DNA of 64,000 nucleotides from Nageia nagi (GCA_050084985.1 JBITNC010000001.1:161510001-161574000); one strand, 5' to 3'; positions 1-64,000 are shown, counted from the stretch's first letter. The notes: generated by a model not told the origin, from the letters alone. Translations and numbers: made by a program.

Positions 1-1003
1 CCAAGATTGCAATATCACTTGGCCATGTCACTAGTGAATCATTGGAAAAATAAATAAAGCAACTTGTAACTTTAGTTTATGTTTTGCCAAGTCATTTTGT
101 GTTCCAAATATGCTGAGTAGAAGAAATAAGAAATATAAAAAAAATAGATCCAATTAGTCTCCAATTAGTTGCTAATTAAATTTGATCAAATATTAATCAT
201 GCAACAATCATATTTTAAATTGAATCAAGTTTAAATTCAAATTTGAAAATGATCATATAAAGGAAAATCTAGAAACTAAGGTTTCTTGGTCATTTTTTAG
301 TTTGATCCCTTATTCAAACTTTGGTCATTTCAATTTTACATTTCCTAAGTCTTGAAGTTACAAATATATCTGCACTTGGTCTTAGAAAATATCCTCAAGT
401 TTCATTAAGGAATATCTAAGCACCTTGGATCTTAGATAAAGCTCAAAATCTAACTTTCCAAGAATTGCTTTCTTCTTTCAGACCTTTACAATATCCTTCA
501 TATTTTCCCTCAAAGTTTGAATGTTCTCTTGTTATAGTAGGTTTATTTTATAAAATTATTACTACCCTTATCTTGACTTCACCTTTTTTGTTTGCAATTT
601 GCAAAACATTAAGGGTGAAGGTGTTTCATCATAAACATGATAACACACTATAAGTATAAAAGTATTTTAGGAAAATGCATGGAATTAATACATTTTGATA
701 GTAGAAGAGAGATAGAGCCATTTTGATCAAATTTTGACATTCACCCTACAAAGATAGGTATTCAATATTCAACATTGATCATCTATCATGCAAATTTGGT
801 ATTTATTAATACCACTTAGAATATGTTGTAACTCTACATTGAGATTTTGTTATGAAAAGGATAGCTTCAGAAAGCCTCTTAGAGTGATTTAATGATCTTA
901 TATTTTTTAAATATTACATTAAGGGATTTAATATAACCCAATATAACTCTATAAATGTTTGATTAATCAATTCTAATCTTAAAAGGGTAACTTTTAGCTG
1001 AAT

Positions 1004-4000
1004 TGTAACGTATCCACTTATTTTCACCAATTAAAACCCTAATTTAGACCTATTTTTTTATTTGGTTTAGCACTTGATATTCTAGAAATGAACTAGATGA
1101 TCCCACATGAGTTTAATATACTGCTATCTAGTTTAGCACTCACATGGCAAGATTAGTCAAGAACCCATGGTACCCAACCCTGATAAATATTTTTGGTGTT
1201 CACTTTTCAAAACTCACCTTGATGAAAAGATGCCTCAAAATCAACCTCAAAATTCCTACTCCATGTCTTGTGTGCAATAGGCCTTTTGGTCATGATGTTG
1301 TGGTTTTCTACTTGAGGCCCATAACACATGAGAGATCTCACTTCCATTAAGTTAGCATCATCACCTGATGATAACTCTCCATCTCATAGGAGTAGATAGC
1401 TTGTCCTAGGCAAGTTTTCATATGAGTGGATAGCATCACCTATGAAATAATTATCATACCCCTATTTGCTAACTACAAGTGGTATGACTACTAGTTACCC
1501 TCACCTAGTAATAGTAGCTTTTATGATTTCTATCCCCACATAACTCACTTGTTAAAGGATATGAGTAGTAACCTACCCATAACTATTGGCTACTCCCACC
1601 ATGTGGTTAGACATCCTTATGCCCATAACTTGAGGAGCCATGGATATTAAACAATATCCTTAAGTGGTTGATTATTCTAATTTATTTTAAAATATTTTAA
1701 TAAAAAGAACCACCCATAACCTACTAACCATAAACTAATATTTCCAAATAATCAAGAGGGTACAAGATAAGTTATAGGGTTTAACACCATTCATCTTTGT
1801 CTATGAGGTGTACCTCAAAAGTTTTTATTATAGGTTTTCTCAGTAAGTCACATGATTCTTATTTATCCCATATGTATTATGTCACATATATGAATCTACT
1901 TTTTTATAGTTCTCTTGCATACATAAAGTAGCAAGTCATGAAGAAAGGTCTAGCCACTATTGCTACAAAAGTAATGCGATGCTAAGTGGTCACCAAGTAA
2001 AAGAATATTCCTTTTATTTTTTATCTAGCAAGATAATTTTATTTGGTGAAGGTTCTCTACCAATTTTCTTTACATTATTTCATTCATCCCTATGGATCCC
2101 AAATGATCCCATTTGTATCCAATTTGATCCAAGAGTCCTAAAATATTTCAGAATGAACACAAATTATCATTTGAAACCTTAGTTCAAATTTAGTTTGATT
2201 CTATGTTGTTGGGATAATTTTGAATATGTTAGGATTAATAACCTAATCCATCTACTTCTTTTAGGAGTTTATATAGATTGATTTGTTAATACCACTACTT
2301 ATCATGCAAAAATAATTGTTAATATCTACTCCTATTAATCAAACATTATTCATATCATTTAAAAATCATAAAGATGTTCATAAAAGGGAAAGTCATTCAA
2401 TATATGAAATAAATAAAATATATTCCTCATTAAACAATTCTAAGTTAATGATCAATTACAAGAAGTTTGAATACATCTCATAACTTCATTTATCAACATC
2501 TAGGGTAATGACATAGCTTCCATAAACTTATAATAAGAACATTATTACATTATAAGGCTAATACAATAATTTTGTAACTCATCATAATCATCTTGTAATA
2601 CAAATATAGTTTAACATGTTATTTATTAGATCATTCATTGTGTTGTCTTGGTACACACCCGATGATCTTCAAGCAATGATTATCGAGCATCTCTATCATT
2701 CTTCAAGAAATGAGCATTGAACATCAAACATTCCATTGGAACTTGGTGGTTGTATAGAGTACTAGAAGGGAGAAGGATTAGGACAACCCTTTATATTTTA
2801 TGATCTTAATGCAATGCATTTGCTCACTTAAGAATTTGGGAGGATTTTAGGTCCTATTTGGACTACCTCTCTTCCTTGCTCGTGAATCAACATATACTTC
2901 ACATATAAATACAAATGGTCATTCTTATAAATATCAAAACATTTAAAACTCCCTTTTTCTTTTAAAACCCATTATTTTATATTGGTAATTATAGTGTTCT
3001 TAATAATTAGAATTCATTTCATAAGTTTATTCAAATAAATAATAATGAGAGTACAATCACTATATACAAAATCCTCTATACTTAATTACTTAATAATCTT
3101 ATTATTAAATGAATGTTTATCTCAAATTCATGGTATGAATCTATCTAATGGTGTTCTCTTAATGGCAAGGTATGTGTAGATTATCTCTACGTATACTAAT
3201 CTTGATTCATAATGCTCATGTGTGCCATAGTTGCAAAAGAATACAATTTCACTCAAAAATGTACTACACTTTCTTCGATAGGTGCCAATAGCAAATTCTA
3301 AAAGCTAATATAATAGTAGATTCCCAAAATTACTTTGCAAATAACATTAAATAGATTATTATTAAAGGCCTAAATAAGATTTAGTCACTTCAAATCCTTG
3401 ATCAATTCAAAATCAATCTCTACAAATTTTAACAATGTTAACTCTAGTGTAAACTCTCAAAGAAGATAAAGGAGTTTTGTTTCATAGAAAGTAAAGGATG
3501 GAGGTTGAATTCCATATATATATATATATATATATGAAGTAAAGGAGGTGAAGCATGGAGATTATTTAATGGTGCAGATGCAAACAAAGTTCTATAAATA
3601 GGTGCAACCAACATTACATTCATTTCAACATACACATTCATGAAATCTCTAAAAGAAGATATCTAGATATATAAGGAGGTGAAATGCATACGATAACACA
3701 AAACTAGGAAATTGTTTGACAACTACATGACAAAAAAAATCAAGGATGGGGATTTTAAAAGAGTACCTAAGTAAAATATCAAACTTTGAATCTTTACCAA
3801 CATTCTTGCTTCATGATTAGAATGTATGTATAGAAAAACATCAAAAATAGTTGAAATTGGTTTTTTGTCAGAATTTGAAGAAGAAGGTTCCTCCATGGTA
3901 TCAAGCAAATTGAAAAAAGAAAAATACATAATGATGTTAATACAAAATGGAAAGGATGGAAGATCTAAAATAATAACAATTAGATATAGAAACTTTTACC

Positions 4001-5301
4001 CTCATATTCCAAGCATAGGCTAGCATATGTATTCTTGAAATGAACACGTAGGCCTATCAAGTAGCATGGATGAAAAGCTAATTGGAAAACTCAAATTGTT
4101 TATAAAGAAAATTCATGAGCATATACATCAGGGAAATTGTAAAATCATCTATATAAAAGAGTAATAATTCAATAAAGTTTGTATTAAAAGTTTCCTCAAT
4201 GAAATATAAATAAAAACTATACTATTTTCATAGGCAACATAAAGCACTAACCATCACATGAACATATTAAATATACAAGGTAGTATGTCATTTCAAATGG
4301 AGCAAGGACACTATCATCAACTATTTCATAACCTTTTATAAAGGAATTATAACATACATATTTGAAAAAACAAAATAAGAAAGACTACTTTAACTAGACA
4401 AATTAGAAAAATGCAATAGATAGATAGGAAGGTAGCTATTTTTCTAAAGCTCTACTTCTTTATTTATAGAAAAAGGTGTTCAAGTGTGTCCAAATGGATG
4501 TCTCCTCACACCTTTAATAATTTTTGAGGTAGATTTGTCTAATGTTGTAAATGATTTTAATTGCATTCAATACTTTAGAACCTTTTTCACTAACTGATAA
4601 TTTAGTGCCAACTCTTATGCATACCTAATGCAAGAAAACAAAACTAAGTAGGATCATTAGCCTATTATTTTCCTAGCTATTAAATATATTATGATACCAC
4701 AAGGAGACCTTATTCTCTTTCTAATAGTATTTTTTTACTATTAACCCCATACAAAAATAATATGGGCTCTCATATTCAACTTTTATCCCATTAAATTTAT
4801 GTTTCTAACCTTTTATAAAATTTTAAATTTAACTAATATATGTTCCCTTTTTCTCTCATTTTCAAAATTTGAATTTCAAAAATACTAAAGAAGAGAAAAC
4901 ACACCTTTACCTATGACGGGCAACTTGTCTTATAGAGGAAGGTTAATCCATACACTTTTGCAAACATATTTTCATCAAGAAATCAATAATCACAATAATT
5001 ATTCTACATGCAACTACAAGATTTATGATGGTCATAGGGTGTGTTAACAAATTAAAGCCAATCATTTCCTCCTCTTACCCTTTTGTTCCTATCACCAATT
5101 CACCTTTGATTTGTAAGATCTTTGGATCACTTCTCCACCCTATGACCTATGTCAAAACATCTTGAAGCCATCATCAAATTATCACAAATAATATATATTC
5201 CTTTATTAAATTTTTCATTACCATAAAATTAATCAAACATCATTCACTCAAATCCTGGATGGTACCCTAGGTAAAATAGTATCTTGAGGTGGGTCTTGAC
5301 A
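1004..5301 (-). repeat. 3' LTR (~4.3 kb) of the chromovirus
   Basis: Collinear with 7864-12156, roughly 85-90% identical by eye; TG...CA ends; abuts the PPT. Confidence 0.93.
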
Positions 5302-5316
5302 TACACCTCCCTTAAA
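5302..5316 (-). other. Polypurine tract
   Basis: Minus strand reads TTTAAGGGAGGTGTA immediately before the 3' LTR. Confidence 0.8.
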
Positions 5317-5389
5317 AGGAACATAGTCCCTTATGTTCTTATATACAAACATAAACTTATAAATGTTTCATATACTTAGTTGAGTAAAT

Positions 5390-6430
5390 AAATATGGAAA
5401 TTATCTTTTTAGAGTATCTGTATCTTCCCATGTGGAAGATGGTTCAAAATTTTTGTCCCATGGGATTAGACATTCATTAATTTCCCTATTTCTTAGCTTC
5501 CTAGTCCTAAAAGCTAAGATCTTGATAGGGAGTATTTAAATGGCATGAGGGTCCAGCATATACAATTAAGAAAAATCAAAAATATGAGAAGGATGAGCAA
5601 CATACTTTCATAACAAGGAGACATGAAAGACATCATGTATTTTGGACAAACTTGGTGGTAAGGCAAGTTTCTAGGCTACTAGACTCTTCCATAATTTCAA
5701 AAGGACCAACAAATTAAGGATCCAATTTAATTGATTTTATAGCATTTTTTATGGTTCATACTCATAAAAATACCTTATCACCCACAACAAATTCTCTAGG
5801 AGTTATCTTAAGATCATCATAACTCTTTTATCGATCCATAGCTTCCTTCAACTTTTGTCAATTGGAATTTAGCTACTCATCCATTTTCTTTAATATTTCT
5901 AATTGGATCATCACCCAATCCTCCTGATTATCCTAATTGAAAGGAGTTCTACATCTCCTTCCATACAGTCCTTCAAAATGAGCCATTCCTAAAGATGAAT
6001 GATAGCCATTATTATATGGAAAATCAACCAAATAAAGATAATCTTTCCATTTGGTCATTTGTTCCATGCAACACATTGTAAACATGTCCTCAAGGAATTT
6101 GTTCACACATTCTATCTATGCATCTATTTTAGGATGATAAGTTGAGCTTATATTTAACTTTGTACCCAATGCCTTATGAAATAATTTCCAAAATATGGAA
6201 GTGAACTTAGAATCCCTATATGAAATTATCACTTCAATAAATCCATGTAATCTAAATATTTCATGTGCAAACTTATTATCTACTATAGGGGCATGAACTG
6301 TGGTGTTATCATATATAAAATGATCAACCTTGGCTAACTTATCAACCACAACCAATATGGAATCATGATGAAATCTAGTTTTTGGTAAATAGACTATGAA
6401 ATCCATTGAAATCACTTACTACTTTTGGTG
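5390..6430 (-). pseudogene. Integrase core, GPF motif and C-terminal chromodomain (decayed)
   Basis: ORF 6116-6415 reads ISMDFIVYLPKT..DSILVVVDKL..SYRDSKFTSIFW..SSTYHPKID. Downstream are FVGPFE, HDVFHVSLL and the chromodomain-like RKLRNREINECLIPWDKNFEPSSTWED. Confidence 0.9.
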
Positions 6431-6439
6431 GGTCTATCT

Positions 6440-7737
6440 TCAGAGGGAATTGAATTGCATAGTGTGCTCCACCATAGTTCTAATACCCATCTCATAGAGC
6501 TTTCTTTTTCTTTGAATTATTATCCTTAGGCATGTATTGGTTATTACATTGCTCAAGAATCCATGATTCAAGTTCCTAAATCCTTGATTTTCATTCCCAG
6601 TGTTTTGATTCTATCTTTCAAAATGTTGATTCTTCTTTTGGAAACCTTTCTTCTTAAAACCCTTATTCTCAGGTTATTTCTTCTTAAACCTCTAAAATTT
6701 TCCATCCTTATGATTTTGATTGACCTTTATATTGCTATTGTGTGAAGCCTATTACTTAGTACCTTTGTTCCTTTAGAAAGGTTCCTTATCTTTTTCATCT
6801 AATACATAACTCATGAGGGTTTTTGTTATGCCCAAGTTACTTTCATCTCTCTTAGCTAGATCATAAGCTTGTTCCAATATCTTAGGATTTAGGATATTGA
6901 ACATAGTATTGATCTTGGAATTCATCCCCATAATAAATTTATGAACCTTCAAGTGACTTTTATCATATGGAACATACTTAAGAAGTTTGATGAACTTTTG
7001 ATTATAGGTCTGCACACTCATAGAACCTTGTTGAAGTATATAATATTCCTCATATTTCTTATCAAAATAGAACTAAGGAATAAATCTTTTTTAAAATGCT
7101 TCCACAAATTCTAACCACTTCAAATACTAAACTTGGTGCTCAACTTTGTAGGCATTCCATCATTCAAAAGTAATGTCTTGAAAGTTGTAGGTAGCCCACA
7201 TGGTTTTGGTTTTTAGCAACAAATTTTTCATTAAAAAGTAGGTTTTAGCCACCTTTAACTATACCTCTATGTGATCACCTTCATGCTTTCCATTAAACTT
7301 GAGTATTATAGGTTTCTTCAAATCACATGTAAGTTCTTATTTGATCCTCACTTGAATCTAGTTCTTTAGTCCACCCAATCTTGCTTGTGCTAGAAGGATT
7401 ACATCAGATTCTTATCTTTGAGGATCAACTCTTTGAATCAATAGATTATTTATCAGTTCTTGTTATTTTACAAACTACTCTTGGAGTCTTATGATGGCTC
7501 CTTCTCCTCTATTATTTTGGTTAGAATGGTTGAACTTTCAATATTACTTGTAGAGACCTGTTGATTGGCATTCCTCATTATTCCACCTCTAGTATTTTGA
7601 CCTCTAACATTTGCATTCTAGCTTCTAACATTTGTTTGGTTTATCATGGCATTAGCATTGGCATTCATGGGAAGGATATTGGAAGCACCTTATCATGGGT
7701 TTCTTGAAGCTCTAGTTACATGTCTTTGGAGTGCCAT
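6440..7737 (-). pseudogene. Ty3 gag (decayed)
   Basis: ORF 6773-7021 (QGSMSVQTYNQKFIKLLKYVP..KFIMGM) is Retrotrans_gag-like. A degenerate zinc knuckle Y*NYGGAHYAIQFP lies at ~6445-6487. Confidence 0.85.
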
Positions 7738-7850
7738 GATCTAAGCCAACCAAATGGTGTTGTTATTAAGCTTATGCATACTCATATTGACTTCCTAAAA
7801 TTTTACAACAAAAGAGTCATAGACCATAGGCCTGAGAGTTTGAACTTGAC

Positions 7851-7862
7851 ACTCTGATACTA
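7851..7862 (-). other. Primer binding site (initiator tRNA-Met type)
   Basis: Minus strand TAGTATCAGAGT versus canonical TGGTATCAGAGC, 1 nt from the 5' LTR. Confidence 0.8.
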
Positions 7863-7863
7863 A

Positions 7864-10204
7864 TGTAACATATCCACTTATTTTCACCAAGTAAAACCCT
7901 AATTTTTAGACATATTTTTTGTATAGTTTAACACTCAATATTCTAAGAATGAACTAGATGATCCCACATGAGTTTAATATGCTGCTAGCTAGTTTAGCAC
8001 TCACATGACAAGATTGGCCAAGAACTTGGGATAACCAACCCTAATAAATATTATTGGTGTTCACTTTTCAACACTCACCTTGTTGAAAAGATGCTTCAAA
8101 AGCAACATCACCATTCCTATTCCACATCTCATGTGTAATAGGCTTTTTGGTCACGATGTTGTGGTTTTCTACTCGGGGCCCATAATACCTGAGATATCTC
8201 ACTTCCATTAATTTAGCATAATCACCTAATGATAGTTCTCCATATCATAGGAGTATATATCTTATCCTAGCCAAGCTTTCATATGAGTGGGTAGCATCAC
8301 CTATGGAACAATTATCATACCCCTATCTGCTAACTGTAAGTGGTATGACTACTAGTTACCCTCACCTAGTAATAGTAGTTTTTATGATTGATATCCTCTC
8401 CTAACTCATTTGTTAAAGCATGAGTAGTAACTTGCCCATAACTATTGACTAGTCCCACCATGTGGTTCGACTTCCTTATGCCCATAACTTGAGGAGCCAA
8501 GGATATTAAATAATATCCTTGAGTGGTTGTTTAGTCTAATTTATTTTAAAATTATTTGATAAAAAAAACCACCCATAACCTAATAACCATAAACTAATAT
8601 TTCTAAATAATCAAGAGGGTACACGATAAGTTCTAGGGTTTAACACCATTCATATTTTTGCACAAGGTGTACCTCAAAATTTTTGGTTATAGGTTTACTT
8701 AGAAAGTCACATGGTTCTTATTTATCTCATATGCATTGTATCACACATACAAATATACTTTTTAAAAGTTCTCTTACATATGTAAAGTAGCAAGTTGTGA
8801 GGAAAGGTCTAGCCACTATTGCTACAAAATTATATGAAGCTAAGTGGTCCTCATGTAAAAGAATATTCCTTTTATTTCTCATCTAGCAAGATAGGTTTAT
8901 TTGGTGAAGGTTCTCTACCAATTTTCTTTACATTATTTCATTCATCCCTATGGATTCCAAATGATCCCATTTGTATCCAATTTGATCTAAGAGTCCTAAA
9001 ATATTCCAAATGAGCACTAATTATCATTTGGAACCTTATTTCAAATTTAGTTTCGATTCTATTTTTTTGGGGTGATTTTGGATCTGTTAGGATTAATAAC
9101 CTAATCCATCTATTTATTCTAGGAGTTTATATAGATTGATTTGTTAATACCACTACTTATCATACAAAAATAAGTGTTAATCCCTACTCCTATTCATCAA
9201 ACATTATCCAAATCATTTAACAATCAAAAAGATGTTCATAAAAAGGAAAGTAAGATCATCTACTTTTTGTTTATCATTCAATATATTAAATAAATACAAT
9301 ATATTCCTCATTAAATATTTCTAAGTTAATGATCAATTACAAGAAGTTTGAATGCATCTCATAACTTCATTTATCAACATCTAGGGTAATGACATAGCTT
9401 CCATAAACTTATTACAAGAACATTATTACATTATAAGGCTACTATAATAATTTTGTAACTCATCATCATCATCTTGTAGGGAGAAGGATTAGGAAAACCC
9501 TTTATATTTTATGACCTTAATGCAATGCATTCACTTACTTAATACCTCAAGAGGATTTTATGTACTATTTAGATTACCTCTCTTCTTTGGTCATGAATCA
9601 ACTTATACTTCACATATAAATACAAATTATCATTCTTATAAATATGAAAAAATTTAAAACATTTTTTTTCTTTTATAACCCATTTTTTATATTGGTAATT
9701 ATGGTTTTGTTAATAATTAAAATTCATTCCATAAGTTTATTTCAAATAAATAATAATAATAGTACAATCACTATATACAAAATTCTCTATACTTAATTAC
9801 TTAATAATCTTATTATTAAATGAAAGTTTGTCTCAAATTCATGGTATGAATATATCTAATGGCATTCTCTTGATGGAAAGGGATGTGTACATTATCTCTA
9901 TGTATACTAATATTGAATCATAATGCTCATGTGTGCCATAGTTGCAAAAGAATAGAGCTTCACTCAAAAATATACTATAGTTTCTTCAACAAGCACCAAT
10001 AGCAAATTCCAAAAGCTAATATAATAGAAAATTTCCAAAAATACTTTGCAAATAACATCAAATCAATTATTATTAAAGGCCTAAATAAGATTTAGTTACT
10101 TCAAATTTGTGAGCAATTCAAAATCAATCTCTGCAAAATTTAACAATGTTAACTCTAGTGTAAACTCTCAAAGAAAAGTAAAGGATGGAGGTTGAATTCC
10201 ATAT

Positions 10205-10270
<66 letters not shown>

Positions 10271-12156
10271 GAAGTAAAGGAGGAAAAGCATAAAGATTAT
10301 TTGATGGTGTAGATATAGATAGAGTTTTATGGATGTGAGTGCAGGTAAAGGCTATAAATAGGCTCAACCAGCATTACATTCTTTTCAACATACACATTTG
10401 TGAAATCTCTAGAAGAAGATATATAGATATCTAATGAGGTGACATGTATAGGAATACATAAAAGTAGGGAATTGTTTCACAACTGCATGATAAAAATATG
10501 TAAAGGATGGAGATTTCAAAAGAGTACCTAAGTAAACTACCAAACTCAGAATCTTTACCAACATTCTTCCTTCATGATCACGATATAAGTATAGAAAAAC
10601 ATCAAAAATGGTTGAAATTGGTTTTATGTCAGACTTTAAAGAAGAAGGCTCCTTCATGGTATCAAGCAAATTGGAAAAAAGTAAAATACATAATGATATT
10701 AACACGAAATGGAAAGGATGCAAGATCTAAATAATAATAATCAGATCTAGAAATTTTTTCCTTCATATTTTAAGCTCAGACTAGCATATGGATTCTTCAA
10801 ATAAATGTGTAGGCCTATCAAAAAGCATGGATGAAGTGCTAAGGGGAAAACACAAACTATTTATAAAGAAAATTCATGAGCATATATGATAGGGACATTG
10901 TCAAATCCACTATATAAAAGAGTGATAATTCAATAAAGTTTGTATTAAAACTTTCCTCAATGAAATACAAATAAAAACTATGCCCTTTTCATAGGCAAAA
11001 TAAAGTACCAACTATCACATGAATATACTAAATATACTAGGTAGCATGTCATTTCAAATGGATCAAGGCCATTATCATCAAATATTTCATAACCTTTTAT
11101 CAAAGAATTCTACCATACATATTTGAAATAAAAAAAAGGATGACTAATTTAACTAAACATATTAGAAAAATGCAAAAGAATATTCACATCTTTATTTGGA
11201 GAGGGAAGGGAGACTTCTTTTTTTCATGTAATCTAAGCTTGAGAATAACCAAAAATTAAATAAGAGATAGATAGATAGATAGGAAGGTAGCTATTTTTCT
11301 AAAGATTTACTTCTTTATTTATAGCTAAAGGAGTTCAAGTGTGTCCACATGGATGTCTCCTCACACCTTTAATAATTTTTGGGGTAGATTTACCTAAAGT
11401 TGTAAATGATTGTAATGGAATTTAATACTTTAAAACCTTTTTTATTAATTGACAATTTAGTGCCAACTCTTATCCATACCTAACACAAGAAAAAAAAACT
11501 AAGTAGGGTCATTACTCTATTATTTTTATAACTATTAAATATCTTATAATACCACAAGGAGACCTTAGTTTTTTTCTAATAGTATTTTTTTACTATTATC
11601 CCCATGTGGCAATAATATGGGCTCTTATATTCAACTTTTATCCTATTAAATTTATGTTTCTAATCTTTTATAAAATTTTAAATTTAACTAATGTATATCC
11701 CCTTTTTCCCTCCTTTTGAAAATTTGAATTTCAAAAAAAGTAAACAAGATAAAGCACACCTTTACCTGCGATGGTCACCTCATCTTACAGAGTAAGGTTA
11801 ATCCATACACTTTTGCAAACATATTTGCATTAAAAAATTGGTAATCACATTATTTATTTTACATGCAACTACATGATTTATGATGGTCATAAGGTGTGTC
11901 AATGAATCAACACAAATCATTTCTTTTTCTTATCCTTTTGTTCCTATCACCAATTCACCTTTGGTCTATAGGGTCTTTGGATCACTTCTCCACCTTGTGA
12001 CTTGTGTCAAATCATCTTGAAGGTAGCATCAAATTGTAACAAATAACACATATTCTGTTATCAGATTTGTCATTACCATAACATTAGTCAAACATTATTT
12101 ATTCAAATCCTCAATGGTACTCGAGGTCAAATAGTGTCTTGATGTGGGTTGTGACA
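7864..12156 (-). repeat. 5' LTR (~4.3 kb) of the chromovirus
   Basis: Partner of 1004-5301. Contains a (TA)n(CA)n tract at ~10201-10270 that is longer than its counterpart at ~3514-3535. Confidence 0.93.
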
Positions 12157-13189
12157 TGAAGCAAGTTGAACTATTAGCAATTATAATTTGGAATTACTAG
12201 TACTCTACTTATGAGGACTTCCATATTTTAGGTGAACATATAATCAAAATCTTTTTCCTATTCAAATATTCAACATATAATTATCTAAAAATCTTTTTAA
12301 GTGAAATATACCATTTTAGGTTTGATACAATTTTTCAAAAAAAGTATATCTAATATCATAATCAGTACATTTATAAAATATAATTATTCAATTTTTAATT
12401 TAGTTTTTATTTTATCATATATAAATGATCAAGTGCTTCATAATCTAATCATTAATAAGTTTTGTAGATAAGTACTAAAAATAATTATAATATCCTTAAA
12501 ATAATTTAGTTAGAAACCTCTTATCATGTATGATACCATTCACACTTGTTGAAACTATGTCACGTGATAAATTAGATCATCATTTTTAGTAAAGGTTTTG
12601 AAATTTAGAATTATGAAATTGAATGGGATACGTTGGTTCATTAAATCAACTATTAGTGGTGTAATACCAATTTTATCCAAAGCGAATGGAGTAGAAAAAA
12701 ATTTAATTGCTATATATCATAAATTCATAAAAATTCTAGATTTCAAATTCTTGATTTAACTATTAAAATGGTTCCCACTTTTAACACTCAATTTTATTTT
12801 TATTTTTAATTTTCTAAATGACATAAGTAACTTGTTATTTATCATTTTCAAAATTTTAAATAATTCTCATTCATTTAGAAAGAATTTTTGCTCTTTTAAA
12901 CCTTGAAATTAAAAATAAAATACAAAGTCAACACCAGAGCGCCCCCACACCCAAACATATATAAAGCCATATAACCATATTTTTCTCATATCTAATGCAG
13001 AAACTCCTCATACGTTTATTTTGGAGAATCAAAATACAACATTCAATAGCTAAGATTATATTTTAAAAAGAAAAAAATCTTGTAACAGTACAAATCTACC
13101 ATTTATGTATATCTTGAATGTGGTTTGATGATCTGACAAAGATATTATGATTATCAAAATAATTAAACCACTCTACAAATTCTTTGTCA

Positions 13190-13640
13190 ATCTAGTAATA
13201 TTTCTCTTTCATTATGACAACGTTTCTCTATTAATTTGCTAAAGTCTATCTATCAAACTGACAAAGTTTACATGTATATCTAACAAAGACCATCTGTCAT
13301 TTTGAAGAAATTTAGTCTGATTATCCGATAAAGATTATCTATAGATATTTTAATTTTTCATCCCATCTAAACAACTTTATCTTTTTGACTAAGAAATTTT
13401 GTCACTTTAACTATGCTATTTTTTTTTATCATTTGATTAAGGATCTTTGTTCTTTCAACTAGTTTGTTTTTCATTCCGTTCTACCATCTTTGTCATTCTA
13501 TCTAAGTAATTTTATCATTTTGATAAATATTTTAATCAGTTTGATTTAAGTATTTTTATTATTTTGATTAAGTATTTATATCTTCTAATTAAATTATTTT
13601 TTATTTCAACTAAGTAATTTTGTCATTTCAAGTAAATAAT
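13190..13640. repeat. Degenerate ~22 bp minisatellite
   Basis: Recurrent AAGTA(A/T)TTTT(G/A)TCATTTTGA(C/T)T-like units, clearest at 13380-13640. Confidence 0.5.
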
Positions 13641-14758
13641 TTTTTTCCTTGTATTTATATATATTTTCACTTCTTTTTTTTAATGTAAATAGTTAAAAAA
13701 AATGATTTTTCAAATTTCATCTTACTTTTTAAATAGGATTAAAAAAAATGGATTGGCTGAGTGCTAACTCCTATGTATATACATTAGATTTTCTTTTATA
13801 ATATTTCTAGTCCATGATCAAGGATGTTCAGTTTTGTATGGTAGAATTACTAGAGTTGATGGAGTATAAAATAAAATAAATAGTTATAGAATAGGCATGT
13901 AAGGTTGGAAAACAATATTTGCTATTGTAAAATATAAGTTGCAACTTATGAAATAGGTAGTGTTGATAAAAGTAGATCTTAAATTAGATTGAGAATATAT
14001 TGTAGCTACTATAAAAGTAACAAAAATATGTGGAATTTTTATAGTACATTTTTGAGTAAGCCATAATATGATTTAGTTAATTACAACTTTTATTATTTTA
14101 GATTTTGACATAGACAAAATTACCATGACTATATTTACATAGGAGGATAATTAATATAAACATGCATTTTTAGAGTGTAATTTAATATTTTACAATCAAA
14201 AAACTAGATATATATCATGAAGGAGGATAAAAAAACTCAATTATTGTTGGTATAAAGGATGGGTTTTAATAATGGAAAATTTATGAGGAACTAACAAAAG
14301 AAGATTTATTAAATAATCATACATATTATAGTAGTGGTGATATGTTCTATTGATCTAAACTATATCCTAAAATAATTTTACATATTGTTTTACAAAGTTA
14401 TTAAAATGTATTTAAATTTTTTTATAATATCTTTTTTATTGCATAGATATTGAAGTTTCACTTTTACTTTTTCTTTTGATAATATTGGGGGAATCATGTA
14501 ACCCTTTATAAAACCTAATTACATTAGGTAAAACTTTTAATGTAGTTGAAAGTGTTGGTGTAACACATCCATCTGGTACTACAAGATATGGGGTATTAAT
14601 GTTGATATCTTACCTCCCGTGGTGAGTAATCTTTGAATACTATGCCCATCCTGAAATCTATGCTTCACTTATTTCCTAATATTCTTTATCCTTTTATTAA
14701 TGATTTATCATTATCTTCATAGGTTATTTAATGTTTATTTATTTTATCAAAAACATAG

Positions 14759-15012
<254 letters not shown>

Positions 15013-15016
15013 ACAA

Positions 15017-15410
15017 TAAAATTAACCATCTATTATAATTAAGTTTATTATTAAATAAATATATAATCTTTTATAAATAAAATATAACTAAAAATTAATA
15101 AAATAAATAATTGTTCATTAGAAAGTAAAATAGTTAGTTAGTTACTTTTTGTAGAGGCTGTGATACAAATATAACGTAGTAATTACGTAGGGCTTTCAAA
15201 AATGTAGAGTAAAATTAACCATCTATTATAATTAAGTTTATTATTAAATAAATATATAATCTTTTATAAATAAAAAGTGAAGCATAAAATATAACTAAAA
15301 ATTAAATAATAAAATAAATAATAGTTCATTAGAAAGTAAAATAGTTAGTTAGTTACTTTTTGTAGAGGCTGTGATACAAATATAATGTGGTAATTACGTA
15401 GGGCTTTCAA
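15017..15410 (+). repeat. Tandem duplication, two ~185-200 bp copies
   Basis: AAAATTAACCATCTATT...GTAGGGCTTTCAAA at ~15017-15200 and ~15211-15410, nearly identical. Confidence 0.92.
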
Positions 15411-16289
15411 AGATCTTCATGTTCTTTTTTAGCATACAATCTAACTCTTTGAATAAAAGAAATATTATGTTCATCTATCCATTTTTCTTTCAAATAATAA
15501 AATTCCTTAGTAAAAAGGAAGATGTGCATATCATGTATCCATTATTTAAAAATAAAATGGTAAAATATAAAAAATAAAGGAAAAAATGCAGTATAAAGAT
15601 AATCAAATAATATGACAACTGTATATTATCATGATTATTGAAATAAGAAAATGCATTCCTTCTCATACAAAAATATAAACTTAATTTTGAAGCATTAATC
15701 TCAACTTTTAAAATGATAATATTAATTAATCAAATTTAGATTCTTTTTTATGATAATTGAATAATTTTAAAAAAATAGATTTTAGGACTATTAAAATAAA
15801 GAAATGTATAGTTATGGCTTAACTTGAAGCATGTCTTATAGATAAATCAGACATAAGTCATATTTTAAGAAGAGAAGCATGTGTAATTTGCAATGGGATT
15901 GAAACATATATGATATGTTTAGTAGAAAACAATACAATTTTGAATTGTTTAGATGAACAAAATATGAGATTAAATAGTTAGTTGTGGAACATGTAACTAA
16001 GGTCAACATGTTAATTTTTTTAAATTGAAAAACATAACCTATAGATGATCAAATATGTGGTTATTGATAAAAAAAAATTTTATCATATAGGTTAAGAAGA
16101 CGTAGGTGTAATAGAAGCTATAAAAAGATGTAGAAAACTCATTAAACATTTTAGAGAATATCATAGTATGATTTACTCATATATTATTTCTCTTAGTTTT
16201 GAATTTTACATAACTTGAAGGAATATGCCTACATTTGGCTATGGGGAAACTAAAATAATATAACTAAGCAAATTTATATTATCATCAAC

Positions 16290-16295
<6 letters not shown>

Positions 16296-16347
<52 letters not shown>
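16296..16347. repeat. (AT)n microsatellite
   Basis: Directly visible. Confidence 0.98.
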
Positions 16348-16350
<3 letters not shown>

Positions 16351-16679
16351 TAGCATGTAAATTTTGTATAAATAAGAAAAAGGTGAAGTTTTACAAAACA
16401 ACTATCTGAAAAAAAAAGAATAGTATTTAGAGTGCTACATTCTCCTTACTACTACTTCTAAATACCTTTACTTAGTTTATGTGTTTAGGTGCAAAACATT
16501 AAGATATACAAAATTCCATCAAGTTGATCCTATCATTTATCTTTTTGAAAACTACTACCCCTCCTTATATACTAGGGGTGTTGGGTCTATCCATCTAATA
16601 AGTTGAAAAATAAACATAATTAACTTTCAAAGAACTGTAAAAAAAACTAACTCATGTTTTAAAGGCTTGAGTTCTTTCC

Positions 16680-18150
16680 CTCCTCCTCCTACTTCTCACT
16701 TTTGACCCTCTTTTGAATCTTGCCTCTTTCAGCATCTTATTGTGTAGTTGTGGGCTCATTGCTCTCTTACAACTTATAATGGGTTCTTTTTCTATTATTT
16801 TTAGAGTGGTTGAATCCGATTATTTGCTTGGTTTTCCTTATGGTTGGTATACAATTTGGCATGCACTATTTTGAGTGTTCTTGTCTTTCTAGGGAACTAC
16901 TAGATCTAGGATTCTAGTATTGAAAGCCTTATTTATCTATTTGATCTTGAACAAGCTAGGGGGAATTTACTCTTCCAAGTCTACTACTTGGAAAATTGAG
17001 AATTCTATTACAATTTTATCTAAGGTCTTTTTATATTGTATGATGTTCCCTATTGTTGGATCAAATAAGCCTCTCAATCTTTGAGACCTTCTCATGGTCC
17101 TAACTCGATGGGCTTCCTAGTCCACTTGTTGACTATTGGTTCAACTTTATTGATTTTGGCCTATTAGATTAAACCCTACATTGCTTAGACTATTGCATTC
17201 TCATTGCATCCTCTCTTTACTCATCATAAATGAAGAGAATATGTTTTCCTAAAATGCATAAAGGAGTCCAATTTTGTGTATGGCATCCATATGATTCTCC
17301 TAGGAGCCACTAGTCACTGGGCTAGGAGTTCTCCCACCCACATTTGGGGGTTCCATACATTATAAATATTCTAGGAAAGTTGTCTATTCTTCTTGAGGTT
17401 TGATATGCTCCTCTTCTTTTGGTCTTGCTTCTATGTGGTCTCCTTCTCCTATTAGGCTCTCCTCACTTGATAATTCCTTCTCCAAAATGAGTTTTTGCTT
17501 ATGTTTGGTTCTTCCTATCCAGGTGGACTCAAAATTGGGCTGATTTACCTTCTTTTCATATCCTTCACTTTGATTTTTACATGGCCCTTATGCTTACATA
17601 TAACTTTCATTCTTTTAGGGGCTAAAATATCATTTCCTTTATTGTTGTTAATTTGAATTCTCCCTCCTTTCAAACCCCATTTGGCTTTAGTCATCATGAG
17701 GGTATCGACTGCTTTAGTCTCCTCTTGGGATTCACTTTGTGAATCACTTTGTGAAGAGTCTTCACCAATTGACTCACTAGAGGAGGTCTCCTTTTCAATT
17801 ATTTTGTTTCTTTTATTTTCCACACTCTTCCTCCTACTTCTCATTAAGTAGGGGCTAGTGCTAGTGTATTTCTCATCCCATTCTAAGTCAAAATTTCTCC
17901 CTTTCTCTTGTTCTTTATCTAAAGCTCTTTTCCCAAGCTCACATACTCTCCATTATATAATTACTTTTACCCTAGGTATTTTACTAGGATTTGAAGCCAT
18001 AGCTCTATCTACAAATAGTTTAATGATAGCTCTATGCAAGGGTAATGTAGCTCTTTCCTATTTCACTTTTTCAACTAAAATTTCCAAAGAATTAAAGATG
18101 AAGAAGGGAAAGTAATACTAAAGGTGAATCCTTAAATGTGGTCACTACTT
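16680..18150 (-). pseudogene. Decayed ORF, probably a retroelement accessory ORF
   Basis: Minus frame PHLRIHL*YYFPFFIFNSLEILVEKVK*ERATLPLHRAIIKLFVD runs into the S/E/K-rich ORF 17545-17844, and MRRSQRLRG appears further on. Composition is coding-like against an AT-rich background. Confidence 0.4.
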
Positions 18151-19359
18151 TGAGAGGGTGAACTCTCTACATCTTATTAATGAAAAATGTAAGAAATAAT
18201 ATTTAATGATATGATGATGATCCAAATAACTTATACTAATACATATTTATGTATTCAAATATTAGTAATATATAAGTGGTAGGTCTTGTTATTCAAGTAT
18301 TCCACCAATGGAGGCCATTTCACCTATCGATGTTAGTATCTTATGTACAACATCTCAAGTATATTTTAAATATTTATTTACATGTATTTATATATTCATC
18401 CATTTATGGATGAATTTATATTCACTCCCCTTTATTTATAAGAATTTCTTATGAATGTGAGGTGTCAATAAAAAATAATATTGCTTTTAGTTATTACATG
18501 TATCCTAAAACTCTAACCCAAGAAAATATTTTCTACTTCTTGAAAGATGTTACATAATTACTAGGATATACATACTTTAATAATCTAAATTTTGGAATTC
18601 CTTTGATTAATTCTATAAATAGATGAAATCTGTAAATATATTATCCCATGATTTATGGAGTAGCTAGTGGTTGTGAAAATATTTTTTCCTTTACTATATC
18701 TTGGTTAGTTTAGTTGTAAATTTCACATTCTTTGATAAAACATTTAATATTTCCTTTATTCCTTATCAAAAGAAGGATTACTTTTACTTACTAAGCTCAA
18801 GAATCACTTATAAAATTTGATTTTTAATACAACAATATTAGGAAAAAAATACTTTATTATCATATCTTAACAACTCATCCCTAATTACCCTCATTCTCTT
18901 TCTCTCTATATATATGTGTATACAAGTACACACACATATAATTAAGGTCATTTTTAACCACCTTTAAAGGATATTTTCCAACCATTGTCTATCTAGGCAT
19001 TGTTAAAAAATCAATTTTTCAAACAATATCATCATTTATATCTATCATGGTGGTTAACAATTACCCTAATAAGTTTTTGAAGGGATAGTTATTAAGAACC
19101 ATACTTTATAAGGTATCATAAAATAGTTCATCACTATGAGGGTGATTTTAAACTAGGAGGGTAGTTATAAACTATCATTTTTTTATTGATAGGGTAAATT
19201 TTATTAATAAAAAATAATCAAGTTTTGAAATGTTAGATATGGCTTATCCTTTGGGAATTTGCCTAAGATTCACCATATTTACATATGGTGTTGGTGGAAT
19301 TTTCAAGGTTTTATCTTAGTATGAGGATGGGTGGCTTAATCTATGGCTTTCTAATACCA

Positions 19360-19596
19360 TGTTGTGGTTTAGGTTTGAGGGTTTTCTTATATATTCATTG
19401 CAATGGGCCATTTATGGTAAATTATTCATTACAAACAATAATATAGAAGGAGAAGAAACTCTTGACATGCTAGAGTAGCCCACATTGAGTGAACAAGGGT
19501 AAATCTTGTATGTTCCTTATATTTATGAGATTGTTGTATTTTGATTAATATATTTTTATAGTATAATTTTATAATAGGTTTAGATAATACTTGTCA
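19360..19596 (+). repeat. Putative 5' LTR of the copia element (single copy)
   Basis: TG...CA ends, an internal GTAGCCCACATTGAGTGAAC..GTAAATCTTG motif typical of copia LTRs, followed by the PBS. The left edge is uncertain. Confidence 0.6.
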
Positions 19597-19754
19597 TCTA
19601 GCATCAAAGATGAGGATTTTTACCTATAGAGGGACACCTTTATTGCTAAGGTTCAATTCATTTGAAGAGGATCTAGGGTTTCTAGGTATTTTAGAAAACC
19701 TATTCTTGAGTGGGGGCTCCATTTAGAAAAATCTTTAAGAAGAAAAATATCTAG

Positions 19755-22742
19755 ATGTCAATCAATGATTGAGATTGAAAATTTTTATGAAAAAAGCTTT
19801 GAGTTATAGAAGCTAAAGATTGAGGATTTGCTCATAGATAGAGATCTATGGTTTATTTTCTTTGAAAAAGAAACCATATAGTACTTCCAATAAAGATTGG
19901 AAGAAACTAAATCAAAAAGTAAAGAGCTTGATCTAGTTGGCTCTTGTTGATTAAAATTTCTAGAGAAAAGACTTCAAAGGCTCTCTAGGAGAAGTTGGAG
20001 GCTTTGTATCAACATAAGTCCCTAGTTAACAAACTTTTCCTCATGAAGAAATTGTATAATATTTTAATGTATGAGGGTGATTTGGTAGCATATCATATCA
20101 ATGCTTTCAATATTATAGTGAGCCAACTTCAATCTATTGATGTTAAGATTGCAAAAGAAGATAAATGCATTGTATCAATATGCCCTCTATAAGATTCATG
20201 GGATAATTTGGTTGTAGTATTTGTGAGTAATTCTTTCAATTATACTTTGAAGATGTGGTGGAATATTTTTCATTAGAGGATTTGGGGAGAAGATCCATGG
20301 AGGGAAAATAAAATGATTCCCTAATGGTAAGAGGATGTATAAAGGAAATAGAGAAATCAATATCTGGTGATAGATCAAAATATAAAGGTAAATATGGTGG
20401 TAGATCTTAGTCTTGAGGTATATCTGGTCCTAGATGTTAGAGTTATGGCAAGATTAGCCATTTGAAGAGAGATTGTAAATCTAGGGAAGAGATATGATGA
20501 ATCCACTTTTGTAAAAGATAATAAATCCAATAATAAAATTGGGGATGCATATTTAGCATCATGCTCTACTAGATCATATCAAAATAATTAGGTAATTAAT
20601 ATGGGATCCTCTTTTTATATGACTCTTTATAAAGAGTGGTTTGTGAATATAAATAATATAATAAAGGGGCAATATTATTAGGAGATGATGGTCCTTTTGA
20701 AATAATTGGTCATGGAAGGGTGAAAATAAAGTTTCATGATGGTAGAGTAAGAACCCTCCTAGGTATGGCACACATTCATCATTTTACTAGAAATTTATTT
20801 TTTGTAAGTAAGATAGTCGATGCAAATGTATATTTTAGTCTCAATAAAGCTGAATGTAAATTGGTTCATGGATTAATGGTGTTGTCATGAGGGGTTCTAT
20901 ATGGAACCTTGTATAGGATTTTGATAAGCACCATGTTATCTTAGTATAATAGTGCATCTATTTATATGGTTAAATTAGATGGAACTTTGGTTGATTTGTC
21001 AACACTTTGGAATCAAAGAATGGGACATATTGGATAGAAAGGATTGTAGACATTATATAAAAAAGGTATGATTGAAATTTCTTGATTGCTCTATGGGTTT
21101 TGATTTCTATAAGAATTATATTTATGGTAAGAAGAAACATATGAGTTTCCCATATGGTGCTACAACATGGAGTTTATATTTGGTCCATAGTGATGTTTTT
21201 GGTCCTTCATCCCTTGGAAAATAACAATACTATGTTTCTTTTATTGATAATTTTTTGATATATTCATGCATCTATTTTCTCAAGAGCAAAGCTAAAGTGT
21301 TTGAAAAAATTAAAGAATTTAAAGTACTTATTTAGAATGAAAGTAGAAACAAAATAAAGGTGTTGAGAAGTGATAATGTAGGAGAATATTATTCAAACAA
21401 TTTTGATGAATTATGTAAAAAATATAGTATCACATGGCAAAAGACTACTCCATATTCACCTCAACATAATGGAGTTGCTAAGGGATTGAATAAATATATT
21501 ATGGAAAAGGCAAGGATCATGCTCAATAGTAATAGATTGGTACAAGAATTCTAGGCAAAATTAGTCAATATAACATGCTACATGTTAAATCAATCTCTTA
21601 CATAAGCTTTTCCTTAACAAAATCCATTTGAAGCACTTTTTGGTAAGAAACCCTCCCTATCACTTATTAAAGTTTTTTTTATAATGAATTCATTCATAAT
21701 GCAAAGGAAAAAAAAAGGATTAAGCTTTACAACAAGGCTATTAAGTGTATGTTTATTGGTTATAAAGATCATGTTAAAAGTTATAAGCTTTGGAATCTAG
21801 AAACTAAGAGTATTTCCTACAGTAGAGATGTGGTGTTTAGCGAATTGAAAAATGATCCCAAGAATAAAGTAACACCAAAAGAAACAAAAAAAGGTGTATT
21901 TTGAGTTGATGGAAGATGATCCCTACTCAATAGAAGAAGAATAAGAGGATGAACCAAAGTTTCATACACCAATGTTAAGGAGATCAACATATGAAAGAAG
22001 GTAACTTGAAAGGTATAGCCCACCTAATTTTTGTTCTTCTTTTGTTTTATGTATTACTCATGAAGATCCTAGAACTATTGAAGAAGCAATTAATTTTGAA
22101 GAGGAAAGTATTTGGGAAGAGGCCGTGAATGAAGAAATGAACTCTTTAGATAGGAACAAGATATGGGATCTAGTAGAATTATCTGCTAAAAGAAAGGTAA
22201 TTTGGTGATAATGTGTCTTCAACAAGAAGTAGAATGCTGAAGGAAAAATGGAAAAATATAAAACCTACCTTATTGTTAAAGGTTATTCATAGGTAGAAGG
22301 AATTAACTATGGTGAGATAATTTCTCTTGTTGTAAAGTTAATCTTAATAAGATGTCTTTTTTCTATCATTATTGCATTTGATATGGAAATAGAGAAACTA
22401 GAGTAAAAAATGCATTCCTTCATGGGGAATTGGAGGAGGAAACTTATATAAAATTTCGTCTTGAATGATTTGTTGAGGTAGGAAAGGAAGATCTTATTTT
22501 TAAGTTAAAAAAACCTTTGTATGGATTGAAATAGTCACCTAGGATGTGATATCAAAAATTTGATACTTATATTTTAGGACTTGGTTTTATTTGTAGCAAT
22601 GTTGAATATTGTATATACATAAAGGAAGTTGGTAATGAATTTGTTTGCATAATTTTGTATATTGATGATATGTTACTAATTGGAAATAGTAGTAAAATGA
22701 TTAGTGTTATGAAGTCTTTGTTAGAATAACAATTTGATAAGA
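19755..22742 (+). pseudogene. copia gag-pol (gag, zinc knuckle, protease, integrase, partial RT)
   Basis: IEIENF..FEL*KLKIEDLL; C*SYGKISHLKRDC; LWNQRMGH; LVHSDVFGP; LRSDNVGEY; TPYSPQHNGVA; EDPRTIEEA; AFLHGELEEE; LYIDDMLL. Many stops and frameshifts. Confidence 0.92.
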
Positions 22743-22800
22743 AACATTCATATATAAATATAGTGAAACAACTTGTATTATTTGCTAATGAATCCTTATA

Positions 22801-25800
22801 TGTAATATCATATGATAGTTCTATTTCATGGTTATTTTTAATAATAGAATATTTTTTTATCCTTATGGTATCTATTTACTATTACAAATCATTTATCATA
22901 AAATTCAAGACATAAATTCATAATAGTAAAATCATATACCCATATTCTTACTAATGTTTTAGACAATATGTAAACCTTATGAATTTATAAAGAAGGAAAT
23001 TATAAACAATAAAGGATTTAATTTCTATATTCATACTATATATATTATCCAACATGTAAGAAATTGAAATAATATGAAACCCTTATGAATTTCTCAACAA
23101 GGTATTTCATAGTAAGTAGATATTCTCATATACATAGCTCAACATAAATCTATATGAGATAACAAGAAATGCTAATAAGATTTATAGAGAACTCTTCTAG
23201 CTTACTTGAAGGGTTTGAACAACTAAATCAAATTCAAAGTACCCTAACAAAACAAGTCTTTTCTCTAACTCAAGTTTTTCACAGATATCCAACAAGAACT
23301 CCCTATTTAAAATAGGATTTTTTTATATTGAATCTATAACCAATGGATATCAACTTCTACTAAATGGAAAGCAATCTAAATCATTTAAGACAAGTTCCAT
23401 CACTACTTATCTTAAAAGTTTTAAAGGATGAGAATTTTTTCCTAAATTTATCTCAACTCCTCCAATTTAAAGCCATCATGCACATCATGAAGATATGTGG
23501 TTTTCCCTACAACCTCAAAGTTTATCACAATACCATGAAACATCATGATTATGGTTAGTACCTTTCTCATATGTACCCATTGATGACATAGGGTTTACTT
23601 ACTATAAAATCTAGCTACTTGATGACCTATAACTAGCACTAAGTTGCCAAATGCTAACTTCTTCCTCTTAAATCAATCATTTCTAATTACCCTAAACAAA
23701 AAAACTAATTTCAAGTTCAAGTATCTCCACCATTTATATCATCTACATGTATTTAAGATCATGGATTCTTTCAAAGCCTCAAAATATTTTAGAAAAGCAT
23801 TTAAATTTCATCAATATGAGTCACTCAAGTTTCCTCATATCAACATCCAAGGAAGGTTCTTGAATTTTCCTATGTATCCAAAGCTTAGACCATGATACAC
23901 TAGCAAACACCATAGTAACAATCCCCTACCTCTCTCAATTAACATCTTAGGTCTTAGTTTATTAGGTTTAGGTTTTATTATTCATGCCTTAGTGATTCAA
24001 GCTTTAGATTTTAGGTTTATTTCTTAGTAATTATATATTAAGTGTTTAGTATTAGGTCTTTAGGCTAGTTAGGACTAGTTACTATTATTAGTATTTATGT
24101 TTAGTTAGAATTAATTATTAGTCTATTAAATAATAACATTAGTGATTAGGTTTCTCATTAATTTCTTAGTGCTTTAGGCTTTAGGATAAGCCTATCATTT
24201 TGTTATTGAAGAACTAATATTTTATTTTTATTTTTCTTTTTGCATGCATGATGGTAGGATTATGTTTGCTATCCAATGCATATGATTTTATGATACATTT
24301 AAATGCAAAACCTATTTAACTATGTTCACATTCTTAAGATAATGCAGACTCATGCTTCCATGATGCTTTCCAAGATGAGATAAAATAATGCAAATATTCA
24401 ACGTCACAAATTCAAGTTTTAATTTTTATTCTATGCAATTATGGTTCAAACAATGATTCAAGTTTAATGCCATGTCTGCTAAAATATGCAAGTATTCTAG
24501 CAAGAATCAATCTTTCATGCTTTCATGATAATGCAAATTAAAAATACAAATCCAAGTATGCAAAGTGAAGTATTAGTGATACAAAATATTGTTCATATGA
24601 CATGATTGATAATTCATTATCCCCATGCTCATGTATGATCTAATCATGATATGTCCTACAAAATGGAAATTTATCAACAACACTTGTATTCTTCATGATA
24701 TGAAAAATATCATATGGATCATGTAATAAAATAACATCATATATTTATGATATAAAATCCATAAAACAATATGAATAACATTCAATCTTTAAACATGATC
24801 ATCACACCATAATTAAGATCATATTTCTATAATAGTTATAATTCTAAGTGTATCAGGATTGCAATTATGTGGACCATGATAAATTCTTTGTTTAACTATT
24901 TTTTTTTTTAAGTTTGTTAAGTTATCTAAAGTTCAAATCCTTAGAAAATTATTTATTTATGAAATCCAATTATTTCTTTTTTTAACATGTTCATGAAATT
25001 ATAATTAACTTAATTAATCCATAATGAAAGCATTAAAACTACTTACTTTGGTATTATCTTAAAATGATTACTATTTTTCATACATTAAATATTATTATCA
25101 TGCATGGTAATTCAATTTTGTATAAATATTTTAATTCATAGTTGCCTTAGGTTCCTTTTCCATATGGTACTTTTGGGAATCCATTTGAATGTAATTAATT
25201 TAATGCCCACTAATGTATTTCATAATGTATGATTTCATAATTCAAATGTCTTTTATATGGATCATATTCTTTCATATCTATTCATCAACATAAGTTAAGT
25301 ATTTGAAATCCATGACCTACAACATTATCAATTAATAAATAAAAATGATTATATAATAAAATATGTTCAACTTTCAATGTATATATTTCTTACTATATTT
25401 ATTAAAAACAATTATTCAATAATATACAATTAGTTTAAGTTTTATTATGTGATTATTGTCTATCACTCTTTTTATTTCATTAGAGGTATAAAAGGAGGAA
25501 CATGGCATGGAAATCCCTATCATATATTTTTGATAGGTGGATTGAGTACATATCAAAATAGGATTTGTTATGCTCTCTTGGTATTGAATATTTTCTATTT
25601 TATATGCATGATATGATATTATAAGGACATCATCGACGAAGTTGATCTACTCCTATAAAAATATTAATATTATTTTTACTATATAAATGAAGGATAGATT
25701 CAAGTATAAATAATCATATAGATCCAAACATTGGATATCTTAACATCACTCCTTGTGCATATCATTTGATCCACTTTACTCCCAATCATATATCTTAAGG

Positions 25801-25984
25801 ATTTCTATTATTCAAGTACACACATTCTTGATTATATTAGTTATGTCTTATATGCCATTAAACTCATTCATATATTATATTTAATTATGTTTATTTATTT
25901 ATTATAAATCATTATTTACATACTAAAATTTTGGAATCATCCTTTATTTTTTTTAACAAACCCTAGGTGTATTTTGATATTACA
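22801..25984 (+). repeat. Putative LTR, 3184 bp
   Basis: Begins TGTAATATCA and ends TGATATTACA (exact reverse complement); followed by the PBS-like motif and a gag ATG ~105 bp later. Confidence 0.65.
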
Positions 25985-26090
25985 TTTTTTGTGGAGAGTA
26001 AACTTAATTTTAGTCATAAATCTATTTGAGTTTTTCTTTCTTATACTCCCTAAAATTTGATATCTTTTAGGGAAATAAAAATATTATACC

Positions 26091-26450
26091 ATGGTATTTT
26101 ATGCATTTATTCTTGAAGATGCATTTCCTTTGGAAGACTAACCTTATATTGCTAAATCTATAAGTAATATTTAGTTTAATTTAGTATGAATAAATCTTAG
26201 AAAAAATAACATTGAAATGCAATAAACTTTTTAAGAACCAATAGAAGTAGAAGAAGAAGAGATAATTGAACATATAAATGATTCAAATATACTATCTAAG
26301 TTGCTTAGTCATAGTTTAAAAGATGGATTATTGAAATGGTACTTTTGTATCCTTGAAATATGTATTGATAGCTACAAGTCTCTTGTTAGAACAATTGTAG
26401 AATATTTTAAGTATAATACTAAAATATATGAGATACTTAAATATTTCAAT
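26091..26450 (+). pseudogene. gag, 5' part
   Basis: KLLSHSLKDGLLKWYFCILEICIDSYKSLVRTIVEYFKYN matches the Retrotrans_gag core pattern (LF..SL...A..W...L....I.S...L...F...F). Confidence 0.75.
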
Positions 26451-26525
26451 GCTAATACTAATACTAATATAATACTAATAATAATAATAATAATAAAACT
26501 ACCATTTCATTAAATCTAGATTTAT

Positions 26526-29293
26526 TTTAGTCTAGGATGATAATAATAATGGTATATATTAGTTTCGAAGGTTATCATAATTGGATTTCATAATTAGCTC
26601 TCTACATAAACATAGACTATATTTGTAAGATTGTGGATCCTCCTAAACCCTCACCCATCAATATATAAAAAATAAATATTTTTTATTATGGGGTAAAAAT
26701 TGCAGGTTTTGAAATGGTCTTGATCCATTTTGAACATAATATAACAATATATAAGAATCAATACAAATCATATTACAAAATGCAATAGAGAGAAAAAATC
26801 ATCCTAGTAATCAAAATGAAGATTGCTAACAAAACAAATATGAAAAGATCCAACTAGAGCATCTTCTTGAGAGATTTCCTAATTTTCTTGATTCATTTTG
26901 GAAATTCTTCTAGAAGCCTAAATTTCATAGTGACTATGAATATCTTCATATCTTTATTGAAGTAGTATTCAATTCTATTTGAATTTCATGGATAATTTGA
27001 GAATTAAATTTAAATAAGAATTAAAATATTTACGTAATTATCAAATTTGAATAGTTGAATACTAACAATTTACATGATACTATCACTTTTAATTTTTATT
27101 TATATTTCACATGAATGCATGATTATTAAACAATTCAAAGAGAAAAAAAAATTTTTTGCAAGTGATAATATAAACGTGGTCATAAATTTGTAAATAAGTA
27201 ATCAAAATTATCTTGTTTATGAATTGAATGTAGAACACCATTCATATAGAATATTAGTAGTTATTTTTTTGCACAATTGAATGATTTAGAAAAAAATACA
27301 TTTAAAAAAATGTTTAATAAACATACTAATGAAATATATTTAAAAATATTGAACATTTTCAAATAATGAAGCACTACAATTTCTAGTCTAAGCTAATAAT
27401 AATAATGGTATAAATCGCATTCCAAAGTCATCATAATTAGATTTCAACATTGGTATAATTAGTTTACAAAGTTATTGTAATTATATTTTATAATTAGTTA
27501 TCTATATAAACATAGACCATGTTTGTAAGGTTGTGGGTCTTCCTAGACCCTCACCCATCAATTTACCAAAACTAAAAATATTTTTTTATTACAAGGTAAA
27601 AAGTGTAGGTTTTGAAATTGTCCTTGTCTACTTTGTGCAAAATGTAGCAATATAGGAGAATCAATACAAATTAGACTACAAAATGTAGCAAAGAGAAAAA
27701 ATTACCGTAGTAATAAAATGAGGAGTGCAAACACAAAAAAGATGACAAGATCCAACTAGAGAATAATCTTGAGATATTTTCTAATTTTCTTGATTCATTT
27801 TCAAAGGTCTTTCGGGAGCCTAAAATTTAGAGTTATTATGAATATCTTTATATCTTCATTGAATTAATATTCAATTCTATTTAAATTTCATGGATAATTT
27901 AAAAACTAAATTTAAGGAACCATATAAATATTTACACAATTTTCAAATTTGAATAGGTAAATACTAAAAATTTACATGATATTATCACTTGTAATTTTTA
28001 TTTATATTTCACATGAATGTGGATGTATAAATAGTGCAAACTTTATTTTTTCTCTTTTAATTGTTTAATAATCATTCATAGATCAAGAAATCCTTTCAAA
28101 GCTAATAAAATTGACCATAAATTTGCAAATAAGTAATAAAAATAATCTTGTCCATGAATTGCTTGTAGAACTCCATTCATTTAGAAAATTAGTAGTTGAT
28201 ATTTTTTTGCATAATTAAATGATTTAGAAAAAAGGACATTTAAAAAATATTTAATAAACATAATAATATAGATAGTGATCGCATACTAATGAAATATATT
28301 TAAAAATATTGAATATTTTCAAATAATGAAACACTACACATTCTAGTCTAAGCTAATAATAATAATAATATATGACTTTACAAAGTTATCATAATTAGAT
28401 TTCAATATTGGTATAATTAGTTTACAAAGTTATCATAATTATATTTTATAATTAATTCTCTTCATAAACGTAGACCATATTTGTAAGGTTGTGGGTCCTC
28501 CTAAACCCTAACCCATCAATATATAAAAAATAAAAATGTTTTTTTATTATAAGGTAAAATGTGCAAGTTTTGAAATGGTCCTTGTATATTTTTTATAAAA
28601 TGTACCAATATAGGAGAATCAATACAAATCAGACTACAAAATGTAATAGAGAGAAAAAAGTACCCTAGTAATAAAATGAGGAGTGCTAGCAAAACATAGA
28701 CGAGAAGAGCTAACAAGAGCTATCTTCTTAATACATTTCCTAATTTTCTTGATTCATTTTGGAAGGTCTTTCGAAAGCTTAAAATTTAGACTAATTATGA
28801 ATATCTTCATATCTTCAGTGAAGTATTATTCAATTCTATTTAAATTTCATGAATAATTTAAAAACTAAATTTAAGTAACCATTAAATATTTACATAATTT
28901 TCAAATTTTAGTAGTTGAATATAAATAATCTACATAATATTACCACTTGTAATTTGTATTTATATTTCACATAAATGTGAATGTACAAATAGTGTAAAAT
29001 TTATTTTTTCTATTTAAATTGTTTAATAATTGTGCATAGATTAGGAACTCCTTTCAAAGATAATAAACTTGGCCATAAATTTATCAATAAGTAATCAACA
29101 TCATCTTGTCCATGAATTGCATGTAGAATTCCATTCATATATAATATTAGTACTTGATTTTTCTCAACAATTGAATGATTTGAAGAAAAATAGAATTATA
29201 AAAAATTTAATAAACATAATAATATAGATAATGATCACATACCAATGAAAATATATAAAATATTGAACATTTTAAAATAATGAAGAACTACAC
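26526..29293. repeat. Subterminal tandem array, three units of ~855-960 bp
   Basis: Units start at ~26526, 27381 and 28341 (TCTAGTCTAAGCTAATAAT-like). Shared landmarks include CATAGAC(T/C)AT.TTTGTAAG.TTGTGG and CTAATTTTCTTGATTCATTTT. Confidence 0.92.
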
Positions 29294-29355
29294 TTATATT
29301 GAAATATCATAATTTTGACCTAAATATGTCATACACATCATGTATAATTTGAAAA

Positions 29356-29900
29356 TTAATCAAAAGGACCATTGAAATATACTTTAACATATTTACATAT
29401 TTTTGAAACTTGTAATCCTTGAACAATATTTATAGCTTCATCCAATTTGTTTAATCCATCAAATGCCCAACTATGAGGAATTTTAAACAAATTAAGGTGA
29501 ATATTATTTTCACTAATATAGTTGGCATCACCTATGAATAATATATTTTCTCTTCCATATTTCTCACCATATATGTTAACAACATCTTCCAAGTTCTTTG
29601 TATAAATGGGGATAATTTTTCCATTATGAGAATGCTTAAAATCCATTTGACAATATAAACTCAAACTTGTTATCTCTCAATCATTGAAATATCTTGAACA
29701 TGGGTTGCATTTAGATGGAAACTAATTTTGTAAACCATAAAGCAATGTCAAAAGTTTCTTGAGCAACTTCTAGAAGTTTAGGAGTAAACATTCTTATGAA
29801 GTATTTGTATCCACTATACATAAAGTAATGCATTATTTTTATAGAAATTCTAAATAGTACTCCTTCTACTCCCAAAACTAGGAGTTTCTTTGTAAATGAA
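29356..29900 (-). pseudogene. FCP1/SCP (NIF) HAD-phosphatase-like domain, decayed
   Basis: ORFs 29711-29932 and 29356-29664 give KKLLVLGVEGVL...YFIRMFTPKLLEVAQETFDIALWF...PIYTKNLEDV...YGRENILFIGDANYISENN..IPHSW. This matches the order of NIF motifs KKLLVLDxxGxL, xRP, FxxxxWSS, KDL, NTLLIDDSPY. Confidence 0.72.
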
Positions 29901-30120
29901 ATGAGGTTTATAAAATCATAAGTTATATTCAATTTTATATTTTAATAAAAAAATTAAAAATGAATACCACTAAAATAAAATTCATATTTTGTTTCATCAT
30001 TCACAAAATAAAATCAAATAACATATAATAATACAAAACTACCAAAAGTCATTAATATTTTGCATCCAACATCAAACAAACATACCAATACTAATATTTT
30101 TTATTTCTATATATATGACA

Positions 30121-30360
30121 CAAATTTCTTTAACAAATTCAATCTTATATTATTTCACAAAGATATTTTCATTATAAAAGACATGGAAAATACATATTAT
30201 CTCAATAAACTATTTTCATAATGAATTACCATATATTTTAATTACATAAATTTCTTTAACAAATTCAATTTTATATTATTTCACAAAAATATTTTCATTA
30301 TAAAAGACTTGGAACATACATATCATCTCAATGAAATATTTTCATAATGAATAACCATAT
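30121..30360. repeat. Tandem duplication, ~127 bp period
   Basis: AAATTTCTTTAACAAATTCAAT...CATAATGAAT.ACCATAT occurs twice. Confidence 0.88.
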
Positions 30361-30609
30361 AGAAGTTCAGAAGTAAACATTGTTATGAAGTATTTTTATT
30401 TCATTTGATGTCCTTTATACGTTGTCTTACATATGATGGTGGATTGATAATTTTTTATTATTTTTTTTATCAAAGAATATTAACTAACCAATCTAGATCA
30501 TCGATCTGTGATAAAATAATTCTTCTTGAGTGTTCCATCATATATTTAATTTGCACAATTAATGTATTGGTGGCATCATATAATTTGATTTTTTTCCACA
30601 CTTCATATA

Positions 30610-31338
30610 GATGATTATATATTTTTAAATTCTATTATTTAATACCTAAGGGAATATGATAACTTTATTCTTTTATATTTGAACATGAATCATGTGTTTG
30701 ACTCATGTTAATATTTTTATCCAATGGTGCAACCTTTGCTAAGGAAAAAATTAATATAAAGTTAATATAGATAAATGATATCAATAAGATACCTCTTCCT
30801 CAAATATTATAAATATAAAGTTATTGATTTATATAATTAATTATATATCTACTTGATACTTCTTTCTCACTTTGAGATGCATTTATATCAACATCATTAA
30901 TATCATTTAGTACAATTGTGTTTGAAAGAAAAGAAGTTATCCTTAAATAATATTAGTAAATAATTTAAAAATATAGCTAAAACAAATTGAAGATGATTAT
31001 ATATGCTTAAATTATATTATTAAATACCTAGGATAATAGGACAAATTTTATCTTTTATATTTGAACTTGAAGCATGGGTTTGACTCATGTTAATATTTTT
31101 CTCAAATAGTGTATCCTTTGTTGAGTAAAAAATTAATATGAAGTTATTATAGATAAATGATATCAATCAAATATTTTTTCCTCAAACATCATAAATATAA
31201 ATTTATTGATTTATATAACTAAATATAAAGTTATTGATTTGAGATGCATCCATGTCAACTTCATTAATATCATTGTGTACAATTGTATATGAAAAAAAGA
31301 AGTTATCCTTAAATAATATTAGTAAATAATTAAAAACT
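30610..31338. repeat. Tandem duplication, ~380 bp period, containing small exon-like segments
   Basis: GATGATTATATAT...GTTTGACTCATGTTAATATTTT...GAAGTTATCCTTAAATAATATTAGTAAATAAT at ~30610 and ~30993. Confidence 0.88.
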
Positions 31339-32244
31339 ATCTTCCAAATCTTTCATATAAAATATTTAAAAAAGCACTTGCTCCTTCCCCCTTCCCACTA
31401 ACATATTATAATAGACTCTTATCACAAATGGAATAAATAAAACTACTATAAAAATAAATTTATTATTTATAGTTAATTTAGGTCAATGATATTTACTTGA
31501 TAGTTCTTTTTCTTTTGAAAAAGTTGAATATGCCTAAGTTATAATTATACTAAAATATTAAATAATATAATTTGAATTGATTTCTTGATTGTTATTTAAT
31601 AATATGAAAAATAAATAATAATCTCACCATGAATTTAATTAAACAAGTAAAATTACTATAATTATAAAGTTATTACTGTTAATATAGTTCAATTATATAT
31701 ACTTGATTGTTCATGTTCATTGTGATTAAAAACTTCATCTTCTTCTTTTTCATTAGTTTTATTATTATTTGTTGTTTCTATCGTATAACACAAACTTCAT
31801 CAATATTGGAAAATAATTAAATTGGAAGAAATATATACATTTATATGAAAAATTAAACTTATAAAAATTCTAGCAATTAATTTGAGTGAAAATAAGTCAA
31901 ATATAGTTAAATTAGTAAATACAATACTTGAAGTATCCTCATTTAAATCATTTTCTCTATCACTACTTGGGTCATCATTATTAATTTTAGAGTATCTCTT
32001 TGATACATCACATTAAACTTATATAAGAATAAATATGTCACCTTCATTCCTTTCCAATAATACAAAAAATAAATAATAATGTCACCATGATTTTCATTTT
32101 GATTAGAATCTTCCTCTGATCTCCACCATGTCATAGGTTTTCATGATTTTGAATGGATGCATCCTCTATTTCAATTAAAGATCACAAATTTTATCAAACA
32201 CTATATAAAAAAGTTCATAACATTTAAATAAGAAAAAATTATAC

Positions 32245-33560
32245 CTTATATTTTAAAAAATAGATACATGTTTCTAAGGAGTTCAACTTCTTGTAGAAGG
32301 ATTTTAAAAAACCTTCTTGGGTGATGTCTTCCATAATGCAAGTTAGCCTTCTTTCTTTCATATCACTCACACCCTTCACTAGTGCATCCACCAAAAAGTG
32401 ACAAAATCAATACTCCTTTTGTTGAGTAATTTGAAATAATGTCATTCCAAATGATTCTATTCTCTCACATATGAAAGGATGGAATGTAGCTTCCAAATTT
32501 ATTTTATCATTTTTTATGTCAAATAGTTTAGGAAGCACTACATTGTATCTTGCCTTCAATTAAGAGATAAATTTAGTCTTTATATTCATCACTTGCACTA
32601 TGTTGATTAGTAGAATTTATATAGAATGATAGTTAATAAATTCATGGTCTTTAAACACCCTATAAATTTCTTTCTTCCTATTGATCATATTGTTATCTTT
32701 CATCCCTTTCTATTCTTTGTTTTTGTTGTATTGTATTTTTTGAAAAGTGTGATGAGGGAAGAAATTAATAGTGATACCTTCTCCTAGATAGTGTTTGTAT
32801 TACATTATATGGAGTAGAATAAAAATAAGTAAAATTCATAGAATCTAGGAAATGATGTTAAACTTCTTTATCTAATGCTTTAAAACATCTTTTCATTATT
32901 ATCTAGGCTTCTTTTGGAATGTTATTTTTATCAAATTCCTTGTGTTTTATTTTCTTATTTTCTTTTCCTTAACTTCCATAACTAAAAATGTTGCATAATT
33001 ATGGAATATAGGTTGCGTGAAGATTATATTTCTCAAGGAAATTTTATTTGGTACATCCCATTAAATTGAATCTATCTCCATCCTTATTTGTAAAAACTTT
33101 TCTCTAAGAGTTCTCCATTTTTTTTATTTTTCTACAATATTCTTCCATCTAAATTCCTTTTTCTACTAGAGGAATAGATGAAGATATCTAAACATCACCT
33201 TGATAAATTAGTTCAACCAATTTATCAAGTTTATTATCTTTCATTTTCATATTACTATGGAAATTACCCACAAAGTATGTGTACCTTGTTATTTTTTAAC
33301 ATACTTGTAGGTGTCATCAAGTTTGGAAAGCTCTAGAAGTCTTATCAGTGCTTCCTGGCCCTTGGAGGGATCTAGTAAACAAGTTGGAGATAAAATAAAT
33401 ATACTAAAAATTTTCATATATCATTATCATATACTTTATTATTAGGTGATATTTTCCCAAATACATGAAATCCAATTATCTGTAAGTAGCCAAGCATCAC
33501 TCACTTTAGAGGAATTGCATTTTTGTAAAATTTTTGAAGAATAGAGCAAGGGTGTTTGTA
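32245..33560 (-). pseudogene. Large decayed exon whose C-terminal part resembles amino-DNA-methyltransferase motifs X-I-II
   Basis: With two compensating frameshifts, 32481-32326 reads HPFICERxRIIWNDIISNYSTKGVLILSLFGGxALVKGVSDMKERRLTCIMED. The exon ends at the donor AAG|GTAT (~32245). Confidence 0.45.
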
Positions 33561-34300
33561 ATGAAAAGAAATTGAATAATCAATAAGACTTGTTTTGACT
33601 TTAGTTTGAATGAATGCATGAATCATATGTCTTGTGTCTTTATTTGCTAGTTATTCTTCTAAACTACATTTTTTAGAATTTTATTATTGAAATTGAATAA
33701 TATAATAATTATTTTGTTGTATTTAATTTTCTCAACCTTATATGTAGCTCCTGTAGAAATATATTTGTACTAAAGTGACATTTAATGTGATTACTTTATT
33801 ATAATCTACTTTCATTTTTCTATTATTGTGAAAATTTAGTTAAATAAATATAATACCCATAAAGTATGTGTACCTTGTTATTTTATAAGATACTTATAGG
33901 TATAATCAATTTTTTGAAGTTGTGGAAGTCTTATGAGTGCTTCTCCATATTTGGAGGTATTAAGAAATGAGTTGAAGATAAAATGGAGATATTGATAATT
34001 TTCATGTATTATTATGATCTACTTTATTATTAGGTGATATTTTCTAAAGGCATGAAAGCCAATTATTTATAAGTAGCAAATCATGGCTCATTTGTAGATG
34101 ATTTACCTTTTTGTAAAATTTTTAGAGAATAGAACAAGGGTGTTTGTAATGAAAAGAACTTAAATAACCAATAAGACCTATTTTGATTTCAATTGGTATC
34201 TTTGAATTTTATCTCATGGCTTTGAATGAATGCATGATTCATATTTCTTGTGTATTTGTTTTTTGCTTATTATTTTAAGCTATATTTTTTACAATTTTAT
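33265..34300. repeat. Direct duplication, ~430 bp units spaced ~590 bp apart
   Basis: ACCCA(C/T)AAAGTATGTGTACCTTGTTATTTT...GGGTGTTTGTAATGAAAAGAA at ~33266 and ~33855. Confidence 0.88.
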
Positions 34301-34584
34301 TATTAATGTATATTCATCTTTAATCCCTTATCTTATGTCAAAGAAAAGGTTAAAGGAAATCAATAAGGTGATAATTGTAAGATGATAATATTAAAATTAG
34401 AGGAAAAATAAAATATTATATAATTGAAAACCAATATACTTCTAAATGTATTCCATTATTCAAACATTTGATTTCCAATACTATAACATCCAATGCCAAT
34501 AATCATAATATTGGAAGTTTATATGTTGCCTAATAAGTCCATATTTAATGAAATGGTGGTAATAATAATAATAATAATAATAAT

Positions 34585-35440
34585 AAAAGAGATACAACAT
34601 GTAAATGATTTTCTAAAGGGATGGAAGATATTAACAAAGGAAATTGTTATGGATGAATGAGTTAAAATATAATTTTATAAGTTCTTTGTTACCATAATTT
34701 AAACTTAAAGTCATTAACTATGAGGATGAATCACTACATAACATGATTGAAATATTATTCAAAAAAGAAACATGTATTTTTCCTCTAAATACACCAAATA
34801 ATAAAAGTGCTTGAAAAGGAAGATCTAGCAAAGAATATACAAAAAAAGATAAAGATAAGAAAATAGTTGAAATAATTGATAAGAAAAGTAGTGATGATGT
34901 GATTAAAAAAAACTTACAAGAAAATACCTAAATTTTTCAAATAGAATTGATCCAACTATTAATATATTAGTTGAAAAGAATCTCATAAAACTCCCATTAA
35001 TCAAGAAACATTATTGTCTAAATGGAGTATTAGAAGGATATAGATATGAATAATTCTATAATTATCATAAAAATGTAAGACACTCAACTAGAACTTACAA
35101 GATATTATTCAAGATCTTATTGACCAAAAATTAATAAAATTTGATGATGAATTAATTAAAGAAAAATAGATACGAGAAATTCATTACAACCTCATAATAA
35201 CAAATTGGGTATATTCATAAACCCATTTCCAAAAAGAGGTAAACAAGTGGAACAACCTAAAGTAGTAGTCAAAATGCTGAAAAAATATGATAGTTTAAAG
35301 AATTATTTCAAGCACAAATTTAGGTCAGCATGTCAATATTATCAATGTGAACATACGCAATAAACTTAAAATCATAAATTAACTAAGAAAATATTCAAAA
35401 GTTAATAGCATCACTCGAATAAGATATTATAAGAACAATC
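34585..35440 (+). pseudogene. gag, 3' part
   Basis: QHVNDFLKGWKILTKEI..ELKYNFISSL; LVEKNLIKLP; degenerate Tat/Ogre-type knuckle FYNYHKNVRHST..DIIQDLIDQ; LGIFINPFP. Confidence 0.72.
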
Positions 35441-36069
35441 TTGGTGTAGTTGATTCAATAAAGAAGTCAGATGTTATTTATAAGTTTAATTAAAAAAAAA
35501 AAAAGGATATTCCAAATTCTGTGAGTATTACCCTTAGTTTTCCCAAACCTTGATATCTTATTGTGTAGATTTTAATTTTTTAAGATTAAGATTATATTTA
35601 GGAGTATTTCTCTCATATTCATTATATTTCATTCACATTGATGCTTTCATAATAATTTATATGCATTTTTCATTCTGAAGAAAAATATTGTAAAAGATAA
35701 ATTTACACATAAGAATGATATCAATGCAGTGCGTTTTTGTTTGAACAACACTAATGTAATAGTTTATTTTTAATTTTTAAAATAATAAGTTCATAATTTT
35801 TTGCATTCATATATATCAAACATATTTATAAATATTATCATCACTTTTAGGGCTATAAAATACCATGTTTAGAAGGAATTTGATTATTTTCTTGCAATCT
35901 TTTGTATTTAAAAGAAATTGATGATTTGTTTACATGTATTATTATTAAACAAAATTATTTAAATTGTAAAAAATAATCAATCAGTAGAAATTCCTTTCTT
36001 TTTCATTTGCTCATACAAATAGTTATAATAAATCAAAATAGTGCTACTTAATGCATATATGTTACTAGT

Positions 36070-37159
36070 TACAAATTCAACATTACAAAAGTTACTTTGG
36101 GGATAGAATAGTAATTCCAAATGAAGGAAATTTGAGGAAATAAATTTTGTATGAATTCCATGTTACTCGATTGTTTGCACATCTTGGGGTAAATAAGATT
36201 AGAGAAAACCTTAAATAATAATATATTTAGAGAGCAATGAAGTAGGATATAGGATATTATGTGACCACATGCATTGATTATCAAAAGGATAAAACTGAAA
36301 AAAATTTACATTTGACTTTTGGTAGGCCTTGCGTAATGAGTTAGAAACTAAATTCCATTTCAATTCTACATACCACCATGAACTGGATGGGAAAATTGAG
36401 AGAGTAAATCAAATCCTGGAAGACATGATCAGTATGTATTGTAACCATTAAAAAACCAAGTGGGAGGACAACTTGCATTTTATGGAGTTTGAATACAATA
36501 ATGCATACTAGACATCTTTAAAGATATCACCATTGGAAGCCTTGTGTGGTCGAAAATGTAGAACTCTAGTATATTAGGATAGATTGGATGAGAGATCTAC
36601 TTTTAGCAACAAAATGTTGCAAGATATGAAAGCTCAACTTAAGATTAGTTGTGAAAATATTAAATAAGCTTTTGATAGGTAGAAACATGTGGCTGACCTA
36701 CATTGAACACCTAGATAATTTATTATTACTCTATAAAGCATTCTATTAAGTCATCCAAGTTGTCAACCCCTTATGTAGGCCCCTTTGAGGTTCTAAAAAG
36801 AGTCAATCATGTAGCTTATTATCTAAATTTGCCAGCCAATTTATCTAAATTACATAATGTATTTCATGTATCTATACTAAAAAAGTACATGCCTAATCCC
36901 TCACATGTTTAGGATGTGAATAAATTATAGATGATAAATCCTTTAAATGTGGAGGTAAATCAAGTAAGAATTATAAAAACCCATAATAGGAAGCTCAGAA
37001 ATAGAAATATGGAGTAGTGCAGAGTTTAATGGGATCAATATTCTAAGAATGATTCCACTTGGAAAGACTTACATTTGATGCAAAAATAATTTCTTGATTT
37101 ATTTATTTAAGAACTAGCCTAAAAATATAGGAATTGTATTTAATATTAGGGAGGGTGAA
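36070..37159 (+). pseudogene. Chromovirus integrase remnant (HHCC finger, partly deleted core, GPF, chromodomain) with PPT
   Basis: RIVIPN..ILYEFH..AHLGVNK..YVTTCIDYQKDK; STYHHELDGKIERVNQILEDM; YVGPFEVL; HNVFHVSILKKY; RKLRNRNME*CRV*WDQY..STW. PPT AGGGAGGGTGAA at 37148-37159 is followed by TG. Confidence 0.9.
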
Positions 37160-37173
37160 TGTGATGAATTAGC

Positions 37174-40100
37174 AAATTCAAGGTACAATTTATAGGACCT
37201 TAATGAGTAATTGATCTAAGCTTATGAAAGTTATAAGTTTGACCAAAAATGAATGCTATGGACTGTTACATAAATCCACTAAGAATCTACTAAAATTAAC
37301 TAAATGTGAGTTATATTCATATTATGGGCCACTCTCCCTTCATCCTAGATAAGTAATAGACCTTACAATAATGTACAACTAAGAAAAACACATCAAAATA
37401 TCATAAATACTCATAATTATCAAAAAAATAGTAAAATATACTAGGTCTCTATAATCATAGTTGCATTTTAGAAACACATAGGGTGCAAGCATTTTGAAAA
37501 CTTAGAGGGTGGAAACATTTATGAAATATGGGGACATTTTATAAACACAACTGTGTTTTATTTTGGTGGGTATACAAAATTAAGAACTCCAACATACTCC
37601 CCATTGAAGGTGAGAGGGATGACCAGGTAGTCTCTCAACATTAAAAACTGACATGTACCAATGCCCTTGGTGAATAAGTCATCCAGATTATTTATAGTAT
37701 TGGTATAATGCAATTCAATAACTCTTTTCCAACCATATCCTAGATGAAGTGGTACTTCATATCAAAAGGCTTGGATCTAGCATGGTGCATAAGGTTCTTT
37801 TCCAACTAAATGGCACTATAGTTATCATAGAATAGGGTGGTTGCACTAAGTTGACTTTCTCCAATCTCCTTAAGCACTTTTCACATCCATAAGTCTTGTG
37901 CACTAGTTACGATGATGAAATGAATTAGCTTTGGTAGAGGATAGAGAAATAATTGTTTGTTTCCTAGAAGATGATGTACAAAGATTAAAACCAAGGATGA
38001 AACTATTTCCAAAAGTATACTTTTGAATATTAATGCTATTACCGCATTTACTATCACTATACCCAATAAGTTTCACAACATTGTCCTTGAGGTAATGGAT
38101 GCTAAACTTTGGTGTTCCTTTGACATATCTCAAAATTCTCTTTGCCACCTTTAAATGAATTTTGGAAGGAGAACTCATTTAACTAGGAACAAGTGAGATA
38201 GCATGATAAATATTAGCTTAAGAATTTGTTAGGAACATCAAGCTCCCAACTATGCTTTTGTAAGTGTGCACATCAACTTCAATAGTCCCATCTTATTTAG
38301 TCAAGTGTTCTCCATGTGCAATAGAGGTGATAATAATTGTACAATCATCCATACCAAAATTATGTAATAAATCATTAGCATGCTTGGCTTGAGAAATAAA
38401 AGTTTAATTATCATCTTGATAAACCTCCAAACCAAGAAATAGTGCATAAGACCAAGATCCTTCATCTCAAATTCTTGCATCATGGAGTGTTTGAAAGCAT
38501 TATTTAATCTATAATTAGTACTCATGTAAATAATATCATCAATATGAAGAAAAACTAGAAAAATATTAATAAAATCATGCTTATAGTAGAGATTTGGTTC
38601 ATTTTTCTCTTCAAAAACTTAGGGCTGAGCAACAAACACTTCTTCATCAAGGAACCCTTTCAAGAATGCACTCTTAAAATCCAAGAGGTACACCTTTCAA
38701 CCTTTATGAGTAGTAATGGAGAGAACCATTTTGATGGTTTCTTATCTAGCAATAGGAGGAAAGGTCTCCTCATAGTCAATTCCATATCTATATGTGAATC
38801 CTTTGGCCACAAGCCTAGCCTTATGCCTCGCAATGGTGCCATTAGCGTTAAAATTTGTTTTATAGACCCATTTAGATCCTACACCCTTTTTACCTTTTGG
38901 AAGCTCAACTAGCTTCCATGTATCATTTTTTTCAATGAAGTGTGTATCCTCTTCCATGGTCTTCATCCAAACATCATTAGTATAAGCATTTTCAAAATGA
39001 GAAGGTTCTAAATTAGTAGTAGGTACTAATGGAAAATTAGCCAATTCACCCTTTAGTTCACCATACAACTCATCACTATACAATTGGATATCTTCAAGCC
39101 TTTTAATTAGTTGATCTAGTTCTTTTGCTTGTCCTCTTATTGCCCTTTTTGAAAAATTCTGATATAACATTTGAGAAGGAGGATGATTGGCAAGTGTTCT
39201 ATTACCTCTTGCTTTATCATTCTTCTTTGGAAAGTCTCACCATTAGTTGGAATATCTTTGGGTTACACTTATGTGGAATTTTGTGGATTTTTTTATGCTT
39301 TGGAGTGCACATTTTGTTGGCTAGGCTAAATGGTATACTCTACATTAGAAGAGCTTCCATCAAAGGATCCATCATCAACAAATTATTTTAGATGTTTTTA
39401 TGCTCTCTCTTAATCAAAATAACATATTTAGAAGAAACAACTTTGTGAGTTTGAGGATTGTACAATCTATATGCTTTGCTTGTTTCACAATATCCAATAA
39501 ATATGCAAGGTTCACTTTTTGGATCTAATTTTTTTTCTATGCTCCTTTGGAACATTCACATAAGCCAAGCAACCAAACACTCTAAAATGATTCACATTTC
39601 TCATACCATGCATCAAAATGTGTTATACAATCCAAACTAGAGGTTTGAAATCTATTCAAAATATACATTAGTATCCTAATAGGTTCATCCTGATAACTAT
39701 TGTTTAAGCCTTTAGTTTGGAGCATTATTATTTCTACGTTAGCCAAGGTTATATTCTTACATTTAGCTACACCATTTTGTTGTGGAGTGTAGGTAGCTAT
39801 GAGTTGCCTTTTCACACCATGATCTTTACAATATTGCAAGAATTCATTACTAAAAAACTTTCCCCCCTCTATATCTTATTAAATATTTCAAATATAGCCA
39901 CTCTACTTTTCAACATTATTCTTAAACTCCTTAAAGTATGCAAAATATCCATCCTTGTGCTTAATAAAGTAAATCTAACATATTCTTGTATAATCATTAA
40001 TAAAGGTAAAGAAATAAATACTTTTACCATAACTTGGTGTTTGCATTGGCCCACATATGTCACTATCTACCATCTCATTGGAGACCAAGCTCTTCAAACT

Positions 40101-42074
40101 TGCAAAGTTGAGGTGCCCATATCTTAAATGGTAAATCAAAATCTTATCATCAATATTAAAATTAGAAAAATTGGATATTTTCTCACCAAATTTAAGAGGA
40201 AACAATCTATTCTTTGTCATGGAAACAATGTTGACATGTTTATGCACTTGATTTTTATCAAAAATTATACATTTTCTATCCTCAAAACCAAGCTTGTAGT
40301 TCTTTTCCATCATTTTCCCCACACTCAACAAATTGTGTTTTAATTTTGGAATGAAATATACATCATTTAGCTTCTTGTTACCTTTATTTTTAGACACCTC
40401 CATAGCTCCCATACATTTAGCTTGAATGGCTTTATCATATTTAGGTGTGATTTGGGACTTATAGGAGTCATTCATAACATAAAACAAATCTCCCTTGTTG
40501 GTCATATGGTTGGAGCACTTTATGTCAAGAATCCATGTATCATATTGATTTTGAACTGATGGGCATAAGATATGAACAAGGTGGAGGATGTATCCTTCTT
40601 ACCATAGTTGGCACATTGGTCCCCTTCTTGAGAAGCTTTCAATCTACATTCTCTCTCAAAGTGTCCATACTTGTTACACTAGTAACATTGCTTGTCTCTT
40701 TTTTCACCTCTTGGAGAATCCTGTCTACCTCTTCATTGGAATCCTCCTCTATCTTAGAAGCCACCTCTCCTTCCTCTTACTTTATAGTATCTATATCTTC
40801 TTCTACCTTGATCTCCCCCTTGAACACTAGTACTAGTGTCACTTCTCTAGAAGTGAAGGCCTTCTCTTCCACACTCCTAACATGGGAAGCTAGAATAAGC
40901 CTTTCCTCATGTGATATCAAGGAACCAATGAGATTATCAAGAGTGAGAGTGCTCATAAATTTGGTCTCTTCAAACATGATAGTGATTTGGCTCTATTTGG
41001 GAAGAAGTGTTCTCAACACTTTCTTAACTACAATATAATTTGTGATCTCCTCTCTAAGTGTCTTCATCATTTAGATACAAGTATTCACTCTCACATAATA
41101 CTCTTAAACTTTCTCATCCTCTTTCTACTTTAAATTTTCAAACTTTATTTTCAAAGTTTGAAGCCTCACTTTCTTCACTTGGTCATTGCCTTGGAACCCA
41201 TCTTTCAAGACCTTCCATGCATCCTTTATTGTATTGCAACTAGAAATCCTTGGTAAGAGCCTCTTTTTTGATGTTGATTGGAGATGGTAGATAGCAAAAG
41301 AATTCTTCTTTTGATCCTCTCTTTTAGTAGGTCTATCAACTTGAGGAAATGTACCTAATCTAGTTTTGTATATCCATCCTTAATGCCATCCCATATTCCC
41401 TTACCTATGATAAAATGCTTCATCTTCAATTCCCAATATTCATAATCCTCATCATTGAACTTTGGTATGGGAAGATAATTCACTCCAAAAGGCATCTCAC
41501 TCAGTTCAATAATAGTTGTAAAAACTATAGGCCTATTTGGATGACTTTTTGCAAAACATGATAAATTGTTGCAAAGTACCCACAACCTCTTCAAACCCAA
41601 CTAAGATCAAGTAGCTTTGATGCCAATATGAAATAATATATAATAATTGAACATACTATAACATATATCAATTATAAAATTCAAGATACAATTTATAGGA
41701 CCTCAATGCATAATATATCTAAGCTCATGGAGGTTACAAGTTTGAGCAAAGATGAATGTTATATATTGTTATACAAATCGACTAAGAATATACTAAAATT
41801 ATCTAAATGAGAGTTACATTATTCTTCTAGAACACTCTCCCATCATCCTAGACAAGAAAGGACCTTACAACAATGTGCAACTAAGAAAAACATATAATAA
41901 TATCATAAATACTTATATCTATCAAAATGTAGTAGGTCTCCAGAAATGCAATCATATTTTAAAAACATAATGGATGCAGGCATTTTGGAAACTCATAGGG
42001 TGATGGGGTTTAGGAAATGTGGGGCTATTTAAGAAATGTAGCTACATTTTACTCTAAAGGGTCTACAAAATTAA
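37174..42074 (-). mobile_element. Ty1/copia retrotransposon (Ivana/Ale-like), near full length, decayed
   Basis: LTR pair ~37174-37594 and ~41627-42074, both outer ends damaged. PBS TGGCATCAAAGC at 41614-41625; PPT at 37595-37604. All pol domains are present. Confidence 0.92.
37640..41520 (-). pseudogene. copia gag-pol
   Basis: IPKFNDEDYEYWELKM; LIGSLISHEER; CSNHMT; HLRYGHLNF; SDICGPM; YTPQQNGVA; WVYK..HKARLVAKGF; FEMKDLG; KRILRYVKGT; SSRKQTIISLSS. Confidence 0.93.
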
Positions 42075-42336
42075 ATATTTTGTTTGCTTTCATTTATGAA
42101 GACTTGCATTTTGGTATTATGATGATGTGAGAAGGTTTTTTGTGTGTTAAGGTATTATATTTTTCACACTTGCATGATTTTACACCATAATTTTGTTATT
42201 GTAGTGGTGTGGTAGGGTTTTGTGTGTGTTAAGGTCTTATTTTTCTTATACTTGCATGATTTTATCTATAATATTATGGAAAGGGTAGGGGAATTTCATT
42301 AATGCATGCTCATGTTAGTCTCTAACAATATATTGG

Positions 42337-42369
42337 ATTATGAGTTTGGGGCAAGCCCAAACTCATAAT
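42337..42369. repeat. Perfect 14 bp hairpin
   Basis: ATTATGAGTTTGGG-gcaag-CCCAAACTCATAAT. Confidence 0.9.
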
Positions 42370-42566
42370 TTTTAGAATATATAATGTATTATTATGTAAG
42401 CTAGTCTTTACATGGGATCTAAGTTTTAATAATCCTTTTATCTAATTTCCAATTTTATCACTTTTAGGTATTTAGTGATAAAATAGGGAATTACATAAAA
42501 AGATTATTAATACTTAGATACCATATAAAAACTAGCTTAAAAAATAATAAACTATATATTCTAACA
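42370..42566 (-). repeat. Palindromic LTR-like element (91 bp arms, 11 nt loop) followed by a copia PPT
   Basis: Arms 42372-42462 and 42474-42564 are about 85% complementary. It ends TTCTAACA, followed by CTCCTCCTTA (minus-strand PPT TAAGGAGGAG). Confidence 0.75.
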
Positions 42567-42576
42567 CTCCTCCTTA

Positions 42577-43582
42577 TGTAAGCTTCCAAAAAATGGGGTG
42601 CAAGAAGCTTTGGAGACCCCACACTTGGGGCCCCTCCCCTCTTGGGAATATCCAAATTGAAATATCTAAAATATTGCTTGAAACATGATTAGATAATAAT
42701 AAAATGAAATGGGAATAAATTTTAATTTTTTTTTTCCTTTTTAGTGCAATACCCAAGACTCCAAATAACCTATAAAACAAGAGATAAGAGAAGGTTTCTA
42801 AGTTCCAAGTCCTTAAGACCCTAAAACCATCTAAATATAGCTAGATAGCTTGTAAGCCTCCAAACCTTGAATCCATAAGGCATTAGAAGATAATACAATG
42901 CCTAAAATTCAAGCTAACATAAAACTAAAAATGGAATAACTAAAAACAACGACTAAAATATTCTATTCTATCCTAAGTCTACTAGAGATTAGCCTGGAAA
43001 ATGCTAATATGCAACTACACACCAATATAGTAATAATAAACCAAAAGGATATGTGATGTGAACTCTTGAATGTCCTATAAAACATGTAAAAATAGTCAAA
43101 ATAGATATTAGTACCACAAAAACCAAAGCCACATGAGTTACCCAATGTTTCTTGCAAGATTAAGAAAAAAATACTCTTTTTGTTACCTTTGAAAGTGATG
43201 GGTGAAGCTCCAAATGGATGGTATGATGACCAAAGCTCAAGTACATAATCTAGAGTCCCTAGGAAAATAGGAAGTCATGAGGTATCCATTGTGTAAATTG
43301 AAAGCTTAGTTTTAAAAGCTAATTTTGAATTGAATTTTATATAGGACTAGTCAATGGGCTAGTTAGGGTTTTAACCTAACTAGTCAACTAGTTTCCTAAT
43401 TAATAGGTTGATTAGGTTTCAAGATGATAAGGTGGTAATAAAAGGCTAAGTTACCAAACTTGACCACATGAACAAGGTTGGGATAGGGTGGAGGGATGAT
43501 AATATCATGATGAGCTATAGGATGGACTAAATCATTACAATTTACCTAAGGTAGAAGAATGAATGATTTTTAGGTGTCTACA
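42577..43582 (-). repeat. 3' LTR of the Ogre/Tat element
   Basis: TGTAAG...TGTCTACA; collinear with 59671-60681. Confidence 0.95.
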
Positions 43583-43960
43583 GATACCCCTTTTTGTGCT
43601 AGTTTTTTGTGATATGAGAAATAAGATTTTGCAAGATGCAAAATATGGTATAAAAAATAGGTGAAGTGTGTGCGATGTGCTAATTATAATATGATATAAA
43701 TTATCATGTTGAGATTACATATGGATATAACACCTCATGGTACCAACATTATCAAGTAATAACTAGTATGCATCTCGATGCGATGAACTATCCTACAAGC
43801 GATAAAGATGTACTTATGGCTATAACACCTTGTAGTGCGAATAGTATCATGTTGTAACTAGTTCATACTTAAAATGATAATATGTGATAGAGCTAAAAGG
43901 TAAGTGATCATAAAATAAAATTGAAAATTGAAATTGTATGAACTAACAAAAAAAGCAAAT

Positions 43961-44125
43961 GATCTTTGCTTTACCCGAGAAGTCAAAGGGTGAAGTGATT
44001 CTACTTTGCCCTAGAAATTGAAGTGTGAAGTGATTCTACTTTACCCCAACAATTGAAGGGTAAGATGAAAAGGAAAAATGATTTCTACTTTATCATAATA
44101 GTTAAAGGAAAACATGATATGCTTT
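43961..44125. repeat. ~35 bp tandem repeats in the Ogre 3' UTR
   Basis: GTGATTCTACTTT(A/G)CCC....TTGAAG units, 4-5 degenerate copies. Confidence 0.7.
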
Positions 44126-45539
44126 ATAAGATCATCCTGAACATTTAACCCAAGTCTAGTTTTGATGCATGAAAAGTCATATAAGACTGAGTTGAAAACA
44201 AGGATTGTAGGCTTATAGACCTACCAGGTGTTTAATTGTAGCATACAGGCATGTGACACTAGAACAAGATACCATTGTGAGTGGTAAATAATGTAGGTGA
44301 TAAAGTGTAATATGGACATTCTCATTTTATAAAAAATAGATTACACTTATAGGGTTGTGTAATAAGATAATATGATTGGGATCATAAAAAAGATAAGTAT
44401 ATATCCCTCAAGCAAGAATATGGGAGTAGGTATTAGGATAGGGTTTGAGCATCTTATTGATCAAAAAGTGAGAATGTAAATGAGGAAAAAGGATGAAATA
44501 AAACTAGTTGGTCTACTATAGAATATCTAGAACTAACTAATGGGACAACTAAATAATTGGTGGGATGGATAGGATGCAAAGGTAATAAAATGAAAAAGCT
44601 AATTCACTTTTGTCATTTTGTACACCTTCCCCCTTAATAATAGAGCTTTGATCATGAGATACCATTTGATTCTAGAGCACACTATAGTGATCAACAAATG
44701 ACAAAGAGAGATGATGATAGTAGCTAGCAGATGATAAGACCCACCACGTAGCCCACTAGGAGGAGGCAACATCTTGCACAAGTACATAAGTATTGAAAAA
44801 GTTGACTATTTTTAATTTTAAGATTGTAGGATTTTAGATCATAGTGACATTAATCGACAAAATGAACTTTATTTTTTATTTTGATAGTTAAAATGGGAAC
44901 AAAATGAGAAAAACATAAGGATAACACAAAATCTAGGGCATCAAGTTTTGACCAAAAATAGTAGATGAAACTTAGCAAACTAGGAGCTAAAATGATCATA
45001 AGGATATGTAGAATAGTTTCATGAATGCAAAGTTTTAGTTTAGGGCCTAAAAGTCTAGGATTTTATATATTTTTGGGGTCAAGTATAAGGTATTAGATTT
45101 GCTAGCCAGTGGGCTGTAGACTAGTCCCAATTTAGGGGTTGGCTAGGAGCCCATCACTTAGGACTTAGCTGACCATAGAAAGGTTGACCGATTGACTATC
45201 CAATTGGTCCATTAGCCAATCTACAAGATGTTAGCTAATTCAAAATAACTAACCTATTGAAAATTGATTAGGAATGGACATAAAAGATAGGATGCAAGAA
45301 ACACAAAAAAAAACATAAACAAATCACAAAAACTTACATGATTGGTAAAGTAGGATTGATAAGACTAGGAAAACATAGATGAGATGACTAACTTAAAATC
45401 AAGAGGACTAACTTAGCAAAAATATGGATAGATTAAGAATGAAAAAATTATTAACATAGGACTTGTTTGAATGGGTGTTAGGTTAAGACTTGGAACAAGT
45501 TCAAGCCTATCCTAAAGTATGTGCATAGGGAAAGCGATG

Positions 45540-47520
45540 ATGAAGAATGGATATGGTTGGAGGTGGTGGGTTTGTCTAGAGTTGCATGATTGAGGATAGT
45601 CACATTTGATTAGGCACACATCTATACCTTAGTGGATTGTTGGGAAGCCTAACACAACACCTTACATTTCCCCATCAGGGAGATGATGATCACACTGGAG
45701 GATATCTATCCCATCTTTTGAATGCATATCAAGGGGAGGATGTTAATAGTAATAACATCCAAGATCCATACCATGTAGTTAAATTTTGGATACAGCTAGA
45801 AAACTATCAACATGGGCCATGAAGTGGTATACTATGCTATAACATATGAGGGGGGGCTACTAACTACATAGGAGATGATGGTGATGACCATCATCAATAG
45901 CTTCTTACTACTAGATACTAGTGGATACAAGATCCCTTGGAATCTAATAGACATAGTGAATGATATTATGGAAAAGGGGACCATATATACATGGGCCCTA
46001 ACCATCCTCTAGTTGATATACAGATAGTTGGCCAACCTCTAGAGAGGTAGGGTTAGGATCATAGGTTATCTATTAATTTAGATATGGGCATGGGAGCACA
46101 TGTGAGTGGCACATCCCCATATCCTACCATATGATGTACAAAACATAATAGAGGTTGATCTAGAGGAACTCATGGTAGCTTGAGAGATACCATACACTAG
46201 TCAATGGGCAAGAAAGAATAAGTTTCCCAAGAGGAGACCAAATGAGGGAATGTATACCTTGAACTAGAGTATGTGGGTTAGCCTATACACTAAGGATTTG
46301 ATATTTTGGCCATGGAGGGGAGGCCTATTATGGGAAAAGGATGTAGAGCAACCAACATGTGTACATAAATCTTATGAATTACATGGGAAGAGGATAAGGG
46401 GTATGGAGGTATTCAAATATGAGAGGGTGACCCTCCACCACAAGGTTAGATAGGATTTCTCACTGGAGCTCATCCTCTATAGGCACATTGAGGCATAAGG
46501 AGACTTATTACAATGACATTACATAGAACCTAATGTAACTCTAGATGTAGTGATGGTGATACCTAATGTTGATGATGAGGGTACAACAATAGAGTATGAT
46601 ACATGGTGGGCTTCATAGTACGAGTGAGTAGTCATAAGTGGGGTGTTATAAGAATCACCTCTTATAGTAGTAGGAGGATAGGGGTAAGGAGGAGTGGTGA
46701 TAGTAATGATAGCACTAGTAGTAGTGCCAAGTGTACCTATGGAACTAGGAGCAAAAGGATGTTGATAATAGAGGCTATAGAAGGAGAGGATGACCCCTTT
46801 GACTAGGAAGTATTTGATGTAATCTTGGGCACCTTTATAGGTGAGCAGGAGGCTCACAAGGTGAAGATTGTAGTAGAGCATGATTAGGAATTGGGTGAAA
46901 GGGAAAAAATCCTATATCATAGAGATGCAATGATTGTAAAGAGGGATGTTGTAGTAGTAAGCAAGATGAACTACAAGCATAGATGGATGGGTTAAGGGTG
47001 TAGCTAGATGTAGTTGTAGCTAAGGGGCATTGCTATAACATTTTTTGGTAGCTACCATGAGGATACATGTCCCACATTTAGTGGTGGATACCAAGATAGA
47101 TAAGGCTACTTCATAGGGAAAAGTTGATGTTGCTATGTAGATAAAGGGGGTGATGATCACATAGCATGTCTATTGGATGGAACTAGATGAGTGGTAGTGA
47201 GAGGCAACGAGGGAACTCATCTTGCAAGGAGAGTTGTTGACTATAGGTATCATAATGATTGAGCTAATATATGGTGGTAAATTTCAATCATGGACCAAGA
47301 TTCATACCCATATGACTACTATAGAGAAGAGTATGAGGAGGCTGAGCAATAATCTCTTAACTAGTGTAGGTTTGATAAGCATAGTTCTCAAGTTGTCTTA
47401 GGCACTAGGAGGACTATCAAAGATCATAGGTATAGAGGGGTTAGGTGAGATGCCTACTCCCCCCAAGCAAGGTCATAGTAGGTAGGAGTGATCACCTAGG
47501 CTATAGAGACTATAATTTTG
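45540..47520 (+). pseudogene. Antisense accessory ORF with plant mobile domain (PMD, aminotransferase-like/MAIN family)
   Basis: LVDCWEA*HNTLHFPIREMMITLEDIYPIF at ~45630-45715 compares with the PMD consensus ERW..ETHTFHLP.GE.TITL.DV. DLIFWPW...MEVFKYERV in ORF 46271-46453 compares with W.PY...E...RV.RQFG. An R/E-rich tail follows; the 3' end is approximate. Confidence 0.8.
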
Positions 47521-50089
47521 ATTAAGATTGTGTCAAGGACCCAAGAGCACATATTTTTTATCATTTTTTTACTTTTGAGTATGTATGAGTATGAGACTAT
47601 GTATGATGGATATTTTATCTACTTTTTGATATATTATATGATAGATTGATGGTGATTTTTGTTATATGTATGCATTGTGGCTTATGGATGGATAGACATG
47701 CATTGTACCGATGATTTTTGACCTATGCTTTACATGTGCATTATGGTTTTATACATGTGATGCGTATGGTTTACTTTTGTGTAAGAGATGTACCTAGGTG
47801 ATGACATAGCTAGATGTGTGGACATGTACATGGGACATTATGATATGCAACTATATGATGTGACATCATGTGATGGTTTTTCTTATATGTATGCTTGTAC
47901 TTATTGCTATATGTGAATGGATGATGAAACAAAATGGAATGAATGTAAGGCAACATGATGAATGCATGAATAAAAATATACACATAAATAGCAAAGAAAA
48001 TGAATAACACATGCAAACATTAAATGCATAGAATGACATAAGTAAAAGACACAAAAACTGATTAAAGATAACAAATGAACCACACAAATGCATGTGATAA
48101 CAATAAAATGAACTCAATATGAACATAAATATGATCTTAAAAGACTTAAAATGATCCTAAAGGAAACTCTAGAATGAGATTAGAAGGAATGTAAAAGAAA
48201 CTTGTATGGTTAATCACATGAGTATTAAAATGGACATGTATGTATAAACACATAGCGCACAAATATAAAATTACAAGTGAAAATAAACATTGAAAAGATA
48301 AAGTAACTTCACATAACAAAATGTATAAACTTGATAAAGAAAATGAGAATGAAAAAAATGATAACAAGAAATGATAAAAATATACTAAAAAGATAACAAA
48401 AGATAATAATGACACATAAAAATAAGCTTGATGATACAAAAATGTATGGACAAGAGAACCACATTTACAAGCAAACACAAAAGTCTTACGAAAAGTGAGC
48501 CAAAATGCTTCTATAATATTGTCAAATTTTTATCATAATGATGCGTAAAAGAAGGTAGGGAACATGTCATAAATACCCACCCTAGAATACTTGATTTATG
48601 TTAATAATGAAAATTACAAATACAAACAAATTTGGGATGCTTCCAGAACACAACCAAATTGAGCCAAAACAAAACCATAGAGAAAATGACACCTTTGAAA
48701 AAGTTAAAAATTATGAAATTTGGTGAACAATAACAAGCAACCACATTGGAAATTTTATGAACTATCTTAATGATATGATGGAAGGTAGTACAGTATAACT
48801 ATAGGATCAAATGATTTGAAAATGGAGTCTATTCGACCTATTTATGAAGCCCGAACTAGAGGAAACTTATCAAGGTACAAAACCCTTCAATGGTCATTGA
48901 AAAGGTGTCATTTCAATGAGCCCTAGAGTTGGATTTTGAAAAGACCTCAAATGATAGGCTATGGACTTGAAACTTGACATGAATATCATATTTATGATTA
49001 GAAAAAAATGGATTTGAAAATATAAATCATTTGATGCATAAAAAAGATAAATCAATAGCCAATTTTTACAAGGATCAAATTTTAGGACCTCTATCTCTAA
49101 AATTTGAAATCATAACAAATAACTTTGAAATGCAACAAAACTAAATGATGTGACTCAATATGATCTAAAAAGATCAAGAAACACTAATTTTAGAAAATGA
49201 AGGAGAAAATGATGATGTTGGCATGCATACATACTGAGGCACCACATGACATGAATCAGCAACTTTGAGCAAGTAGAAAATGACCAAGATGAACAAAATA
49301 AATGAAACAAAAGTTGTCAACTTGAAGACTATTGATAAGCACAATAACAAAATACCAAAAAATGACTAGTTTAGGTGGCAAGAAGCAAAAACACAAGTGA
49401 CAAAAATTGCTAAACAATAAGACATGAGATGCAAGGTCGAAGGATGCCAAAGTGTATCCCAAGTCATTTGCAACATAAGTAATTCCCTTAGAAACCATGA
49501 TAATCACCACCTAGGTTCAAACTTGAGGGAATGATGAAAGATAACCCGAAATGGCTATGACCCAAGTGGTTATGTCTTCATCAGGAAGTGCGGATGAGAT
49601 AAGATGACCAAAGTCAATGAATGGACCTACATTACATAAGGGACCAACTTCCATGCATGTATAGGACTATACTTGCTTTATTGGGGATCTAAGAGATAAT
49701 TTCCAATGGTCAACCCTAGAAGAGGACCAATATTGATACCAAATGATATGAGCAATGTAAGTGATGAAGCATGATGAAAAATGCATAAATGAAGAAAGAA
49801 TGTGATAGAGGTGGTTAGGAGATTAGTGACTATTGTCCTAACCTATAGTGCACATAAGTGTGAAACTACCAAAAGAGGGATAGACTTGAGTATCAATTCC
49901 TAATGGGATGATCCATAATGAAATGACACAAAGTGATAAAATACCCAAGAGAGAGATGAGCACCTACATATAAGGTATCAATCCTCTAATTTGGGTCAAT
50001 GGAAAATATGAAGGTGATCAGGATGACATGAACAAAGAAACATAAAAAAAGGATACAAAGAAAGACATGATAAACAAAAATCAAGCATA

Positions 50090-53000
50090 AAAAGGATGAA
50101 GATGGATGATATTGATAGTCTCAAGTTCTTCTCATACTTCTAAATCAAGGAGATGGTAGAAACTTAAATCAATATTGTGCTTAACTATGTAGGGACCTAT
50201 CCAATTATGAGAAAAACTATCCCTAACAAGATGTTCAAGATGGGATTGCTACTAGTTCTCTTTCAGGACAAGGTCACCAACTTGGAACTCATGAGGTTGG
50301 AATTTCTTGTTAAATCCTTGATTAAGATGTTCTTAGTAAATATTTTCATGCTCAATTGTATTGATGCACCTCTCATCAAGTAATGTAATTTAGTTGGTCC
50401 AACTAAGATTGATGAGCTTCTTCATCAAGGATAAAGTCTTTGAGTGACACTTGCAAGAAAGGTATCTCAAGCTCAAGAGCCATGATAGCCTCTACACCGT
50501 AGATAAGAGAGAAAGGAGTAGTAGCCATGGGCATTTGAATACTAGTGCAATATGCCCCCAATGCATACAAAAGATTCTCATTCTAATTATGATGATTATC
50601 ATTGACCATTTTCTTGAGAATCATGATGATTATCATATTAGTGAATTCATTACCTTGAGGGTAGTTAGGCATGGAGAATGATTATTTAATATGATATTGA
50701 TTACACATTCTCCTCATATATTGATTCTTAAATTTAGGATTATAATTAGTAAGGATCCTAGTAGGAATACCAAATTGACATATGATATGAGTCTATATGA
50801 AAGATACTATCTTGGGACTAGTAGTAGTGATTAAAGGAACTACCTTTACCCACTTGGTAAGGTAATTGATGGTAGTGATAATGAACTTATGATCACCATA
50901 TGATGGAGGGAAAATTGACTTATGAGATTGAAACCCCACTGAGCAAAAGGTCACAAGGCATGGATGGGTTGAAGAGGCTTAAAAGGAACATGTTGAAGAT
51001 GGGCATGTTGCTAATACTTGACACATTTATTTACATACTCATTACAATCATGTTCTATGGTAGGCTAATAATAACCCATTTATAGGATACATTTAGTGAT
51101 AGGAGTATCATAAAATTTTTCATCATAAATACCATTATGACAATTTGACATGGCAATTTACTCGGCATAAATCTTAAGGAAACAAAGGAATCCATCAAAA
51201 TATAGCTTATAAAGGATATCACCAAGAAGCTCATACTAAGTAGCACAATGCTTGAAATAATGCTTCTTATTCAATGACATATCTAAAGGTAAGGTATTCC
51301 ACTTGAGGTACTATGAAGTTGCTTATACCATAAGTCTCGAGACTCAACTAATATCTCACCAACACTAGCTTTGATGAAATGGGCAGACATGGGAGACTTA
51401 AGGGATGGCTCCTTAATGGTCACAACTTCTACATGCTATATGTGTTGATGTGGATTAGGTGGAATAAGTGACCCTAAAAAAGCCATATCTGCAAACTAAT
51501 TAGAATACCTGGGGGTTGAATTGATCTTATAGGCTTTGAAGAACTTTAGGATTCTAATAGCCTCTTCCATTTAGGACCTAATGAGTTCACTATGACATTG
51601 ATAAATTCCCAATAATTAGTTTTAAACTAAGAGAGAGTCACTATAAATCATGAGTCTCTCAATATTAAGGTTGATGGTAGTCCTAAGACCTAGGATCAAG
51701 GCTTCATACTCTACATTGTTATTGGTATAAGGAAACTCAAACTTGAATAAATAAGGAATTGGGACACCTTGAGGAACAAAGAAAACAACTCCCATACCAC
51801 CCCCTTGCTCACACTTAGATTCATCAAAATACATAGTCATGTCAAATTCCTCATGTGTATCAATAGGTTTCTCCTCTTTATCAATCTTAAAGATATCCTT
51901 GCCAATGTGATTAATATCAAGAGGAAAGTTTTCATGCAAAGGGGCTTTGACAAAATAATCAACTATAACCTAACCCTTAATGGATTTTTAACTAACAAAC
52001 TCAAGGTCAAACTCCAAAAAAAAACATGAGCTACTTATATGTTCATTAATTATGATAACTATTTCTGATTATATGTTGGAGGGGATTAGCATGAGAGATT
52101 ATATAAGTCATGTGATTAAGCATGTAATGAGATAATTTCTTGGTAGCAAAGATGATGGAAAGGCTCTATACAGATGTACCTAACCTCATAATCAATAAGG
52201 ATAGGACTAAGATAATAAATGAATTGCTTCTTACCTTACATGTTCTTTTGAGCAAGCATGACTCGTAAAGAAAAATTGGTTCCCAAAAGGTAAAGGTTGA
52301 AAGGAAGACCATCCCTAGGAGGGTTTAAGATAGGGGGAGTGGTGAGATAGTGTTTAATATCATTGAGAACTTGTTGGCACTTATCATTCCACTCAAATAC
52401 CATGCCATTCTTTAAGAGCTTGTTGTTGGGTTGACACTTGTACAAAAGTTGAGCTATAAATCAACAAATGGCCTAGATCTTACCTTAGAGATTCCTCAAG
52501 CTCTTAAGATTATGAGGAGGAGGAATATTGTTGATATATTTGATATTTTTAGGGTCAATCTCAATTCCTTGCTTAGACATGATGAAACCTAAAATCTTAC
52601 TTTATGTGGCACCAAAAACACACTTCTTAGGGTTGAACCTAACATTTTTCTCAAGAGGATGATGAAATACCCTATGAATAACATCCCAATATCCTTCATG
52701 TGGCTTATACTTGGATATAATATCATCAACATAATATTACATGATGTTGTACATCATGTAATGAAAGATTAAGCCATGGTTCTTTGATAGGTAGCTCCAA
52801 TATTTTTAAAATTGAAAGGCATGACTCGATAACAATATGTTCCCCAAGGGATGGTGAAGACCATTTTATGTTGATTGTCAAGGTTTAACCTAATTTGGTT
52901 ATAGCCTAAAAAACCATCCATAAGGGACAAAATATCATACCTTGCAATATTTTCAACTAAGATATTAATGTTGTGTAGTGGGAAGTCATCCTTAGGATAT

Positions 53001-55121
53001 GCCTTATTAAGATCACAAAAATTTATGTAGATGTAGATGCAAATATTAGATCGATTGACAAGAACCATATTGGATACCCACTTAGGGTAATAAATAGATT
53101 CAATGAGGTAATATTTCTAAAGCTTTTGAATATCATCCTTAATCAAAAGAGACTAGGCTAGATTAAACTTTTTAGGTTCTTACTTGATCATTTTGGCATC
53201 AAGATAAGTCATGATGTTATGCATGATGAGCTTGGGATCTAAACCTAGCATCCTATTGTAACTAAAGGAAAAAATTTTACAATATTTGATAAAAATGGAC
53301 TTAGCTAAATCATAATTAGATGTAATTAGAATGTCACCAACATAGATGATCTTAAGATTCTTGGGGTCATCACTAATATCAATCTCGACTAGACCCCCAA
53401 CATGTATGTGGGATCCCACTTGTAGTTAATTAAAGATGGGAGATATGATTAATCATATTTATTAAGATCAGCAATGGAAGACATTAAACTTGAAAAGGAT
53501 GCTTCATCAAAGGACCAATGAGAAGGAAAGAAAATATTGCATGGTGAGAAGAAACCCGATGGTGGTAAGAAGAAATCCATGGATTCAGGACTAACAATAA
53601 TCAAAGAGTCACCATAAAGAGGATTATAAAAAGAATCAAGCCTTTTTATATAAACCATATTGATATAAATAATCATGTTTGAATATAGTGTATTGTTGAA
53701 GAAATCAAATTTGATAGAACAATATGATGATCCAAGACTAGAAAGATAAAAATAAAGACCAATATCATCAACATCAAAAGACTAATAATGAATATCAAGT
53801 TTAGAAAACTCCTATTCAAGTGAGGAGGATTTGGTACCTTTAAAACCAAGGCCCCAGTTGTCTTGACTAGATTCAAAAGTGGTTTGCAAAGCATGAACTA
53901 TATCTTTCTTAAACTTTCCCAACCTATAGCCTTGCCATTTACAATACTCAAAATATCACCAAATAAAGTCAAGAAATGATAAGTAATCCACTTTGGCATA
54001 AAATTTCTCTTTAAAAGGATGGTCAAAAGGGACATCATACAGATAATCAACACCATCATAGATAAAAAATGATTTCTTGGAAATTCAACCTAAAGGAATC
54101 ATAGACCTAATAACTATGGAATAATCTTGAGGTCAATTGAAATTCTTAACTGATTTGATGTTACATGATATATCCTCAATATGATATTAACCTAGATCAA
54201 GGTTAGAACATTACAACAAAATAGGATAAGGATTAGAATAATCATCATAATCCTTATATTGGGTGACATGATCAAATGTAGAGGCATAGGACTCTTCCTC
54301 TTAAGAAGGTCAAAGTGGCACATTTGATGATTAATAAAGGTAACGAGGTGGGGGAACTTGATCATGAGATTGAGGATAAGTGGGCTTGGGTTGAGGATTC
54401 TTAATTTGAGGCCTAAAACTTGATGATTTAAATGATAAAGACTCAATGTGAGAGAATTACCATATGCATGTGTAGGGTAACGTACATCTAATGGAGGTGA
54501 TGATGATGAAGGTTTTGACCCAAGAGGGTGATTGAGATAGAAATATAAAGATTGAGGACCTTATGAACTAGATGATTCTTGATTGAAATTATTTTTCACA
54601 AGGATAGTGAGGGGAAACAAAATCAAAATAGAAAAAGGATTAGGATCTTGAATAAGGTTGCAATGGCTAAATGGGGTAGGATCCATTAGAATGTAATGAG
54701 TCTTACTACCATATATATGCTTGAAGAAACCATGTTTTGAGGAGGATATGACCTCCATCTCATCAATCCAAGGTTGAACCAACATAATATTATATTGAAT
54801 CTCACCCTCAAAAATATGTCAAGGCATAGGAACTAATATCAGTTCAACATTAAAAGGAATCATAACAACTCCCAAGGTGGTAGATAATAAATTATTGAAT
54901 GCCCTGATGGCCAAAGTTGGGGCACTCAAATAAGACATGGGAACACCAATATTCTGAAGCACTATTATAGATACCATATTGATATCTAATCTATCATCAA
55001 TCATGACTCTCTTAACTCCTTTTCCTTCTATGTATGCAATGATGTAGATAGTTGGATGTTTCTTAGATGATCGAGGAGGATGATATACCTCATCCATGTA
55101 GAAAGTAATAGAAGGATTCAT
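50090..55121 (-). pseudogene. Ogre/Tat pol: protease, spacer, RT, RNase H, archaeal-type RNase H, integrase
   Basis: PR RVMIDDRLDINM (54819-55121); RT DLNKAYPKDDFPL..MDGFLGYNQI..YVDDII (52720-53070); RH region 52000-52445; aRH MYFDESK..TNNNVEYEALILGL..IYSDSLLV (51622-51939); IN FIITTINYLTKWV, FQVGDLVL, NWIGPY (~50090-51300). Confidence 0.93.
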
Positions 55122-55499
55122 ATAATCCTAAATTATTGCACAAAATTCTATAATGGCATTAGTATATTAATTAGATAACTAAATGGTATTTATTATATCA
55201 TTCAAGTCATCTTGATGAGCCTTGTATTATTGTAATAAATCTCATAAGGACAACTTGGTAAGAGTTAACCATAATTATTTCTTCAACTAATTCTAAACTA
55301 TAATAGTTGGTATAGAAGGTTGAGATGAGACCTAAATATTAACTTGCTAAATTTAATGCTATGCTCTTACATATATAGGGGGAGGTGCTCTCTCACCTCC
55401 CCTCCTTGTATGAGTGGAAACATGAATTGGCTCAATTCCCATGATACCAACAAACTTAGTGGGTAAAGGACAACCATATGTTACTTATCTTGACATGGA

Positions 55500-58100
55500 G
55501 GCCATGGTACTCACTTTATTTACATTGGTATCATGACTTGGTAATGGATTTTAATATACCCTTATATCTCAATGTAGGTTGATCATGGGGTGCTCATGTA
55601 GATACATGACCATTGTCAATTAATATTTGAATCATGTCTCTCAAATGTTGACACTTATTAGTTGCATACTATTGTTGATGATGGAAGGCACAAAACTCAT
55701 CTTCCCTATACCATTTTGGCCATGCAATATTAAGGTCCCCTTTTCTTATCTTAGGAAGTGTAACTAATCTAGCATATAGAATCTTCTTGAGTGTGTCCTC
55801 TATAGGCTTTGCTAATGATGTCTAATTCCTTTGTTGTTGTTGTGGTTTCCTTAGTGGTTTAGGATGCCTTGGTTGATTATTACCTTGAATACCCTAATTT
55901 TATTAATTTTCTTAATTATATTGCCCTTGATTACCTTGCTTATATTTCCCTTTATCTTCTTGTTGGTATTGATTTCTTGGTTGATTATTCCTTTGTCTAA
56001 GAGGTGATAGTTGCAAAATAGGTTGTCCATGATTAATCATATATGCAACTTGGTTTGCTTGTATCCTAGGTTGGGATTGCCACCATTGTTGTGAGTCTTT
56101 TAATTAGTATTATTATCCTTTTTCCTTACCTTTATTTCACCTTCCTAAATTTATACCTCTTCAATGATCTTTTCTTGAGTTATGACATATTCAAAGGTAA
56201 GGTTCCTTTGAATTTGTAGGATAGAATAAATGTGTTTGTTGCAACTACTAGAGAATAGCTTGACTAAATCCTCTTGTGGAAAACTATAGGGTATGTTAGT
56301 CACAATTTCTCTCCAATGGTATACATAATCTAAAATAGACTCATCATTAAATTAGGATAACTTACTCAAATTCATGATAGAGGATCTCTTTCTTATGTTT
56401 ATCCCAAAGTGATTTAGAAACTGATTAGCCAACTTATCAAAATAAAAGATATTATGTTATGGCAAGTTTTTATACAAATCTAAGGCCTAACTTGCCAAAG
56501 TAATAGGAAAATTCCTCAACAAAAGAACATCCTCATTAGCTACAATATAGCATAAATATTTGAATTACCTTAGATGTTCTCTAAGTTCCTCATTCCCCTT
56601 AAACTTATCCAACTTGGAAAATTCAAAATTGTAAGGAAAATCCTTTATATGGATGGATGGATGGATTGTTTCATTACAAATAGATCCATAAGGCAACTTG
56701 GACTTGTCTTGGTTATTAAGAATTTGTTGCATCTCTTGGAACTTTTTAAGAATGTCATCATGAGGGGTAGATGGAGGAAAGGAACCCACAACTGTGGTAT
56801 CTTGGAACTTGATAAGAATTGGTTTCTTGTTATTTCCATTGAGGTTTATAGACTTATTTAGTAGAAGCAACATTCACTTGTTATGTATGATGGGGTTGAG
56901 CTACAAACCCTTATTTGTAATGCAAACCTTAAGGAGGAAATTAAGCTTGTATAAGATATGGATATTGAAATTGTTGAAAATATTGGAAATATTTTTGTGT
57001 GCAGGTAAACCCATTTGGTTTAGCACAAACATATGCTTGTATATGATTAGGAGTATAATAATTAGCATATGTAGGTATAACAACTTGGGAAGAACAAGGA
57101 GGATCTTGAAACAAAACATTTATGTGCACCCTAGGTTGAGAAACTTTGGGTTGCACATATTATGGAATGATCTCTTGGGGATTAGGATTAATCATGTTTC
57201 TAGGTGCTATAGGCTCTTGTTGATAGGATAAATAAGGTTGATCAATCATAGAAAATTGGGGAGGGGTTGCAATCCTTAATACTTATGGATTAATATTTAC
57301 CTCTTGCTCTTGATGGGTTTCCATAAGTTGTGCAAATAATTTGGCCTTTTGAAGCATATACCACTCTTTAAACATTTGGGCTCTCTCCTCATCATCATGA
57401 TGGGGAGCACTTGATGGTAGCAAAGTGGGAGGTTCAACTTAAATATGGGAAGATTGGAACAAAGGTTCCACATGATAAATCAATGGAGGTTGAGGCAAGG
57501 TTGATGAAAATTGTTGACCTTGTCTAAGAGGCCAAGGAAAAGGAACAAAAGTAAATTTATTTCTTCTCTCCATCTCATTATGAAAAAGAAGCTTATGGGC
57601 CTTCATCTTACCTATTCTAGTAGGGGGAGAATCAAGAGGTTCATATGGTGGAGGATAAATAGAGGAAGATGTCACATTGGATGGTGGGAGATTTCCATAG
57701 GAAAGATCATAATGGTAACTAACATTATAAGTATCAATAAGGGAAAATGTATTTGGGTTATGGAGTGAAGTTTCCATAGTGATAACATGGGGTAAGGAAG
57801 GACGCAAGGGTTCTGATACCCTCATATCTTAATCCAAGGGAGGTGGTGGATTAACCAAATGTTGGCTTTTCATGTTAGCAACATGGGAAGATGGAGGCCT
57901 AAAACCCAAATGTTTTTTAGCCTTAAACCAATAAAAAAGATATTGGATATCAGGATCACTCAAGAAGATTTTCTCCTTGATAGGAGGGTCATCATGGATG
58001 GCTTCCACATGATCTAGAGAGATAGAATCACCATATAAGGAATTATTACATACACTTATTTGTAAGTCTTTATAAAATTATGTATCCTCTTGATGGGATG
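55500..58100 (-). pseudogene. Ogre/Tat gag with Pro/Ser-rich N-terminal extension
   Basis: FEFSKLDKFKGNEELREHLR (ORF 56565-56873); knuckle EFCAFHHQQ*YATNKCQHLRDMIQILID (~55615-55700); upstream Pro-rich ORF 57439-57825. The start is approximate. Confidence 0.8.
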
Positions 58101-59670
58101 GGATGGAAGCATGTATAGGTGAAGAAGATGGGACATGAGATGAAGGTGGTTGATGAGGAGGGTTTGATTGTGAGGACCTAGCTTTCCTAGCCATAAATCA
58201 TGCTCTAGTCTCCATTGGAGTATGGGATTCACATTCCATACTAAGGGTACAAATAAGCACTTAGAAAAACAATATGGCATAAAATAAAATGTCCCAATGG
58301 TGCCACATAAGTAAAAGTAAATAAACATAAATCCTAAAATTTTGTTATGATCTTGTTTTAATGAATACAAAACTTAACACACACAACCTTTAGATGATCT
58401 TTTCAAGATATCAATCCTATATGTAAGATAGAAATAGTGTGAAAGATAACAATAGAGATTATCTTATCTAGTTTCTTCTTATCTAATTAGTTTTCCTATA
58501 TGAACCTACTCAAGCATTTTTGGGTAAGGCTCATACTCTAGGGGTCTGAATCATTTTCCAAGGGTACTTAGGTACCTATAATGAAACTCATACTCAAGTA
58601 ACTACAATGACACTAATCATAAAAAGAGGGGGGATCCTAAATTGGATATGAAATCCAAGTGTAGGTTAGGTCATGGTGATGAAATCCACATGCCTTGGAT
58701 ACTCCCTAGGCTTATGAGGGACTTTAATGTAAGTATAATAAATGAAATATGAGATGCAACTAAATGCATACAAGATGCAACTAATCTTTTCAATATTTTC
58801 CTTTTCATTTTTAAAGTAAAGAATAAAATGATTTCAAAAATCAAGCACTCCCACCCAAAAATGATTTTGATTTCACTAATGAAAGAAAGAAAGTAAAATA
58901 AACTTTTTCTTTTTTTATTTTCTTTTCTTTTCAAAATAAAATAAAGATCCCTAAGATGTAGATTACACATAAATCCTACTCTAAAGCATGAAAAAAGAGG
59001 GTACAAGCCTAGGGGGCTCTCGCTCCAAGCTTCTATTAGGTACAATACCTATAATACACACTCTAATACTAACCAAATGCTACATATCAACTAGCAATAC
59101 CAACTATTGAACCAATCAAATAGCTAGCTAGTTAGTCACAATGGTACCTAAAGAATTTTAAAATTTGAATTTAAAAGTGCTAAAAAAGATCATTAAGTGT
59201 ACAACCAAGAAAATTAAACATTGGTAGTGGACTGCTACCACCTAGTTATAGGATTGAAAAGCTATGAAACTTGTTAAAAATAAAATAAACTAGCTCAAAC
59301 CCTAAAATAATTGTAACCAATATAGACTAAATTGGCTAAAAAAGAGGAGTCGATTGGGTGAAAATTGACTAACAATTTGTGCATCCAAACCCTAGCTAGT
59401 TTGCTAAAGATTGGCTAGACTCTGTAAACTAGTATACAATAAATTGAATACTATTATGCTAACTTTTGTACTTAAATATTTTTAGGGTTTCATCCAAGAT
59501 TGATCAAGAATGTTCCCTAAAAAAATCAAACTAATTCAATATGTAAAAATATTTGAAAAAGGAGAAAGAAAGGATCAAAGATAATAAGTATAAATAATGA
59601 GAAAGGGATGTAAAAATCCTCTATGATTGCAAATCTTAGACCAAGGGAGGTCCCATTATAATCGCCAATT

Positions 59671-60681
59671 TTTAAGATTCCAAGAAAAGTAGTGCAAGAA
59701 GCTATGGATATCCCACACTTGGGGTCCCTCCCCTCTTGGGACTACCCATGCTGCAATATCTAAAATATTGATTGAAACATGAATAGATAGTGAGAGTAAA
59801 ATGAAATGGGAATAAGGTTTAGAGTTTTTTTTTCCTTTTTAGTGAAATACCCAAGACTCCAAATAACCTAAAAAATAAGAGAGAAGAGGGGGATTATAAG
59901 TTCTAAGTCCTTAAGACCCTAGAACCATGCATATATAGCTAGATAGCTTGTAAGCCTCCAAGCCTTGAAATAATAAGGCACTAGAAGATAACATAATGCA
60001 TAAAATGCAAGCTAACATAAGACTAAAAATGGACTAAGTAAAAAATAACTAAAATATTTTAATCTAGCCTAAATCTACTAGAGACTAGCCTAAAAAATCC
60101 TAATATGCAACCATGGACCAATATAGTAATGATAAACCCAAAAGGATATGTGATGTGAACCCTTGAATGTCCCCTCAAACCTATAAAAACACTCAAAATA
60201 GAGATTAGTACCATAAAAACCAAAGTCATATGAGTTACCTAATATTTCTTACAAGATAAGGATAAAAATCCTTTTTTTGTTTCCTTTGAAAGTTATGAGT
60301 AAAGCTCCAAATGGAAGTAATGAGGCCAAAAGCTCAAGTACATAGTTTGGAGTACATAGGATAGTAGGAAGTCATAAGGTATCTATTTATGCAAAGTTAA
60401 ATATTATTTGGAAAAAGCTAATTTTGAGTTGACTTTTATATAGAACTAGCTAGTGAGTTGATTAGGATTTTAACTTATTTAATCAATCGATTTCCTAATT
60501 GATAGGCTAGTTAGGTTTCAACATGACAAGGTGGTAACAAAGGGCTAAGTTACCAAAATCAAACACACAAATTAGGTCAATAAAGTATGAAGGGATGATA
60601 AGATCATGATGAGCTATAGGATAGACTAAATCATTGTAAATATCCAAAGGTACATGAATGAATGATTTTTAGATGTCTACA
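59671..60681 (-). repeat. 5' LTR of the Ogre/Tat element
   Basis: Partner of 42577-43582; the terminal TG is mutated to TT; adjacent to the PBS. Confidence 0.95.
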
Positions 60682-61308
60682 CCTTAATGAAATATTTGGA
60701 AATTAAGAAGAAAAGAATATAAGAGAGTACAAAAGAGTTCTCCTCCATAAAAAATCCAATTGGAGATGAGAACTTGAAAACATAGAACTATGATGAAGTA
60801 GTTGAGAGAGTTGAACTATAACCTAAGCAACTCTAAACTCCCAAGATTGCATGAAAGCTCACAAATAATATCTAAATAATGTACAAAGTAATATCACAAA
60901 AATAACTCATGATGTAAGTGGTTCCTCCAACTAAGAGTACATCCACTAACTAGATCTCACTTCATCCACAAATATGAACTCTTACAATCCTTCTAAACTC
61001 ATTTCCTAAACACTATCCTCTAGCATAACTCTACTCCACAAACTTTTTTGGTGTTTGATCACAAAGAGAGAGCTTTATATTTATAGGCCAAAATCCCTCT
61101 TTTGATCATCTTTTTACCCAATGTACAAGGGCATGACATGCAACTCCCTTTTACCCAAGGGGCATGCTCATGACATGGAGTGTAGGACAAGTTACGTTAT
61201 CATATTCACTTAAATACTTAAGGTATCAAATTATACCCTTAAGTATTATTGAACTTACATAGAATATTATTACAAAACCTTTACAATAATGCATTATACA
61301 TTCCAACA

Positions 61309-61578
61309 CTCCCCTTTAATGCAATATTAGGATAAATCAAATAAGAGAGATAGAAGAGAGTTCTCCTCCAAATAAATACAGTATAGATGAGAAATTTTTA
61401 CATATTTTTGAAGTAATAAAGATCTAGTTTGAGACTCTCTCTTAATGCAATATTGGGATAGAGTGAATGAAAGAGAAGAAAGAGAGAAAGTAAGAGAGTT
61501 CTCCTCCAAATAGATACAATAGAGATGAAAATATTTTTACATATTTGTGAAGTAAGAAAGATCTAGTTTGAGACTCAC
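61309..61578 (-). repeat. Two tandem ~130-140 bp PPT-containing 3' UTR repeats
   Basis: CT(C)..TTAATGCAATATT.GGATA...AAGAGAGTTCTCCTCCAAAT...GATCTAGTTTGAGACTC occurs twice. Confidence 0.88.
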
Positions 61579-62179
61579 TACTTTGCCAAATATAATCATT
61601 AACCATAATTAATTTCAATGTACATGAAGTAGTCATCCAACTAGAAGTCATGAATAGTCTCTAAGAGCTTGCATACCCAATGTAAGTAACTTACAATCTC
61701 AAAAGAACCTATAATTCATAAGCAACTCAAATAATAAGATTAGTTAGATGTAACATATTCATATCAACAAGGATAAATGAATCAAACAAATGCCATCATA
61801 AATTGATCAATTATGCACTATAAGTCATCACAAATATGCTAGGCTAAAACTCATAGTCACCTATTGTATATACAAAATGTGTTATTTATTATTTAAAAAT
61901 AGAGTATAACAAAATACACATATGAGTTCCTCATATATGGATAACTAAACAATGCTAAAAAAACATATAAGAGTTCCTCACATATGGATAACTAAATAAT
62001 GCTAGATTGGCCAATCTTTTACTCTAAAAATATTACAATAATTTCTCATGTAGAGCAAACTTACCACAAAGGTGTATAACAAAATCAACACTATACAATA
62101 GAGAATCCTCCTAAGGGTGAAGTTGTCATCACAAACATGAATTTAACACAAGAATTAAAACTTCACTCCCTCATGAGGG

Positions 62180-64000
62180 TAACTTCACCAAACCAATAGC
62201 ATCCCTAAGCTTATATAACTAATCTTCAAGAAGGGGCTTAGTGAACAAACAACAAAATTTAAGGTGGATGGACAATACTCCAAGTGTATGATGCCATCAA
62301 GAACCTTCTCCCTGATAAAATGGGCCTAGATTTCCATATTTTTTATTCTCTAATAGATCACAAGATTCATAGCCAAAGAAATAGTTAATTGATTATCTAA
62401 ATAAATCAAGAATGAGCAAGCTAGATCATACCTAATTTATTTCAAAATATGTCTTATCTAAATACCTTCATAGGCTACAATAGACATGGCATAATATTCA
62501 ACTTTTATGGTGGAAAGAGAAATAGTAGGTTGCTTCTTGGAAGCCCAAGAGATAGCGTTTGAACTAATGCTAAACACACATGCAGTGGTTGATTTCCTAT
62601 CATTTCTATCTCCCCCATAGTCAAAATATGAGAACCTTAAGAGAAAAAATGAGGGAAACTTGGAATACTTGATAGCAATATCCTTCATCCTTGTAATATA
62701 CCTCAAGATTTGCTTAACAGTATTGAGGTTCTCAACATAGTATTTCTACATGAATTGAGCCATTAGATTCACTATAAAGGTAATATTTGGCTTGTAAATA
62801 CTTAAATATAGAATACTACTAATTAATTACCTATAAGCTCTAGCATCAACCAACTGAGTGTTGGAGCACAGAGAAATAGTGATTCCATGAGAAACTGGGA
62901 TCATAGCATATCTACACTCTTCCATTCCAAACTTCTACTTTATTTATGATATATACCTAGATTGACTAAGATAAGTACAATATTTGTTTTGATACTCTTT
63001 CATTCTAAGATAATAATGCAAGAGACCAAGATAAGTCATTTCAAATGTTACCTTAAGCTTGAATATGCATTCTTGAATGATTTTATCATTATTCCTAGTA
63101 ATTAAAAGATCATCTACATAAAGGAGAATTTGGATCATGTCTTTTTCTTGATTGAGCACATGTAGATTGAAATAAAAAAAAACACTTAGAGAATCTAATG
63201 TCTACAAAGTATTCAAAAATTTTCTTATACTAGGCTCTAGGTGCTTGCTTAAGTCCATACAATGACTTCTTTATCTTGCACACAAAAGACTCTTTACATT
63301 TCATAATAAACACTTTTGGTTGATTCATGAATATTTCCACATCTAAGTAACCATTGATAAATGCACTCTTGACATCAAGTTGGAAAAATTTCCATCCTTG
63401 AGCTATATAAAGAGCAAGGATAATTTTCATAGTAAGTATATTTTCCATTGGAGCAAAGCTTTCCTCATAATCTACACTATATTTTTGAGCAAAACCTTTA
63501 GCTACTAACCTTGCCTTGTATTTTTCAATATCTCCAATTGAATTGAACTTGACCTTCTATATCCACTTATTATCAATCACATTCTTCTCATTAAGATAAA
63601 GAACTAAGTACCAAGTTTCATTTTTCATAAGTGCCTCATACTTCCACTTTCATGGCTTCCATCCAACACTCATGTTTAGAAGCTTCTTTAAAGGTTGAGG
63701 CCTTTGTAAAAAATAAGGATTTGTTCAAGGTCATGCTCCTTGTTACCCTTTATGTTGGATAATTTCACTCCTAAGGTGACTTGTCTACATCCATATCCAA
63801 CTAGCTAGGTGTAATTGAAGAGTCCTTTGGATCATCCACATCCTTATTAGAAATAAATTCTTCTAGAATTTCATTGAATTTAACATCTCTTGAAGCAAAC
63901 ACTTCTTTATATGATAGAGAGTAGATCATATAACCTCTAAGTTGACTATCATAATTCATAAAGATTCATTTTTTAGCTCTTTTATTCAACTTCTTCCTTT
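62180..64000 (-). pseudogene. copia integrase C-terminus, RT and RNase H (decayed)
   Basis: SRDVKFNE; KYKARLVAKGF; QLDVKSAFING; KKSLYGLKQAPRA; LLYVDDLLI; ISWASKKQPTISLST; HFIREKV. Confidence 0.93.

What the first reader, a model, noticed from the sequence alone, without database searches (positions are those of the whole stretch)
26497..34561. 8 kb TIR transposon carrying a methyltransferase-like plus CTD-phosphatase-like cargo gene
Seen: 29 bp TIRs (25/29 match), clean interruption of a gag frame, and subterminal tandem arrays. A minus-strand series of exon-like segments with GT donors (~32245, ~31927, ~31702, ~31495, ~30852) runs from a large exon with an amino-MTase-like block, through small acidic exons, to an FCP1/NIF-like domain. 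No transposase is recognisable. Established: CACTA and MULE elements carry accessory genes, and some TE proteins (e.g. VANC) counter silencing; FCP1/SCP phosphatases act on the Pol II CTD; beta-class amino-MTases are mainly prokaryotic. Inference: this may be an undescribed plant DNA-transposon family whose single accessory protein couples a DNA-modification-like fold to a CTD-phosphatase-like fold, possibly as a chromatin or anti-silencing module. This copy is dead.
Basis: partly seen in the sequence, partly recalled or inferred. Interest (0 to 1): 0.85.

Follow-up and report, generated by a model that had tools for sequence, protein, structure and literature searches.

The report
Dead cut-and-paste transposon, weak cargo claim
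This is a real but long-dead plant cut-and-paste transposon with no transposase gene. Most of it is internal tandem duplications, with one broken small gene that may be phosphatase-like, and the proposed methyltransferase-phosphatase fusion gene has no support.

Summary
The insertion is real. A 28-bp terminal inverted repeat (24/28; 26499-26526 and 34532-34559) bounds 8.06 kb that splits one (TAA)n tract. That tract is read as poly-Ile in the same phase on both sides of a gag-like ORF. About 60% of the interior is tandem duplication: 3 units of about 0.9 kb, then 2 x 126 bp, 2 x 382 bp and 2 x 589 bp.

No transposase is found. Ninety stop-free pieces from all six frames give only noise against Pfam.

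The only credible coding remnant is one contiguous, intronless, broken ORF at 29359-29941 (-), with two stops and one frameshift. Its 106-aa C-terminal piece has just three relatives among 1.84 billion representative proteins. All three are short metagenome orphans.

The link to NIF/FCP1 rests on motif order and on one sub-threshold Pfam hit (19.6 bits against a cut-off of 21.8) in a metagenome relative. It is possible but unproven.

The "methyltransferase" block gets no hit in Pfam or PDB, and its motif spacing does not fit. The minus-strand "exons" are no more frequent than plus-strand ones.

The superfamily is unresolved; CACTA is the best guess. No other genomic copies could be fetched.

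The result is an ordinary non-autonomous, Pack-like element of low interest.

The parts
26453..26498 (.). Left flank: (TAA)n/(AATACT)n microsatellite ending in TAATAAAA. It is read as poly-Ile plus Lys in the gag-like ORF.
26235..26498 (+). Left part of the interrupted gag-like ORF (88 stop-free codons).
   Evidence: ESM Atlas Retrotrans_gag clusters 0.92, 26 of 30 hits. No Pfam hit.
26499..26526 (+). Left terminal inverted repeat (starts CTACCATTTCATTAAAT). The two A's before it (26497-26498) may be a mutated CA of a CACTA end.
26524..29295 (.). Left tandem array: three units of about 857, 959 and 956 bp, 77-81% identical. The array starts inside or next to the TIR. Units 2 and 3 begin with CACTAC-like copies of the terminus.
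29359..29941 (-). Contiguous, intronless, decayed ORF of a small orphan family that may be NIF/FCP1-like. It has an N piece (29714-29941) and a C piece (29359-29676). Stops lie at 29711-29713 and 29681-29683, with a 1-nt frameshift near 29650. The motif I position reads GVEGV, not DxDxT.
30103..30361 (.). 126-bp tandem duplication (2 copies, 88-92% identical).
30360..30399 (.). 40-nt duplicate (90%) of 29771-29810, which is part of the ORF's N piece. It lies 589 bp upstream of the original.
30609..31340 (.). 382-bp tandem duplication (2 copies, about 83%). It contains two of the claimed small exons.
32242..32559 (-). Claimed 'amino-methyltransferase-like' block: two stop-free pieces (50 and 55 aa) separated by a stop at 32407-32409. 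No homology was found.
33265..34304 (.). Right tandem array: two units of about 589 bp, about 77% identical.
34532..34559 (-). Right terminal inverted repeat (its reverse complement starts CCACCATTTCATTAAAT).
34560..34657 (+). Right flank: (TAA)9 followed by AAGAG. The gag-like ORF continues here (34562-34657) in the same phase relative to the repeat.

Best explanation
This is an old, immobile, non-autonomous class II (TIR, cut-and-paste) transposon of 8,061 bp.

Inferred history:
1. A transposase supplied in trans inserted it into a (TAA)n tract in the gag region of a decayed Ty3/gypsy-type retroelement.
2. The interior then grew, or had already grown, by kilobase-scale tandem duplication.
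3. It carries one passenger: a small, intronless ORF of an orphan family with the motif order of a NIF/FCP1-type HAD domain. The ORF is now broken and lacks the catalytic DxDxT motif.

The element holds no methyltransferase module and no multi-exon fusion gene.

Shown here: the TIRs, the split microsatellite with preserved frame, the arrays, the absence of a transposase, and the ORF with its three relatives.

Inferred: the transposition mechanism, the superfamily (CACTA about 0.5, hAT about 0.2, other about 0.3), and the ORF's status as passive cargo (a Pack-type capture or a fossil accessory gene).
For: TIR and insertion:
- 24/28 match, exactly at both microsatellite junctions. Only about 4 of 4e7 inverted 28-mer pairs in the region are this good.
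- The same (TAA)n tract and the same codon phase occur on both flanks.
- The left flank is gag-like by ESM Atlas, and a Ty3/gypsy integrase SH3 domain lies downstream (E 2.5e-20).

Interior:
- Arrays are seen.
- No Pfam family was found in 90 six-frame pieces; the best E was 0.014.
- No Rfam family was found.

The ORF:
- Its 106-codon stop-free run exceeds the 95th percentile of shuffles.
- phmmer hits have E 1.7e-8, 9.7e-8 and 1.5e-5, at 40-44% identity. tblastn reciprocity is shown.
- Its relatives lie beside an ORF in L001 that scores NIF at E 7.9e-4.
- The alignment including that ORF is collinear.
- The N piece matches the FLEAC...FDVGIWSS stretch at E 0.004.

CACTA hint:
- Array units 2 and 3 start with GCACTACAATTTC and ACACTACACATTC, aligned to the terminal AACTACCATTTC.
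- CACTA elements are known to carry captured gene fragments and tandem arrays (PMC8978399). Pack-CACTA papers PMC6379663 and PMC8903248 were listed.
Against: - No second copy of the element, and no empty site, could be examined. Mobility is therefore inferred from one insertion.
- The target-site duplication cannot be read inside the microsatellite. The adjacent 8 bp match 7/8. A 3-bp TSD for a CACTA end (TAA against ATA) does not match.
- Neither end actually reads CACTA.
- No mirrored subterminal similarity exists beyond the 28-bp TIR.
- NIF affinity is weak. No Pfam, NCBIfam or PDB hit was found for the window's pieces or for family profiles. The relative's NIF hit is below the gathering score and sits beside an equally weak RGS hit. 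Both structure models are unusable, with pLDDT 52.7 and 38.7.
- The upstream pieces were tested only against Pfam and PDB. They were not tested against the large protein libraries.
Confidence: 0.7

Rival explanations
1. The element encodes one spliced minus-strand accessory gene whose product fuses an amino-methyltransferase-like domain, acidic linkers and an FCP1/NIF-like domain. It acts on chromatin or against silencing.
For: - GT dinucleotides do follow the named stop-free pieces on the minus strand.
- A NIF-like ORF lies at the 3' end of that strand.
- Other notes on this genome report DNA transposons with chromatin-type cargo. These notes are unchecked leads.
Against: - No Pfam or PDB hit exists for the methyltransferase block or for any upstream piece.
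- The block has an internal stop, and its putative motifs lie about 8 aa apart.
- Long stop-free runs are as common on the plus strand (11 against 9).
- Several 'exons' lie within 382-bp and 458-bp DNA duplications.
- The NIF-like ORF and its relatives end with their own stop. The relatives are 95-148-aa single-domain products.
- No RNA run holds the stretch.
Confidence: 0.04
2. The NIF-like ORF was the element's own accessory gene: a small, catalytically inactive NIF-type protein encoded by an undescribed transposon family. It was not a captured host fragment. Only the fusion part of the reader's idea would then be wrong.
For: - The ORF covers a whole domain, has no intron and has its own stop.
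- It is so far from host NIF genes that phmmer over 1.84 billion proteins finds only three orphan fragments.
- Relatives also occur as clustered, diverged pseudogene units in an AT-rich metagenome contig. This is the pattern of a repeat-borne gene family.
Against: - Only one copy was seen in a transposon.
- No promoter, start codon or expression evidence was found.
- The lack of DxDxT may simply be decay.
- NIF identity itself is unproven.
Confidence: 0.12
3. The stretch is not a transposon. The 8 kb is ordinary AT-rich repeat-rich DNA between two independent (TAA)n microsatellites, and the inverted repeat is a chance match.
For: - The sequence is 20-26% G+C, so short inverted matches are common; 252 pairs were listed.
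- No clear TSD was found.
- No second copy exists in the window.
Against: - A 24/28 inverted match is reached by only about 4 independent loci among 4e7 pairs.
- This match abuts both microsatellites exactly.
- The flanks share repeat motif, codon phase and the terminal TAATAAAA.
Confidence: 0.04

Closest known systems
Non-autonomous CACTA (En/Spm) elements, including Pack-CACTA
   Same: Short TIRs of about 28 bp, a size of several kb and no transposase. They also carry internal tandem arrays and a gene-derived fragment, as described for CACTA elements in PMC8978399 and in the Pack-TYPE papers listed. CACTAC-like strings occur at the starts of internal copies of the terminus.
   Different: The ends read AACTACC and TACCACC, not CACTA. 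The adjacent 3-bp TSD does not match. No mirrored subterminal repeat zones were found. The arrays have 0.4-0.96-kb units rather than short binding motifs.
Non-autonomous hAT elements
   Same: A short TIR. The 8 bp directly flanking 26499-34559 match 7/8 (TAATAAAA and TAATAATA), and removing the element plus 8 bp keeps the flanking frame.
   Different: The TIR does not start with the usual YARNG. The 8-bp match is expected one time in three inside a trinucleotide repeat. No hAT transposase or dimerisation domain was found.
NIF/FCP1/SCP small CTD-phosphatase-like HAD domain (Pfam PF03031)
   Same: The order and spacing of motif-like stretches agree: a hydrophobic strand plus GV at motif I, FD-h-h-h-W-x-(S/T) at motif II, and N-I-L-F-I-(G/D)-(D/E) at motif IV. 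The domain length is about 190 aa. A relative in L001 scores E 7.9e-4 against positions 45-106 of the NIF profile.
   Different: The window's pieces have no hit at E up to 10. The relative's hit is below the gathering score. The DxDxT nucleophile motif is absent: GVEGV here and DFNGV in L001. Profile searches against solved SCP/FCP structures find nothing.
VANDAL/VANC-type or other accessory-gene-bearing DNA transposons
   Same: Only the general idea of a DNA transposon carrying a non-transposase ORF and repeat arrays.
   Different: No autonomous partner, no intact gene, no short motif arrays matched to a DNA-binding protein, and no evidence of anti-silencing function.

Membership tests
Class II TIR (cut-and-paste) DNA transposon | Terminal inverted repeats at both ends | tested here: met
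   24/28 match with a 15-nt exact core, at 26499-26526 and 34532-34559. Rare among 4e7 pairs.
Class II TIR (cut-and-paste) DNA transposon | Target-site duplication directly flanking the TIRs | tested here: inconclusive
   Both flanks are (TAA)n. The adjacent 8 bp match 7/8. Both flanks end in TAATAAAA before unique sequence. The 3-bp options do not match.
Class II TIR (cut-and-paste) DNA transposon | Insertion interrupts otherwise continuous host sequence | tested here: met
   The same microsatellite and the same ORF phase (poly-Ile then Lys) occur on both sides. No empty paralogous site was available for comparison.
Class II TIR (cut-and-paste) DNA transposon | Multiple copies with the same ends in different genomic places | not testable with these tools
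   No plant genome collection was available.
Class II TIR (cut-and-paste) DNA transposon | Encodes a transposase (autonomous member) | tested here: not met
   Ninety stop-free pieces from six frames against Pfam gave a best E of 0.014. The element is therefore non-autonomous.
CACTA / EnSpm superfamily | Termini 5'-CACTA...TAGTG-3' | tested here: inconclusive
   The ends read AACTACC and TACCACC. Internal copies of the terminus read CACTACA.
CACTA / EnSpm superfamily | 3-bp TSD | tested here: not met
   For ends at 26497 and 34561 the flanking triplets are TAA and ATA. Microsatellite slippage could have erased a match.
CACTA / EnSpm superfamily | Mirrored subterminal repeat regions | tested here: not met
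   Local alignment of the left interior against the reverse-complemented right interior scores within shuffle and control ranges.
hAT superfamily | 8-bp TSD and YARNG-type TIR start | tested here: inconclusive
   The 8-bp flanks match 7/8, but inside a trinucleotide repeat. The TIR starts CTACC/CCACC, not YARNG.
NIF/FCP1-like phosphatase domain (PF03031) | Profile match at or above Pfam's gathering score | tested here: not met
   No hit for either window piece at E up to 10 or for P0001-P0003. The L001 ORF scores 19.6 bits against a cut-off of 21.8.
NIF/FCP1-like phosphatase domain (PF03031) | Catalytic DxDx(T/V) motif I | tested here: not met
   The window reads L-V-L-G-V-E-G-V-L. L001 unit 3 reads F-D-F-N-G-V. 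In a pseudogene this may be decay.
NIF/FCP1-like phosphatase domain (PF03031) | HAD Rossmann-like fold | tested here: inconclusive
   AF2 models have pLDDT 52.7 and 38.7. Foldseek against PDB gave nothing below E 1.
Amino (N6-A/N4-C) DNA methyltransferase | Profile match, plus SAM-binding FxGxG and (D/N/S)PP(Y/F) motifs at class-typical spacing | tested here: not met
   No Pfam or PDB hit for 32242-32406 or 32410-32559. The candidate HPF and SFGMT strings lie about 8 aa apart. Known classes separate these motifs by tens to hundreds of residues; this point is from background knowledge.
Pack-type transposon | Non-autonomous TIR element carrying fragment(s) of a host gene with an identifiable parent | not testable with these tools
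   Non-autonomous with a gene-derived ORF: met. A parent gene could not be sought without the genome.

The most novel reading that the evidence does not exclude
The broken ORF at 29359-29941 represents a transposon-borne gene family: a small NIF/FCP1-type pseudo-phosphatase without the DxDxT nucleophile. It would be carried as an accessory gene by an undescribed DNA-transposon lineage of very AT-rich, possibly gymnosperm-type, plant genomes.
Probability: 0.1. Interest if true: 0.6.

Novelty: new member of a known kind. Interest (0 to 1): 0.18.

Why it matters
A transposon-encoded fusion of a DNA methyltransferase and a Pol II CTD phosphatase would have been a striking new way for a mobile element to manipulate chromatin. 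The evidence here removes that reading.

What remains is an ordinary fossil: a non-autonomous TIR element enlarged by tandem duplication, with a decayed passenger ORF.

The modest residual value has two parts. The ORF defines a very sparsely populated protein family that may be a fast-evolving NIF-like lineage spread by repeats. The case also shows how easily motif-level 'domains' and exon chains appear in DNA of about 22% G+C.

Tried and rejected
Searches that found nothing:
1. Pfam on ten named pieces and then on 90 six-frame pieces gave only noise.
2. NCBIfam gave noise.
3. PDB sequence and profile searches with the window pieces, P0002, A1 and A5 found no NIF or methyltransferase chain.
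4. AlphaFold2 on A1 and A5 gave pLDDT 52.7 and 38.7. Foldseek against PDB on the A1 model found nothing.
5. ESM Atlas on the C piece scored at most 0.82, with unrelated clusters.
6. Rfam found no family.
7. A viral-contig scan found no relative.
8. The literature searches found no report of NIF-type cargo in plant transposons.
9. The scan's own index had no look-alike by sequence.

Tests with a negative result:
10. No second copy of the TIR, element or flanks exists in the window.
11. There is no mirrored subterminal similarity.
12. The motif GTTATCATAATTAG marks only the starts of the left-array units.
13. There is no second ORF unit upstream apart from a 40-nt fragment.

Partial result:
14. 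The metagenome scan returned one 1.75-kb locus (L001).

Left out by rule:
- Searching a joined spliced model.
- Searching a read-through of the broken ORF.


Full report
**Setting.** The window is very AT-rich, at 20-38% G+C per 2 kb. The finding lies in its poorest part, at 20-26%. Decayed retroelements surround it:
- Ty1/copia RVT_2 at 22550-22726 (+) and 38742-39170 (-).
- Copia Pol_BBD and gag_pre-integrs at 39975-40505 (-).
- A Ty3/gypsy integrase SH3 domain at 36715-36909 (+), E 2.5e-20.

Other agents' unchecked notes call this a gymnosperm-type plant genome with abundant dead CACTA and hAT families. I did not test that.

**The observation: ends and insertion.**
- The left end (26499-26526) and the reverse complement of the right end (34532-34559) match at 24 of 28 positions, with a 15-nt exact core.
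- The 17-nt core pattern occurs only at these two places in the 64 kb.
- I scored all 4.0e7 inverted 28-mer pairs in 26000-35000. Only about four independent loci reach 24/28 or more. This one abuts a (TAA)n tract on both sides, so chance is a poor explanation.
- The flanks belong together. The left stop-free frame 26235-26498 ends in (ATA)n AAA, read as poly-Ile then Lys. The right frame, from 34562, begins with (ATA)n AAA in the same phase and runs 32 codons further.
- The left frame is gag-like only by the ESM Atlas (0.92; 26 of 30 hits in Retrotrans_gag clusters). Pfam does not see it.
- The 'clean interruption of a frame' is therefore confirmed. 'Gag' remains a reasonable lead.

**Target duplication and superfamily.** The trinucleotide repeat makes the TSD unreadable.
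- With ends at 26499 and 34559, the adjacent 8 bp are TAATAAAA and TAATAATA (7/8). Both flanks end in TAATAAAA before unique sequence. This would suit an 8-bp (hAT) or longer duplication followed by microsatellite growth.
- A phase match in a trinucleotide repeat is expected one time in three, so this is weak evidence.
- The left tandem array starts at the TIR. A gapped alignment shows that units 2 and 3 begin with GCACTACAATTTC and ACACTACACATTC, opposite the terminal AACTACCATTTC.
- If these units are copies of the terminus, the ancestral end read CACTAC..., the CACTA signature. I put the chance of such a match at about 0.01, so it is suggestive only.
- Against CACTA: neither real end reads CACTA, the 3-bp flanks (TAA and ATA) differ, and there is no mirrored subterminal similarity beyond the TIR.
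- My estimate is CACTA about 0.5, hAT about 0.2 and other about 0.3.

**Interior.** About 60% of the element is tandem duplication:

| Coordinates | Structure | Identity |
|---|---|---|
| 26524-29295 | three units of about 857, 959 and 956 bp | 77-81% |
| 30103-30361 | 126 bp x 2 | 88-92% |
| 30609-31340 | 382 bp x 2 | about 83% |
| 33265-34304 | 589 bp x 2 | about 77% |

- There are also small dispersed duplicates: 31598-31640 matches 32056-32098, and 29771-29810 matches 30360-30399.
- These are not the short-motif subterminal arrays of a transposase-binding region. A 14-nt motif marks only the starts of the left units.
- No Rfam family is present.

**Coding content.**
- I passed all 90 stop-free pieces of 32 aa or more, from six frames, to Pfam. 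The best E-value was 0.014, which is what 90 queries give by chance. So there is no transposase, methyltransferase or NIF domain at Pfam sensitivity.
- In the zone of the claimed exons (29968-33300), stop-free runs of 40 aa or more number 11 on the plus strand and 9 on the minus strand. Both counts are somewhat above mononucleotide shuffles, and there is no minus-strand excess.
- GT after such runs carries little weight in this composition. Two of the 'small exons' are copies within the 382-bp duplication.
- The 'amino-methyltransferase-like block' (32242-32559, minus strand) consists of two pieces split by a stop. It has no hit in Pfam or among PDB sequences at E up to 10.
- Its candidate motif strings lie about 8 residues apart. 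From background knowledge, that fits no class of amino-methyltransferase.

**The one real ORF.**
- The 106-codon run at 29359-29676 (-) is the only run above the 95th percentile of shuffles.
- phmmer against 1.84 billion representative proteins found three relatives and nothing else: P0001-P0003, 95-127 aa, E 1.7e-8 to 1.5e-5, 40-44% identity.
- All three are singletons from metagenome assemblies.
- On the minus strand, the 76-codon piece 29714-29941 continues into this ORF through two stops (29711-29713 and 29681-29683) and a 1-nt frameshift near 29650. The frameshift position is inferred from the N-terminal extensions of P0001 and P0002.
- It is therefore one contiguous, intronless, broken gene of about 190 codons with its own stop. 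It is not two exons.

**Is the ORF NIF/FCP1-like?**
- A metagenome contig, L001 (1,751 bp, 27-34% G+C), holds three diverged units of the same family.
- The first L001 ORF aligns collinearly with P0001-P0003 and the window piece, down to a shared basic C-terminus.
- Its N-terminal stretch FLEAC...FDVGIWSS scores against positions 45-106 of Pfam NIF at E 7.9e-4. That is 19.6 bits, below the 21.8-bit gathering score, and it sits beside an equally weak RGS hit.
- The window's N piece matches that same stretch at E 0.004 for a single comparison.
- By eye, the order of motifs is that of a HAD/NIF domain: a hydrophobic strand plus G-V, then FD-x-x-x-W-x-T/S, then NILFI-G/D-D/E.
- All other tests found no NIF support:
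  - Pfam on the window pieces and on P0001-P0003.
  - NCBIfam.
  - PDB phmmer, and hmmsearch with two family profiles.
  - hhalign, which was weak (probability 5%).
- I therefore call the domain 'possibly NIF-like, unproven'.
- The motif I position reads GVEGV here and DFNGV in L001. In a pseudogene, the missing catalytic aspartates cannot be told apart from decay.

**Most likely history** (inference, confidence 0.7).
1. A non-autonomous TIR element was moved by a transposase supplied in trans and landed in a (TAA)n tract of a retroelement gag.
2. Tandem duplication, either before or after insertion, inflated it to 8 kb. The left array may include copies of the terminus itself.
3. All parts then decayed.
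4. The ORF is passive cargo. It is either a captured fragment of a fast-evolving small gene, as in Pack-type elements (PMC6379663 and PMC8903248, listed; captured fragments and arrays in CACTA elements, PMC8978399), or the fossil of an accessory gene.
5. The family's extreme sparsity and its clustered pseudogene copies in L001 keep the accessory-gene reading alive at about 0.1.

**Limits.**
- No plant genome collection was available, so copy number, TSD, autonomous partner and linkage of the ORF to the TIRs could not be tested.
- No RNA run holds the stretch.
I used 29714-29929 and 29968 onward instead. Those places had been part of earlier calls (4, 7, 8, 13, 19, 22).
- I took no contig for human.
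- I did not search the broken ORF as a read-through, nor the spliced model as a joined sequence.

**Verdict.** The transposon is real and dead. The fusion cargo gene is not supported. This is a new member of a known kind, of low interest.

Noticed in passing
window 27115-27156 vs 28038-28079 and 28996-29037: A 42-bp segment of left-array unit 1 is the reverse complement (86-90%) of the segment at the equivalent position in units 2 and 3. This is either a small inversion or a near-palindrome within the repeat unit.
   Followed up: no
window 36326-36909 (+): Ty3/gypsy integrase remnant. The piece 36715-36909 hits SH3_Tf2-1 at E 2.5e-20. It lies only about 1.7 kb downstream of the gag-like frame, so the host retroelement has lost its protease, RT and RNase H, or these are two different elements.
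   Followed up: partly
window 37900-41600 (-) and 22005-22726 (+): Two decayed Ty1/copia pieces. They carry RVT_2 (E 4.6e-16 and 6e-7), Pol_BBD (E 1.1e-12) and gag_pre-integrs (E 3e-6).
   Followed up: partly
L001 1-1751 (metagenome contig Ga0213500_10003831): An AT-rich contig with three diverged, partly broken units of the same orphan ORF family within 1.75 kb. There is no DNA-level repeat. Strong G over C skew (+0.2 to +0.3) runs throughout. It is probably eukaryotic (plant?) DNA in a metagenome.
   Followed up: partly
window 29771-29810 vs 30360-30399, and 33265-34304: The stray 40-nt duplicate of the ORF lies 589 bp from its source. That is the same period as the right-hand tandem array, yet no sequence similarity between the two regions was found. 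The coincidence is unexplained.
   Followed up: partly
It lies just upstream of the ORF's N piece. It was worked around afterwards.
   Followed up: no
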